A stretch of 64,000 nt of DNA from assembly GCF_006345805.1 (NCBI RefSeq), contig NC_042998.1:198896001-198960000 (forward strand), read 5' to 3'. Positions within the stretch are counted from its first letter, which is position 1. The number at the start of each line of letters is the position of its first letter. Under the pieces are notes generated by a model. It worked only from the letters and a program-made list of their open reading frames with translations, did no database searches and had not been told where the DNA came from. A program made the translations under genes and the position numbers. This DNA comes from Octopus sinensis. Lineage: Eukaryota. This document shows, piece after piece, positions 1-64,000 of the stretch.

Positions 1-330
1 TGTTTGACATTGAAGAATTGATCTCGTTGCCAGCATGTCGGTCGCTATGCCTTTTCTAAGTGCCTCGTCTACTTTCCTAACTAAGTCTCCCTTTGTTCTC
101 GACTTTTCTATTGCTATTTTCTACCAAACCCTAGCGCCTCTACTCTTATAGCCCTTTTCCAGGGCTATCCATCATCGGTAATTGACGATTGCGCCCGTCA
201 ACTTCTGTTAGACTAACTTGCTTACCTGGTGTCTGACTACTTGAAGGCGGAGGACTCTGAAGTGTACTGCAACTTTCTGTTAGAGCTACCCTTGTCAATA
301 TTTTATTTTTCAATTTGAGCTCTTGACCAA
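1..330 (-). pseudogene. Decayed fragment of Tx1/L1-like LINE ORF2 (linker after the endonuclease)
   Basis: Aligns by eye with 40740-40940 (shared ggtcgctatgcct...ctaactag...cct; jointly similar spacing), which adjoins a recognisable RT. Confidence 0.55.
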
Positions 331-403
331 CATTAGATTTCTATATATTGCGTCCGTATTACATAGCTTGTTGACAGGAGCGAGCGCCTGACAAAATTCC
401 AGA

Positions 404-647
404 TCGAGGGATCGCGGGTTCGAATCTCAGACCGGGCGATGTGTGTGTGTGTTTATGAGCGAAAACACCGAAGCTCCACGCGGCTCCGGCAGAAGGTAAT
501 GGCGAACTTCTGCTGACTCTTTCGCCACAACTTTCTCTCACTCTTTCCTCTTGCAGCTCATCTCGTCCGGGTGGGGAACTCATATGCCAAGAAACCGGGA
601 AACCGGCCCTTATGAACCGGGGGTGGCTCGAGAAGGAACAAACAACA
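404..647 (+). mobile_element. 5'-truncated SINE, family D
   Basis: B-box ggttcgaatc and body matching 32731-33032 and 58552-58856. Confidence 0.85.
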
Positions 648-675
648 GAGAAAGGCAACAAAACGCGTTAGCAAT

Positions 676-1070
676 TACTCTTTTACTTGTTTCAGTCATT
701 TGACTGCGGCCATGCTGGAGCACCGCCTTTAGTCGAGCAAATCGACCCCGGGACTTATTCTTTTTAAGCCCAGTACTTATTCTATCGGCCTCTTTTGCCG
801 AACCGCTAAGTGACGGGGACATAAACACACCAGCATCGGTTGTCAAGCAATGCTAGGGGGACAAACACAGACACACAAACATATACACTTATATATATAT
901 ATACATACATATATACGACAGGCTTCTTTCAGTTTCCGTCTACCAAATCCACTCACAAGGCATTGGTCGACCCGGGGCTATAGCAGAAGACACTTGCCCA
1001 AGATGCCACGCAGTGGGACTGAACCCGGAACCATGTGGTTGGTTAGCAAGCTACTTACCACACAGCCACT
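676..1070 (-). mobile_element. tRNA-derived SINE, family A
   Basis: Reverse-complement match to 5822-6226, with internal (TA)/(TG) microsatellite and gagtaaaa-type tail. Confidence 0.9.
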
Positions 1071-1089
1071 TGTTTTATATATCTATAAG

Positions 1090-2580
1090 TGTCAGCAGTA
1101 TTTAGGTGCTGGACGAGCACGTGCAGAAATTTTTGGTTGTCCTGCTTCCACCTTGGATTGGCCCGACTGACTGCCTTTCTGTGCCTGCAGAGTTTATCTC
1201 GCACCAGCAATATGCACCCACTTGACTCGTTTCTGAAAATTATTCATGGGCCTCGTTCCAAAAGTCCTCTGAAACAGATTAGCCAGTTGATTTTCATCGA
1301 TGCTTGGATTTTAAGCTGAGTAAGTTGTCATTTTTTTCCATCATTACACATTTATAGAACTCTGGCCTAGAGCTTTCCCCGCATTACCCAACTGCTAGAA
1401 AGCTGTGAACGTTTGCCAGTATTCCGGAAGCCAAACGTTCTGTTTCCGTCTTTAAGTAACTTCGGAATGCAGCTCTGTCAAAAGCTGTGAGAAAAAGCGT
1501 TTGACAATCGTTGGACACCCCTGTTCTTCATGAGAGAAAAACTGGAGACAATCGCAGCTTTTGCGCATTAACAACCACGGTCTGCCCAATCCTCTGTTCG
1601 GTAGATGTGACCAGTGGAACACAACTCTTCCACTGAAAGCAGAAGAACAGACACTGCAATCCACTCAGACGCCAGCTGGAGTAGAGCACAGCGTTCAGAC
1701 AGTAATATACGTTGGAGGCGATGTAGCCGTTCGTCACCTCTGCCTTACCTTTTATGGATAGCTTTCGAGGAAGATTGGCTACCCTGCTTGTCACTTCTTT
1801 ACTTGGAGATCTGAACCAAACCAGAAACCGAGCAATTCAACCGGTCCGTCTGTACAGTCCGTACAGCTGCTGCTGGGCGACATTGACCAGCTTCTCCAGG
1901 TACCGAACTGAAAGGCCCACAGATTTCGCGTCGTTGATTTTGACTCTTGCGATCACTTCGTGGTCCCTTAGAGCTGTCTTGATCACCTTAATACGCACAA
2001 TGCCTTACAATATGACAGCAGCCTCTTCTGCATATGCCAATACCAATTCTCCACATCTTAGTTTGTGGAGGATGCCATTCAATTGCTCTAGTTATCGCAG
2101 TAGTGGGTCTGTAGATACAGAAGAAACGAGACGAGTGTATGGGACAGAAGAGAATAATTATTAAAGGCGGCCATCATCCTAACCAGTGAATAGATATCGC
2201 TCACTAGTTAGTCGCTATCAAACTGCAGAAAACGGGACCAAAACTGGTCGCCATAAGGACAGCCACCAAGTATTGATGATCGAACAGATCGAAAGCTTTT
2301 GACTGATCTCAATTGATCAAGGATCCACTCTTGCCATGTTCCTTATTCACCCTCTCTATGATACATCGCATGAAATAGAGGTTGTCGTAGATAGTTCTCT
2401 TTGAGATGGTACGTGTTTGCGCATTCCTATTCAGACCATCGACGGCAATTGCCAATTTATTGGATAGCACCTTGGCTAAAATTTTGAAATCCGAATTTAA
2501 CAGAGTTATGGGCCGAAAATTATCAATGTGATCCTTTTTGTTGGGAATCTTTTCTCAGCAGCTCCACGCTGTCCCTATCT
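1090..2580 (-). pseudogene. Degenerate Tx1/L1-clade LINE reverse transcriptase
   Basis: Minus-strand translation near 2440-2540 gives DNFRPITLLNSDFKILAKVLSNKL. A decayed YADD-like motif (SAYAEE) lies near 2020-2037. Multiple stops and frameshifts. Confidence 0.8.
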
Positions 2581-3607
2581 ACTGGCTCTATCTAGCTTGC
2601 GCCCAGTTTGAAGTTTTCTCACATTGGTATAAAAAAGACTTTAATATTTTATATGTAATCACGTCTAACTTTTGTTAGATAGCATCTGCCTTACATACGA
2701 GTATAATCAGAAAGTCACCGGCAGCAATGAGTAAAATATAGGAAATTACACACAGACAGACAAATATTAAGGAAACAACCAGACATAAAAATGCATTACT
2801 GTGATTGATGCCATACCTTGTGAACAGAAACATATCGATCAACGAGACATTGGAAATGGTCTAAATATAACGAAGTACAAATCGAAGCAAGAGGGATGGG
2901 GAAAATATGTATAAATGTGGTCCTCACAGCAATAGGTGATCCAGAGACAGCGAATAAGGAAATGACCGCTCCATCATGGAATTCCCAACCTAATAACTGC
3001 AGGAAATACCTCGTTCATGAAAATCACATTCATTTCGTTGTTGCTGTTGTTGTTGTTGTGTGTAGGCGTTGTTCTTGTTCTTGTTGTTGATGTTACTATT
3101 GTGTTTTGTTGTTGTGTAAACCAATGTCAGCTCTAATCGTGCAAACTTATATATCAAGCACGTAGACGACCAACTAACACGGTACAAAGAATCACTGAGT
3201 TCTAGGTTGCTCTGTATGTTTCTATCGGTCAAATGGCCATCGTTCTATTATGACACCAGTTGTTTTCACCCCATCTTCAAGTACATTTTACCCAGGACTC
3301 CATTACCCATGTGTTCATTCATTTTTGAGATGGCAGGGTGTAGGTGAATGTATGTCTTGTTTCAAGTAGGCCTACTGACCACAGACAATATTCCATCGTC
3401 AGACTACATTTTTATGCCAGCCGACGAGAGAGCTACCTACTAGAAATAACACTCAATTTTCCTTCAAATCACACGCACCGTCTTAAAAAATTATATATCA
3501 ATGTAATTTGGGCTACAATTTGCTTAGATTTAGCTGCTATTTCTAGTAGATTCATCCATTTATGTAGAGCTTTCCTCGTAGGCTCATTTTATATCTGCTA
3601 TTTAACA

Positions 3608-3757
3608 TGTTCAAATTCCGCCGAGGTCGACTTTGCCTTTCATCCTTTCGGGGTCGATAAATTAAGTACCAGTTACGCACTGAGGTCGATATAATCGACT
3701 TAAGCCGTTTTTCTTTGTCCCCTCTGTGTTTAGCCCCTTGTGGGTAGTAAAGAAATA
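3608..3757 (+). mobile_element. Headless family B SINE body
   Basis: gttcaaattccgccgaggtcgac...gtagtaaagaaata matches the family B unit. Confidence 0.85.
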
Positions 3758-3761
3758 TATA

Positions 3762-4159
3762 TCTTTATATATAAAAGTGAAGTTGTGTGAGTGTCTGTCT
3801 CCTACGATTTAGATTCCTAACTACTCCCACATTTTGCGGTGCAGTTTAGCCAAAACCGGGTATCGTATAGTCATGATTCATATCGAGCCCTTCTGGGTAT
3901 TAGCGCGCGTCTACGATGAGTCTACGATTTTAAAAAAGATTTACCATCAATTTTTCCCATTTTTGATGCATTTTTGGCATATATAAGGGAAGTAACTCTC
4001 TAAAAATTTATTATTAAATCTCAAAACGTAAAACGCTACAGTAACACCCCCCCCTTTGTGGTTAGCCATATTGAGATGGCTATTATACTTTACATCTCTA
4101 AAAATGCTTATATAGTTATTTCCCTTACAAACCCGAGCAACGCCGGGCGATACTGCTAG
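3762..4159 (+). mobile_element. Non-autonomous Helitron
   Basis: 5' TC and 3' CTAG, subterminal hairpin cccgagcaacgccggg, inserted between A and T. Four copies in the window. Confidence 0.85.
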
Positions 4160-4320
4160 TATATTAATAAAAACACAAATGGGTTGAGATTCACTATATT
4201 TGTTTCAGACGCGTTTTTATTGATGAACAAATCAATTACATCAGCGAAAAAAAGTTTCCTTTTGGTGAATTTAAATTTAAATCTAAGATTTAAGATTTTG
4301 GCTCATAAATGCTTTTACGC

Positions 4321-4662
4321 TTTTACTTGTTCAGTCATTTGACTGCGGCCATACTGGAGCACCGCCTTTAGTCGATCGAGCAAATCGACCCCGGGACTTA
4401 TTCTTTGTAAGCAGCCTAGTGCTTATTCTATCGGTCTCTTTTGCCGAACCGCTAAGTTACGGGGACGTAAACACACCAGCATCGGTTGTCAAGCGATGCT
4501 GGTGTGCTTACGTCCCCATCACTTAGCGGCTCGGCAAAAGAGACCGATAGAATAAGTACTGGGCTTACAAAAGAATAAGTCCCGGTGTCGATTTGCTCGA
4601 TCGACTAAAGGTGGTGGTGCTCCAGCATGGCCACAATCAAATGACTGAACAAGTAAAAGAGT
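4321..4662. repeat. Foldback palindrome made of two family A SINE 3' halves
   Basis: About 165-bp inverted arms centred on ccagcatcggttgtcaagcgatgctgg. Confidence 0.9.
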
Positions 4663-4924
4663 ATGTGCCCATGAACCTGTTTCTATTAGTATGTCACTGA
4701 GTAGAACAAAAGAGAGCCATAAGCCACCATAGCAGACTTCACTTCGATGCTCTATAAAAGAGTTATGGGTACAATATATTTACTCATTAATAGATCGGTA
4801 GGTTTTTGTGTATTTTTTTTTACTAGTCATTAAAAAAAAAACCAACAAAGTATGACCAATTTAACTGAATGTAATTCATGTTTGATACAGAATTTTGCAA
4901 CTATGGAGGAATAATCGGTAATAC

Positions 4925-5707
4925 TTATTCCCTTACCACCCACAAGGGGCTAAACACAGAGGAGGCAAACAAGGACAGACAAACGGATTAAGTCGATTAT
5001 ATCGACCCCAGTGAGTAACTGGTACTTAATTTATCGACCTCGAAAGGATGAAAGGCAAAGTCGACTTCGGCGGAATTTGAACTCAGAACGTAACGGCAGA
5101 CGAAATACCTATTTCTTTACTACCCACAAGGGGCTAAACACATAGAGGACAAACAAGGAAATACAAACGGATTAAGTCGATTATATTGACCCCAGTGCGT
5201 AACTGGTACTTATTTTATCGACCCCGAAAGGATGAAAGGCAAAGTCGATCTCGGCGGAATTTGAACTCAGAACGTAAAGGCAGACGAAATATCTATTTCT
5301 TTACTACCCACAAGGGGCTAAACACATAGAGAACAAACAAGGACAGACAAACGGATTAAATCGATTATATCGACCCCAGTGAGTAACTGGTACTTAATTT
5401 ATCGACCTCGAAAGGATGAAAGGCAAAGTCGACCTCGGCGGAATTTGAACTCAGAACGTAACGGCAGACGAAATATCTATTTCTTTACTACCCACAAGGG
5501 GCTAAACACAGAGGGGGCAAACAAGGACAGACAAACGGATTAAGTCGATTACATCGACCTCAGTACGTAACTGGTACGTATTTAATCGACCCCGAAAGGA
5601 TGAAAGGTAAAGTCGACCTCGGCGGAATTTGAACACAGAACGTAACAGCAGATGAAATATCGCTAAGCACTTCGCCCGGCGTGCTAACGTTTCTGCCAGC
5701 TCGCCGC
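4925..5707 (-). mobile_element. Family B SINE array: one head plus 4 tandem bodies of about 185 bp
   Basis: Units start near 4925, 5110, 5296 and 5478. The single head (ggcgagctggcagaaacgttagc on the minus strand) is at about 5660-5707. Confidence 0.9.
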
Positions 5708-5821
5708 TGGTAGTACCTATCATCTCTCAGAAACTGAATATTGAAAGTAGAAGCCTGAAATTATGCACTACAAATTATTTGTTTCGTCATTTATTATTTT
5801 TTTTCACAACTTTTCACAACT

Positions 5822-6226
5822 AGGCGTAGGAATGGCTGTGTGGTAAGTAGCTTGTTTACCAACCACATGGTTCCGGGTTCAGTCCCACTGCGTGGCACCT
5901 TGGGCAAGTGTCTTCTACTACAGCCTCGGGCCGACCAAAGCCTTGTGAGTGGATTTGGTAGACGGAAACTGAAAGAAGCCCGTCGTATGTATGTATATAT
6001 ATGCGTGTGTGTGTTTGTGTGTCTGTGTTTGTCCCCCTAGCATTGCTTGACAACCGATGCTGGTGTGTTTATGTCCCCGTTACTTAGCGGTTCGGCAAAA
6101 GAGACCGATAGAATAAGTACTGGGCTTACAAAAGAATAAGTCCCGGGGTCGAGTTGCTCGATTAAAGGCGGTGCTCCAGCATGGCCGCAGTCAAATGACT
6201 GAAACTAATAAAAGAGTAAAAGAGTA
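5822..6226 (+). mobile_element. Full-length tRNA-derived SINE, family A
   Basis: A-box tggctgtgtggt, B-box ggttcagtccc, CORE-like accttgggcaagtg, (aaaagagt)n tail. Confidence 0.9.
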
Positions 6227-8147
6227 ACTTGCTGTTCTTGCATGCCGCGAAATTAAATTCTACATCCAATCTAAACAAATATGAAGTCTACTGGTTAATG
6301 CTAAATATCACTTATTTAAGGAATAACAGATTTACCAAACAGTTTAAAATTCTTAGAAAAGATATATTGAACACAGAAATCGATTACCAAGTGAGGCGTG
6401 AAGTTTTCCAATGAAACATAACGAATTAATTCAAGTAGAAACTTGAAATACTGCCGGAACATTGAACCTAAAACGTCTTTCCTAAATATGCAGAAGCAGG
6501 TTCATTACGAAAGAGCCAGCACTTGGACGCCTTTGATTTCAGCATTAAAATAAACTATAAAGCAACAATAGCGAACATAAAATACAGTTTTTGCTCATTG
6601 TCGACTTAGCGTTCGTTCACATATATAAACAGAGAAACGAAAATAAATACAACTTTCTTACCAGACAACGACGAAACCACTTGCATAAAGGTTAGCATTG
6701 TTACTACTGCGCTTCGTTTTTTCCCTCCTCCCTCTCCCCCCTCTCTCTCTCTGTTTACCTTTTTTTTTTCTTGTCTCTCTCTCGCTCTTTATTACGCTAT
6801 CTTCGCTTTACACTATTCACTCTAACCACCCTCACCACTCTATTAATTCCATTATTTTTCTTTCTACTCATACTACGGCTTCACAAGCTTATACTGCCTC
6901 TCTCCACCAACTTCTCAGTGACTGACTCTTCTTGTCTCTACTCTCTTCCACTCCCTCCACACTTAAAGTCTCTAAGTCCATTGTCTCTATCCTCCTCATA
7001 TCTCTATCCTCCCGCAAACACTTCTTTTCTCTGTCCAATCTCTTTTCTCCTTTCACTCTAATTTACCCCCCCACTGTACTTCCAACAAACAACAACAATA
7101 ACGATAGTTTCTAAGACAGACACAGAGTCGCACCTATTCACCCCCAGTACTTGAGGATTGACTTTTTTGTCGATCCTGATAAGAATTTAACCTCGACAAG
7201 GTTTGAACTCGCCACATAAGTGGATATAACTAGTTATATGGTATTTTGTTGCTGCACTACCGTTTCTATCATTAACAGAACTAGTTTTTTACTACCCACA
7301 AGGGGCTAACCACAGACAGGACAAACAAGGACAGACAAACGGATTAAGTCGATTACATTGACCCCAGTGCGTAACTGGTACTTAATTTATCGACCCCGAA
7401 AGGATGAAAGGCAAAGTCGACCTCGGCGGGATTTGAACTCGTGCTAACGTTTCTGCCAGCTCACCATTAACAGAACTAGCTATTGAATACAGCCCAAAAC
7501 CTACATTTTTAGGGAAAGATTTAGATTAACCGAACCACAGTATATGACCATTTCTAATTTTAGGAACCGTTGGAATTTGAACTCAAAACGCAAGGCGACA
7601 CACCTAAATACCTTAAAGCATTTTCTTTTCGTCACACTGTCGATTCCTTAGTAGTATTTGAACTCAGGTCTTGGAAAGTTGGAACATATACTGCAGGGTA
7701 TTTTATGCGACGCTCTATTTTTAATTCAGGCAAAGCGGAGAGCTGGCAGAATCGTTAGAGCACCCGAAAAAGTACTGAGTGGCTTTTCTTCTAGCTTTAC
7801 GTTCTGAGTTCAATTTACATCAGTTTTGCCTTTTATCCAATGAAATGAATACCAGTTAAACATTGGGGGCAATGTAATCGAGTGGCATCTTCCCCCACCC
7901 AAATAATCAAGTCTTGTGTCTGTAGCCGATAATTTAGAAGAATGGTTATTAGTTGACACCAAGAACTCTAGTACTTTTACTGATATTTTACTTTATCGAC
8001 CACCAAAGAATGAAAGGCAAAGCTGACTTGGGTGGCATTCGAACTCAGCACGTAACATGCTGGAAGATAATACCGCAAAACATTTCCTCCGACACTCCAA
8101 CGATTCTGTCAGCTCGCCACCTTAGCACCTTTAATAATTAATAATCT

Positions 8148-8545
8148 TTTCTACTCTAGGCACAAGGCCCGAATATTTTGGGGAGGGGAGCAGTCGATTA
8201 ATTAGATCGACCCCAGTACGCAACTGGAACTTAATTTATCGACCCCGAAAGGAGGAAAGGCAAAGTCGACCTCGGCTGAATTTGAACTCAGAACGTAGCG
8301 ACGGGCGAAATACCTATTTCGTTACTACCCACCGGGAGCTAAACATAGAGGAGAAAAACAAGGACAGACAGACGGATAAAGTCGACTATATCGACCCCAG
8401 TGCGTAACTGGTACTTATTTAATCGACCCCGAAAGGATGGAAGGCCAAGTCGACCTGGGCGGAATTTGAACTCAGAACGTAACGGCAGAAGAAATACGGC
8501 TACGCATTTCGTCCGACGTGCTAACGTTTCTGCCAGCTCGCCCAC
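8148..8545 (-). mobile_element. Chimeric family B array: head, body with tail 1, then body with tail 2
   Basis: The distal unit ends in cttgtgcctagagtagaaaag (as at 53341-53360). The proximal unit ends in gggtagtaacgaaata. Confidence 0.8.
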
Positions 8546-9504
8546 CCTGACAACAATAACAACAATAACAACAACAGCAACAACTGAATCTATTTTAGGT
8601 ACATAGCTAAAGGTGGTGGTTAACCAATACCAACAACTCCAGTACTTGGCTGATACTCTATTTTATCAACCCTGGAAGGATGAAAGTCAAAGGTGACTTT
8701 GGTGGAATTTGAACTCAGAATGTAAAGAGCAAAAAGAAATACCAGCAACGCCGGCACTCTAGCAATTCTGCTAATCCACCATCCTTAAGAATAATGATTT
8801 CTTTACTACCCACAAAGGCTAAACACAGAGGGGACAAACAAGGACAGACAAATGGATAAAGTCGATTACATCGACCCCAGTGCGTAACTGGTACTTATTT
8901 AATCGACCCCGAAAGGAGGAAAGGCAAAGTCGACCTCGGCGGAATTTGAACTCAGAACGTAACGGCAGAAGAAATACGGCTACGCATTTCGTCCGACGTG
9001 CTAACGTTTCTGCCAGCTCGCCCACCCTGACAACAATAACAACAATAACAACAACAGCAACAACTGAATCTATTTTAGGTACATAGCTAAAGGTGGTGGT
9101 TAACCAATACCAACAACTCCAGTACTTGGCTGATACTCTATTTTATCAACCCTGGAAGGATGAAAGTCAAAGGTGACTTTGGTGGAATTTGAACTCAGAA
9201 TGTAAAGAGCAAAAAGAAATACCAGCAACGCCGGCACTCTAGCAATTCTGCTAATCCACCATCCTTAAGAATAATGATTTCTTTACTACCCACAAAGGCT
9301 AAACACAGAGGGGACAAACAAGGACAGACAAATGGATAAAGTCGATTACATCGACCCCAGTGCGTAACTGGTACTTATTTAATCGACCCCGAAAGGATGA
9401 AAGGCAAAGTCGACCTCGGCGGAATTTGAACTCAGAACGTAGCGGCAGACGTAATACTGCTAAGCATTTCGCCCGGCGTGCTAACGTTTCTGCCAGCTCG
9501 CCTT
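8339..9504. repeat. 480-bp tandem duplication bounded by family B SINEs
   Basis: 8460-8880 is repeated almost exactly at 8940-9360 (period 480). Confidence 0.9.
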
Positions 9505-10336
9505 ATATAATATTTTTTTTTTAAACTTTTTTATTGCCAAGAATACGACATTGTTGTACATTAGATGTAGAAATTACAACGAGGGAACTATATCTACAGC
9601 AGAAAGACAGAGAGAGGGGGCAGAAAGACAGAGAGAGAGAGAGAGAGGGAGGGAGAGGGAGAAAAACATGACAACTTGTATAAACTTGTTTCCTTAAAAA
9701 AAAGTAACGCCGCAATGATTAGGAATTTGGTAAAACAAGCTGTTGCCTGTCTGTGCGTGTGTGTGTGTGGTGTGTGGTGTGTGTTATTTGTATGTGTGTT
9801 TTTATAGTAACTTAAATAGATTAAGTATCGAATGTTGGGAAATAACAAGTTGCTGCGTAATGGGATTAGTCGTGTTTATCGGTCTTCGTATTTACTTTTA
9901 AGTCGATTATATTGACCTGGTGATTTTATCTAGAACTTATTTCATCGATCTCGTAAGACCCAAAATGTAAAGTGCAAATCCCATAGTGATTTGCATATGT
10001 GTGTGAGTGTTTGTGCGTTTGTGTTTGTATGTGTGTGTTGTCTGTGTAGGGTGGTCGTCGACTTAAATTATAACCACTTCTTCATTGCCGTCAGTAATAG
10101 GTTTGATAGCATTTCTACCATGTACATTTAGAGGACCATTTAGCCCTGATATTATTTTAAATTATTTATGACAAACGTAGCATTTGGTTATTACAAGAAT
10201 CACATCAACAGCAGTTCCGCCCTTCTAGCTCCCTGGAAACGCAATTTTCGTGTTTTGCGTTGAAGAACCGTCAAGAGCCAATCTTTCCGTCAGCACATCA
10301 CTTGCAAATTTTTTTTGTATATGTCTGTGCACAATA

Positions 10337-11428
10337 CAGAGTGTCCCAAAAAGATTTAACCGTGTTTAGAACACTTCCTAAAGAATATCTGTTCAGGTAA
10401 TGTTATCTACATTTTAGATAAAGATTTGCATATGTCTTTTGTTCATGGGTTTATTGTGTCGTTCGTGTATAACAGGTTTCTAAAAAAACATGGCGTCGAA
10501 AGCAAAACGTGACCAGATTGTCGCTTTGAAAACAGCTGGAGTGAGCAATAAGGACATAAAACAGTTGAATGTGTGTCGTAAAACAGTGTTCAATACATCG
10601 AAACGATATATGGAGCCCGCTATTACTTCTAGCTAACCAGTTCCAGGTGGGAAACGATCAATTCGTACCAGACAAACTGTTGAAGCTGTGAAGAAGTGAA
10701 TGAACCGAAATCTCAGCAGGAGTGCAAGAAAAACTGCAAAAGTTCATATTTCGAGATCGTCAATACACAGGATTCTTAAAGAGGATTTAAAGCTAACTGC
10801 ATACAAGAAACAATCCCGGCAGCTAATTTCGGCAGCTTCCAAGCAGAAATGGCTCAACAGGGGTAAAAACCATGTTAGCTGAGATGAACCGCGCAGCTAA
10901 CAGTATTGAACTGGTCCTACGAGATCTTCACCGTGACGGCAGTTACCAACAGGCAGAATGAGTCAAGTTGGATGAAGAGGCGATACGGTGATCGAGTGAC
11001 CACTTCTTTGCAGATTAGGATCAAGGCGAAAGGTGGTCGTTTTGAAGTGTAATTACTGCAGTGGATTGGCGATTTACATTTGAGCCTATAGGCCAAATTT
11101 CATTGTCCCACCTTAAGTTTATTTTGAAGAATTAAGAAATATCTATTTCTTTACTACCCACAAGGGGCTAAACACAGAGAGGACAAACAAGGACAGACAA
11201 GCAGATTAAGTCGATTATATCTACTCCAGTGCGTAACTGGTACTTATTTAATCGATCCCGAAAGGATGAAAGGCAAAGTCGACCTCGGCGGAATTTGAAC
11301 TCAGAACGTAACGGCAGACGAAATACGGTTACGCATTTCGCCCGGTGTGCTAACGTTTCTGCCAGCTCGCCGCCTCTATTTTGAATAATTAAGAAATATC
11401 AATGGGTAAATCTTTCTGGGACACCTAG
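10337..11428 (+). mobile_element. Internally deleted Tc1/mariner-superfamily transposon with a nested family B SINE (11144-11375)
   Basis: TA flanks. TIRs cagagtgtcccaaaaagattta and rc ctaggtgtcccagaaagattta. HTH relic MASKAKRDQIVAL...SARKTAKVHISRSSIHRILKEDLKL. The nested SINE has a TSD of about 23 bp. Confidence 0.85.
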
Positions 11429-11429
11429 T

Positions 11430-11484
11430 ATATGCGTTGTGTGCGTGCGTGCGTGTGTGCGTGCGTGTGTATGTGTGTGTGTGT

Positions 11485-11529
<45 letters not shown>

Positions 11530-12586
11530 GAGTATATAGTATGTTTATGTGTCTTCATATATGCGCGTCATCAATGAGTAATGAGAACCTGCAGGCGCAG
11601 TGTCTCTATTGAGTATTACGTGTGTCTGTGTGTCCGAGTGTAATATATGCGCTGCACGTGTGCGTGCAGTATCTGCGCGCAGTGTATCTTCATACAGCTT
11701 GCGCGAGCATGTAGTGTATGTGTGTGCTGTCTGAGTATCTCTATGTCGTATGTGTGTATGTGTGTGTGTGTGTGTGTGCAGTGTCTGTAGGTACATTATG
11801 CGTGTGTTCAACGTGTGTATCTGTGTGCGTATGTCATGTTTGTGTGTGTATCTCAGTTTCTGTTGTGTCTGTGTGAATCTGCGTGCTGCATGCTTATGTT
11901 TGTCAGTCTATTGTTTATTGTGCATAGTCTATTGTATGTGTTGTGTATTGTGTGTTTATCTGTGCCGTTCTGTTGCTGGTTGCACATGTCTGTATGTTCT
12001 GTTGCATGTATAATGGAGGTTATGCGCTTATGTTTGGCTGTCTCGTGTATGCTGTATGCGTCTTTTTGGGTTACATGTGTATACATCCACACGCACACAC
12101 ACATACATGTGTGTGTGTGTGTGTGTGTCTGTGTGTGTGTGTGTGTCTGTGTGTGTGTGTGTGTGTGTGGCGTATGTGATTAACTATTTACCTGTATATC
12201 TATGCTGTGTGTAATTGACTGTGTAGTGTGTGCATGCGGGTGCTAGCGCGCACATGATGTGAGTGAGTGCGAGTGAAAGAGAGAGAGAGAGGGGAGGGGA
12301 GAAAGAAAGAAAGAAAGAGAAAGAAAGAAAGAAAGAGAAAGAAAGAAAGAAAAGGAAAGAAAGGAAGAAAGAAAGAAAGAGAAAGAGAGAGAGAGAAAGA
12401 GAAAGAAAGAAAGAAAGAAAGAAGGAAAGAGAAAGAGAGAGAAAGAAAGAGAAAGAAAGAGAAAGAAAGAGAAAGAAAGAAAGAAAGAGAGAAAGAAAGA
12501 AAGAAAGGAAGAGAGAGAAAGGAAGAAAAAAGAAAGAGAGAGAAAGAAAGAAAGAGAGAGAGAGAAAGAAAGAAAGAAAGAAAGAA

Positions 12587-12659
<73 letters not shown>

Positions 12660-12670
12660 AGAAAGAGAGG
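11430..12670. repeat. Degenerate (TG)n tract followed by a (GAAA/GA)n purine tract
   Basis: Directly visible. Source of several spurious ORFs. Confidence 0.95.
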
Positions 12671-12901
12671 CAGCGGTTTTACATGTTCATAAATATAGTT
12701 TTTTGGTGTGTGTGTGTGTGTGTGTTCTGAACTATGTGTGCTTGCTTATGCTGTGTGCATGTTTGTGCACATAGAGGTACACGTATTTTATGATTGTACA
12801 TGCCTATATCTTTCTGATTATTTTAAATAAATATTTCTATAACTGTGCATGTGTCTAATTATTTTTATGCTTCCGTACGATGGTAAATCGACATGCTGAT
12901 T

Positions 12902-13319
12902 TAAGGCGGTGACCTGGCAGAAACGTTAGCACGCTGGGCGAAAGTCTTAGCGATATTTCGTCTGCCGTTACGTTCTGAGTTCAAATTCCGCCGAGGTCGA
13001 TTTTGTCTTTCATCCTTTCGGGGTCGATAAATTAAGTACCAGTAACGAACTGGGGTCGATGTAATCGACTTAGTACCTATGTCTGTCCTTGTTTGTCCTC
13101 TCTGTGTTTAGCCCCTTGTGGGTAATAAAGAAATAGGTATTTCGTCTACCGTTACGTTCTGAGTTCAAATTTCGCCGAGATCGACTTTGCCTTTCATCAT
13201 TTCGGGGCCGATAAATAAAGTACCAGTTACGCACTGGGGTCGATGTAATCAACTTAATCCCTTTGTCTGACCTTGTTTGGCCCCTCTATGTTTAACCCCC
13301 TGTGGGCAATAAAGAAATA
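12902..13319 (+). mobile_element. Family B SINE array (head plus 2 bodies)
   Basis: TSD ggtaaatcgacatg at 12882-12895 and 13320-13333. Confidence 0.9.
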
Positions 13320-14427
13320 GGTAAATCGACATGATTGTTACTTAGTCCCCATGACAGCTCTTGTTGAGTTGACCTATGATTAAAAGCAAGCTTATCGTGA
13401 CCATTTCATCTTTTATTAATGTACTCGGAACCTAGAACCATGTTTACAAACGAACACTTTTCCTAAGACAGTAGGGTATGACTTGATAAAAAAAATCTCG
13501 CTCCTATTTCTAGCAATTCTAGGAACCGCATTGAAGCTCATTCGATGACAGATGGATGTAGATTTGGCGAGTTGTTTGGAACTACGCATCGCATTCATGA
13601 CTTCTTTGGTAACTTGGACGAATGACACTTGCCATCGTTCCGGATGCACCCAAGTGAATTTAGGTACACGGAAACTATTACGAAAACTGTTCGATGGACC
13701 GGAGCTGTAATTCAAAGGACCAGACGTGTTATACTCTATTTCGCTATTGCTGTCTGCGAATTATTTTAAGAATAAACGAGTCTGTATTTGTTTTTCAAGT
13801 TATAGATACCAATATATATGTATACATACATTTACATATACATTTATATATATATATTATATATATATATATATAATATATATATATATATAATATTTGT
13901 TGTGCAAGATTTTTTATGTGAAGTCGTGTGTTGAAACAGATATTGTTATATTTCGGAATGGTCATATTGCCAGTTTAGCCAATAAAAACACACGCACTAT
14001 ATATTTGGTGTTATTTTGCTTCAGTGATATTTATTTTTTACATTAATCTTAATCTTATTTCGGCCAAAGTTCTTTCGTCACACTCCTGTGACCGCATCAG
14101 TGGTCCTTTGTTTTCTTCTCACTTACTTGTGTCTCTCCTTACTAACCGTCAGCCATTTTGTATTTCTATTGTATGTCTTCATTTGCGCATGCTTATATCT
14201 CTATGTGCGTCTATGTTTATTTAGTGTGTGTGTGAGGGGGATGCCTGTAATATTTGTATCTTCTGGTTATATACATTCTTGTAATTTGTATTTTGTTTTT
14301 GTTGTTGTTGCGTTTGTTCTAATTTTGTTCATGTGTTTACATCCACCCATTATTATCATTACATATGCTTGTATGTATGTATAACAACAATATTAGTAAT
14401 AATAATAATAAATCTAATTGAAAAAAA

Positions 14428-14653
<226 letters not shown>

Positions 14654-14987
14654 TATACACATATACATACACATATACATATATATAGTTATTCATTCCT
14701 ATTTCTTTAATTATCTGTGTATTTATTATGTTTGCAGGATCCACTATCGTTATATGTTGTGGTGTGCGCTATTGCTCCATTCTAGTTTTCTATTCAGGCT
14801 AGGTTTATTTTCTATTATATGTGTAGCTTCTGTAATTTGTCTAATTGTTGCATCTGTTCTATGTGTGGACAATATCTTAATCTCTATGTTATTGATTGAT
14901 CCCCCGTGTTCTTGTTCAGCGTGTTGGTACAGAATCGATGAGCTTTTACCTTCCTTGAGTTGTCTCCAATGTTCATTCACCCGCTCA

Positions 14988-15722
14988 TCAGGTTACAGCC
15001 ATAAAGAAAGGGTCAGAGTATACAAAGGAGCCATGAAGAAATTTGATAATATATTATGTAATGATAGGAATGGGATTTGCCCACTCTATAGGAACAAGTC
15101 ATGGAACACTATAGAAAGGACAAAAAAAAAAAAAAAAAGAAAATAGGGAAGGCCAACTCTTGGTATGATAGCCATAAATACCAGAGTGTCATGTTCGTTG
15201 ACACCACCCCTGGAGGTGAACTGGCGTACCGCTTTAGAAGGACCCTAGATAAACTTAAACTAAGAATTAAGGTTGTTGAAAAGCCAGGCAACCCTATCAG
15301 ATCTATAATTGGTAGAAGCTATCCTTTTAGTAGAACTCTCTGTACGGATAACTATTGCACTGTATGTAGATTTAGCCCACAAACAAACTGTAAAGCCAGA
15401 AATGTGGTCTATAGTATAAGATGTATAGAGGGACGATGCAGTAACAAGACAGTAACATACGTAGGGGAAACAGCAAGAAGCATTGGTGAGCGGGTGAATG
15501 AACATTGGAGACAACTCAAGGAAGGTAAAAGCTCATCGATTCTGTACCAACACGCTGAACAAGAACACGGGGGATCAATCAATAACAGAGATTAAGATAT
15601 TGTCCACACATAGAACAGATGCAACAATTAGACAAATTACAGAAGCTACACATATAATAGAAAATAAACCTAGCCTGAATAGAAAACTAGAATGGAGCAA
15701 TAGCGCACACCACAACATATGA
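14988..15722 (+). pseudogene. PLE RT thumb/linker plus GIY-YIG endonuclease (frameshifted)
   Basis: SGY..ER...PLYR..W, then SVMFVDTTPGGEL, a Cys-rich linker CTDNYCTVC, and NVVYSIRC...YVGETARSIGERVNEH...QH. Frameshifts at the A-run near 15122-15143 and near 15585. Confidence 0.88.
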
Positions 15723-15818
15723 CGATAGTGGATCCTGCAAACATAATAAATACACAGATAATTAAAGAAATAGGAATGAATAACTATATATATGTATATG
15801 TGTATGTATATGTGTATA

Positions 15819-15942
<124 letters not shown>

Positions 15943-16262
15943 TTTTCAATTAGATTTATTATTATATTATTACTAATATTGTTGTTATACATACATACAA
16001 GCATATGTAATGATAATAATGGGTGGATGTAAACACATGAACAAAATTAGAACAAAAGCAACAACAACAAAAACAAAATACAAATTACAAGAATGTATAT
16101 AACCAGAAGATACAAATATTACCGGCATCCCCCTCACACACACACTAAATAAACATAGACGCACATAGAGATATAAGCATGCGCAAATGAAGACATACAA
16201 TAGAAATACAAAATGGCTGACGGTTAGTAAGGAGAGACACAAGTAAGTGAGAAGAAAACAAA

Positions 16263-16307
16263 GGACCACTGATGCGGTCACAGGAGTGTGACGAAAGAAC
16301 TTTGGCC
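16263..16307 (+). ncRNA. Minimal type I hammerhead-like motif (A9C variant) in the PLE pseudo-LTR; mirror copy at 14062-14106 (minus)
   Basis: CCA CUGAUGC G GUCACA-ggag-UGUGAC GAAA GAAC UU UGG. Sense to the PLE ORF, as expected for PLE hammerheads. Confidence 0.6.
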
Positions 16308-16421
16308 GAAATAAGATTAAGATTAATGTAAAAAATAAATATCACTGAAGCAAAATAACACCAAATATATAGTGCGTGTGTTTTTATTGGCTAAACTGGC
16401 AATATGACCATTCCGAAATAT

Positions 16422-16463
<42 letters not shown>

Positions 16464-16499
16464 CAGAGAGAGAGAGAGAGAGAGAAGAGAGAGAGACCA

Positions 16500-16997
16500 A
16501 AGTGTACGTACGCCGCTACATGTATATAAAAGAAGAATACAAAAAATGGGACAAGAACGCAAAACATCCAGACAGTTAGGTGATACAAAAAAGGGACAAC
16601 AACATATTCAGACAGATGATACAACAAAGGGACAAAAGCAACAAGGACGAGTCATCCGAAGTTTTCTTTCGTCAGTCGAAATCCAGATTATCTTTGCAAT
16701 TTCGGCTGGTTATACTCGAGATTGCTCCAATCTAGCCAGCACCAAAGAAAATCTAAGCTAAGAGCATTAGATTCCTTGGAAGAAAGCAGCGAATGTATAC
16801 GAAAAGAAGGACGGGAAAAAACGGAGAAATGGTACACAAATGCAAATACAAATAACAGGACATTAACAACAATTGTCTTTCAACTAAGGACGAATTAAAT
16901 TAAGCTGTCGTGTGTGGAAGTGAAACCTTAGGGCAGGGACATAAGAGAGGCCAGGCACGAGGAGGAATATAGATGTTGCACGGATGGTAGTCGAATC
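16500..16997 (-). mobile_element. Unclassified microsatellite-flanked element E1 carrying the permuted hammerhead-like fold
   Basis: Homologous to 17165-17610 (shared ctaatgctcttag, cattcgct and gtaccat blocks). No ORF. Confidence 0.55.
16643..16740 (-). ncRNA. Candidate permuted (A-C-B order) hammerhead ribozyme E1
   Basis: GCAAUC|UCGAG...CC GAAA UUGC AAA GA UAAUCUGG AU UUCGA CUGACGA. Confidence 0.55.
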
Positions 16998-17101
16998 AAG
17001 CATGGCCGCAGTCTAATGACTGAAAGAAGTAAAAGATAAAATACACACACACACATACACACACACACACATACACACACACACACAACACACACACACA
17101 C

Positions 17102-17160
<59 letters not shown>

Positions 17161-17164
17161 CATG

Positions 17165-17610
17165 TATATATAAATATAAAAATGGAACAAAACGCAATAG
17201 AGAGTATTAAAACGTTCAGACAGATAGACGATACAAAAGCGGACAAGAGAAAATAGCAATTAGAAGGATAGGCAAAGAAGACTGATCATTCGTGGCCTTC
17301 TTTCTTCAGTCAAGTACCAGAAATCACGACTATTTCGGGCAGTTACACTTGAAATGGTTCGATCTGGTTGTCCCCCAAAAAGTCTAAACTAAGAGCATTA
17401 GTCCCCTTTTTAAGAAAGCTAGCGAATGAGTACGGCAACAAAGACAAAAAAGAAAAACAAACAAAAAAGCGGAGAACATGGTACAAAATTACGAATGCAA
17501 ACAACAAGAAATAACGAATCAAATTGAGCTGGCATGAATGGAGTGAAAGCCTAAAGGCAGGAATATAGGAAACGGACGCAAGAGATGTTGACAGTCGGCA
17601 GTCAACAAGT
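17165..17610 (-). mobile_element. Unclassified element E2, a diverged relative of E1
   Basis: Collinear blocks with 16500-16997. Flanked by (TA)n and (TAGA)n. Confidence 0.55.
17275..17376 (-). ncRNA. Candidate permuted hammerhead ribozyme E2
   Basis: ACCAUU|UCAAGUG...CCC GAAA UAGU CGU GA UUUCUGG UACUUGA CUGAAGA. Confidence 0.55.
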
Positions 17611-17724
17611 GTGTGTGTGTATAGAGAGAGAAAGACACGTAGGCAAATAGATAGATAGATAGATTGATAGATAGATAGATAGATAGATAGATATATAGAT
17701 AGATAGATAGATAGATAGAGAGAG

Positions 17725-17780
<56 letters not shown>

Positions 17781-18631
17781 CAGTTTTTTACACCTGTAGT
17801 ATATTGGTGACATGTTGGATAACATCCATCGGAGATGTATGATGAGCATCCTCAGGTGATTGTTTAAGAAAGTTCTTCGTTAAATCCTACTGTCAGTTCC
17901 CTCAGAATGGAAATGCATTTCCAGATTCTATGGACACTATGGAATTTCGTGTGCATATCCAGCAGCAAGAACATTTCTACTGCATGACACCAGGTAACCA
18001 ATAACTCTGAACGAGCTTTGTATAGCATACCACAATGCTTTTATGTATGTATGTATGTATGTACGTACGTACGTACATACATACCTACCTACCTTCCTAC
18101 CTACCTCCCTACCTACATACCTACATACATACATACATACATACATACATACATACATGTAACATGTGGTGGAGAAACTGTAACTTTCCAGTCGCGGGTG
18201 GTTTTTAGGGGATTCGTGATTCGTTTCCCGTTTGAAGATTTGATTTTTGCATAAAATCCTACATTTTGTTTGTTATATACAATTACAAAGATAAATAAAC
18301 GTTTAATTAATTAAAAGATCAATTTCTGTTACTTTGATATTTTTATTTACATTTTCACTAGAAATTTCATTTTCCATATATTTTATACTTTCTTTAAAGT
18401 GGATTTATTAGATTACACTCAACACAAAGTGGCCTTTACCCTGCAGTTATGCTAAGATGCTCAAATACTTCTGTTTGATTATGTCTAATTACCAAGCTAT
18501 CTGCCTAGTCGTCTAGGTATACCCGTCAGCAAAAGTGAATACAACAATATTTTCAAAAGAAAAATTGCATTTGCGTACGCGCATACATGCACATACATAC
18601 ATACATACATAATACAAACGTATATAGGTTT

Positions 18632-18853
18632 GTTGGCAGAATCGTTAGCACGCCGGGTGAAATGCTTAGCGGTATTTCGTCTGCCGTTACGTTCTGAGTT
18701 CAAATTCCGCCGAGGTCGACTTTGCCTTTCATCCTTTCGGGGTCGATAAATAAAGTACCAGTTTCGCACTGGGGTCGATGTAATCGACTTAATCCGTGTG
18801 TCTGTCCTTGTTTGTCCCCACTGTATTTAGCCCCTTGTGGGCAATAAAGAAAT
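18632..18853 (+). mobile_element. Family B SINE
   Basis: Head, body and tail 1. A short inverted tail fragment follows across (TA)n. Confidence 0.85.
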
Positions 18854-19619
18854 ATATATATATATATATATGTATATTTCTTTATCGCCCACAAGTGGCT
18901 ACACACATACACTCACACGCACATAACACATATGTATAATTCATATAGATATAGATATATATCTATGTTTCTAAGAATTTTAAATGCCTTCGAGAATGCC
19001 AAAACGTGATATAATTCGTTTCCAGAACAATGGATCTCGAATCGCATAAAGCTATTAATGATGCCTTGTAAATGGTCAAGAAATGTTTTTGGATAGAAGT
19101 CGAAGGTGGTCTGTGGCACCCAAACCCCTCACGTCTGCGGACATGACACGTGTACAGGAGACATAACATGTCAACAGGTGAAGTAGATTCAAGTTTTTCG
19201 AGTCAGAAAAGGTTTTTGCCCCAATATTTACATGCTATTATTTATAGCCTTTATCAAGGCGACGAGCTGGCAGGAATGTCAGCATCCCGGGCGAAATGCT
19301 TAGAGGTTTTTTCGTCTTCCCCTACGTTCTGAGTTCAAATTCCGCTGAGGTCGATTTTGCCTTTCATCCTTATTTTAAATACTTCAAAATCAAAATTGCT
19401 TAAATATATGTACCAGAAACAGTAATTAAAAATTAAGGAAATAGATTTTTGGGAGATCTTTTATTACGACTGTCTATTATTCCATTATTATAATATCTTT
19501 TGAAACTTATACATATACATGTATAAATGCATGGAGAAACATACCAATATGTATACACACACATTTTTACAGAGTTAGTTTTATATACATCCTTGTATAT
19601 ATATATATATAAATATTCC

Positions 19620-21270
19620 AGCATATCTGCACAATTGTGCCCCAAAGACTTGCTTCTTCATAACCTTGAGAGAATTAAAATTTTCTGGTCGTAGCTAGAG
19701 AACTGCTTGCGCTACATAAAGTCCCTTGCATGTCTCTTTATTTCATTGGGTTTTCACAGGGGAGACGCATTGTTCATTATCCCAACTAAATCCGCTATTA
19801 GTATGCTAATCTTTACATTGTGTGATAAAGCTGAGTTCTTGTGAATAACGTGTTTGGGAGCTATGGGTTTCATGTAATAGGAATAGAGGAGTGAAATTTT
19901 GTTGTTTGTAGTCTCAAACCAAAGTTCGGTATCAAGGACAAGGAATCTAGTGGGGTAATCTATCGTTACCTTGATACTCTGGTGGATGGAGTTAGCTATA
20001 CACTGGATCTCTCCTTCGTATTCCTCTCGGTTTCCTCAGTACGACCACATGGGATTGTCCTATCTAGAATATTATTATCATTTACATACCTACAATATAG
20101 TATTACAGCAATAGAGTATTCATCTAGGGACTGCCTAATAATCAGGTCATAAAGAGGCCGGTTACGTCCCCAGCAACACTGACACCGAAGGCTGCGTCTA
20201 GAACTTGCATATACAGTTTCTTATTGAACTTGATTATGTGGTTCTTCAAAGCAGTTTTTACGCTTGCGCCTATTGCATGTACAACCATCTTTCTCAACTG
20301 ATTGTTGTTCTCTGAATCTTGGTTGTGTATAACCTAGCGACTCCATAGAACGCTGGAGTAATGTGGTGCCGACGTGATGGAGGGTAGTCGTCCCCATTCA
20401 GAACTGGTGGGGCAAAACCACTTGGCTCATGATTTTCCAAGTAATTACAGCCATAACTTATCTTAGGAGGAGGCCTAGTTACCTTCGCGCTCACAGATTA
20501 TATCCACGCATTTCTCTACAGCAAAATCTGTGTCAATAGACGGATAGAGTGATATCACGTCAATACTCCCTACTACACAACCTGTAAGGTCGTTGGAGCA
20601 GTTTGCACTCATTAACTCTAGGAGTTCTTCACCGTTCGCATAGACATCCGGGGACATCTCAATGCGCGCTCGTAATACCTGCTAAAGAAAGTAGAGTAGC
20701 TTATAGTTGCTGGAAATATGACCCCGCAAATCGGCCGGGTTGGGGGCCCGTAAAGGGTTTGAGAAGGGTTTACGGCCCTTCTGTAACCCATAGAGTATAG
20801 GATCATCGTTGTTGGACGTTAGGAAATATTTTGCGGTTCGTTGTTTAAGTTAGAGGATGTTGCACCATATTCCCATGTGAGCGTTAACAAGTTTCTCTAC
20901 TTTTAAATGTTTTTGTGGCCCCCACCTCTCTCGTGTTACTGATGTGTTGTTACATGGTCTGGACACAGTCCTGCAGACTGTCTACCGACATCCTGCCAGA
21001 CTTGTCTGTAAGGAGGCACACTATTTCATTGTTCCTAACATACTGTTGTAATTTTTGTAAGCTTTTAGCGACTGTTGAACCAAGTTAGTTGGCCTCCACC
21101 TCAGTATGCTTCCTGGTGGTTTCATTGCATCGGTCTAAAATGTGTTTAAGTCTACCTCTCAGCTAAAATAATGTTTGCCTCTGTCTCACCGTCCGTATGT
21201 TATGGGATGCATGCTCTTTTGTAGAATAGTAGTTAGTGGGGTAAAACCTTGTCGTGTCATAGGACCTGTC
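19620..21270 (-). pseudogene. Decayed Penelope-like reverse transcriptase
   Basis: GSIDVISLYPSI (RT motif A), LYCRYVND (YVDD-derived), FLVLDTELW, and YYMKPIAPKHVIHKNSALSHNVK on the minus strand. Confidence 0.8.
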
Positions 21271-22042
21271 ATTGAGGTTATTACAGAAAAGAGATTCTAG
21301 GGTGCCGTTGTGGTTACTATTGTTGTTAGTTGTCATTGTTGTTTATTTGCTGCTGTTGTTGTGGTCGTTAGTTGCCGTTGTTGTTGTGGGTATTGTGGTC
21401 GTGGTGGTTTTAGATGTCTGTATTGCTGTCGGTGTTGTTGCTGGTGGTACTGGTGGTGTTGCGGGAGATGATGTGTTTATTCTTATGGTTGCTGCCATCG
21501 TTAGAATGTGAGATGTTTTTGTTATTATAGTTGCATATAATTATTATTGTTACTTAAATTGCTGTTGCTGTTGTTGTTGTTGTTGTTAAGGGTGATTAGG
21601 TGATGGTCTAGGAGACCCCAGACCTTGGAAAGAAAACACTTAGGTTGTCTTGTTGTAGTCGAGGGCTCTTCGTTGACGCCCGATACCACTGGGAGGTGGC
21701 CCTCGACGTTTCTAGAAATGGAGATATCCAGGTCCAAATTCTTGAACGGCTGCTGTTTCTGTTGCAGGTATTGTGGTTGCGTTGGTTTTGTATGTTCGTG
21801 TTGTTGCTGGTGTTGTGATGCCCTAACATACATCTTATTTTCATGACTGCTGTTTTCAGTCTCAGACAGACAATCAATTCTATTGACCTTCTTGCATGTG
21901 GCATACTTCGGTCGTAACCCTATGATACATATTTCATCTGCATCGACTTGTACTGCGCTGTATACGTGTTATTTATCTGTATATCACCGTTGAAGTTAAA
22001 GTTGTTCCCTAACGTATACACACACACACATAAATATATAAA

Positions 22043-22087
<45 letters not shown>

Positions 22088-22158
22088 TCTGACCTCGTGT
22101 GTACCGTTGGCGATTTTTTTTCCTCTGTCTTCCCTCTCTGGATCTTTCCTTCTCCTAT

Positions 22159-22193
22159 GTTTCCGAAGAAGAGCTCCGCTCGAAACGTTAAAC
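22159..22193 (+). ncRNA. Minimal type I hammerhead-like motif (U4C) in a small (TA)n-embedded element at 22084-22292
   Basis: GUUU CCGAAGA A GAGC ucc GCUC GAAA CG UU AAAC, with palindromic stem III as in PLE dimeric hammerheads. Confidence 0.55.
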
Positions 22194-22292
22194 CCTCCTT
22201 CTTTCCTTCTTTCCTGGGCGTCCAATAATACTATATTTGTTCCACGTCCTCGCGTTGTTGTGTTTTTTTTGTGCTTTCTTGTTTGGATTAAC

Positions 22293-22325
<33 letters not shown>

Positions 22326-22338
22326 ATATTATACATTG

Positions 22339-22682
22339 GCTCAGGAGTGGCTGTGTGTTACATAGTGTGCTTACCAACAACATGGTTCTGGGTTCAGTTT
22401 CACTGTATGGCACCTTAGGCAAGTGTCTTCTAATATAGCCTCGGGCCGACCAAAGCCTTGCGAGTGGATTTGGTAGATGGAAACTGAAAGAAGCCCGTCG
22501 TATATATGTATATATATGTATGTGTGCGTATATGTTTGTGCGTCTGTGTTTGTCCCCCAACATCACTTGACAACCGAAGCTGGTGTGTGTACGTCCCTGT
22601 AACTTATATAATAAGTTCGGTCGGCAAAAGAGACCGATAGAATAAGTACAAAGAAACAATTAAAAGAGAAAGAGCGTAAAGA
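22339..22682 (+). mobile_element. Family A SINE, diverged with a 3' deletion
   Basis: Similarity to 5822-6226. Confidence 0.85.
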
Positions 22683-22757
<75 letters not shown>

Positions 22758-22925
22758 ATATTTTATCGCATTCGGCTTAACAGCCCTTCTTGTCTGTGTT
22801 ACTGTTATTATCCTTGTCCTGTCTTTTACTGTTTATATTTTGTACTGTCGTTACTGTCCTGTTTTTGTTACCATTTTTACCCCTCCGCAAAAAATCTCAA
22901 ATTTGATTTCATTTGCTTTTCGCGG

Positions 22926-23018
22926 GAGGGAATGTTTCATCCGAAGTCGCGTCTCGCCTTCACCTTCGAAACGCGGAGTAGATGAAACCATGGCGACTGA
23001 AGAAGGGGAATTTTCCTT
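22926..23018 (+). ncRNA. Candidate permuted hammerhead ribozyme E3 within the (TA)n-embedded element at 22755-23265
   Basis: CGCGUC|UCGCC UUCACCUUC GAAA CGCG...GGCGA CUGAAGA. Confidence 0.6.
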
Positions 23019-23556
23019 GTTTTATTTGTCCTGTACTCTATTTTTTCGTTAAGAAAAATCTCCAGTTCATTGGTTTCGTGTTTATGTTTTCGTTTCTCAT
23101 TGTGTTCGAAGTTTTTTTTTTGTGTCCTGTACCCATATATGCATGTATATATACATGTAGATGTAGGTACGTACATATATGTATGTATATATATGCATAT
23201 GTTTTATTAATTAATTTGTTATTACACGACAGAACGCACGCATCCATTTCTAAGTAAGTTTGTTCTTTATATATATATATATATATTATAATAAAATATC
23301 AGGGGATAAATCCAAACTTACAGGGAAAAATCAGATTTAGGATTAAATCCAATTTTACTCTGTATCTTTTATTAAACTTTTACTACTTTTGATATTTATT
23401 TAAAATAATATAAATTAAATTAATTTTATATATTGGCTTATGTTTTTCATTGTTTGATTTGCCTAATAGTGGTTTTATCTCTAATTTAATATATATATAT
23501 ATTATATATATATAATATTAAGGGTTAATACGAAGTGGCATGGTATACGTATAAAT

Positions 23557-23593
<37 letters not shown>

Positions 23594-26002
23594 ATGTGTG
23601 TGCATATATATTTATATATATGTGTGTGTGTGTGTGTGTGTATACACACACACACAGATACATACATCCACAAACACAAGCATATGTATTGTTTATGTGT
23701 TCACATGAGAATCAAATTAATTGTTTGAATAATTATATCAATGCGTATGCACGTGGTTTTCCATGTGCATGCACGTGCATGTACATTTTCAGTACATACA
23801 GTCACGTGTGCGCAGGTATGAGTATGTATATATGTATATATTTCTGTGTTTGTATATCTGTCAGCCCATTTGTGTGCGTACCATGTGTGCGAATGCGAAT
23901 GCGACTGCATTCTTATTAACGCATTTAAGACTAAGTAAATTTTCTTTGATTTAAGTTTCATTTGGCTGGAATATCGATACGATCGACGACTGTAGAAACG
24001 TGATCAGTAAACCGGAGATCCATAAATAATTCTACAGCAGAGCAAAAGGAAAAAAAATCTAGTAGGAACCATCACTTTTAGTTCCACACCACACTTAACT
24101 TAATGCAATCAATTTAATTGCAAACATCATTATGATTTTAATTGCATATCTAATTTTGCAGTTCATTTGTCGTCTGGCCCAATTTATTCATAATTGTTCT
24201 TCATTTCTCTTTCCCCCACCTCTCTTCCCCTCTCAAATGCCGTTGTTTATGCTTCTCTGTCGAGAATCTGTAAGTTAAAAGAGAGAAGTCAACACTTGAA
24301 GTATGTGAATTAGAGATAAAACGGTATATTAATTAACGGGAAATTTTTAATGATCAGCACGTGAGTCGAGAATTCTTATCGCCGCACCACTAATGCTTAC
24401 TGCTCTACCACTGCCGGTGGTACAGTTGCTGCTTCACAGAATTCTTGAGAGGAAGTCATTGAACTCTTTCAATTAGCTTCCTACTTATGGAAATTTCGAT
24501 ACTAAAATTAGACCAGGTTAACGCAGCATTTAAAGAACGAGCTGTTTGGTGGTTCATTATATAATTTCAAATTCTGCCTCGAGCGGCGGAATTATCGTTT
24601 GTTGTTGTTATTGTTGTTGTTCTTCTTATTCTTGTTGCTTACCTCCAAGTCAGCTCTCATTTAGCAAACCTATGACGAAAAGTGTTCCGAACACGAGCAC
24701 TCGTATTTGCTTCTAACACGCATGAGACCTACTTTCGCTCTCTCTCTCTCTCTCTCTCGCTCTCTCTTTGTTTTTGTTTTTTAAGACGCTAGGATGTGAT
24801 TTGATTGAGATGTGGCGGCTATCTTTAGCAGATCGAAGAAGGATAATGGGGGAATAACTTGGCTGGAGAGATGGATTTGTTACTGACTGCTCTATTTGTT
24901 ATAAATAGATGTAGTTCTATGATAGTTCGAGCTGCTAGAAATAACAGTCAATCTCTCTTCAAAAGCAGAAAGGTCATGGCTGGAATATGCTCGAGCATAG
25001 GTCTGGTGAATCAATAACGTTTTGTAGCTGATACAAGTTTTGTCTCCCATCATAATTCCTTTTACATTTAGGATGATTTGCAGGGATATAAATCCACCCC
25101 AGTGCTTTATTTTATCGACCTCGGTATGATGAATGTCAATGTTAACCTCAGCAGAATATCTAGCCTGTATCGTACTTGGACATTAAAAACTCATAAGTAA
25201 AAATAAAGCACAATATTTAGTTTGTCTTGGCGAGTAAAAGATAAACGCTTCGGATACTTTTCTTTCTTCAGAGAGCAAAACAAATACATTTTACTAGCAG
25301 GCGTGCTATAAGCATACAGATATGCTTTCTCTCTGCAGAAGGACGCGTGGACTGCCACTCTTCTTAACAGACAAATTATCGTTTTTTTTGTTTTATTTTA
25401 TCTACGAACTTTAATGAATTAGATTTTACCGATACAGCCCAATAACAGTTTTCTTGGATTTCCGATCTTACCTTGTTTTGTCGAAAAGCGTAATTCAAGT
25501 GATAAGGAAATTTGGTTTTATTTGAATCAAGTGTACTAATGGGACGGAGAAAGCGAAACAGATTGTGGGAGTAAGGTAGACTTTCACGTGAGATGAAACC
25601 GTATCCCATTGTTGATTTACTGGGATTTTACATCTCTACAAAGATCACACACTAAGCGAATATTTCTTAATTTTATCTGCAACGAGAATGTTAAAACTGC
25701 AACACTTTTAAATGTTAAAATGATTTGTGTCTTGATTTAGGGATTCAATGTTTAGGATATTTGCAGCATATTTCAGTCTGAGAGTCCGTACTAATATTTA
25801 TTCCAGAACAGCCTCAATAAATTATATTAGACAATATACGCACCATTGTGAAATGAAATAAAAAGCGACAGAAGTCGAAACTGGTAGAAGTGCAGGCTTG
25901 GCTGTGTGGTTAGATTTTGGTTTTAATGCCTGTAATATGAAACTTGCTTTTCAAGGTTAAAGTAATTTTTGTTTTCCAATTACATACAAATTCTAACAAT
26001 AT

Positions 26003-26234
26003 AAGGCGGCGAGCTGGCAGAATCGTTAGCACGACGGGCGAAATGCGTAGCCGTATTCCACCTGTCGTTACGTTCTGAGTTCAAGTTCCACCGAGGTCGA
26101 CTTTGCCTATCATCCTTTCGGGATCGATAATTTAAGTACCAGTTACGCACTGGGGTCGATGTAATCGACTTAATTCGTTTGTCTGACCTTGTTTGTCCCC
26201 TCTATGTTTAGCCCCTTGTGGGTAATAAAGAAAC
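26003..26234 (+). mobile_element. Family B SINE inserted into a Chapaev-like fragment
   Basis: Imperfect TSD of about 20 bp (tayatacaaattctwacaat). The empty site is visible in the paralogous sequence at 27290-27337. Confidence 0.85.
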
Positions 26235-26728
26235 GTATATACAAATTCTTACAATTTTGATCAATAAAATTCATCACGAGTCGGCAGGTTCGTTTCTATA
26301 TGATATGAACTAATTAGGTCTAAAAAACAATTAACAAATTCACTTTCTGAACTAAATTCAGTGCGAAAGAGAGGTAAAGAGAGTGGGAGAAAGAGAAGTA
26401 AGCGTGTGAGATCAACGGGCACAGAGGAAAAATATAAACGTGTAACGCATGTAGCAATAAAAATATTTATGTGGATTTGTAGCAGAGTTCAAAGTACGCA
26501 AGTGACAAGCTGCAAATCTTTTGCATTTAAAGAAAATGAAAATAATTTTTAGAGGGTCAGTTAGTGTATCAGTGATTAGAATGACAGGGAGAGGTAGTGA
26601 ATACTTAAATTTTAAAAAAATGATAATAATAACACTAGGCAACAAAGATTTCGTTACAAAAGACCAAACAGGGGTTCCAAACTAATTTCGGTACATTGAT
26701 TTCAAATCTATAAGATTTCTTCTATCGC

Positions 26729-27146
26729 GGGATCTTTTCGGTTTGAACGGCAGTTTTTAACATAATTTCTAGGTAACTAAAAAATTTTAAACATCGTATA
26801 CTGGTAGAATGTGTTTATAAAGCATCATTTTCTCTTGGCTTTATTAAGAAAATTCTATAGTTTGTAAGATATTTGTTGCTTGCAATTTCAACCAATCACT
26901 GACGTGTATAGAGGTAAAAAAAAACATTCTGTGCCGTATGAATATGTCCCTCGTTTAAGAAACAGATTGGGTGTATTTACATTTGTGAAGACAAAAAAAG
27001 ATACCCTTCCCCCCACCCCTAACCCTAACCCTAACTAACCCTAAAACAGATTGAAATGCAATAGATCGATACTAGGGTCATAATTATGGGTGACAATTTC
27101 ATATGACACCGCTAGAAAAAACTGCCGGTCAAACCGAAAAGATCCC
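26729..27146. mobile_element. MITE with TIRs of about 28 bp, a 6-bp TSD and internal (CCCTAA)n
   Basis: gggatcttttcggtttgaacggcagttttt and aaaaactgccggtcaaaccgaaaagatccc; TSD tatcgc. Confidence 0.9.
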
Positions 27147-27438
27147 TATCGCGTCTAAATTGTATGTAAAATGCAAATGACTTTATAAAATTTTCTACCA
27201 CGTCCAGATTTTGGTTTTAATGCCTTTTGGTCTTAATGCCTGTAAAATGGAACTTGCTTTTCAAGGTTAAAGTAATATTTGCTTTCCAATTATATACAAA
27301 TTCTAACAATTTTGATCAATAAAATTCATCACGAGTCAAGAGCATAGTAACGGCCCAACAGTCAGCCACTACCTGACTGTCTAGCAGAAAGGTTGTTCAT
27401 CTGAAGATTCTGCTAGTGATATAGAAATAGGGAAAGAT

Positions 27439-27844
27439 AAGGCGGCGAGCTGGCAGAATCGTTCGCACGCCGGGCGAAATGCTTAACGGTATTTCGTCTG
27501 CCGTTACGTTCTGAGTTTAAATTTTGCCGAGGTCGACTTTGCCTTTTATCCTTTCGGGGTCGATAAGTTACGCACTGGAGTCGATACAATCGACTTAATC
27601 CGTTTGTCTGTCCTTGTTTGTCCTCTCTGTGTTTAGCCCCTTGTGGGTAGAAAAGAAATAGGTATTTCGTCTGCCGTTACGTTCTGAGTTTAAATTTCGC
27701 CGAGGTCAACTTTGCCTTTAATTCTTTCGGGGTCGATAAATTAAGTACCAGTTACGCACTGGAGTCAATTCAATCGACTTAATTCGTTTGTCTGTCTTTG
27801 TTTGTCCTCTCTATGTTTAGCCACTTGTGGGTAATAAAGAAACA
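27439..27844 (+). mobile_element. Family B SINE array (head plus 2 bodies)
   Basis: TSD gatatagaaatagggaaag at 27418-27436 and 27845-27863. Confidence 0.9.
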
Positions 27845-29958
27845 GATATAGAAATAGGGAAAGGTGGCGTATATGTTCCAGATGCAACTAGTTACCCACA
27901 TTTTTAAAGTCAAGCAGATTTGGAATTACCAAAAGAAAAAAGGCAGAGTTGCGTGGTTTCAGACTTCGAGAATGGAATTTTCTCCAGCTGAACACCAAGG
28001 TTTCCCATTTTCGCCATCGCCATCTGCAGTTTGCATAATTTTTCTTACAGGAGGACAACGTTAGTTTCTGTCACAATATCAGTGACCTGAAGGACAGGAT
28101 TAGCTTTCGCTATGATCCAAAAGAATGGAGACTGTTCATGGACTCTAGTAAAGCTAGCCTTAAAGTTATATTACTGCACAACGGCAATGAAAAACCTTCA
28201 ATACCTGCAGCACATGTCAGTGGCTTTAATGAGACTTATGAATCAAAGGAGCTGCTGCTAAGACTCATCAAATATAAGGACCACATATGTAATATTTGTG
28301 GTGACCTTAAAGCTGTATCATTACTTCTTAGTTGAGCTACACAGAGCATATGTACTTTTTGTGTCTGTGGAACAGCAGATATGACAAGAATCACTACAAA
28401 AAACATGATTGGTTATCTTGAACTGAATGTTGTTGACAAACAAGAATGTGTAACACCCAGCAGTTATTGACCCTCAGAAAGTACATCTTCCACCAATTGA
28501 CATTAAACGTGGCCTTATGAAAAATTTCATGAAGGGTTTGGATCATCAAGGTAGTGATTTCCAACATTTAAAGGATAGATTCAAAGAGATATTGTCAGAT
28601 GCTAAGTTAGAAGCTGGAGCTTTCACTTGATCTCAGATCCGCAGTGTCACCCAGGACACATCGTTTCCATGAATTCTAAGAATTCTAAAGGAGAATGAAC
28701 TAGGGACATCTTTTGTTGAAGTTGTCAAAGATTTTCTAGGAAACCACAAAGCTGAAAACCACTGTGAACTCAGAAAACATGGTTAAAATTTATGAAAAAA
28801 TGGGATGCAGAATATCTTTGAAAATACATTTTTTAGATTCTCATCTCGACTTCTTCCCAGCCAACCTTGGGATGTGAATGACGAGCCTGGTGAGCCCTTC
28901 CACCAACAGATCTCAATTATGGAAACAAGATACCAAGGTAATTTCAAGTCAAATAGGATGGAAGATTATTGTAGTATTGTTGGTTCCTGCAGAAGGAGAT
29001 CTCGTAATTCTACGAGTGACAAAGGAAGAGGAAAGACCTTTGTTTCACATAAGAACAGGAAGTTGCCTTTCGATAGTAACATCAAAATACTTTGGATAGA
29101 TTGTAGGGCGGAGGGGGTGGTAATTCTGCTGTCTGTCTTAGGCCGGTAAAAGGAGGTAAGACATCCCTGTTCACGAATTAATTTAAATATGCTTAACATA
29201 AAACGGGGAACGGAAAAATAGCTTAGATGGCTTCTGTAATAGAAGCTGGTGAGAAAAACTGAAAAATAGGGAATTTCGGTTACACAAAATCTGGACGTGA
29301 TAGAGAAATTTAGATATTAGATTTGAAATTAACCTCAGAAATTTGAGCGGGATCAGTAGTCTACGTGTCTGTAACATAAAAGTTGAAATTTATTGCCCAC
29401 TGTAAAAAGTAACATACTAAAGGTGTTTTGAATAAATATGTATATTAAAGCCTATATAAAAAAATACAGCCGTCATTGGCAAGCGAATAAGACTTGAAAG
29501 CATAAACCATGATTTCGCTAATTATGTTATGTGACTAATTAGTCGAGAGCGAGTATAAAAATGTTCATGCCAACTACCTCCAGGAAGCGAATACTACTCA
29601 TTTCAACCGACTGAAGAAGCCTGTGATATAGTGCCTTCTTAAGTGCACAACGCGCTGTCCAGTCAAGGAATCAAACTTATGAACATATCGTAAACCGGAC
29701 ACTCTAATCACTATCAAACACCAATTTATAATTTACATCTAACGTTTACTTAATTACATACTAATTGGCGAGCGAATAGAATAATTGTACAATATAAATT
29801 CTCAACAGTTGCTATGAAAATATAGGATGCAGGATGTCTTTGAAAATTTAATTTCTCTCAAATTAGGTTCTCTTAGAAGCTCATCCTAACATTACTAACA
29901 GACTGCTGATGAAAAATTTCCTGAGAAGTTTGTATGATTAGGAGAAATATTTCTACAT

Positions 29959-30343
29959 GGAAGCACTCCATCGGTTACGACGATGAGGGTTCCGGTTGAT
30001 TCGAATCAACGGAACAGTCTGCTCGGGAAATTAACGTGTAAGTGGCTGAGCACTCCACAGACACGTGTACCCTTAACGTAGTTCTCGGGGATATTCAGCG
30101 TGACACGGAGTGTGACAAGGCCGGCCCCTTGAAATACAGGTACAACAGAAACAGGAAGTAAGAGTGAGAGAAAGTTGTGGTGAAAGAGTACAGCAGGGAT
30201 CACCACCATCCCCTGCCGGAGCCCCGTGGAGCTTTAAGGTGTTTTCGCTCAATAAACACTCACAACGCCCGGTCTGGGAATCGAAACTGCGATCCTATGA
30301 CCGCGAGTCCGCTGCCCTAACCACTGGGCCATTGCACCTCCAC
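29959..30343 (-). mobile_element. tRNA-derived SINE, family C
   Basis: Matches 60800-61184; TSD atttctacat. Confidence 0.9.
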
Positions 30344-31559
30344 ATTTCTACATAGCAGCCAAGCAAATCTGGAACGAAACTTTGAAAGAATTCCTGCTTG
30401 TATATTTACTGAGTGATTCATCCAGCACTATGTCAGCCTATGTTAACTAATACAAGAGTTTATGGATCGCGGATAAATTCAGAATATCACCGAAACATTT
30501 CTGCAATTGTCTCCCTTGTTATGCCGAGAAACAAAATTGATATTAGTCATTGAATAATATTGCTGTTAATCATCGCATATTTACTTATATTTAGCTTTTT
30601 TAATGCGCTCAATAGAAATACTCCAACATAAGCATTAAATACTCCAACATAAATATTTTCCCGTGTGGAAAGGATTTCGTATCCAAAAACAATACCAAAT
30701 GTTAATCTAAATGACAATATCCTCCCAAAAATATGTGGTCTTATGCATGTTGTTGTTGTTGTTGTTGTTGTTGTTGCTGCTGCTGCTGCTGCTGTTGTTG
30801 TTGTTGTTGTTGTGTTGTTGTTGTTGTTGTTGTTGTTCTTCTTCTTCTTCTTCTTCTTCTTCTTCTTCTTCTCCTCCTTCATTATAATTATTGCTGTTGT
30901 TACTGCTGTTACCATAAGTATTATATAAGAGCCAGTGTGCTGTCTTTGTTTCAGTACACTCTCTACAGAAGTTGCTATTTGCATCTTCTTCTTCTTCTTC
31001 CTCTCCTTTTTCTTCTTCTTCTTCTTTTTCTTCTTCTTCTTCATCCTGGTGGTGGTGGTGCTCAGGCAGTGAGTTAGTAGAGTGGTTAGAATGACGGGAA
31101 AATTCTCAGCGATATTCTTCCAGTTCTATATATCCTCAATTCAAATCCCATTGGGATCAACTTAATTTTTCATTGCCCTGGGATCGATACAGTATAGTAC
31201 GGATCTCATACTGAATTTGCTGTTATCGACTGATCCCCTTCTTTAAAATATTACTGATTCTTCTGCTTAAATTATACACCGATCTTGTTCTTGATTTTAT
31301 CCCTATCAAGTATTTGGATTTCGATCGATTGTACTATATTCAAAACAATAGCGTATATTAGTTCACACTTCCAGATTCTCCTTTAACTGTTGTTATTCTT
31401 CAAGGAATAAAAGAACAGACAAAGAGTCGACAAGTGGATGTTGCCAACCACTTCAAGTTACCATATAAAAAAAATGTGATCCAGCGAGGAAGCTTTCACA
31501 TAATCCAAGAAATACCAGTTACATTTCCTTCATATTATTAAACTATATTAATTAAAGGG

Positions 31560-31785
31560 AGGCGAGCTGGCAGAATCGTTAGCACGCCGGGCGAAATGCT
31601 CAGCAGTATTTCGTCTGTCGCTACGTTCTGAGTTCAAATTCCGCCGAGGTCGACTTTGCCTTTCATCCTTCCATGGTCGATAAAGAAAGTACCAGTTATG
31701 CACTGGGATCGATTTAATCGACTCAATCGCTTTGTCTGTCCTTGTTTGTCCTCTCTGTGTGTAGACCCTTGTAGGTAGTAAAATA
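31560..31785 (+). mobile_element. Family B SINE
   Basis: Head, body and tail 1. Confidence 0.85.
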
Positions 31786-32534
31786 ATATATATTAATTAA
31801 ATGAGGACAGAAAATATTAAATAATGTAGTCCTACACACTTTTATTTGTTGGCCAATAGCCATCTCGATCAATATCGAAAGAATCAATCTTAGAAAAATT
31901 TATTTGCTTCAAAATGTATTCACATAAATATTTATCAAATATTTGTGTTAAGAATTTCTATCAATTTCCCTTTTCACATTTTTTCACTTCTTACCAAATG
32001 CAATGTAATTACTACACCTCTAATTAGTTTTGGCTGATGAGACATGACTACGTAAAAACAGTCCTGTTTACAGATACTAAGAGGGTAAATACTGTAGTTA
32101 AATAATAATTAAATATTATGAAAAAAAAATGGCGTATTTTATTTCGTTAGCGAGGGAATAGCATTTTAACAAAGGAACAGGATAACAATTAACTAGCTTT
32201 TAACGTTATATTTGCTTTTTCTTGAATATTGGTTTAGTAAGGAGCATGACAATTTTCATGTTGAAGCGATAAAATTAACGTAATTATCTGACTAAACGAA
32301 AGAAAGAGAATGTAAATTCTCCGATAGAATTCTTGAAAAAATTTTAATGGTAAAAGTGGAAAAGATGGGTTTTGAAAATTTTATTCAAAACGTATTTCTT
32401 CATATATTGTTTGCTAGAATTATCAGCAAGAGAGATATAAAAAATGTTTGAAAGAAATATTTCTGATTCGTATCTTTGGTATAAAGCTATTTAATAAACA
32501 GTTTTAATATCTTACGTTCTATCTCTGGGTTATA

Positions 32535-34000
32535 CGGGGCTTGTACCGAAAGTAATGCAAAAATGTGCACAGAATTCTTTAGTAAATAATCGTGTAAATC
32601 TTCTTCTATAGTAATTTTCCTTCCTGTTCTTCTTCATTGCAAGCAAAGAATGGGTTTCGAACAGAAAACTACAGCCACTGAAAACCACAAGTTGAATACG
32701 GTGACAAGAGTGGACAAGAGCAATGAATGCATGTGGAGGCACATGGCCTAGTGGTTAGAGTAGTGGACTCGCGGTTGAGGGATCGTGGGTTCGAATGTCA
32801 GACCGGGCGATGTGTGTTTTTTATGAGCGAAACACCTAAGCTCCACGTGGCTCCGGCAGAAGGTAATGGCGAACTTCTGCTGACTCTTTCGCCACAACTT
32901 TCTCTCACTCTTTCCTCCTGTATCTTGCAGCTCGCATGTGACGGACCTGCGTCCCGTCCAGGTGGGGAACCTATACGCAAAGGAAACCAGGAAATCGGCC
33001 CTTATGAGCCAGGCATGGCTCGAGAAGGAACAGACAAGAGCAATGAATGCGGATGGATGAAGATGTTTAAAGAAAGGGAAACCATTGAAGACAAGTCTTG
33101 CAGTGGGAGACTCTCAACTGCAACCGCTGACATGAATTACGAATAGTTAGCATGATTGGTGCGGACAGAGGAATCACACACCGTGACCTTGTTGCACATC
33201 TCGACTGTGGTCACAATGCATTACACAAGATGGAATAAGACATTGGGCATCTGAAAATATGTGCAAAATGAGTACTTCGGTAGTTGACGCCCAATTTGAA
33301 AGAAAGAAAAGTGGAAGTCTGTTCTGATTTGGTGGGAGCGTTTAGAACCAACGAATATACGTTTTTTATTTTAATATCTGACGACAAGTGATGAATTGTA
33401 GCCGTATTTTATGATCCAGAAACGAAAACTCCCACCATGGAATCTTTTCTAATGCCTAAGAAGTTCAAGAGCCAGCAATGAGTGTGGAAAAGTGTGGGAA
33501 CTTTTGTGGTGGGGGGGGGGTGACAAGGATGTCTTTCTGGAGACACTCAAAAGGCTTAGAAGAGCCATTTGGAGAAATAGACCGAACTTGAAAACTCTCC
33601 GTAATCACCGTAACAATGCATGATCACACACATACGCACACACCTTTGGTAACAATCTATGCAGTAGGCTAATTTGACTGGACATTTGTCCTCCTATCTA
33701 CCGTACAGCCGGGGTTTGGTGCCCTCCGATTTCCACCTGATTGATCCATTGAAGAACAGTCTTCGGAGGACAACAATTTGACATGAAGTAGTTACAACAG
33801 TGCACGCCGGAATTCTTTCAAAGAGGATTCAAGAACTGGTTCAACGATGCCGCAAATGCGCCACTTGGGATGGAGATTATATTGAATAGTATCTTTGTAT
33901 AAAGAGGCATTTACTATACCAACATGTACAGTTTTAATAACCTATGTCAGTTCACAAAAAAGTGATATCCATTTTTGCATTATCTTCAACAGAACTGTCG
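32535..34000 (+). mobile_element. Decayed mariner transposon
   Basis: TA flanks and imperfect TIRs sharing taatgcaaaaatg. Relic motifs EDKSCSGRLST, TSDE...YDPETK and PYSRGLVPSDFHL (YSPDLAPSD-type). Confidence 0.85.
32731..33032 (+). mobile_element. Family D SINE nested in the mariner
   Basis: tRNA-like head; 18-bp TSD gacaagagcaatgaatgc at 32713-32730 and 33033-33050. Confidence 0.92.
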
Positions 34001-34517
34001 TATTTATGTAGACAGATTTTTTTTTATAGATTATCAGTAGATGAATGATAGCATCCATGAATCTTTCTATAACTTTCGAAACTGGCTTGCGGAAGGGATG
34101 AACTTATGCTCAAACAGATGTAACTAGAAGACCTACAACAGATTGACCTCCACTAAAGGAACTCAAGATCCAGATGATGATGTTAAGGCGGGCAGCAGAT
34201 TAAGGAACAAGAATGATCCTTCTGACAGGAAAAAGAATGATCGTTCTGACTGGCTTCCCCGCCGAAGTTAACGTCTACGAAATTTTACTTGGCGGCGCCA
34301 AACCAGAATAATCCAAGGCAACATCTAATCTTGCGAAATTCATTCTAAATGTGACCCTCTACGTTTCCTATTTATTCACTGTCTGTGATTTTGTTTCCGT
34401 AGACTTCAAATCTTTCATTGTGTATTTCTGCGACGGACTTGGCTAATGTGTCGCTGTTGTGCATTTGTTCTCTTTCTGTTTGTTTAACAAGAATAAGTGA
34501 ATAAATGCTTTAATAAC

Positions 34518-34836
34518 TGGCACTCCGTCAGTTACGACGACGAGTGTTCCAGTTGATCCGATCAACAGAACAGCCTGCTCGTGAAATTAACATGCAAGTG
34601 GTTGAGCACTCCATGGACACGCGTAGCCTTAATGTAGTTCACAAATGAGATCCAGCGTGACACAGAATGGGACAAGGCTGGCCCTTTGAATTACAGATCC
34701 TCCTTATTTGTGCCAGATGAGTGGGCTGGAGAAATGGGAAATAAAGTGTCTTGCTCAAGGCCACAACATGCCGCCTGGTATTGAACCCATGATCCTACGC
34801 TCGCGAGCCGAATTCTCTAAGCATTAAGCCACGCAC
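34518..34836 (-). mobile_element. Older SINE sharing the family C 3' half
   Basis: gcactccgtc...gcctgctcgtgaaattaac tail plus CORE-like cttgagcaagacacttta. Similar copy at 62150-62438 (plus). Confidence 0.75.
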
Positions 34837-36846
34837 ATTCACGAATAAATTCCTAGAATTATATCTTCCTTAGGATTGCACTTTGTTTTCTGTCTTTTAT
34901 TTTGGGTTACACCCCCACCCCGCCGCATTTCTGCACTACATTGTTTTCTGTACATAGCAAGTAGAACCAGATAGTTTTCAACTGACCACCAGGCACGTTC
35001 CGTTAACTTAGCTGCAACCTGTCGTTTATCTCCCGTTAGCACCATTCATACGTCTGCTTGTTTTACTCCTTACGAACTAGCCTTGTCTAGTCCGTTCTTA
35101 AATCCTTTATTTGCTATTGTTATAATCTACAAGTATGTATTTTTTGCTATTTATTGTGCAAATTCTTCATTTTTGTCATAGTTATTAATCTACAAAAAAG
35201 CTAAGTCTTGTCCTATTATTCTATTGTCCTATTGTTCTATTGTCCTTTTTGAACACAAAAATTCATCACTTTTGTTCGCTGGTAGTAAACAAATATGTAT
35301 TGTCACCGTCTCCTTCTACTCACAAAACGTATTCTACTCTGTCTTCCTAATCCATATCGTCCCCTATTATTTCTTATAGTTTTCTTAAATACCCTACGTG
35401 CATCAAATAACGGGCCGGGCAGGGCTAATGTTTTCGGATAAAATTAAGTGTAAAAACGATTGCTATGGTCGATTAGTGTGGCATTGACACTAACTTCCCG
35501 GTTAGTTTTACACCGTTATGAGCGAAGATCGTTTGAATAATAAGCTCTGGTATGCATTGAACTTGCGTTCACTAAGGTTGGGTCACGCGAACCTGTTACT
35601 ATGGTTATGAGCATTTTCGGCGTCAGGAAAAACAGATCTGCTTTTTCAAGTTCAAATATGAACACTTCTTTGATTTATTAATTGTGTGTAAGAAATAAAA
35701 TATCATAAAATTTTGTCAGTTCACTATAAAAAAAAAATGTTTGCAATATTCTTTGTAACAGCGTTTAGCTTGATTAGATTATAAATTAACATAATCCTCT
35801 CATTCTATGATCTTCGTTTTCAAACAAATCAAATGGTTTACAGAGAAAACATATTAAGTCAACTCGAAAATTTTGTCCATATATCTGTGTTCGCTGTTCC
35901 TTAACGTTCTTTCTCTCTATTCTACTCCTTTGTATACAATTTTGTCTGTTTGGATAGTAATATATACTGAGCGAATCTTTGGTCCTTGCTATCGACCTTC
36001 TACGAACCCCCTTTCACAATATACAAAATACTTCTGTTTAAGATTGAGTTAGACATAAACTTTTTCAACTGAGAAATAAAATTATTTCAATGTAAAAATA
36101 CTGGCTTATTGAATAATATAATATGATTAATACAGGTTTATTTTTAGCAACGACAGCACTGTTAGGTTTCACAATGTGTCAAGCTCCTGCGTTGGGTCTT
36201 TTGTAATATTTTAAAACAAAAAACACTTATAAACAATCTGTCAATTCTTTGTTGCAAATACAATATCTAATTGTTGAATAAGAATTAATTAGTAAGAGGA
36301 TTGCTATTGGTTAAAAGCAGAAGACACTTTAAACCAAAAACAACAAAAATGTCAATTTTTATAGAATTTTAATATTTTGATACTATTTATAGATTCTGAA
36401 TTTCCATATTTAGAAGATGCAGTTAGTGATAAGAGTGATTGAACTGCGATCGACACCGAGTTTGCACTGTATAGGCTTTTCCGACGGGAACAATACTGCT
36501 GAGTAGCTGTATGTTGGTTACCCTCCAGAGGTTATACTTCAATATTACAGCTGCTTATGTTTGGAAGAACTATCAAGACTTGGAGAAAGGAATACGTCTA
36601 TGCTATCTATAGCCATCGGGGTCTTTTGTATTATGATTAACAGCACTGCAATGAGTTTCCTAAAGAAGACGTGAAAACGGTGAGTAAAAACAACATAAAT
36701 TATGAGAAATAATGGGACTGATATCAACAGACCAACACATCTTCAGGAAGCAGATAACTGAGTGGACACGAAATGCAAAATATTTACATCTTATTATCCA
36801 GAATGAGTTTCTTTTTAACATACCATTATTAATAAAAAACGAAGTA

Positions 36847-37440
36847 TATTTCTTTACTACCCACAAGGGGCTAAACACAGAGAGGACAAACAAGGACAGA
36901 CAAACGGATTAAGTCGATTACATCGACCCCAGTGCGTAACTGGTACTTAATTTATCGACCCCGAAACGATGAAAGGCAAAGTCGACCTCGGCGGAATTTG
37001 AACCCAGAACGTAACGGCAGACGAAATACGTATTTCTTTATTACCCACAAGGGGCTAAACACAGAGAGGACAAACAAGGACAGATAAACGGATTAAGTCG
37101 ATTACATCGACCCCAGTGCGTAACTGGTACTTAATTTATCGACCCTGAAAGGATGAAAGGCAACGTCGACCTCGGCGGAATTTGAACCCGGAACGTAACG
37201 GCAGACGAAATACGTATTTCTTTATTACCCACAAGGGGCTAAACACAGAGGGGACAAACAAGGACAGACATAGGTATTAAGTCGATTACATCGACCCCAG
37301 TGCGTAACTGGTACTTAATTTATCGACCCCGAAAGGATGAAAGGTAAAGTCGACCTCGGTGGAATTTGAACTCACAACGTAAGGGCAGACGAAATACGGC
37401 TACGCATTTCGCCAGCTCGCCGCCTTCTGCCAGCTCGCCT
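36847..37440 (-). mobile_element. Family B SINE array (3 bodies plus a rearranged head)
   Basis: Junctions gaaatacgtatttc near 37023 and 37208. Confidence 0.9.
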
Positions 37441-37996
37441 AGCACAAGGAACGTTTAAAACAGATTCTTTTGCATTAATAGTGGTTGAACCAAAAAGATC
37501 TCGAAAACCTAAAAGGTCTCGCTTGTTCTGTACCAGGTTTTTAAACAACGCCATTTGTGAAGAATATACCGGATTTCATGCAGTTTCAGAATTTCCCGCT
37601 AATTCATTTCTGTAGTGCAAGTTGTCACTGCTAAATTATGCTGGTGTTGCTGTCTAGTTATGTGTCACTCAGTACCATAACAGTCACGCAGGTTTGAGCA
37701 TGAAATGTGACCGATATTCAACCGAATCTTCATGCCATTGTCTATTTGCAGTCTCTGTCCCACTGCCATGTCAACCTACCCAACCTTGAAACGATTGACT
37801 GCGTAAAAATGTAATGGGTGTCGAAAACCTTTTTCGCCATACTGCAACATCATCTCCACCTGTCCATGGTCCACTGCGAATAAGAAGTAAAAGATAGGTA
37901 GGCAGGAGCCAAAAAGCTTTCCTCATATACTTTGGACCTATCAGCATACATCATGCTTATATTATCCGTTGAAAGTAGGTTTCCATTTATTTTGGA

Positions 37997-38304
37997 CTAG
38001 CAGTATCGCCCGGCGTTCCTCGGGTTTGTAAGGGAAATAACTATATAAGCCTTTTTAGAGATGTAAAGTATAATAGCCATCTCAATATGGCTAACCACAA
38101 AGGGGGGGGGGTGTTACTGTAGCTGGTAATTTTTTTTTTTAATCGTAGACTCATCGTAGACGCGCGCTAATACCCAGAAGGGCTCGATATGAATCACGAC
38201 TATAAGATACCCGCTTTTGGTTACACCGCACCGCAAAATGTTGGAGTAGTTAGGAATCTAAATCGTAGGAGACAGACACACAACTTCACTTTTATATAAA
38301 AAGA
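37997..38304 (-). mobile_element. Non-autonomous Helitron (internally deleted)
   Basis: Same termini and hairpin as 3762-4159. Confidence 0.85.
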
Positions 38305-38929
38305 TTTTCTGTCGAAATTTTAGTGAGAATACAAAAAGACAAATTGATGTCTCAAGTCACTTCTTTCACTTTTGTCTGTAAATGCCTGTATTTTCCTCGT
38401 CCTCTTTGAACAAGTTCTGCTACTATGCAAAGTTACTGTTATCTTCTTTAATTAATATGAATGCATGATGCAAATTAATATTCAGTTGATGTCAAGTGAA
38501 CCAAACTAGATGACGAAGGTATTTAATACACGGTGAAGCAACAGGCCACTGCCCATATAAATGGCATCCATTTGATTTGAATAAGCCAAAGCATTGAGGC
38601 AAATTTCCTTAGCCTTTGAAGCAGTCTGTGGCCAGTGAAGCTACTGCAAGCCGCTTGACAAGTGGTAAAGATTTTACCACTTAGTTTTTACCAGGAGACC
38701 TTCATTGTCTTGAATCAGATTTGCTAAAAACTTCTAACGTTGCTTTTCAGGAGAAAAAAACAGCTGTAATATCATGAATAGTTTCCCTCAGAGTTAGCAG
38801 CTTCCCAACACAGATGTCCTCAAATCCATGAAAGAGTTATTGCGACTAAATCTGAATGATCTGAAGGCAGTACCACAGTGTAAAATGTCGAGTAGAGTGG
38901 AATACGCATTTTAAACTCAGTGATGGACC

Positions 38930-39190
38930 TATTTGAATGTTAGTATCCCATCAAAAATGTTTTCATTGCAGCAATATCACTGTTTCCAATTGCTGTAATG
39001 CTTATTCTAAGCAATGCGAACTGTGGACAAAGTTTCTCAAAGCTACAGATGGTCACGAATTATCTGTAGAATTATAAGGTCGACGGCAGATTGCATAATT
39101 TAGATACAATTGCCATGAACAGATGAGGTGCCGAAAATCAAAATCTTGAAGATATTCGCTTTTATTTCAGCCAAAACACTGAAAATATAT
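38930..39190 (+). pseudogene. hAT transposase C-terminal dimerisation-domain relic
   Basis: SNANCGQSFSKLQMVTNYL*...RLHNL resembles the hAT S.A.CERSFSKL..IKNYLR motif. The element probably extends upstream but I could not define its ends. Confidence 0.55.
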
Positions 39191-39739
39191 TGCATAACAG
39201 ATGTCACCATTTTTCATGTTTCATTACTTTTAATTATTTTAATTTTGAAATTACATTGAGAAATGACTTGGAGTTACAATCACTCATATAAAACAACTTG
39301 GTATTCTGGGGTTTTCTGGACCGACCTTGCCTGGGTTACAGCAAAACGTAATGACTGTTACAACTTATAAGGCTTTGGTCGTCCAAGGTTGTAGCAGGTC
39401 ACTTGTACCACCCACTGGGGTAGTGCCGATCACCTCTATTTCCTACATGTCCAACATGTAATTAAGTGTAATTTGAGTTGTTCCCAAGTAACAAGCTAGT
39501 TGACCGTTTAATTATAATTGATTATTTAGTCGACGTGTCATTACTTATTTGTTTTAGTTATAAATGTATATATTATAAATGTATATATGTGAGTACATAT
39601 GTTTATGATTTTGTTTATCTAATTTAATTTTTTTAATTTAATTCTAATTCCCTTTTTTATCTAATTGTTTTACTTTCAATAAGCAATTTATTTGGGTAAT
39701 ATATTTTATAATATTGAACTTCTTTCATAGATATTGATC

Positions 39740-40990
39740 TAAGCTTATCCTTCTGCATCCAATTTCTCGCGGGATGCCCCGCGAAACATCCAGCTTCCTT
39801 AGTAATAGCTTGAGAGCCAACACTTGAGTAAGCATAATTGATGGACCAAGGTGCAATGCTAAGCGATTCCGATAAGTGGCCGTTTACTTTGACAACCAAA
39901 TAGATGTCGCTGTACATTTCAGTGATCCAGTCTCTGAAAGCGAGAGCGAAACCGGCCGCCACGGGGAGAGGCTCCAAGTATTGGTGGTCGACCCTAGCAA
40001 AAGCTTTTGAATGAACCATATTAATCAGGGTTCCACCCATGCCAGGTTCCTTACTTACTCTTTCTATAATGCAACGTATGATTTGGAGGTTGCCATGTAT
40101 AGATCTGTTCGGGTTAGCGCATGTCTGTGGGTCGCCGACCAGCTTGTCGGCGTCAAGCGTCAATATCTTGCAATTTGCGTTCAGCAGAGTTACGGTCCTA
40201 AAGTTATCTATTTGGTCCCTCTTGTTCGGGTCCTTTCTTTGCAACACCAACACACCACGTCTCAGAACACTGGGAATTCTCCCGTTCTGCTGCCAATTGC
40301 AGTAGACATCTGCCAATAGATCACCAAACAAGTGTGGCATATGAAAATAAAGCTCGAAAGGTAGACGATCCAGCTCCGGAATATTATCACATGTGCAGCT
40401 AGTCATTGAGTTCCCTGTGTCTTCGGCTGTTACCGGCATTTTGCGGCACTCCGCATACCTGCCCCAAAGGTGCGGCATGCCGCAGAAGTAGGGTGTAAAA
40501 TCCGTCTACGTCTCCGACTCACCGCACATTTCGAACTGTTCAGGAAAGTGCCGCTGAAATTCTGCACACAGCTGTTTGGATTCAAGTAGCATGAACCCAT
40601 CCCGGTCCGTCAAAGACAGAATTGTAGCTTTGTTGGCATGTTCCGTCTCCGCCACCTGGACCCATCGGAAGGCTTTCATTCCCTCGTGTCTTAGTCCACG
40701 CACCCTAGCTCTGATAACGCAACCTCCGAGCTTGGTATTGAAGAATTGATCAAAAGCAGGTCGGTCGCTATGCCTCTTTTAGGTGCCTCTTCTAGCTTAC
40801 TAACTAGACCTCCCTTTATTCTAGATTCCTCTAACGCTATTTTTTTTTACTAAGCCCTAACGCCTTTGCTCTGATATCCCTTTTGAGAGCTATCCGTCGT
40901 TGATCGTTAACGATTGCATTCCACAACTTCCGATGGACGAGAAAATCAAGGATGTTGAGACTGATGTATTTGAGTATTTTGGAGTATGCC
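39740..40990 (-). pseudogene. Degenerate Tx1/L1-clade LINE ORF2 (RT N-terminal half)
   Basis: LDRLPFELY...RKDPNKRDQIDNFRTVTLLNANCKIL...SKAFARVDHQYL. Confidence 0.85.
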
Positions 40991-41436
40991 AAAATTAAGT
41001 AGAGTGAGATGCAGGAAAGCTGTAGACGAGAGTATCTCAGAACAAAATTGATTATGGAAAGTAGACTCAATGGAAAGAAGAAGATCAAGGCAATGAATAC
41101 ATGGGTTGTTTCTATGATGCGATGCGGTGCAGGTGTTGTTAATCGGACAAAGAACCTGCTTGAGGAAATGGATATAAAAGAAACAGGCAAGTGATGACAG
41201 TTAACAAGGATCTGCTCCCGAAAAAGGATATTCATAGACTGTGTGTGCCTAGGACCAAGAGAAGAAGAAGCCTCATAGGATGCAAGATCAGTGTAGTAAA
41301 CGAGAAGAGCAGTCTGTGAGGGAATATTAAACTTCGGAGTGAACCTTTGCTTGTTGTTGTTATAAATAACAATACGATACCTACCGAAAATGTGACGCAC
41401 CCCAAAACATTTAAGAAGCAAGATGAAGAACAAAAG

Positions 41437-41832
41437 ACGCTCGACCTTTATTCTCTAGAAAAACGACGACGCTGTGGTGATCTCATTCCTGCTCACAACA
41501 TCATAAGCGGAAAGTGTAACCTCTCAAAAGAGCTGTTCTTCACTCCTGCTCCAGAGCGTCGGCTGCGGGGTCACTCCGAAAAGCTCTATCTGCGACGATT
41601 TCATCTCAATCGAAGGAGAGGGGCTTTCTCCGTCCGGGTTGCGGATCCGTGGAATAAGCTGCCGGACGAGATAGTGAAGATGCCGACGACCGCTCGGTTC
41701 AAAGTCTCCCTTGACCAGAAATGGCCTGAACTCTTTGCATGAATACCCTCCCTGTACATAACTCCATGCCCCCCCCCTACATGGCCTTGCTTTTTGATTT
41801 TTGAGCCAAAAAATTAACTTAACTTAACTTAA
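41437..41832 (+). mobile_element. 3' end of a CR1-clade LINE
   Basis: LYSLEKRRRCGDLI...LRGHSEKL...FSVRVADPWNKLP...FKVSLD; (AACTT)n tail. Confidence 0.85.
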
Positions 41833-41865
41833 TTGGAAAATGAAAACCATGCATAGACAATGCAT

Positions 41866-42045
41866 AGGCGCAGGAGTGGCTGTGTGGTAAGTAGCTTGCT
41901 AACCAACCACATGGTTCCGGGTTCAGACCCACTGCGTGGCATCTTGGGCAAGTGTCTTCTGCTATAGCCCCGGGCCGACCAATGCCTTGTGAGTGGATTT
42001 GGTAGACGGAAACTGAAAGAAGCCTGTCGTATATATGTATATATG

Positions 42046-42129
<84 letters not shown>

Positions 42130-42346
42130 TGTGTCTGTGTTTGTCCCCCTAGCATTGCTTGACAACCGATGCTGGTGTGTTTACTTCCCCGTCACTTAGC
42201 GGTTCGGCAAAAGAGACCGATAGAATAAGTACTGGGCTTACAAAGAATAAGTCCCGGGGTCGATTTTGCTCGACTAAAGGCGGTGCTCCAGCATGGCCGC
42301 GGTCAAATGACTGAAACAATTAGAAGAGTAAAGAGAGTAAAAGAGT
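41866..42346 (+). mobile_element. Family A SINE
   Basis: Full-length match to 5822-6226. Confidence 0.9.
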
Positions 42347-43207
42347 AATACCTCAAAGAAATGAATAGCAAAGACAAGATAAACACCTAAAGGTGGGTAA
42401 GAAAAAAGTGATTTGTCCGGATGCACTGAGGCATTGATATGCAGCGCCCGGGGACAAGCCCTGAGAACTAATTACACCAAGCCCCAAATAGAGAAGAGCG
42501 GTAAATAGTCCCTTTGTAGGATGTGTGGTAGCAAAAAAAAAAACAAAATGAAATCTCACATATTGGCCCAAAAGCACTACAAAAGGAGGCACGATAACGT
42601 GGCTAAGTTTGTTCACTGGACACTGTGTGAAAAGTGCAGTTTGGGAAGCGCACGAAAATGGTACGAACATGGACTAGAGGGTGTCACTGGAAACAATGAC
42701 TGTAAGATCCTGTGGGATTTTACAATCCAATGTGACTCCCTAATCGATGCTCGGAGACCAGACATTGTTGAGGTAGACGAAAGAAAAAAGGAAACTAAGA
42801 TCATAGATATTGTCATACTTGGGGATGCACGTGTAGGTGGCAAAGAGCGGGAAAAGGTGAAAAAATACATATTTCTAAAAGAGAAACTGCAAGAATGTGA
42901 GCAATGAGGAGAATAACTGTTATCCTATTGTAAGAGCAATCGGAGCCCTAACAACCAAGTTCGAGAAATATGTCGGAGAAATTGGAATTGGCATGAGGGT
43001 AGAGTAGGCACAAAAAATTGTTCTATTGAGGACAGCTAGGATTTTGAGATTGGTAATTGGGTGTTGAAGTATCTTCTACGATCGCTAACATCCAATTATG
43101 ATTTGTGGAAAGAGATACTGCGAGATCTCTGACAACAGGTCGCTGTTCGCTCTCACGGAATCAACCAGCAGAGCACGTAAGACCTAGAGCTCTGAGAAGA
43201 AAAAATA

Positions 43208-43277
<70 letters not shown>

Positions 43278-44021
43278 GTAGTAGTAGTAGTAATAACACC
43301 GCCTGCAGCAAGCATAACAATGAGAAGACGGTGAACGTGACAGTAGAATTAACAACGATACCAATAATAGAAGTAGTAACAACAACTATAGTAATAAATG
43401 GTTATATTCCGTTGTATAATAAATACGATTATGAGGAAAGAAGAGCGGGGGTGGGTGAAACTAACTGAAGTACTGCAAACAAACAAACAAACAAGCAAAA
43501 AGCAGAAAAAAAAACCCCCATTAAACTGAATTAAGAGTTGTTATATCGAGAATTATATTTAGATTTTATTAATCATTGTTTTTCCCTTTGATATTGACAT
43601 ATTTGTCAGTAAAAATAACACTAATCAACAGTTATTAAGTAAATTAATCAATAAACACACTACATACACACACCATATACACACCATATACACCAGACGC
43701 ACGCACATACAAATATACACACACATAAACACACATACATACATACATACACACACACGTGCACGCACACAAACGCGCGCTCATATGCACACAAGCACAT
43801 ATCTTTATTTTTGTTGTTTTTAGACTCTCGCGACTCCAAGTTTTCTATTTTTAGCTCTTCTGTGACGTCATAGTTGTGGTACGCTAGGCAACGGTGACGA
43901 GACACGTGAAAATGCATATTCTTGTTTCACCTGTAGCAAGATTTCCATGGACGTTTCAAATGTAGATAAATTTATGCACTGTTAAATTGTGTTGAGTTGA
44001 ACAAGATAGAGCATTAAAAAA

Positions 44022-45588
44022 GTAGATATGTTTCTTTATTAGCCACACAGGGCTGCACACAGACAGGACAAAATTACAAGGTAGAGCTTTTCTTTTGGGG
44101 GTAAAAAAAAAGGGGGTTGGTTTTCGATCAATGGGATCGTAAAAGGAAAGAAAGAGGACAAAAAAAGGGGAGGATTTTAAAAAAAGGGGGGAAGAGGAAA
44201 AAAAGTTGATCAATAGGGATCGTAATCACAGAAATGTCAATATGAAGTGTAAAGGGGGAGACAGGTAGCGCTTCTCGGTAGCACCGCCAGGCCAGGGATC
44301 TCTGGAAGTTGTCCATAGGTCCCGGGCCGAAAGTCGTTTGAAACAGGCGGGTCAGGTATTCCTCGTCGACGCCCAGGTTTGCCCCGAGATCGTCGTCGTA
44401 CCTCCCCTCCACTAATCCCCTAGATAGATAGATATGTTTCTTTATTAGACACACAGGGCTGAACACAGACGGGACAAATTACAAGGTAGAGCTTTTCTTT
44501 TGGTGGTAAAAAAAAAGGAGGGTTGGTTTTCGATCAAAAGGGATCGTAAAAGGAAAGAAAGAGGACAAAAAAAGGGGAGGATTTTAAAAAAAGGGGGGAG
44601 AGGAAAAAAAGTTGATCAATAGGGATCGTAATCACAGAAATGTCAATATGAAGTGTAAAGGGGGGGACAGGTGAGGTTTACCCGTGGAAAGAAAAACCTA
44701 CGGAAAAGACCACGGTAACCTCGGTCAATGAAGTCACATGTTATATTTCTTTTTTTTTTCTTTTTTTTGCAAATAAGCAACTCTCTGTATTAATTTTTAC
44801 GGTTCATAGAATCATAGTCAAGGTGGCTTCGTCATTCATACGTGCCATCCATGCTACATTCACCCATCTTTTTTTAAAACATTCACTAGACAAAACTTGC
44901 CTCTCTACTCTCACTTTCCTCTTCAAGTGATACTTGAAGAAGTTGATGAGAGATTGACCAGAGAGTAAAGTGTTTGTCTCTAATCCTTTCAGGCGCGTCC
45001 ACCAGATACATTCTTTCGCCCTCCTTCCGTTTGAAGGAAGGAGGCGTGACGATATTAACGATAGACTCGGCTGATAAACCGACACGTCCCACACGTGACA
45101 GCAGTCGTTCGACATAAGCCCACAGGTCGGAAATTGCTGGACACTGCACGATTGCGTGCAGAGCGGTTTCGTCGCTCTGCCCGCATCTCGGGCAGGTCGG
45201 CCCGTGTTTCTCGAACCATGCCTATAGAGCTTATCCCGAACGGGTAGCGCTTCTCGGTAACACCGCCAGGCCAGGGATCTCTGGAAGTTGTCCATAGGTC
45301 CCGGGCCGAAAGTCGTTTGAAACAGGCGGGTCAGGTATTCCTCGTCGACGCCCAGGTTTGCCCCGAGATCGTCGTCGTACCTCCCCTCCACTAATCCCCT
45401 AGATAGATAGATATGTTTCTTTATTAGACACACAGGGCTGAACACAGACGGGACAAATTACAAAGTAGAGCTTTTCTTTTTGGGGAGAAAAAAAATGGAG
45501 TAGGTTTTCGATCAAAAGGGATCGTAAAAAGAAGAAAAAAAACAGAAAAAAAGGAAAGAAAAAACGATCAATAGGGATTGTGTATCAC

Positions 45589-45590
<2 letters not shown>
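44022..45590 (-). mobile_element. Concatemer of three Tx1/L1-like LINE 3' ends next to (TAGA)n
   Basis: C-terminal zinc-finger region AWRCYREALPVRDKL...CPRC..DETALHAIVQC (frameshifted). The 3' tail ...agccctgtgtg..taataaagaaac occurs three times. Confidence 0.85.
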
Positions 45591-45629
<39 letters not shown>

Positions 45630-45671
45630 CATACATACATACATACATACATACATACATACATACAAACG

Positions 45672-45725
<54 letters not shown>

Positions 45726-45863
45726 TTCTCAGGTGTTTTCTAAATCATCATGCCGTTCATGCAACATAATAAAAACTCAAAAAGCATAAGGTACCACAGT
45801 TTTATATAGTTTATTTGCTTGATTTGATTGTTTGCTTCAGTGTTCAATATATATTTGGATGAT

Positions 45864-46241
45864 GGAAGCACTCCATCGGTTATGACGACGAGGGTTCCGG
45901 TTGATCCGAATCAACGTAACAGCCTGCTCGTGAAATTAACGTGTAAGTGGCTGAGCACTCCACAGACACGTGTACCCTTAACGTAGTTCTCGGGGATATT
46001 CAGCGTGACACAGAGAGTGACAAGGCCGGCCCTTTTGAAATACAGGTACAACAGAAACAGGAAGTAAGAGAAAGTTGTGGTGAAAGAGTACAGCAGGGAT
46101 CACCACCATCCCCTGCCGGAGCCTCGTGGAGCTTTAGGTGTTTTCGCTCAATAAACACTCACAACGCCCCGTCTGAAAATCGAAACCGCGATCCTATGAC
46201 CGCGAGTCCGCTGCCCTAACCACTGGGCCATTGCGCCTCCA
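45864..46241 (-). mobile_element. Family C SINE
   Basis: TSD caatatatattt. Confidence 0.9.
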
Positions 46242-46921
46242 CAATATATATTTATGAAACCGTAGAAGCTTGGTGCACCAAATTTCTTATCAGCAAATAT
46301 TAAAGCAAACAGGCTTCTTTTCGTTCGTTAACATTTTGGTTACGACAAGTTAATATTGGCAATCTTGGTTAAGGTTGATTTATGTCAGTGCAGATCGCAT
46401 GTCAGCAGACATAACCCGTGAGGTAGGTTGTGGCTAGCAATATTTACAAGAGCAGAACTTCAAGCAAAACATCTACGGTAGGAAGAACTTCTAAGTTGCA
46501 ATGAAATAACGAAAGAAATTAGTAAAAAGTAGTACAGAAGAATCAGGTTAAAATTAATTAGATTTTTTTTGGGGGCCCAAGGCCAGCAGATTTTGGGGGA
46601 GTGGGGTAAGTCGATCGTATCGACCCCAGTACTCAGCTGGTACTTATGTTATCGACCTCGACAGAGTTAAAGGCAAAATCGACCTCAGCGCCAGAAATAT
46701 GATAATAGGTATGAATACAATAGCTGACAGTGTTATATGCTACGCTACAAAGCTATACCCTATTTTCCCTTCAAAAATTGATATTGGTAAATTATACGTA
46801 TTACAGGCACAAGGAGGAAGGGATCTGATACAAAGAGAAAATTCTTTCTATCATTCTATGAACCCTTTGACCGCTCTGATAGATCACATTTAGGAGCCAG
46901 CTGATGGCATTTATATTAAAA

Positions 46922-48087
46922 CCTATTTCTTTACTACCCACAAGGGGCTAAACACAGAGGGGACAAACAAGGACAGACAGGCGGATTGAGTCGATTATTT
47001 CGACCCCAGTGCGTAACTGGTACTTTATTTAATCGACCCCGAAAGGATGAAAGGCAAAGTCGATCTCGGTGGAATTTGAACTCAGAAAGTAACGGCAGAT
47101 GAAATACCTATTTCTTTACTACCCGCAGGGGGCTAAACACAGAGGAGACAAACAAGGACAGACAGACGGATTAAGTCGATTACATCGACCCCAGTGCGTA
47201 ACTGGTACTTAATTTATCGACCTCGAAAGGATGAAAGGCAAAGTCGACCTCGGCGGAATTTGAACTCAGAACGTAGCGGCAGACGAAATACCTATTTCTT
47301 TACTACCCGCAAGGGGCTAAACACAGAGGAGACAAACAAGGACAGACAGACGGGTTAAGTCGATTAGATCGACCCCAGTGCGTAACTGGTACTTAATTTA
47401 TCGACCCCCCAAAGGATGAAAGGCAAAGTCGACCTCGGCGGAATTTGAACTCAGAACGTAGCGGCAGACGAAATACCTATTTCTTTACTACCCGCAAGGG
47501 GCTAAACACAGAGGAGACAAACAAGGACAGACAGACGGGTTAAGTCGATTAGATCGACCCCAGTGCGTAACTGGTACTTAATTTATCGACCCCCCAAAGG
47601 ATGAAAGGCAAAGTCGACCTCGGCGGAATTTGAACTCAGAACGTACCGGCAGACGAAATACCTATTTCTTTACTACCCACAAAGGGGCTAAACACAGAGG
47701 AGACAAACAAGGACAGACAAACGGATTAAGTCGATTACATCGACCCCAGTGCGTAACTGGTACTTAATTTATCGACCCCCCCCCCCAAAGGGTGAAAGGC
47801 AAAGTCGACCTCGGCGGAATTTGAACTCAGAACGTAGCGGCAGACGAAATACCTATTTCTTTACTACCCGCAAGGGGCTAAACACAGAGGAGACAAACAA
47901 GGGCATACAGACGGGTTAAGTCGATTATATCGACCCCAGTGCGTAACTGGTACTTAATTTATCGACCCCCGAAACGATGAAAGGCAAAGTCGATCTCGGT
48001 GGAATTTAAACTCAGAACGTAACGGCAGACGAAATACGGCTACGCATTTCGCCCGGCGTGCTAACGTGTCTGCCAGCTCACCGCCTT
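46922..48087 (-). mobile_element. Family B SINE array (head plus 6 bodies, period about 185 bp)
   Basis: Units near 46922, 47108, 47292, 47477, 47662 and 47853. Confidence 0.92.
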
Positions 48088-48488
48088 CATTTATACTAAT
48101 ACCTACAAACTATGAGGGCTCAATTCGCACTCCACAGACAGCAGCTTATTTGATAATTTCACAGCTAATAATTGATCCCGAAGCATTATTTCTTCCCCAA
48201 ATCGAACGACTTTGTTATACGAAATGCAAGCCCACGGTAAGAGAGAAGTAGCTGGGAGTGACAGGACAAAGGGGGAAAGTAAGAAAGTGAGAGAAGGGAT
48301 CATTTTCCTGATGAGAAACAGAAACTCCAAAAGTTAAGTATACTTTATCCATCTTAACTATTTTTGATAGCCAAAAGCCAGACTAGGCAATAAAGAAGCG
48401 TCAATTTTCTTTTAACAACAGCCTTTGGTAACTAAAGAGTTAGTAACTAGTTACTTTATTCCGACAACAGTTTGGTGTATAAAATGCA

Positions 48489-48707
48489 TACTCTCTTACT
48501 CTCTTACTTGTTTCAGTCATTTGACTGCGGTCATGCTGGAGCACCACCTTAATCGAGCAACTCGACCCCGGGACTTATTCTTTTGTAAGCCCAGTACTTA
48601 TTCTATCGGTCCCTTTTGCCGAACCGCTAAGTAACGGGGACGTAAACACACCAGCATCGGTTGTCAAGCAATGTTGGGGGACAAACACAGACACACAAAC
48701 ACACACA

Positions 48708-48774
<67 letters not shown>

Positions 48775-48968
48775 ATATATATTATATATATATATATACA
48801 TATATACGACGGGCTTCTTTCAGTTTCCGTCTACCAAATCCACTCACAAGGCATTGGTCGGCCCGGGGCTATAGCAGAAGACACTTGCCCAAGGTGCCAC
48901 GCAGTGGGATCGAACCCGGAACCATGTGGTTGGTAAAGAAGCTACTTACCACACAGCCGCTCCTGCGC
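48489..48968 (-). mobile_element. Family A SINE
   Basis: The empty site aaaatgcat|gttgaca is present in the duplicate at about 51171-51186. Confidence 0.9.
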
Positions 48969-49322
48969 ATGTTGACAAATGTATAATTTGTAACACTGGG
49001 GCGTCTCTAGAAACCGAATTACCTCGATTCCAGATGTAATTTGTAGTGATAACTGTCCCAATGTAACCTTGAAATATTCCATCAAATTATGAAAATATAT
49101 TTTTTTAAAGTTGTGTTTCTCTGTATGCCGTCTCTAAAGATGTTATTATAATTTATTTTACAATATCTGCTAATTCTTTGAATGCAACCAGATATGTAAA
49201 CTGTCATTACTACTACTACTACTATTACTACTACTACTACCACCACCACCACCACCACCACCACCACCACCACCACTATCACCACTACCACAACCAATTC
49301 CATTGCCTCCACCATCATTATA

Positions 49323-50732
49323 TATTTCTTTATTACCCACAAGGGGCTAAACACAGAGGGGACAAACAAGGACAGACAAAGGGATTAAGTCGATTACATC
49401 GACCCCAGTGCGTAACTGGTACTTAATTTATCGACCCCGAAAGGATGAAAGGCAAGTCGACCTCAGAACATAACGACAGACGAAATACCTATTCTTTACT
49501 AGCCGCAAGGAGCTAAACACAGAGAGGACAAACAAGGACAGACAGACGGGTTAAGTCGATTATATCGACTCCAGTGCGTAACTGGTACTTGATTTATCGA
49601 CCCCCGAAAGGATGAAAGGCAAAGTCGACCTCAGAACATAACGACAGACGAAATACCTATTTCTTTACTAGCCGCAAGGAGCTAAACACAGAGAGGACAA
49701 ACAAGGACAGACAGACGGGTTAAGTCGATTATATCGACTCCAGTGCGTAACTGGTACTTGATTTATCGACCCCCGAAAGGATGAAAGGCAAAGTCGACCT
49801 CAGAACATAACGACAGACGAAATACCTATTTCTTTACTAGCCGCAAGGAGCTAAACACAGAGAGGACAAACAAGGACAGACAGACGGGTTAAGTCGATTA
49901 TATCGACTCCAGTGCGTAACTGGTACTTGATTTATCGACCCCCGAAAGGATGAAAGGCAAAGTCGACCTCAGAACATAACGACAGACGAAATACCTATTT
50001 CTTTACTAGCCGCAAGGAGCTAAACACAGAGAGGACAAACAAGGACAGACAGACGGGTTAAGTCGATTATATCGACTCCAGTGCGTAACTGGTACTTAAT
50101 TTATCGACCCCGAAAGGTGAAAGGCAAAGTCGACCTCAGAACATAACGACAGACGAAATACCTATTTCTTACTAGCCGCAAGGAGCTAAACACAGAGAGG
50201 ACAAACAAGGACAGACAGACGGGTTAAGTCGATTATATCGACTCCAGTGCGTAACTGGTACTTGATTTATCGACCCCCCAAAGGATGAAAGGCAAAGTCG
50301 ACATCAGAACATAACGACAGACGAAATACCTATTTCTTTACTAGCCGCAAGGAGCTAAACACAGAGAGGACAAACAAGGACAGACAGACGGGTTAAGTCG
50401 ATTAGATCGACCCCAGTGCGTAACTGGTACTTAATTTATCGACCCCGAAAGGATGAAAGGCAAAGTCGACCTCAGAACATAACGACAGACGAAATACCTA
50501 TTTCTTTACTAGCCGCAAGGAGCTAAACACAGAGGAGACAAACAAGGGCAGACGGACGGGTTAAGTCGATTATATCGACCCCAGTGCGAAACTGGTACTT
50601 AATTTATCGACCCCCGAAACGATGAAAGGCAAAGTCGATCTCGGTGGAATTTAAACTCAGAACGTAACGGCAGACGAAATACGGCTACGCATTTCGCCCG
50701 GCGTGCTAACGTGTCTGCCAGCTCACCGCCTT
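49323..50732 (-). mobile_element. Family B SINE array (head plus 8 bodies, 7 lacking the B-box, period about 168 bp)
   Basis: gtcgacctc|agaac deletion junction in the 7 distal units. Confidence 0.92.
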
Positions 50733-51195
50733 CATTTATACTAATACCTACAAACTATGAGGGCTCAATTCGCACTCCACAGACAGCAGCTTATTTGATA
50801 ATTTCACAGCTAATAATTGATCCCGAAGCATTATTTCTTCCCCAAATCGAACGACTTTGTTATACGAAATGCAAGCCCACGGTAAGAGAGAAGTAGCTGG
50901 GAGTGACAGGACAAAGGGGGAAAGTAAGAAAGTGAGAGAAGGGATCATTTTCCTGATGAGAAACAGAAACTCCAAAAGTTAAGTATACTTTATCCATCTT
51001 AACTATTTTTGATAGCCAAAAGCCAGACTAGGCAATAGTCAATAAAGAAGCGTCAATTTTCTTTTAACAACAGCCTTTGATAATTAAGAGTTAGTAACTA
51101 GTTACTTTATTCCGACACATAAGGATGTAAGACTTTATTTTGTGTGTTAGCTTACAACAGTTTGATGCATAAAATGCATGTTGACATATGCATAA

Positions 51196-51593
51196 CTAGC
51201 AGTATCGCCCGGCGTTGCTCGGGTTTGTAAGGGAAATAACTATAAAGAATTTTTAGAGAGTTATAGCCAAAATACAGCAAAAAATGCATTAAAAATGGAA
51301 AAAATATTATGGTAAATTTTTTTTTAAATCGTTGACTCATCGTAAACATTTTTAGAGAGTTACTTCACTTTATTAAAAAAAAATATACATTAAAATGGAA
51401 AAAAATTATGGTAAATTATGTTTTAAATCGTAGACTCAACGTAGACGCGCGCTAATACCCAGAAGGGCTCGATATGAATCATGACTATAAGATACCCGGT
51501 TTTGGTTAAACTGCACCGCAAAATGTGGGAGTAGTTAGGAATCTAAATCGGAGTAGACAGACACTCACACAACTTCACTTTTATATATAGAGA
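51196..51593 (-). mobile_element. Non-autonomous Helitron
   Basis: The empty site tataa|tttgtaa at about 48982-48993 shows A|T insertion without a TSD. Confidence 0.92.
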
Positions 51594-51811
51594 TTTGTAA
51601 TACTGGGGCGTCTCTAGAAACCGAATTGCCTCAATTCCAGATGTAATTTGTGGTGATAACAGTTCCAATGTAACCTTGAAATATTCCATCAAATTATGAA
51701 AATATATTTTTTAAAGTTGCGTTTCTCTGTATTCCCGTCTCTAAAGATGTCATATTTTATCTTACAATATCTGCTAATTCTTTGAATGCAACCAGATATG
51801 TAAGCTGGCAT

Positions 51812-51855
<44 letters not shown>

Positions 51856-52221
51856 TTACTACTACTACCACCACCACCACCACCACCACTATCACCACTT
51901 CCACAACCAATTCCATTGTCTCCACCATCATTATCGTCATCACCAGTCCAACATCCCTACCACCGACAACACCAAAACAACCAACGATTACCCCACCAAA
52001 CCCGAGAACTCACAACAAAGTACAGCATTGCCTCCACCTATAACGCCATTAAAATTACTAATCACGCTACACCTAATCAAACAACTACTACCAACATGAG
52101 TATCACCACCAATTCGTCCAAAACCACCACTTACCTCACCTTCAACTAGGATAACCATAACAGCAACCACAACAATAACAGCACTATCACCACACTGTAG
52201 CAAGGGAGATACGAAAGATAC

Positions 52222-52791
52222 GTGGGGTAGAAAGGGCTCCTTAGCCGTAGTGATGGCATCTATCTAGGGAGATAACCTTACAATAAATCACTCGGTCCGT
52301 AGCTTAGAAATACTGGGTTGACGTCCAGCGGGAACAGCTTTGTTTCATGGAGGAGGAAAGATCTTCTTTAGTACTTGGTTGTACAATGCTTTCCAATGTG
52401 TGTAGTAGTGGCGCGCGCACACATTATTAGCCATTTGAAAAGACTATGGAGTTTACAATTAACTGCACCAGGGTTCCTCTTCCCCAGGGAACCAGACCTA
52501 ATGGTATACCTGCGGATGTAGGTCCAGCCCCTGCTTTGCCGGGTCCTGTCTCTGATCATGTTGCACCTCCAAGGGCATCCATTGACGGTGATGCCCTCAA
52601 TCTTAACAGACGGGTATCACCTGATGGAGAAGAGTCAGCTCCCAACCAAACACCACCAAACAAACACCCACTCTCCTACCCTGATGTAATCTCCAGGGAT
52701 ACAGGCATCCGTAATGCCATGATGGACCGTGAAGTCTGGCGTAGCATGATAAATTCCATTGTCTCGACCACGGTCGAATAATGATGATGAT
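52222..52791 (+). mobile_element. Internally deleted RTE-like non-autonomous element
   Basis: 3' coding remnant LSYPDVISRDTG...AMMDREVWR, (TGA)n tail, flanking gatacgaa repeats. Confidence 0.6.
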
Positions 52792-53340
52792 GATACGAAG
52801 GTCGCTCGATCTTCAGAAATTCCAGCCAAATCTACCTTAAATACTACCTATGGGCTAAAACATTTAAACATATACTAGATAATTAAATGGTGTGTATATT
52901 ATATCAGAAAGGAAAGCAAAGATGTCCACGGTTAGAATTCTTGTTAGACAGTGAATACGCGGCGCAGAAGTAGTTTTCACATGTGCAAACGCTGTCAGCG
53001 AACGACAAAAGCTACAACTAGGAACCAAAAGTTCTTTAAAACTTAGACACAGAATATAGACAAACGCTTTTAAACAACATTAAAAAATGATTCAGGAAAA
53101 AAAGTACACGACTAAAGTGGAAAGTAACAATAATACTAACGGCAATAATACTAATTAAAATGAAAGTATCTTTATCTCCGTTTTTACTGTTCCGGGTCTG
53201 CAAAAATACAAATTAAAGAAAGTAAAATTTTTGACATAAAAAAAAATAACAAATAAGCAAAATGCATGAAAATGACACAAAAAGTACTCTAACAGAATTT
53301 CAATACAATAAAAACAACTTTATAGACTTATAGGATATTT

Positions 53341-53555
53341 TTTTTCTACTCTAAGCACAAGGTCCGGAATTTTGGGGGAGCGAGCAAATCAATTAGATCG
53401 ACCCCAGTATGCAACTGATACTTAATATATCGACCGCGAAAGGATGAAAGCCAAAGTCGACCTCGGCGGAATTTGAACTCAGAACGTAGCGGCTGACGAA
53501 ATACCGCTAAGCATTTCGCCCGGCGAGCTAACGTTTCTGCCAGCTCGCCGCCTTA
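53341..53555 (-). mobile_element. Family B SINE with alternative tail 2
   Basis: Same head and core, ending ...ccttgtgcttagagtagaaaa. Confidence 0.85.
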
Positions 53556-54174
53556 GACTTACAACGTATTATCACTCACGACATTCATGTAGTAATAATT
53601 CACGAAACATTATTACGAACACTCTTCCAAATTATTATCAAATCAGACTAGAAATAGACTTTATAACGGATGCTGTGTAATAGTATTTAGAAAAGATTCC
53701 ATTTCAGTATCGTAAATATCATAAGTGACGTTCGTAACCTAATAAAGAACCACGATACAATGGACGTGCAGCCTTATAAAACAAAAATAAAGCAAAAAGA
53801 AGCAAGCATATTGAGGTACAACACACACACACACATAGAGGAATTATATGTGTATACATCTACACATACGCATATACATACGTAGCAGTGAATGGTGCAA
53901 GATATATCGATGATATTTTTATTCTTAATTCCGGAGGGTAGCTTTCAATCACTATAGTGCACAAGGTCACTTCCGTTAGGTAGTTGAGTTTGACTTCCGC
54001 CGATTGACAGATATCAGTCTTCCGGTTTTGTTTTGTTTTTGGCAGCGTAGAATTAAGACGTGAGTACGGTTTCCGTTAATTTCTCTGCGACACGTGAGGT
54101 TCCGTTATCGTATGCAAAATAATTGCTTCTATATTTTTGATTTTAGTAATTTGTAAGTATTTAAACTACATATA

Positions 54175-54490
54175 GAAGGGGGCGCTGAAAAGTTCCTGGT
54201 TTTAAGGATATCGCGATATATTCTTGATTTGCGGAAAGAGATACTGCGAGACCTCTGACAACAGGTTGCTGTTCGCTCTCACAGAATCAACCAGAGCACG
54301 TAAGACCTAGAGCTCTGAGAAGTAAAATATAATAATAATAATAATTATTATTATTATTATTATTATTACAATAATAATAATTATTATTATTATTACAACC
54401 ACTACCAACATGAGTATCACCACTAATTCGTCCAAAACCACCACTTACCTCACCTAGAGCTCTGAGAAGTAAAATATAATAATAATAATG

Positions 54491-54576
<86 letters not shown>

Positions 54577-54652
54577 TTATTATTATTATTATTATAATTA
54601 TTATTATCATTATTATTATTACAATAATAATATAATTATTATTATTATTATT

Positions 54653-54696
<44 letters not shown>

Positions 54697-54805
54697 ATAT
54701 AATAATTATTATTATTATTATTATTATTATTATAATAATTATTATTATCATTATTATTATTACAATAATAATAATTATTATTATTATTATTATATAATAA
54801 TAATA

Positions 54806-54851
<46 letters not shown>

Positions 54852-55054
54852 TATAATAATAATAATTATTATTATTATTATTACAACCGCGTGTGTATAT
54901 GTTGCAGGCCCAACCTTCGGAGTTCTTTCACAGTGCTAGGAAAAACTGAAGGACCGCTGCAGTAAGTGTGTGAGTCTGTTCAATAAAACCATAATTAACT
55001 GATCCTCCTGTATTTTCTTTTACCCAAAGCCAAGAACCTTACAGCTCTCCCTCG
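54175..55054. mobile_element. Mariner-like MITE interrupted by a Dong 3' end (54226-54330) and an expanded (TAA/TTA)n
   Basis: TA flanks; imperfect TIRs gaagggggcgctgaaaagttcctgg and ccaagaaccttacagctctccctcg. The insert matches 43100-43205. Confidence 0.65.
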
Positions 55055-55433
55055 TATAATTATTTAATCTATAACACTGGGCAACAATTTTTTTTTTTTT
55101 TTTTTTTTTTTTTGTCTGGTGCCTGGAATATTTCAACGAATTCTTAAGTGATTCTGCCAGGTGAATTCAAAAATAACTTCACTTTTTCTCTATCAGGTCT
55201 AGTGGGAAGTTGTCCACATTTTCGGTAATTTTTATTTCAAAATTGGAAAACCTAACTATCAAGCGAAGGAATACAGCTCGCTCGGCCGTAAATCTTTAAG
55301 AGGAATATTTTTTGAATTATCACCGGCGTTCTTTTGTTTTAACAAAAACATTCTTTGCAGAGAACAGTTATCGTTTAGAGAAACGGAAGAGATGTCTAGT
55401 TCACGCTTTCTTCTAAACTGTTACGTTACACAT

Positions 55434-55464
<31 letters not shown>

Positions 55465-55465
<1 letters not shown>

Positions 55466-55861
55466 CTTTATAAATAAAAGTAAGGTTGTATGCTGTCTGT
55501 CTCCTACGATTTAGATTCCTAACTACTCCTACATTTTGCGGTACAGTTTAACCAAAACCGGGTATCTTATAGTGGTGATTCATATCGAGCCCTTCTGGGT
55601 ATTAACGCGCGTCTACGATGAGTCTACGATTTAAAAAAAAAATTACCATCAATTTTTCCCATTTTTAATGCATTTTTGGCATATATAAGGGAAGTAACTC
55701 TCTAAAAATTTATTATTAAATCTCAGAACGTAAAAAGCTACAGTCACCACCACCCCCTTTGTGGTTAGCCATATTGAGATGGCTATTATACTTTACATCT
55801 CTAAAAATGCTTATATAGTTATTTCCCTTACAAACCTGAGCAACGCCGGGCGATACTGCTA

Positions 55862-55862
<1 letters not shown>
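55465..55862 (+). mobile_element. Non-autonomous Helitron in (TA)n
   Basis: TC...hairpin...CTAG; near-identical to 3762-4159. Confidence 0.88.
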
Positions 55863-55942
<80 letters not shown>

Positions 55943-57479
55943 CAACATCAGCAACTGTCTCACCAGAGTATACACTCTAGTTTCTGCACATTTTCACTGT
56001 CTGTTACTGAGAGAAACTACAACATTTGCTATCTTCACTATTAATACTGATAACAAGAAAAGTGACAATATTATTACAACTAAACTCACTTTATTTCTAA
56101 GACAATTCACACCACGAAATATATAACAAACCTCACCAAGACAACCCATCCTCAAGCATCATCTCACCACAACCACTCGGGCAAACAATTCCCCATCTAT
56201 TTTCAGACCATCAATAAAGATATGTGACATAGTGTTAAGCTGTTTGGCTCGTGATCATACGGTCGTAGATTTAATTACTGAACTGGACGCCGATCTGTGT
56301 TGCTGAACACGGCAGTCTATTCAACTGTAATGAGCATCAGCTGGTTTCTAGTGCAGCTGAACCCCGTCTTTCTCTTTGGTTGTCACTTCTTTGATGTTCC
56401 GTAGAGTCACGATAATGATCCCAAGAGAATGATTATGTCTACATAGCACCTAAAGCAATTAGCAAAAGCATGGTATATGCCAACGAGTCGTCTGCGCACG
56501 TGAGTGGCGACTGGCGTTACTTTCAGACTATATATACCAATTATCACTACAACACACTTGTACATCAATGACCAAAGCAAAGACACTTTTACAAACTTCA
56601 AAAATTACATTGGAACGAATTCCGTTAAGAAAGTATCGAAATTTTCGGAATTCAACACAACCACAATCACCAACATACCAACATTGCTGTATAGACATTC
56701 ACCAAAATAATTATAGATGCGATTAAAACAGGAAAAAAAAAACAGAACTATCACACAAGGCAAAAATATACCACTCCAATTAAATTCCAGAAATAGCCAA
56801 CCTCATCAAAATTAGAGAAACTCTCGAACACAATCTACGGAAACCATACAAAAGAAGAGAAATCAGTATCTAGCAAATAACCAAAAAAAAAAACACTATA
56901 AAAAAAAAACGAAATCTGGTGACCACAAAGTTAACCGTAAAGCAGTATCTAGAGCAATTAGCATCATCAACAATAACGGTCACACGACATTCGTTGTAAC
57001 ATTATCATATCATCATCATAAATGATTCGCCGATATCGGCTGATGAAGATCCATATGCATTACTTTGAGTGACGATCTAAACTGGATCGTTCTCTTCCGC
57101 AGATTTCCGATTTGAACTACTGCGACAACGGTGATCTAGTTGTGGGTATCAATGCTCAGTCTTTTAAACCACATCAGTGGTTTAATTCAGTCGAGTTCTT
57201 TCCTGATTCTTCGAACCACCATTTAACAGTGAGTTGAGTATTTGTTCTGATAACTGATCGTTTCAAATTCTATGTCTATTCCCAAACTAGGGAAGACTTC
57301 GCTGCCCCGATATCTCCCCCATGTTAGAAAGCTTAGTTTTTCTCTAGAACCTTAGGGCTCCTGACTTTACCATTCCAAGTAGTGTACATGTTCTATCTCG
57401 GTTTTCCAATGAATTCATGCACTTTTATTTACTGTCTGCGATATATCTACATTCAGTCTTTATTATAGTTAGATAATAT

Positions 57480-59050
57480 TATTATTCTGTATATTTTGCT
57501 TTTCTCTTGGACTGACAGGAGTTTGTTGTTCCACGGTCACCTCTCAACCTTCAGAAGCTCGCCCACTTTTCCTGCATTCTAGCTCATCACTGATCTTGCC
57601 ATTGTCACAAACTGTACTACATAATATGTCAAGTCGTTTGCCTGTAGCAACTTCTAACCTTCAGTGATGACCCATGACTCGCGTCAGACTTTGGATGATA
57701 AAGAACATCTGTCTTCCGAATATCAATATTCAAGCTGATCTTCGTGGCTGCATTGTGAGCAGCTTTCCCCAGGCACAGCATATCTTCAGCGATTTGGAAA
57801 GCAAGGGCAAAAATTGTCAACAAACAATATTCGTCTTAAGTTTGAGGCGCAACACATAAAATAGTTTGGCTTCAGATCTTGCCTGTGTGTATACATCTTC
57901 AGTTGATTTGTATTGCTCTTCGAATATCAGTGTGAATACTGTTGGCGTTAGCGTGCAAAGCTGCTCGACTCTATTTTAGCGATAAACTCTGCACAGCTGG
58001 TATTCAAATACGTAACCTGATCCCTCATGCCTGTGTGTAGTGATTTAATCAGTCTTTAGTGATTTCTTCTGGACATGAAAACTTCCAAGTACCTGCAATG
58101 GACATCGTATATTTACTGTGTTGAATGCTTACGTGAATACACAGTACCTTTGTATTTTACAACGCATTTCCCTTAGGTATGACAAAAATAGAATACCAAA
58201 TTTATGTTGCTTCCTCCTCTTCCGGATTCAAAATGAGTTTCAAATAGAAATGCGGCAATGATTCTCCTCACTATACCAAGAAGAGAAATTCTTCAATAGC
58301 GTCCGAAGCCATTTGTACCTGCCCTCTTGAATGAGGGAATATTAAGTATCTTTCCAGTCTTGTGGGACGTCATAAGACACCTATGATTTGAGCATAAAAT
58401 GGTGGGAGCATCAAACGAGTTCGTTTCGTCTATTTTTGTGCACAACTACTTGGATTTCATCTACTTCAAGCATGATTTAATCTGAGTGTGATCCAAGTTA
58501 CAAAAAAAACCTACCCTAACCATGACGGATAATCTGTTAGCAAGTAAGTACAATGTGGAGGCACATGACCTAGTGGTTAGAGCAGTGGATTCGCGGTCGA
58601 GGGATCGCGGGTTTGAATCTCAAACCGGGCGATGTGTGTGTTTATGAGCGAAAACACCTAAGCCCCACGCGGCTCCGGCAGAAGGTAATGGCGAACTTCT
58701 GATGACTCTTTCGCCACAACTTTCTATCACTCTTTCATCCTGCATCATGCAGCTCACATGCGACGGACCGGCGTCCCGTCCAGGTGGGGAACCTATACGC
58801 CAAGGAAACCGGGAAACCGGCCCTTATGAGCCAGACATGGCTCGAGAAGGAACAAACAAGTAAGTACGATAAAGTATCATATTTTTCAAGGTTTCCTGCT
58901 CGATATATCCTGGCATGTTAAGCATTCTGAGGAATTGTTCTGCAAATTAGTTGAATATTTGTCCTTATTTCCTGAATCATTCTTGCTCCATCAGCTGAAT
59001 TCCGTTGAGTGGCATTCACAACGTGTCAGAGTTGCTCAATAATCAACATT
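57480..59050 (-). pseudogene. Highly decayed RTE-clade LINE RT
   Basis: AAHNAATKISLNIDIRKTDVLYHP and the downstream YLGS-like region resemble the RTE RT C-terminal half. Confidence 0.55.
58552..58856 (+). mobile_element. Family D SINE
   Basis: TSD caagtaagtac. Confidence 0.9.
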
Positions 59051-59232
59051 TTGACAGTTATCAGTAGTGGTTTGGAATTTAACTGTCCTCCCTAGCGTGC
59101 AGGTAGTCCTATGATGGATACCTCTTATGTGTTTAAATGTACACTGTATTTATATGAATAATATATAGTCTATTGACTAAATTTTTACATGCTAGGCCAC
59201 TGTTAATGGAAATTTCTAATATTTCAGATTAC

Positions 59233-59282
<50 letters not shown>

Positions 59283-59288
59283 GATTAC

Positions 59289-59343
<55 letters not shown>

Positions 59344-59684
59344 TGTTATCTGCATGTTCATTTATCGTCATTTGAACTTCGGTACCTAAGAGCTAAATAA
59401 GATGTCTTTCTTCTTCTAATTGACACGTGTGCTAAGAACTGGAGGCTCTTAATGATGATTTTGTCGCAATAAGATAATGAAATGAAATATTTCTTTAATT
59501 AGTTCGAAAATTAAAACAGTCACATTCCAAACTCCGTTGTAACACAGTATGTGTGTGCTGTGACGTAAGCATCCCTAACGACAGTCTTGACCTTATCCCC
59601 TTTCTTCTTCTTCTTCTTCTTCTTCTTCTTCTTCTTCTTCTTCTTCTTCTTCTTCTTCTTCTTCTTCTTCTTCGTTCTTCTTCA

Positions 59685-59784
59685 NNNNNNNNNNNNNNNN
59701 NNNNNNNNNNNNNNNNNNNNNNNNNNNNNNNNNNNNNNNNNNNNNNNNNNNNNNNNNNNNNNNNNNNNNNNNNNNNNNNNNNNN
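59685..59784. other. Assembly gap (100 N) after (TTC)n
   Basis: Directly visible. Confidence 1.
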
Positions 59785-60017
59785 TACGGAGTCAACAAAA
59801 GCTGTTCAACTGACATTTTTGTTTTCCTAATAGAGAGACATTTGATATATGGCAATTGCCGTCAGGGGAGCTAATCGACAGATGTAAGTCTATCAGGCCA
59901 TATACAAGGTTTCGTTTTATCTCTGCTTTTTTCTAAGTTCAAACTCAGACCGACCGAGTCTGGATTTCATCTCCCCGGATACGACGGTTATAGGGTAAAG
60001 AGTAAAGACCCCCTTTT

Positions 60018-60251
60018 AAGGCGGCGAGCTGGCAGAATCGTTAGCACGCCGGACGGAATGCCTAGCGGTATTTCGTCTGCCGCTACGTTCTGAGTTCAAA
60101 ATCCGCCGAGGTCGACTTTGCCTTTCATCCTTTCGGGGTCGATTAAATAAGTACCAGTTACGCACTGGAGTCGATGTAATCGACTTAATCCGTTTGTCTG
60201 TCCTTGTTTGTCCTCTCTGTGTTTAACCCCTTGTGGGTAGTAAAGAAATAG
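60018..60251 (+). mobile_element. Family B SINE inserted in the tail of an older CORE-like SINE (minus strand, to about 60590)
   Basis: TSD gtaaagaccccctt at 60002-60015 and 60252-60265. Confidence 0.88.
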
Positions 60252-60799
60252 GTAAAGACCCCCTTCAGTAATAAATGACCATGGGATTGCACCCAGAAAG
60301 TTACCCTCCGAGGCACAAGTCCAGGTAAGGTTGTTTATGGAAGACCAGCAATCGCCCATGCATAACATCTCCTGTCTCTACGTCACTGATGTTATCCAAG
60401 GGAAAGGCAAAGGGGCCGATACAGTTTGGCACCAGTGACGTCGCAACTAATTTCTACAGACGAGTGAACTGGAACAACGTAAAATAAAGTGTCTTGCTCA
60501 AGTACACAACGCACAACCTGTTTCGGAAATCGAACTCACTACCTCATGATTGTGAGCCCGACACACTAACCACTCAGCCATGCGCCTTCACCACAACAGT
60601 TATAAGACATCTGTAATATAACACACTACTGTCCGTAGTGTGTTAACTTTGCTGGTACATCGTAAATTTACCAGTACAGCGTAGTTATGACCAAATATGT
60701 TTACATACGCAATAAAAGATATGTTTAACAAAAATGTGTTTAGTTTTACAGTGAAAATAGAACCCGTCGACAGTCGCAAGATAGATATAAGTGAAGATT

Positions 60800-61184
60800 G
60801 TGGGGGCGCAATGGCCCAGTGGTTAGGGCAGCAGACTCGCGGTCATAGGATCGCGGTTTCGATTCCCAGACCGGGCGTTGTGAGTGTTTATTGAGCGAAA
60901 ACACCTAAAGCTCCACGAGGCTCCGGCAGGGGATGGTGGTGATCCCTGCTGTACTCTTTCACCACAACTTTCTCTCACTCTTACTTCCTGTTTCTGTTTT
61001 ACCTGTATTTCAAAGGGGCCGGCCTTGTCACTCTCTGTGTCACGCTGAATATCCCCGAGAACTACGTTAAGGGTACACGTGTCTGTGGAGTGCTCAGCCA
61101 CTTGCACGTTAATTTCACGAGCAGGCTGTTCCGTTGATTCGGATCAACCGGAACCCTCGTCGTCGGAACCGACGGAGTGCTTCC
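60800..61184 (+). mobile_element. Family C SINE
   Basis: A-box tggcccagtgg, B-box gtttcgattcc; TSD ataagtgaagatt. Confidence 0.92.
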
Positions 61185-61669
61185 ATAAGTGAAGATTAAA
61201 TTGTCTAGTTTCGCCTCTTGTTTGATGCTCGTCAGAAGATTTGTCACCTTCTCTCTACTGAACTTTTGACTCTTGCATACAAATTTATTCAGAGCCAACC
61301 TGTGTTGGTATGTTTGTTATTACCAGCTGTCAACATTGTACCATTATGTCATTTCCTTTAGTTTTGCAACACTCTGACTAATAGCTTGAAAATGTCCGCA
61401 GATTGAAGGCGAGTTAGCAATACCAGACGAATATGACATGAAAGAGGAAAATATTCGGTAAATCCTCAGTTTAAACTATCGAAGCTCCCATCACTTATTC
61501 CCGGATTACGTTATTAAAGCGAGACTAAATATTTGTTTAGTCTTTTACTGTTTACTGCCCAGGAATTTTCACACATACCCATGCTAGGCCTGCACCATAT
61601 CCACACTAAATATATACCATATACACAGCACATCAACGCTATATCCATACCACATCCTCTACCAGGTCG

Positions 61670-61800
61670 GTTTAAAAGTTCAGTGTTTTCATCAGGGGTG
61701 GCAGTTGCAGGACGTCCAGATCTCGAGTCATCTTCAAGACTCTCCCTTCCCTTCAAGACCCTCCCTTCAAGTTGTATCTTCTCACCTATCCTGCACCGTC
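61670..61800 (-). pseudogene. Mariner transposase fragment
   Basis: GRESLEDDSRSGRPATA. Confidence 0.65.
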
Positions 61801-62596
61801 TCAACACATACACGCACCTTCTACCTGTGTGAGGCCTACAAAGGAAAGGAAACCGCAAAATTTGCTGTTTTGTGTTCTTTGTAGTTTGCAAATTAGTTAT
61901 GAGAGATTAGGAACCCAAACAAGAATGGTAAAATCCATTGTGGACGATATTTTTTGAAACACTAATGGTTTTGGATCTTAGGCTTCCTCTAATTGGTACC
62001 TAAGTATGTTAGTGGGCTGCTGCACTTTCCTTATTATGTCTTCTAGATACGATGTACCTGTCGCAGGTGTGTTACATATATATATTATAATTTGTAGTAT
62101 TTGTGTGTGTGTCTGTGTGTGTCTGTGTGGTGTGTGTGTATTGTAAACGTTGTGAAGACGTGTGGCTTAGTAGTTAGGGTATTCGGCTCACGATCGTGAG
62201 ATTGTGAGTTCGATTCCTGGTGGTGCATTATTTCCTTGAGCAAGACATTTTGTCATGTTGCTCCAGTCCATTTACCCGGCATTAATGAGTTGTACCTGTA
62301 ATTCCAAAGGTCAGCTCTGTGTCACACTGAATCTCTCTGAGAACGACACGAAGGGAACGCGTGTTTGTGAAGTGCTCAATTACTTGCACACTAATCTCAC
62401 GAACAGGCTGTTCTGTTGATCGGATCAACTGGGACCCATGAGGGCCAGACATCAGCTCTCATTGTAGTTTTATATTGCTGAGTGGGACGGTTTCTGGTTA
62501 TTGATGCTATTTTGTGTTTCTGTAATGAAGTAAGATGGTAGATTTGATATGTACAGCTTTCTTTGAGTCTATGCTAACAAATTTAATGTACTGAAC

Positions 62597-62866
62597 AGAA
62601 AACAATTGCAGCGTGGAAGGTGTTTGTAAGCCATTTAAGAAACACACAAAAACCGTGAGATTCACTTCAACATTTAAATTTAATTTGTCAAAATATTTTC
62701 ATCGCTTTGAGACCGCGACCTGTTCGACCTGTTCACTGAGAGGTCGCGGTCTGAAAGTGATGAAAATATTTTGACAAATTAAATTTAAATGTTGAAGTGA
62801 AGCTCACAGTTTTTGTGTGTTTCTTAAATAGCTTACAAACACCTTCCACGCTGCAATTGTTTTCGT
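62597..62866. repeat. Inverted repeat with arms of about 125 bp
   Basis: gaaaacaattgcagcgtggaagg...gaccgcgacct and aggtcgcggtc...ccttccacgctgcaattgttttc. Confidence 0.9.
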
Positions 62867-63169
62867 TCCAGCACACGATCTCTGATGAGGTCGCTTGCTA
62901 TGTAAATACATCTCCGTAATACAGAAAAAGTTATTTAAGTAAAAATTACTTTTGCAATGCGAAGTGCAATACTTTTGCAATGTTCATCAAATCGGTTGAC
63001 ACAAAATGATGAGAGCTCCAAATTCTTTAATTAATTACTATCAGAAATACACTACCAGTGGAAAAATGAACACATTTACCTATTATTTGTCCTCCCCGAC
63101 AAAGCTTTATTTGCCCGCTGTCTTCTAGCCCACAACAGTGTATCGCTATTACACTGAGATATGATGGAT

Positions 63170-63553
63170 GGAAGCACTCCGTCGGTTACGACGACGAGGG
63201 TTCCGGTTGATCCGAATCAACGGAACAGCCTGCTCGTGAAATTAACGTGTAAGTGGCTGAGCATTCCACAGACACGTGTACCCTTAACGTAGTTCTCGGG
63301 GATATTCAGCGTGATACAGAGAGTGACAAGGCCGGCCCTTTGAAATACAGGTACAATAGAAACAGGAAGTAAGAGTGAGAGAAAGTTGCGGTGAAAGAGT
63401 ACAGCAGGGATCACCACCATCCCCAGCCGGAGCCTCGTGGAGCTTTAGGTGTTTTCGCTCAATAAACACTCACAACGCCCGGTCTGGGAATCGAAACCGC
63501 GATCCTATGACCGCGAGTCTGCTGCCCTAACCACTGGGCCATTGCGCCTCCAC
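63170..63553 (-). mobile_element. Family C SINE
   Basis: TSD acactgagatat. Confidence 0.92.
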
Positions 63554-64000
63554 ACACTGAGATATATTACATTGCAATCTATCCCACTCCAGTACATAGT
63601 CATACAAACTGCAGCATTGTATGAGACACCGTGAAATGTCACACAATAATATAGCGCTATACAATATCACACTTTACGGTATTACACGCGGCAATTTATA
63701 ACACTGCAATATCACCTACGACGATATAATACACCCCGATTTGTCACCCTGAAAACTGTTGGAATGCTATTACTACAGCAAAACAAAAGATATATATTTC
63801 AAGATAGCGCTGGTAGACGTTCAGTTTTGTTTTCTTCTTCGAGGAATACAAAATATACAAAAGGAAACAAACAAACGAATAAATAACAAGACTCAAACAT
63901 TGAATACGATGCACTTTTATGTCTTTTTATTATATTTACTTCTTTTTGAATAATTGAGAAGTAAATGAAGCAACAATTATTACGGCCCATAGCACTGAAA

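Follow-up and report, generated by a model that had tools for sequence, protein, structure and literature searches.

K-turns, k-turns in ribozymes and non-circular permutations of the hammerhead are each known separately. Standard simple k-turns such as Kt-7, U4 and box C/D join a C helix to an NC helix through a 3-nt bulge and the tandem pairs G1b·A1n and A2b·G2n, with purine-rich L1/L2 and C:G as the commonest -1b:-1n pair (PMC8191799, PMC4316175, accessible parts), and U at 2n is tolerated in natural Kt-23 k-turns (PMC4316175). RNase P (k-turn / pk-turn), a large housekeeping ribozyme that needs a sharply bent helix, has a k-turn in some lineages and an unrelated flexible element in others, the two being exchangeable (PMC3672288, accessible part). 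Type-SGC and type-CSG hammerheads (Eckert et al., 2023, PMC10085705) have a short link between stems I and II and an 'interaction' helix joining the other strands of these stems, and their block C is unbroken and was assumed to be unbreakable; in the accessible text of that paper, none is reported from the genomes of known organisms, the CSG type coming so far from metagenomes only. Naiad Penelope-like elements (Craig et al., 2021, PMC8557442) target (TA)n and form partial tandem copies. According to the accessible parts of that paper, Naiads lack canonical hammerheads and Naiad_Ovul carries an 'HHR_half_core' mark, and neither a fold nor a k-turn is described in these parts.

Here, we describe three motifs, E1, E2 and E3, in a window of 64,000 nucleotides, which is the whole stretch of Octopus sinensis DNA that was analysed (Table 1). 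As in type-SGC hammerheads, the blocks follow in the order S, G, C, stems I and II are joined by a short link, and a further helix, here called the outer helix, joins the other strands of these stems and appears to correspond to the stem I-II 'interaction' helix of the SGC and CSG types. Unlike in those types, as the accessible text describes them (PMC10085705), block C is split: the stem II 5' strand comes first, some 65 nt upstream, both in E1-E3 and in those groups introduced below that parsed well, CUGAnGA comes last, and the chain ends fall inside the core, between A9 and G10.1. A second difference is that both strands connect the interaction helix to stem III, via a k-turn. Compared with standard k-turns, those described here lie in stem III of a hammerhead, take eight different forms at 3b:3n among the k-turn groups and are predicted from sequence. 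Whereas RNase P alternates between a k-turn and a flexible element, here the k-turn gives way to a loop-E-like loop or to a plain bulge, and that these may be exchanged for one another is read from a tree. From the Naiads, E1-E3 differ in being non-coding derivatives without an ORF, with a habit closer to that of non-LTR retrozymes (bioRxiv 10.64898/2026.07.22.740005, accessible text).

Table 1. Positions of the E1, E2 and E3 motifs and their parts in the window.
Feature	Position	Strand	Details
Non-coding repeat copy holding E1	16530..17010	-	approximate extent; microsatellites either side
E1 split-core S-G-C hammerhead motif	16669..16741	-	stem II 5' strand 16741-16736; CUGACGA 16675-16669
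E1 predicted cut	between 16720 and 16719	-	
E1 arm	16683..16735	-	stem III (C helix, 5 bp) and outer/NC helix (CUAGAUU/AAUCUGG)
E1 k-turn, non-bulged strand	16726..16728	-	G(3n) G(2n) A(1n)
E1 k-turn, bulged strand	16690..16695	-	AAA (L1-L3), G1b, A2b, U3b
Non-coding repeat copy holding E2	17140..17600	-	approximate extent; microsatellites either side
E2, ribozyme layout of E1, different family	17303..17373	-	stem II 5' strand 17373-17369; CUGAAGA 17309-17303
E2 predicted cut	between 17353 and 17352	-	
E2 k-turn, non-bulged strand	17359..17362	-	U(4n) C(3n) G(2n) A(1n)
E2 k-turn, bulged strand	17322..17328	-	CGU bulge, GA, UU (family majority CU)
E3, layout as E1/E2, loop-E-like internal loop replacing the k-turn	22926..23003	+	
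E3 loop-E-like loop	22943-45 and 22977-80	+	GAA opposite AGUA
E3 predicted cut	after 22953	+	

The repeat copies that hold E1 and E2 are non-coding and measure 450-480 bases each; the two families are about 67% alike across 218 bases, and E3 belongs to a third. A first look at the 2.72-Gb genome (G000) gave 2209, 1996 and 3630 candidates for E1, E2 and E3, 40 of each being scored, and the layout was read from alignments of 30 copies per family. It runs through the stem II 5' strand, the outer helix 5' strand, the hinge, stem III, the UH cut site and the stem I 5' strand; then follow 4-6 nt, the stem II 3' strand, GAAA, stem III, the hinge, the outer helix 3' strand, the stem I 3' strand and CUGAnGA. 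In the k-turn families, the 5' hinge strand has GA and the 3' hinge strand is a 3-nt bulge followed by GA. Both the stem I 5' strand and the stem II 3' strand lie in the loop of the E1 arm. The hammerhead marks CUGAnGA, GAAA, UH and stems I-III with compensated changes are all present, and the E2 family shows a G-C/A-U swap within stem II. Three scrambled-core patterns, holding no hinge letters and run genome-wide, gave 8910, 960 and 3890 matches, against 3, 162 and 142 for the respective reversed controls. The window copies themselves are decayed relative to their families: E1 has U at 10.1; in E2, stem III contains a C·A mismatch and stem II an A·C mismatch, and positions 17 and 3b are U. 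The 52 matches of an Rfam scan of the window were all driven by microsatellites, and neither a hammerhead nor a k-turn family was among them. We also considered, by eye and by folding, a fourth helix between A9 and G10.1 and dropped it as inconsistent among E1-E3.

The original prediction placed a 3-nt bulge followed by tandem GA/GA pairs in the extended stem III of both E1 and E2, and direct reading together with a script confirmed its letters and coordinates, with the G·A/A·G pairs 5 bp from the hammerhead core. On the minus strand, E1 reads CUAGAUU (16735-16729), G (16728), GA (16727-16726) and GCAAU (16725-16721), facing AUUGC (16700-16696), AAA (16695-16693), GA (16692-16691), U (16690) and AAUCUGG (16689-16683). 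The corresponding strands of E2 are ACCAGA (17368-17363), UC, GA (17360-17359) and ACCAU (17358-17354), facing AUAGU (17333-17329), CGU (17328-17326), GA (17325-17324), UU and UCUGGU (17321-17316). The linker from the outer helix to stem I is as short as had been proposed, 2 nt in E1 and 1 nt in E2, and a second link, which the original prediction does not mention, joins the outer helix to the stem II 5' strand with 0 nt in both. A SECIS or box C/D snoRNA reading of E1 and E2 was rejected, the boxes being absent and the NC helix pointing away from the loop. Box C/D snoRNAs carry RUGAUGA and CUGA boxes, and in SECIS elements the NC helix leads to the apical loop.

In isolation, the E1 arm folds exactly into the bulged hairpin (-13.9 kcal/mol, z -2.76). 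The isolated E2 arm reaches a z of -1.18, and there UC/GA pairing competes; longer E1 and E2 segments adopt other folds or are unstructured when folded without pseudoknots. Published rules hold that the -1b:-1n and 3b:3n pairs govern ion-induced folding of k-turns (PMC8191799, accessible part). By these rules, the E1 k-turn, with C:G at -1b:-1n and U:G at 3b:3n, should fold well in Mg2+ without protein, and folding in the E2 family should be mixed, as U:A at -1 is weak and C at 3b is good, the latter having been lost from the window copy. A tight 50° kink held by hydrogen bonds across the strands is accordingly a prediction of the rules, expected to form well in the E1 arm and with mixed success in that of E2.

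Conservation of the GA dinucleotides among copies had been put forward as a check of the k-turn. Within families this check was uninformative because the copies are 94% identical everywhere: GA/GA is kept in 27-30 of 30 copies, as against 94% identity at all columns. We therefore clustered 319 candidate cores, from 240 loci and the window, into 131 groups and judged conservation across groups, keeping 42 at a parse score of at least 28 with the hinge ignored in the selection. Between diverged families, the k-turn consensus is kept in the correct register. All four k-turn letters occur in 16 of the 42 groups; 2000 shuffles of the arms gave 0.82 groups on average and never more than 6. As these 16 groups are kin (cl64 and cl0 are one family) and many consist of a single worn copy, p-values overstate their independence. 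Pairwise identity among the 16 is 34-91% (median 50%). In the register of a 3-nt bulge, their NC helices pair in 67 of 80 cells and their C helices in 59 of 67, versus 20-40 and 13-29, respectively, when the strands are slid. The C helix has 5 bp in 13 groups and 6 bp in three, 11 different triplets serve as the bulge, purines occupy 25 of the 32 L1/L2 positions, and C:G is the commonest pair at -1b:-1n (7 of 16 groups). The remaining 26 groups comprise 8 that are loop-E-like, among them that of E3 and the worn copy cl16, 8 with three of the four letters and 10 others, mostly single worn copies.

Among the matches listed on contig C1, 90 copies were sampled with a pattern lying 3' of the hinge, namely the first 30 and then 60 out of the following 70. 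GA stands at 1b/2b in 74 of 78 parsed copies and A at 1n in 45 of 46; the non-bulged strand of these 46 reads GGA in 32, CUA in 6, GAA in 4, AGA in 3 and otherwise in 1, the one subfamily with U at 2n (6/46) being a variant of the Kt-23 kind. The k-turn consensus in families of the E1 and E2 type is not due to chance.

The original prediction further held that the kink could let the permuted hammerhead close. The outer helix is tied to stem III on both strands, which would demand a sharp turn, and Eckert et al. raise a matching problem of the distance between stem III and the interaction helix (PMC10085705, accessible text). Our triangle calculation allowed 2.8 Å for each step and four steps for the core (assumed), set stem III coaxial with stem II as in hammerheads (PMC10085705) and used the 50° included angle of k-turns (PMC8191799). 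From stem II's far end to that of the outer helix, the gap came to 67 Å with a straight arm and to 30-32 Å with the kink. On this rough model, a straight arm would be excluded for a single molecule because the links have only 0-2 nt to cross 67 Å. The steric claim thus holds in part: the straight arm fails and the kink halves the gap, but the kink alone may not close the 0-nt link, for which about 30 Å axis to axis is left, so that 1-2 pairs must probably still fray or the helices pack differently, and a k-turn is not required.

Our preferred reading, to which we give a probability of roughly 0.68, regards E1 and E2 as worn examples of a retroelement motif whose k-turn likely folds the outer helix back, so that the knotted, rearranged hammerhead closes within one RNA. 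The arm hairpin would form first; the sequences flanking the arm would then return to its loop and pair there, making stems II and I. Bent by the k-turn, which in E1 would probably need no more than Mg2+, the outer helix could come to lie alongside the core, and the core would close across the A9/G10.1 nick. Self-cleavage would then give the RNA its 5' end, and the copying would be done by a Naiad-type Penelope-like reverse transcriptase.

The k-turn is not universal, as had been pointed out from the differing loop of E3, which we found as described, with GAA opposite AGUA. Its outer closing pairs are present, and the inner side has a mismatch or asymmetric loop; this internal loop agrees in sequence with the loop E / bulged-G consensus. 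E3 was also considered as a reversed k-turn and rejected, as the would-be bulge pairs with compensated changes (AUC/GAU versus GUC/GAC, by eye). Loop-E-type families account for 2561 pattern matches. In a tree of the 42 groups, a k-turn sub-clade is nested inside loop-E groups. When hinge letters were excluded, a tree of 25 of the 42 groups placed the E3 family among k-turn groups, with support of 95/94 and 96/98, and monophyly of the k-turn groups was rejected (AU p 0.0015), the groups having been named after the first tree and the rows being single copies of about 300 bases under a midpoint root. Because one k-turn clade is rejected, the hinge was probably swapped more than once.

Published Naiads from other animals include about five split-order cases with a bulge of 2-3, 5 or 7 nt or an extra hairpin at the hinge, and GA/GA was not found at the hinge of these five or so (PMC8557442 supplement, accessible part, by eye). 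In nematode Naiads, the hammerhead is unbroken and in CSG order, and its interaction helix is long (same supplement, near parts 14-15, by eye). The k-turn therefore appears to be one solution for the hinge and no requirement, because loop-E families show an equal footprint at the cut site and the Naiads of other animals use plain bulges or extra hairpins. The hinge would be a replaceable module, for which a loop-E-like loop beside a small asymmetric loop, or a plain bulge, substitutes elsewhere.

The footprint consists in copy starts that pile up 3' of the predicted cut in both hinge classes, an indirect sign that fits cleavage in vivo. In the k-turn families, among the matches listed, 29 of 90 copy starts fall at +1..+30 after the predicted cut and 7 at -30..-1 (p 1.6e-4). 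Judged by eye, four of those seven have their start at +1, next to TA repeats; internal deletions account for three rows of the sample, one of them before the cut and two behind it. In the loop-E families, the corresponding numbers are 22 of 70 (3 of the 22 being inversion or deletion joints) and 4, of which three lie within 5 bases of the cut. Against taking the pile-up as a sign of cleavage counts that 5' truncation of retroelements increases toward the 3' end anyway. No RNA holder of the motif was listed. Raw RNA reads (three runs from one study, unstranded, 85% likeness, family-wide mapping) show depth for each mate but do not end at the site, and are uninformative on strand, level and cleavage. 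Copies at L242, L109, L183, L255, L298, L300 and L323 have internal deletions, with varied end points, by which part of the 5' half of the ribozyme motif is lost.

Rather than a hinge in the first place, the k-turn could be mainly a protein site, along the lines of the original prediction: a member of the L7Ae family, 15.5K/Snu13 or some other, would turn cleavage on or shield the RNA. This reading is compatible with a hinge role, and we regard it as unlikely. Ten of the 16 k-turn groups have U at L3 (p 0.004, kinship uncorrected), fitting a protein pocket such as the one that holds the L3 uridine in U4/15.5K, and four have U:U at 3b:3n, which is box C/D-like. Most k-turns bind L7Ae, and two groups have G-C at 3b:3n, for which the rules predict poor folding with ions (PMC8191799, accessible part). 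Yet E1 and its most abundant relatives have A, G or C at L3, 74 of 78 bulges being GAG, AAA, UAA, GAA, UAC or UAG among the matches listed. E1 and its commonest relatives also have G at 3n, with which folding is predicted to occur without protein, the loop-E families have spread without the site, and tertiary contacts alone can fold a k-turn (PMC3651934, accessible part). Regulation of E1 or E2 cleavage by an L7Ae-family protein would be speculative. Equally doubtful to us is a bolder extension, a cage-like hammerhead opened in its core and closed by the k-turn, with the hinge repeatedly exchanged for a sharply bending loop-E element that would be a new kinking motif, and with cleavage of the U:U and G-C families, hence their retrotransposition, dependent on a host L7Ae-family protein.

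A strand-swapped dimer is less probable still. Two tandem units would lend each other their stem II 5' strands and stem I-CUGAnGA tails; straight arms would suffice, and the k-turn would be optional or serve another purpose. The loop-E families show the cut footprint with longer arms, for which the triangle calculation gives a gap of 78 Å if straight, and the loop-E motif is near-straight. Head-to-tail 776-nt units, as at locus L273, would put several ribozymes on one transcript, an antiparallel dimer should have no reach problem at any arm length, and cleavage as dimers has been published for Penelope-associated hammerheads (cited in PMC10085705, accessible text). The dimer gives no account, however, of the k-turn's constant distance of 5-6 bp to the core, seen in all 16 consensus groups, or of its occurrence in two separate parts of the tree, and the small asymmetric loop beside the loop-E motif could itself bend. 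Very improbable is a motif that is no working ribozyme, with GA/GA as a chance look-alike or a relic without structural role: decay is evident in the window copies, longer segments lack any notable folding energy and the RNA reads, uninformative as they are, show no ends at the site, but GA/GA is fixed while stems I-III as well as the outer helix vary in compensated fashion, and copy starts accumulate at the predicted cut.

Relatives of the E1 type form 776-base non-coding head-to-tail units inserted in (TA)n. At L273 (G000:C1:20739000-20748900), L241/L242 and L269/L270, units of about 776-830 bases carry one ribozyme motif each, and units of the L273 type appear to be retrozyme-like non-autonomous elements. 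Insertion bias for (TA)n and partial tandem copies, both Naiad traits, are present, and cluster 5, a k-turn group, matches by eye the 3' end of the published Naiad_Obim/Naiad_Ovul consensus. An ORF with N-terminal GIY-YIG and RT was found in none of the E1-E3 units, and neither a parent ORF beside copies of the E1-E3 type nor a direct tie of these to Naiads was found. At L133:1896-2267 on the minus strand, a decayed reverse-transcriptase-like frame ends about 250 bases upstream of a cluster-5-like ribozyme (by eye); a Pfam search of this frame gave no match. A frequent repeat at L121-L124, L131, L136 and L147 fits the scrambled-core pattern, yet does not parse into three stems.

A literature search covering few subscription journals found no natural hammerhead with a k-turn, no split-core hammerhead closed by one, and no crystal-structure paper on permuted hammerheads. 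The word 'kink' occurs 0 times in the searchable text and supplement of PMC10085705, whose figures may show SGC internal loops, and 'kink' and 'pseudoknot' are absent from the accessible text on non-LTR retrozymes (bioRxiv 10.64898/2026.07.22.740005). The motif would be a natural hammerhead built around a k-turn, and its hinge would give a concrete answer to the steric question in non-circularly permuted hammerheads, namely how stem III reaches the stem I-II helix. It would also supply the ribozyme thought to be missing from Naiad elements. Thousands of retroelement copies in this genome are predicted to carry a self-cutting RNA motif of knotted order, and many families keep a k-turn at the fold-back point. 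The natural swaps between k-turn, loop-E and bulge in one scaffold offer a ready series for measuring what the hinge needs, and the motif is a possible scaffold for protein-controlled ribozyme switches.

Three further observations concern the surroundings of the motifs in the window. At 22160-22195 on the plus strand, 700 bases before E3, a minimal type I hammerhead-like motif with the core CCGAAGA (not CUGA), a short stem II and GAAACG sits in a Penelope-like end. Positions 13940-14404 and 15965-16429 form a 465-base inverted repeat of 100% identity with a nested 297-base pair of 99% around it, which is either a young fold-back insertion or an assembly artefact. Both strands carry an abundant SINE-like repeat, tandemly arrayed at 184-185 and 169 bases, at positions 4926-5777, 36847-37514, 46925-47969 and 49496-50789.
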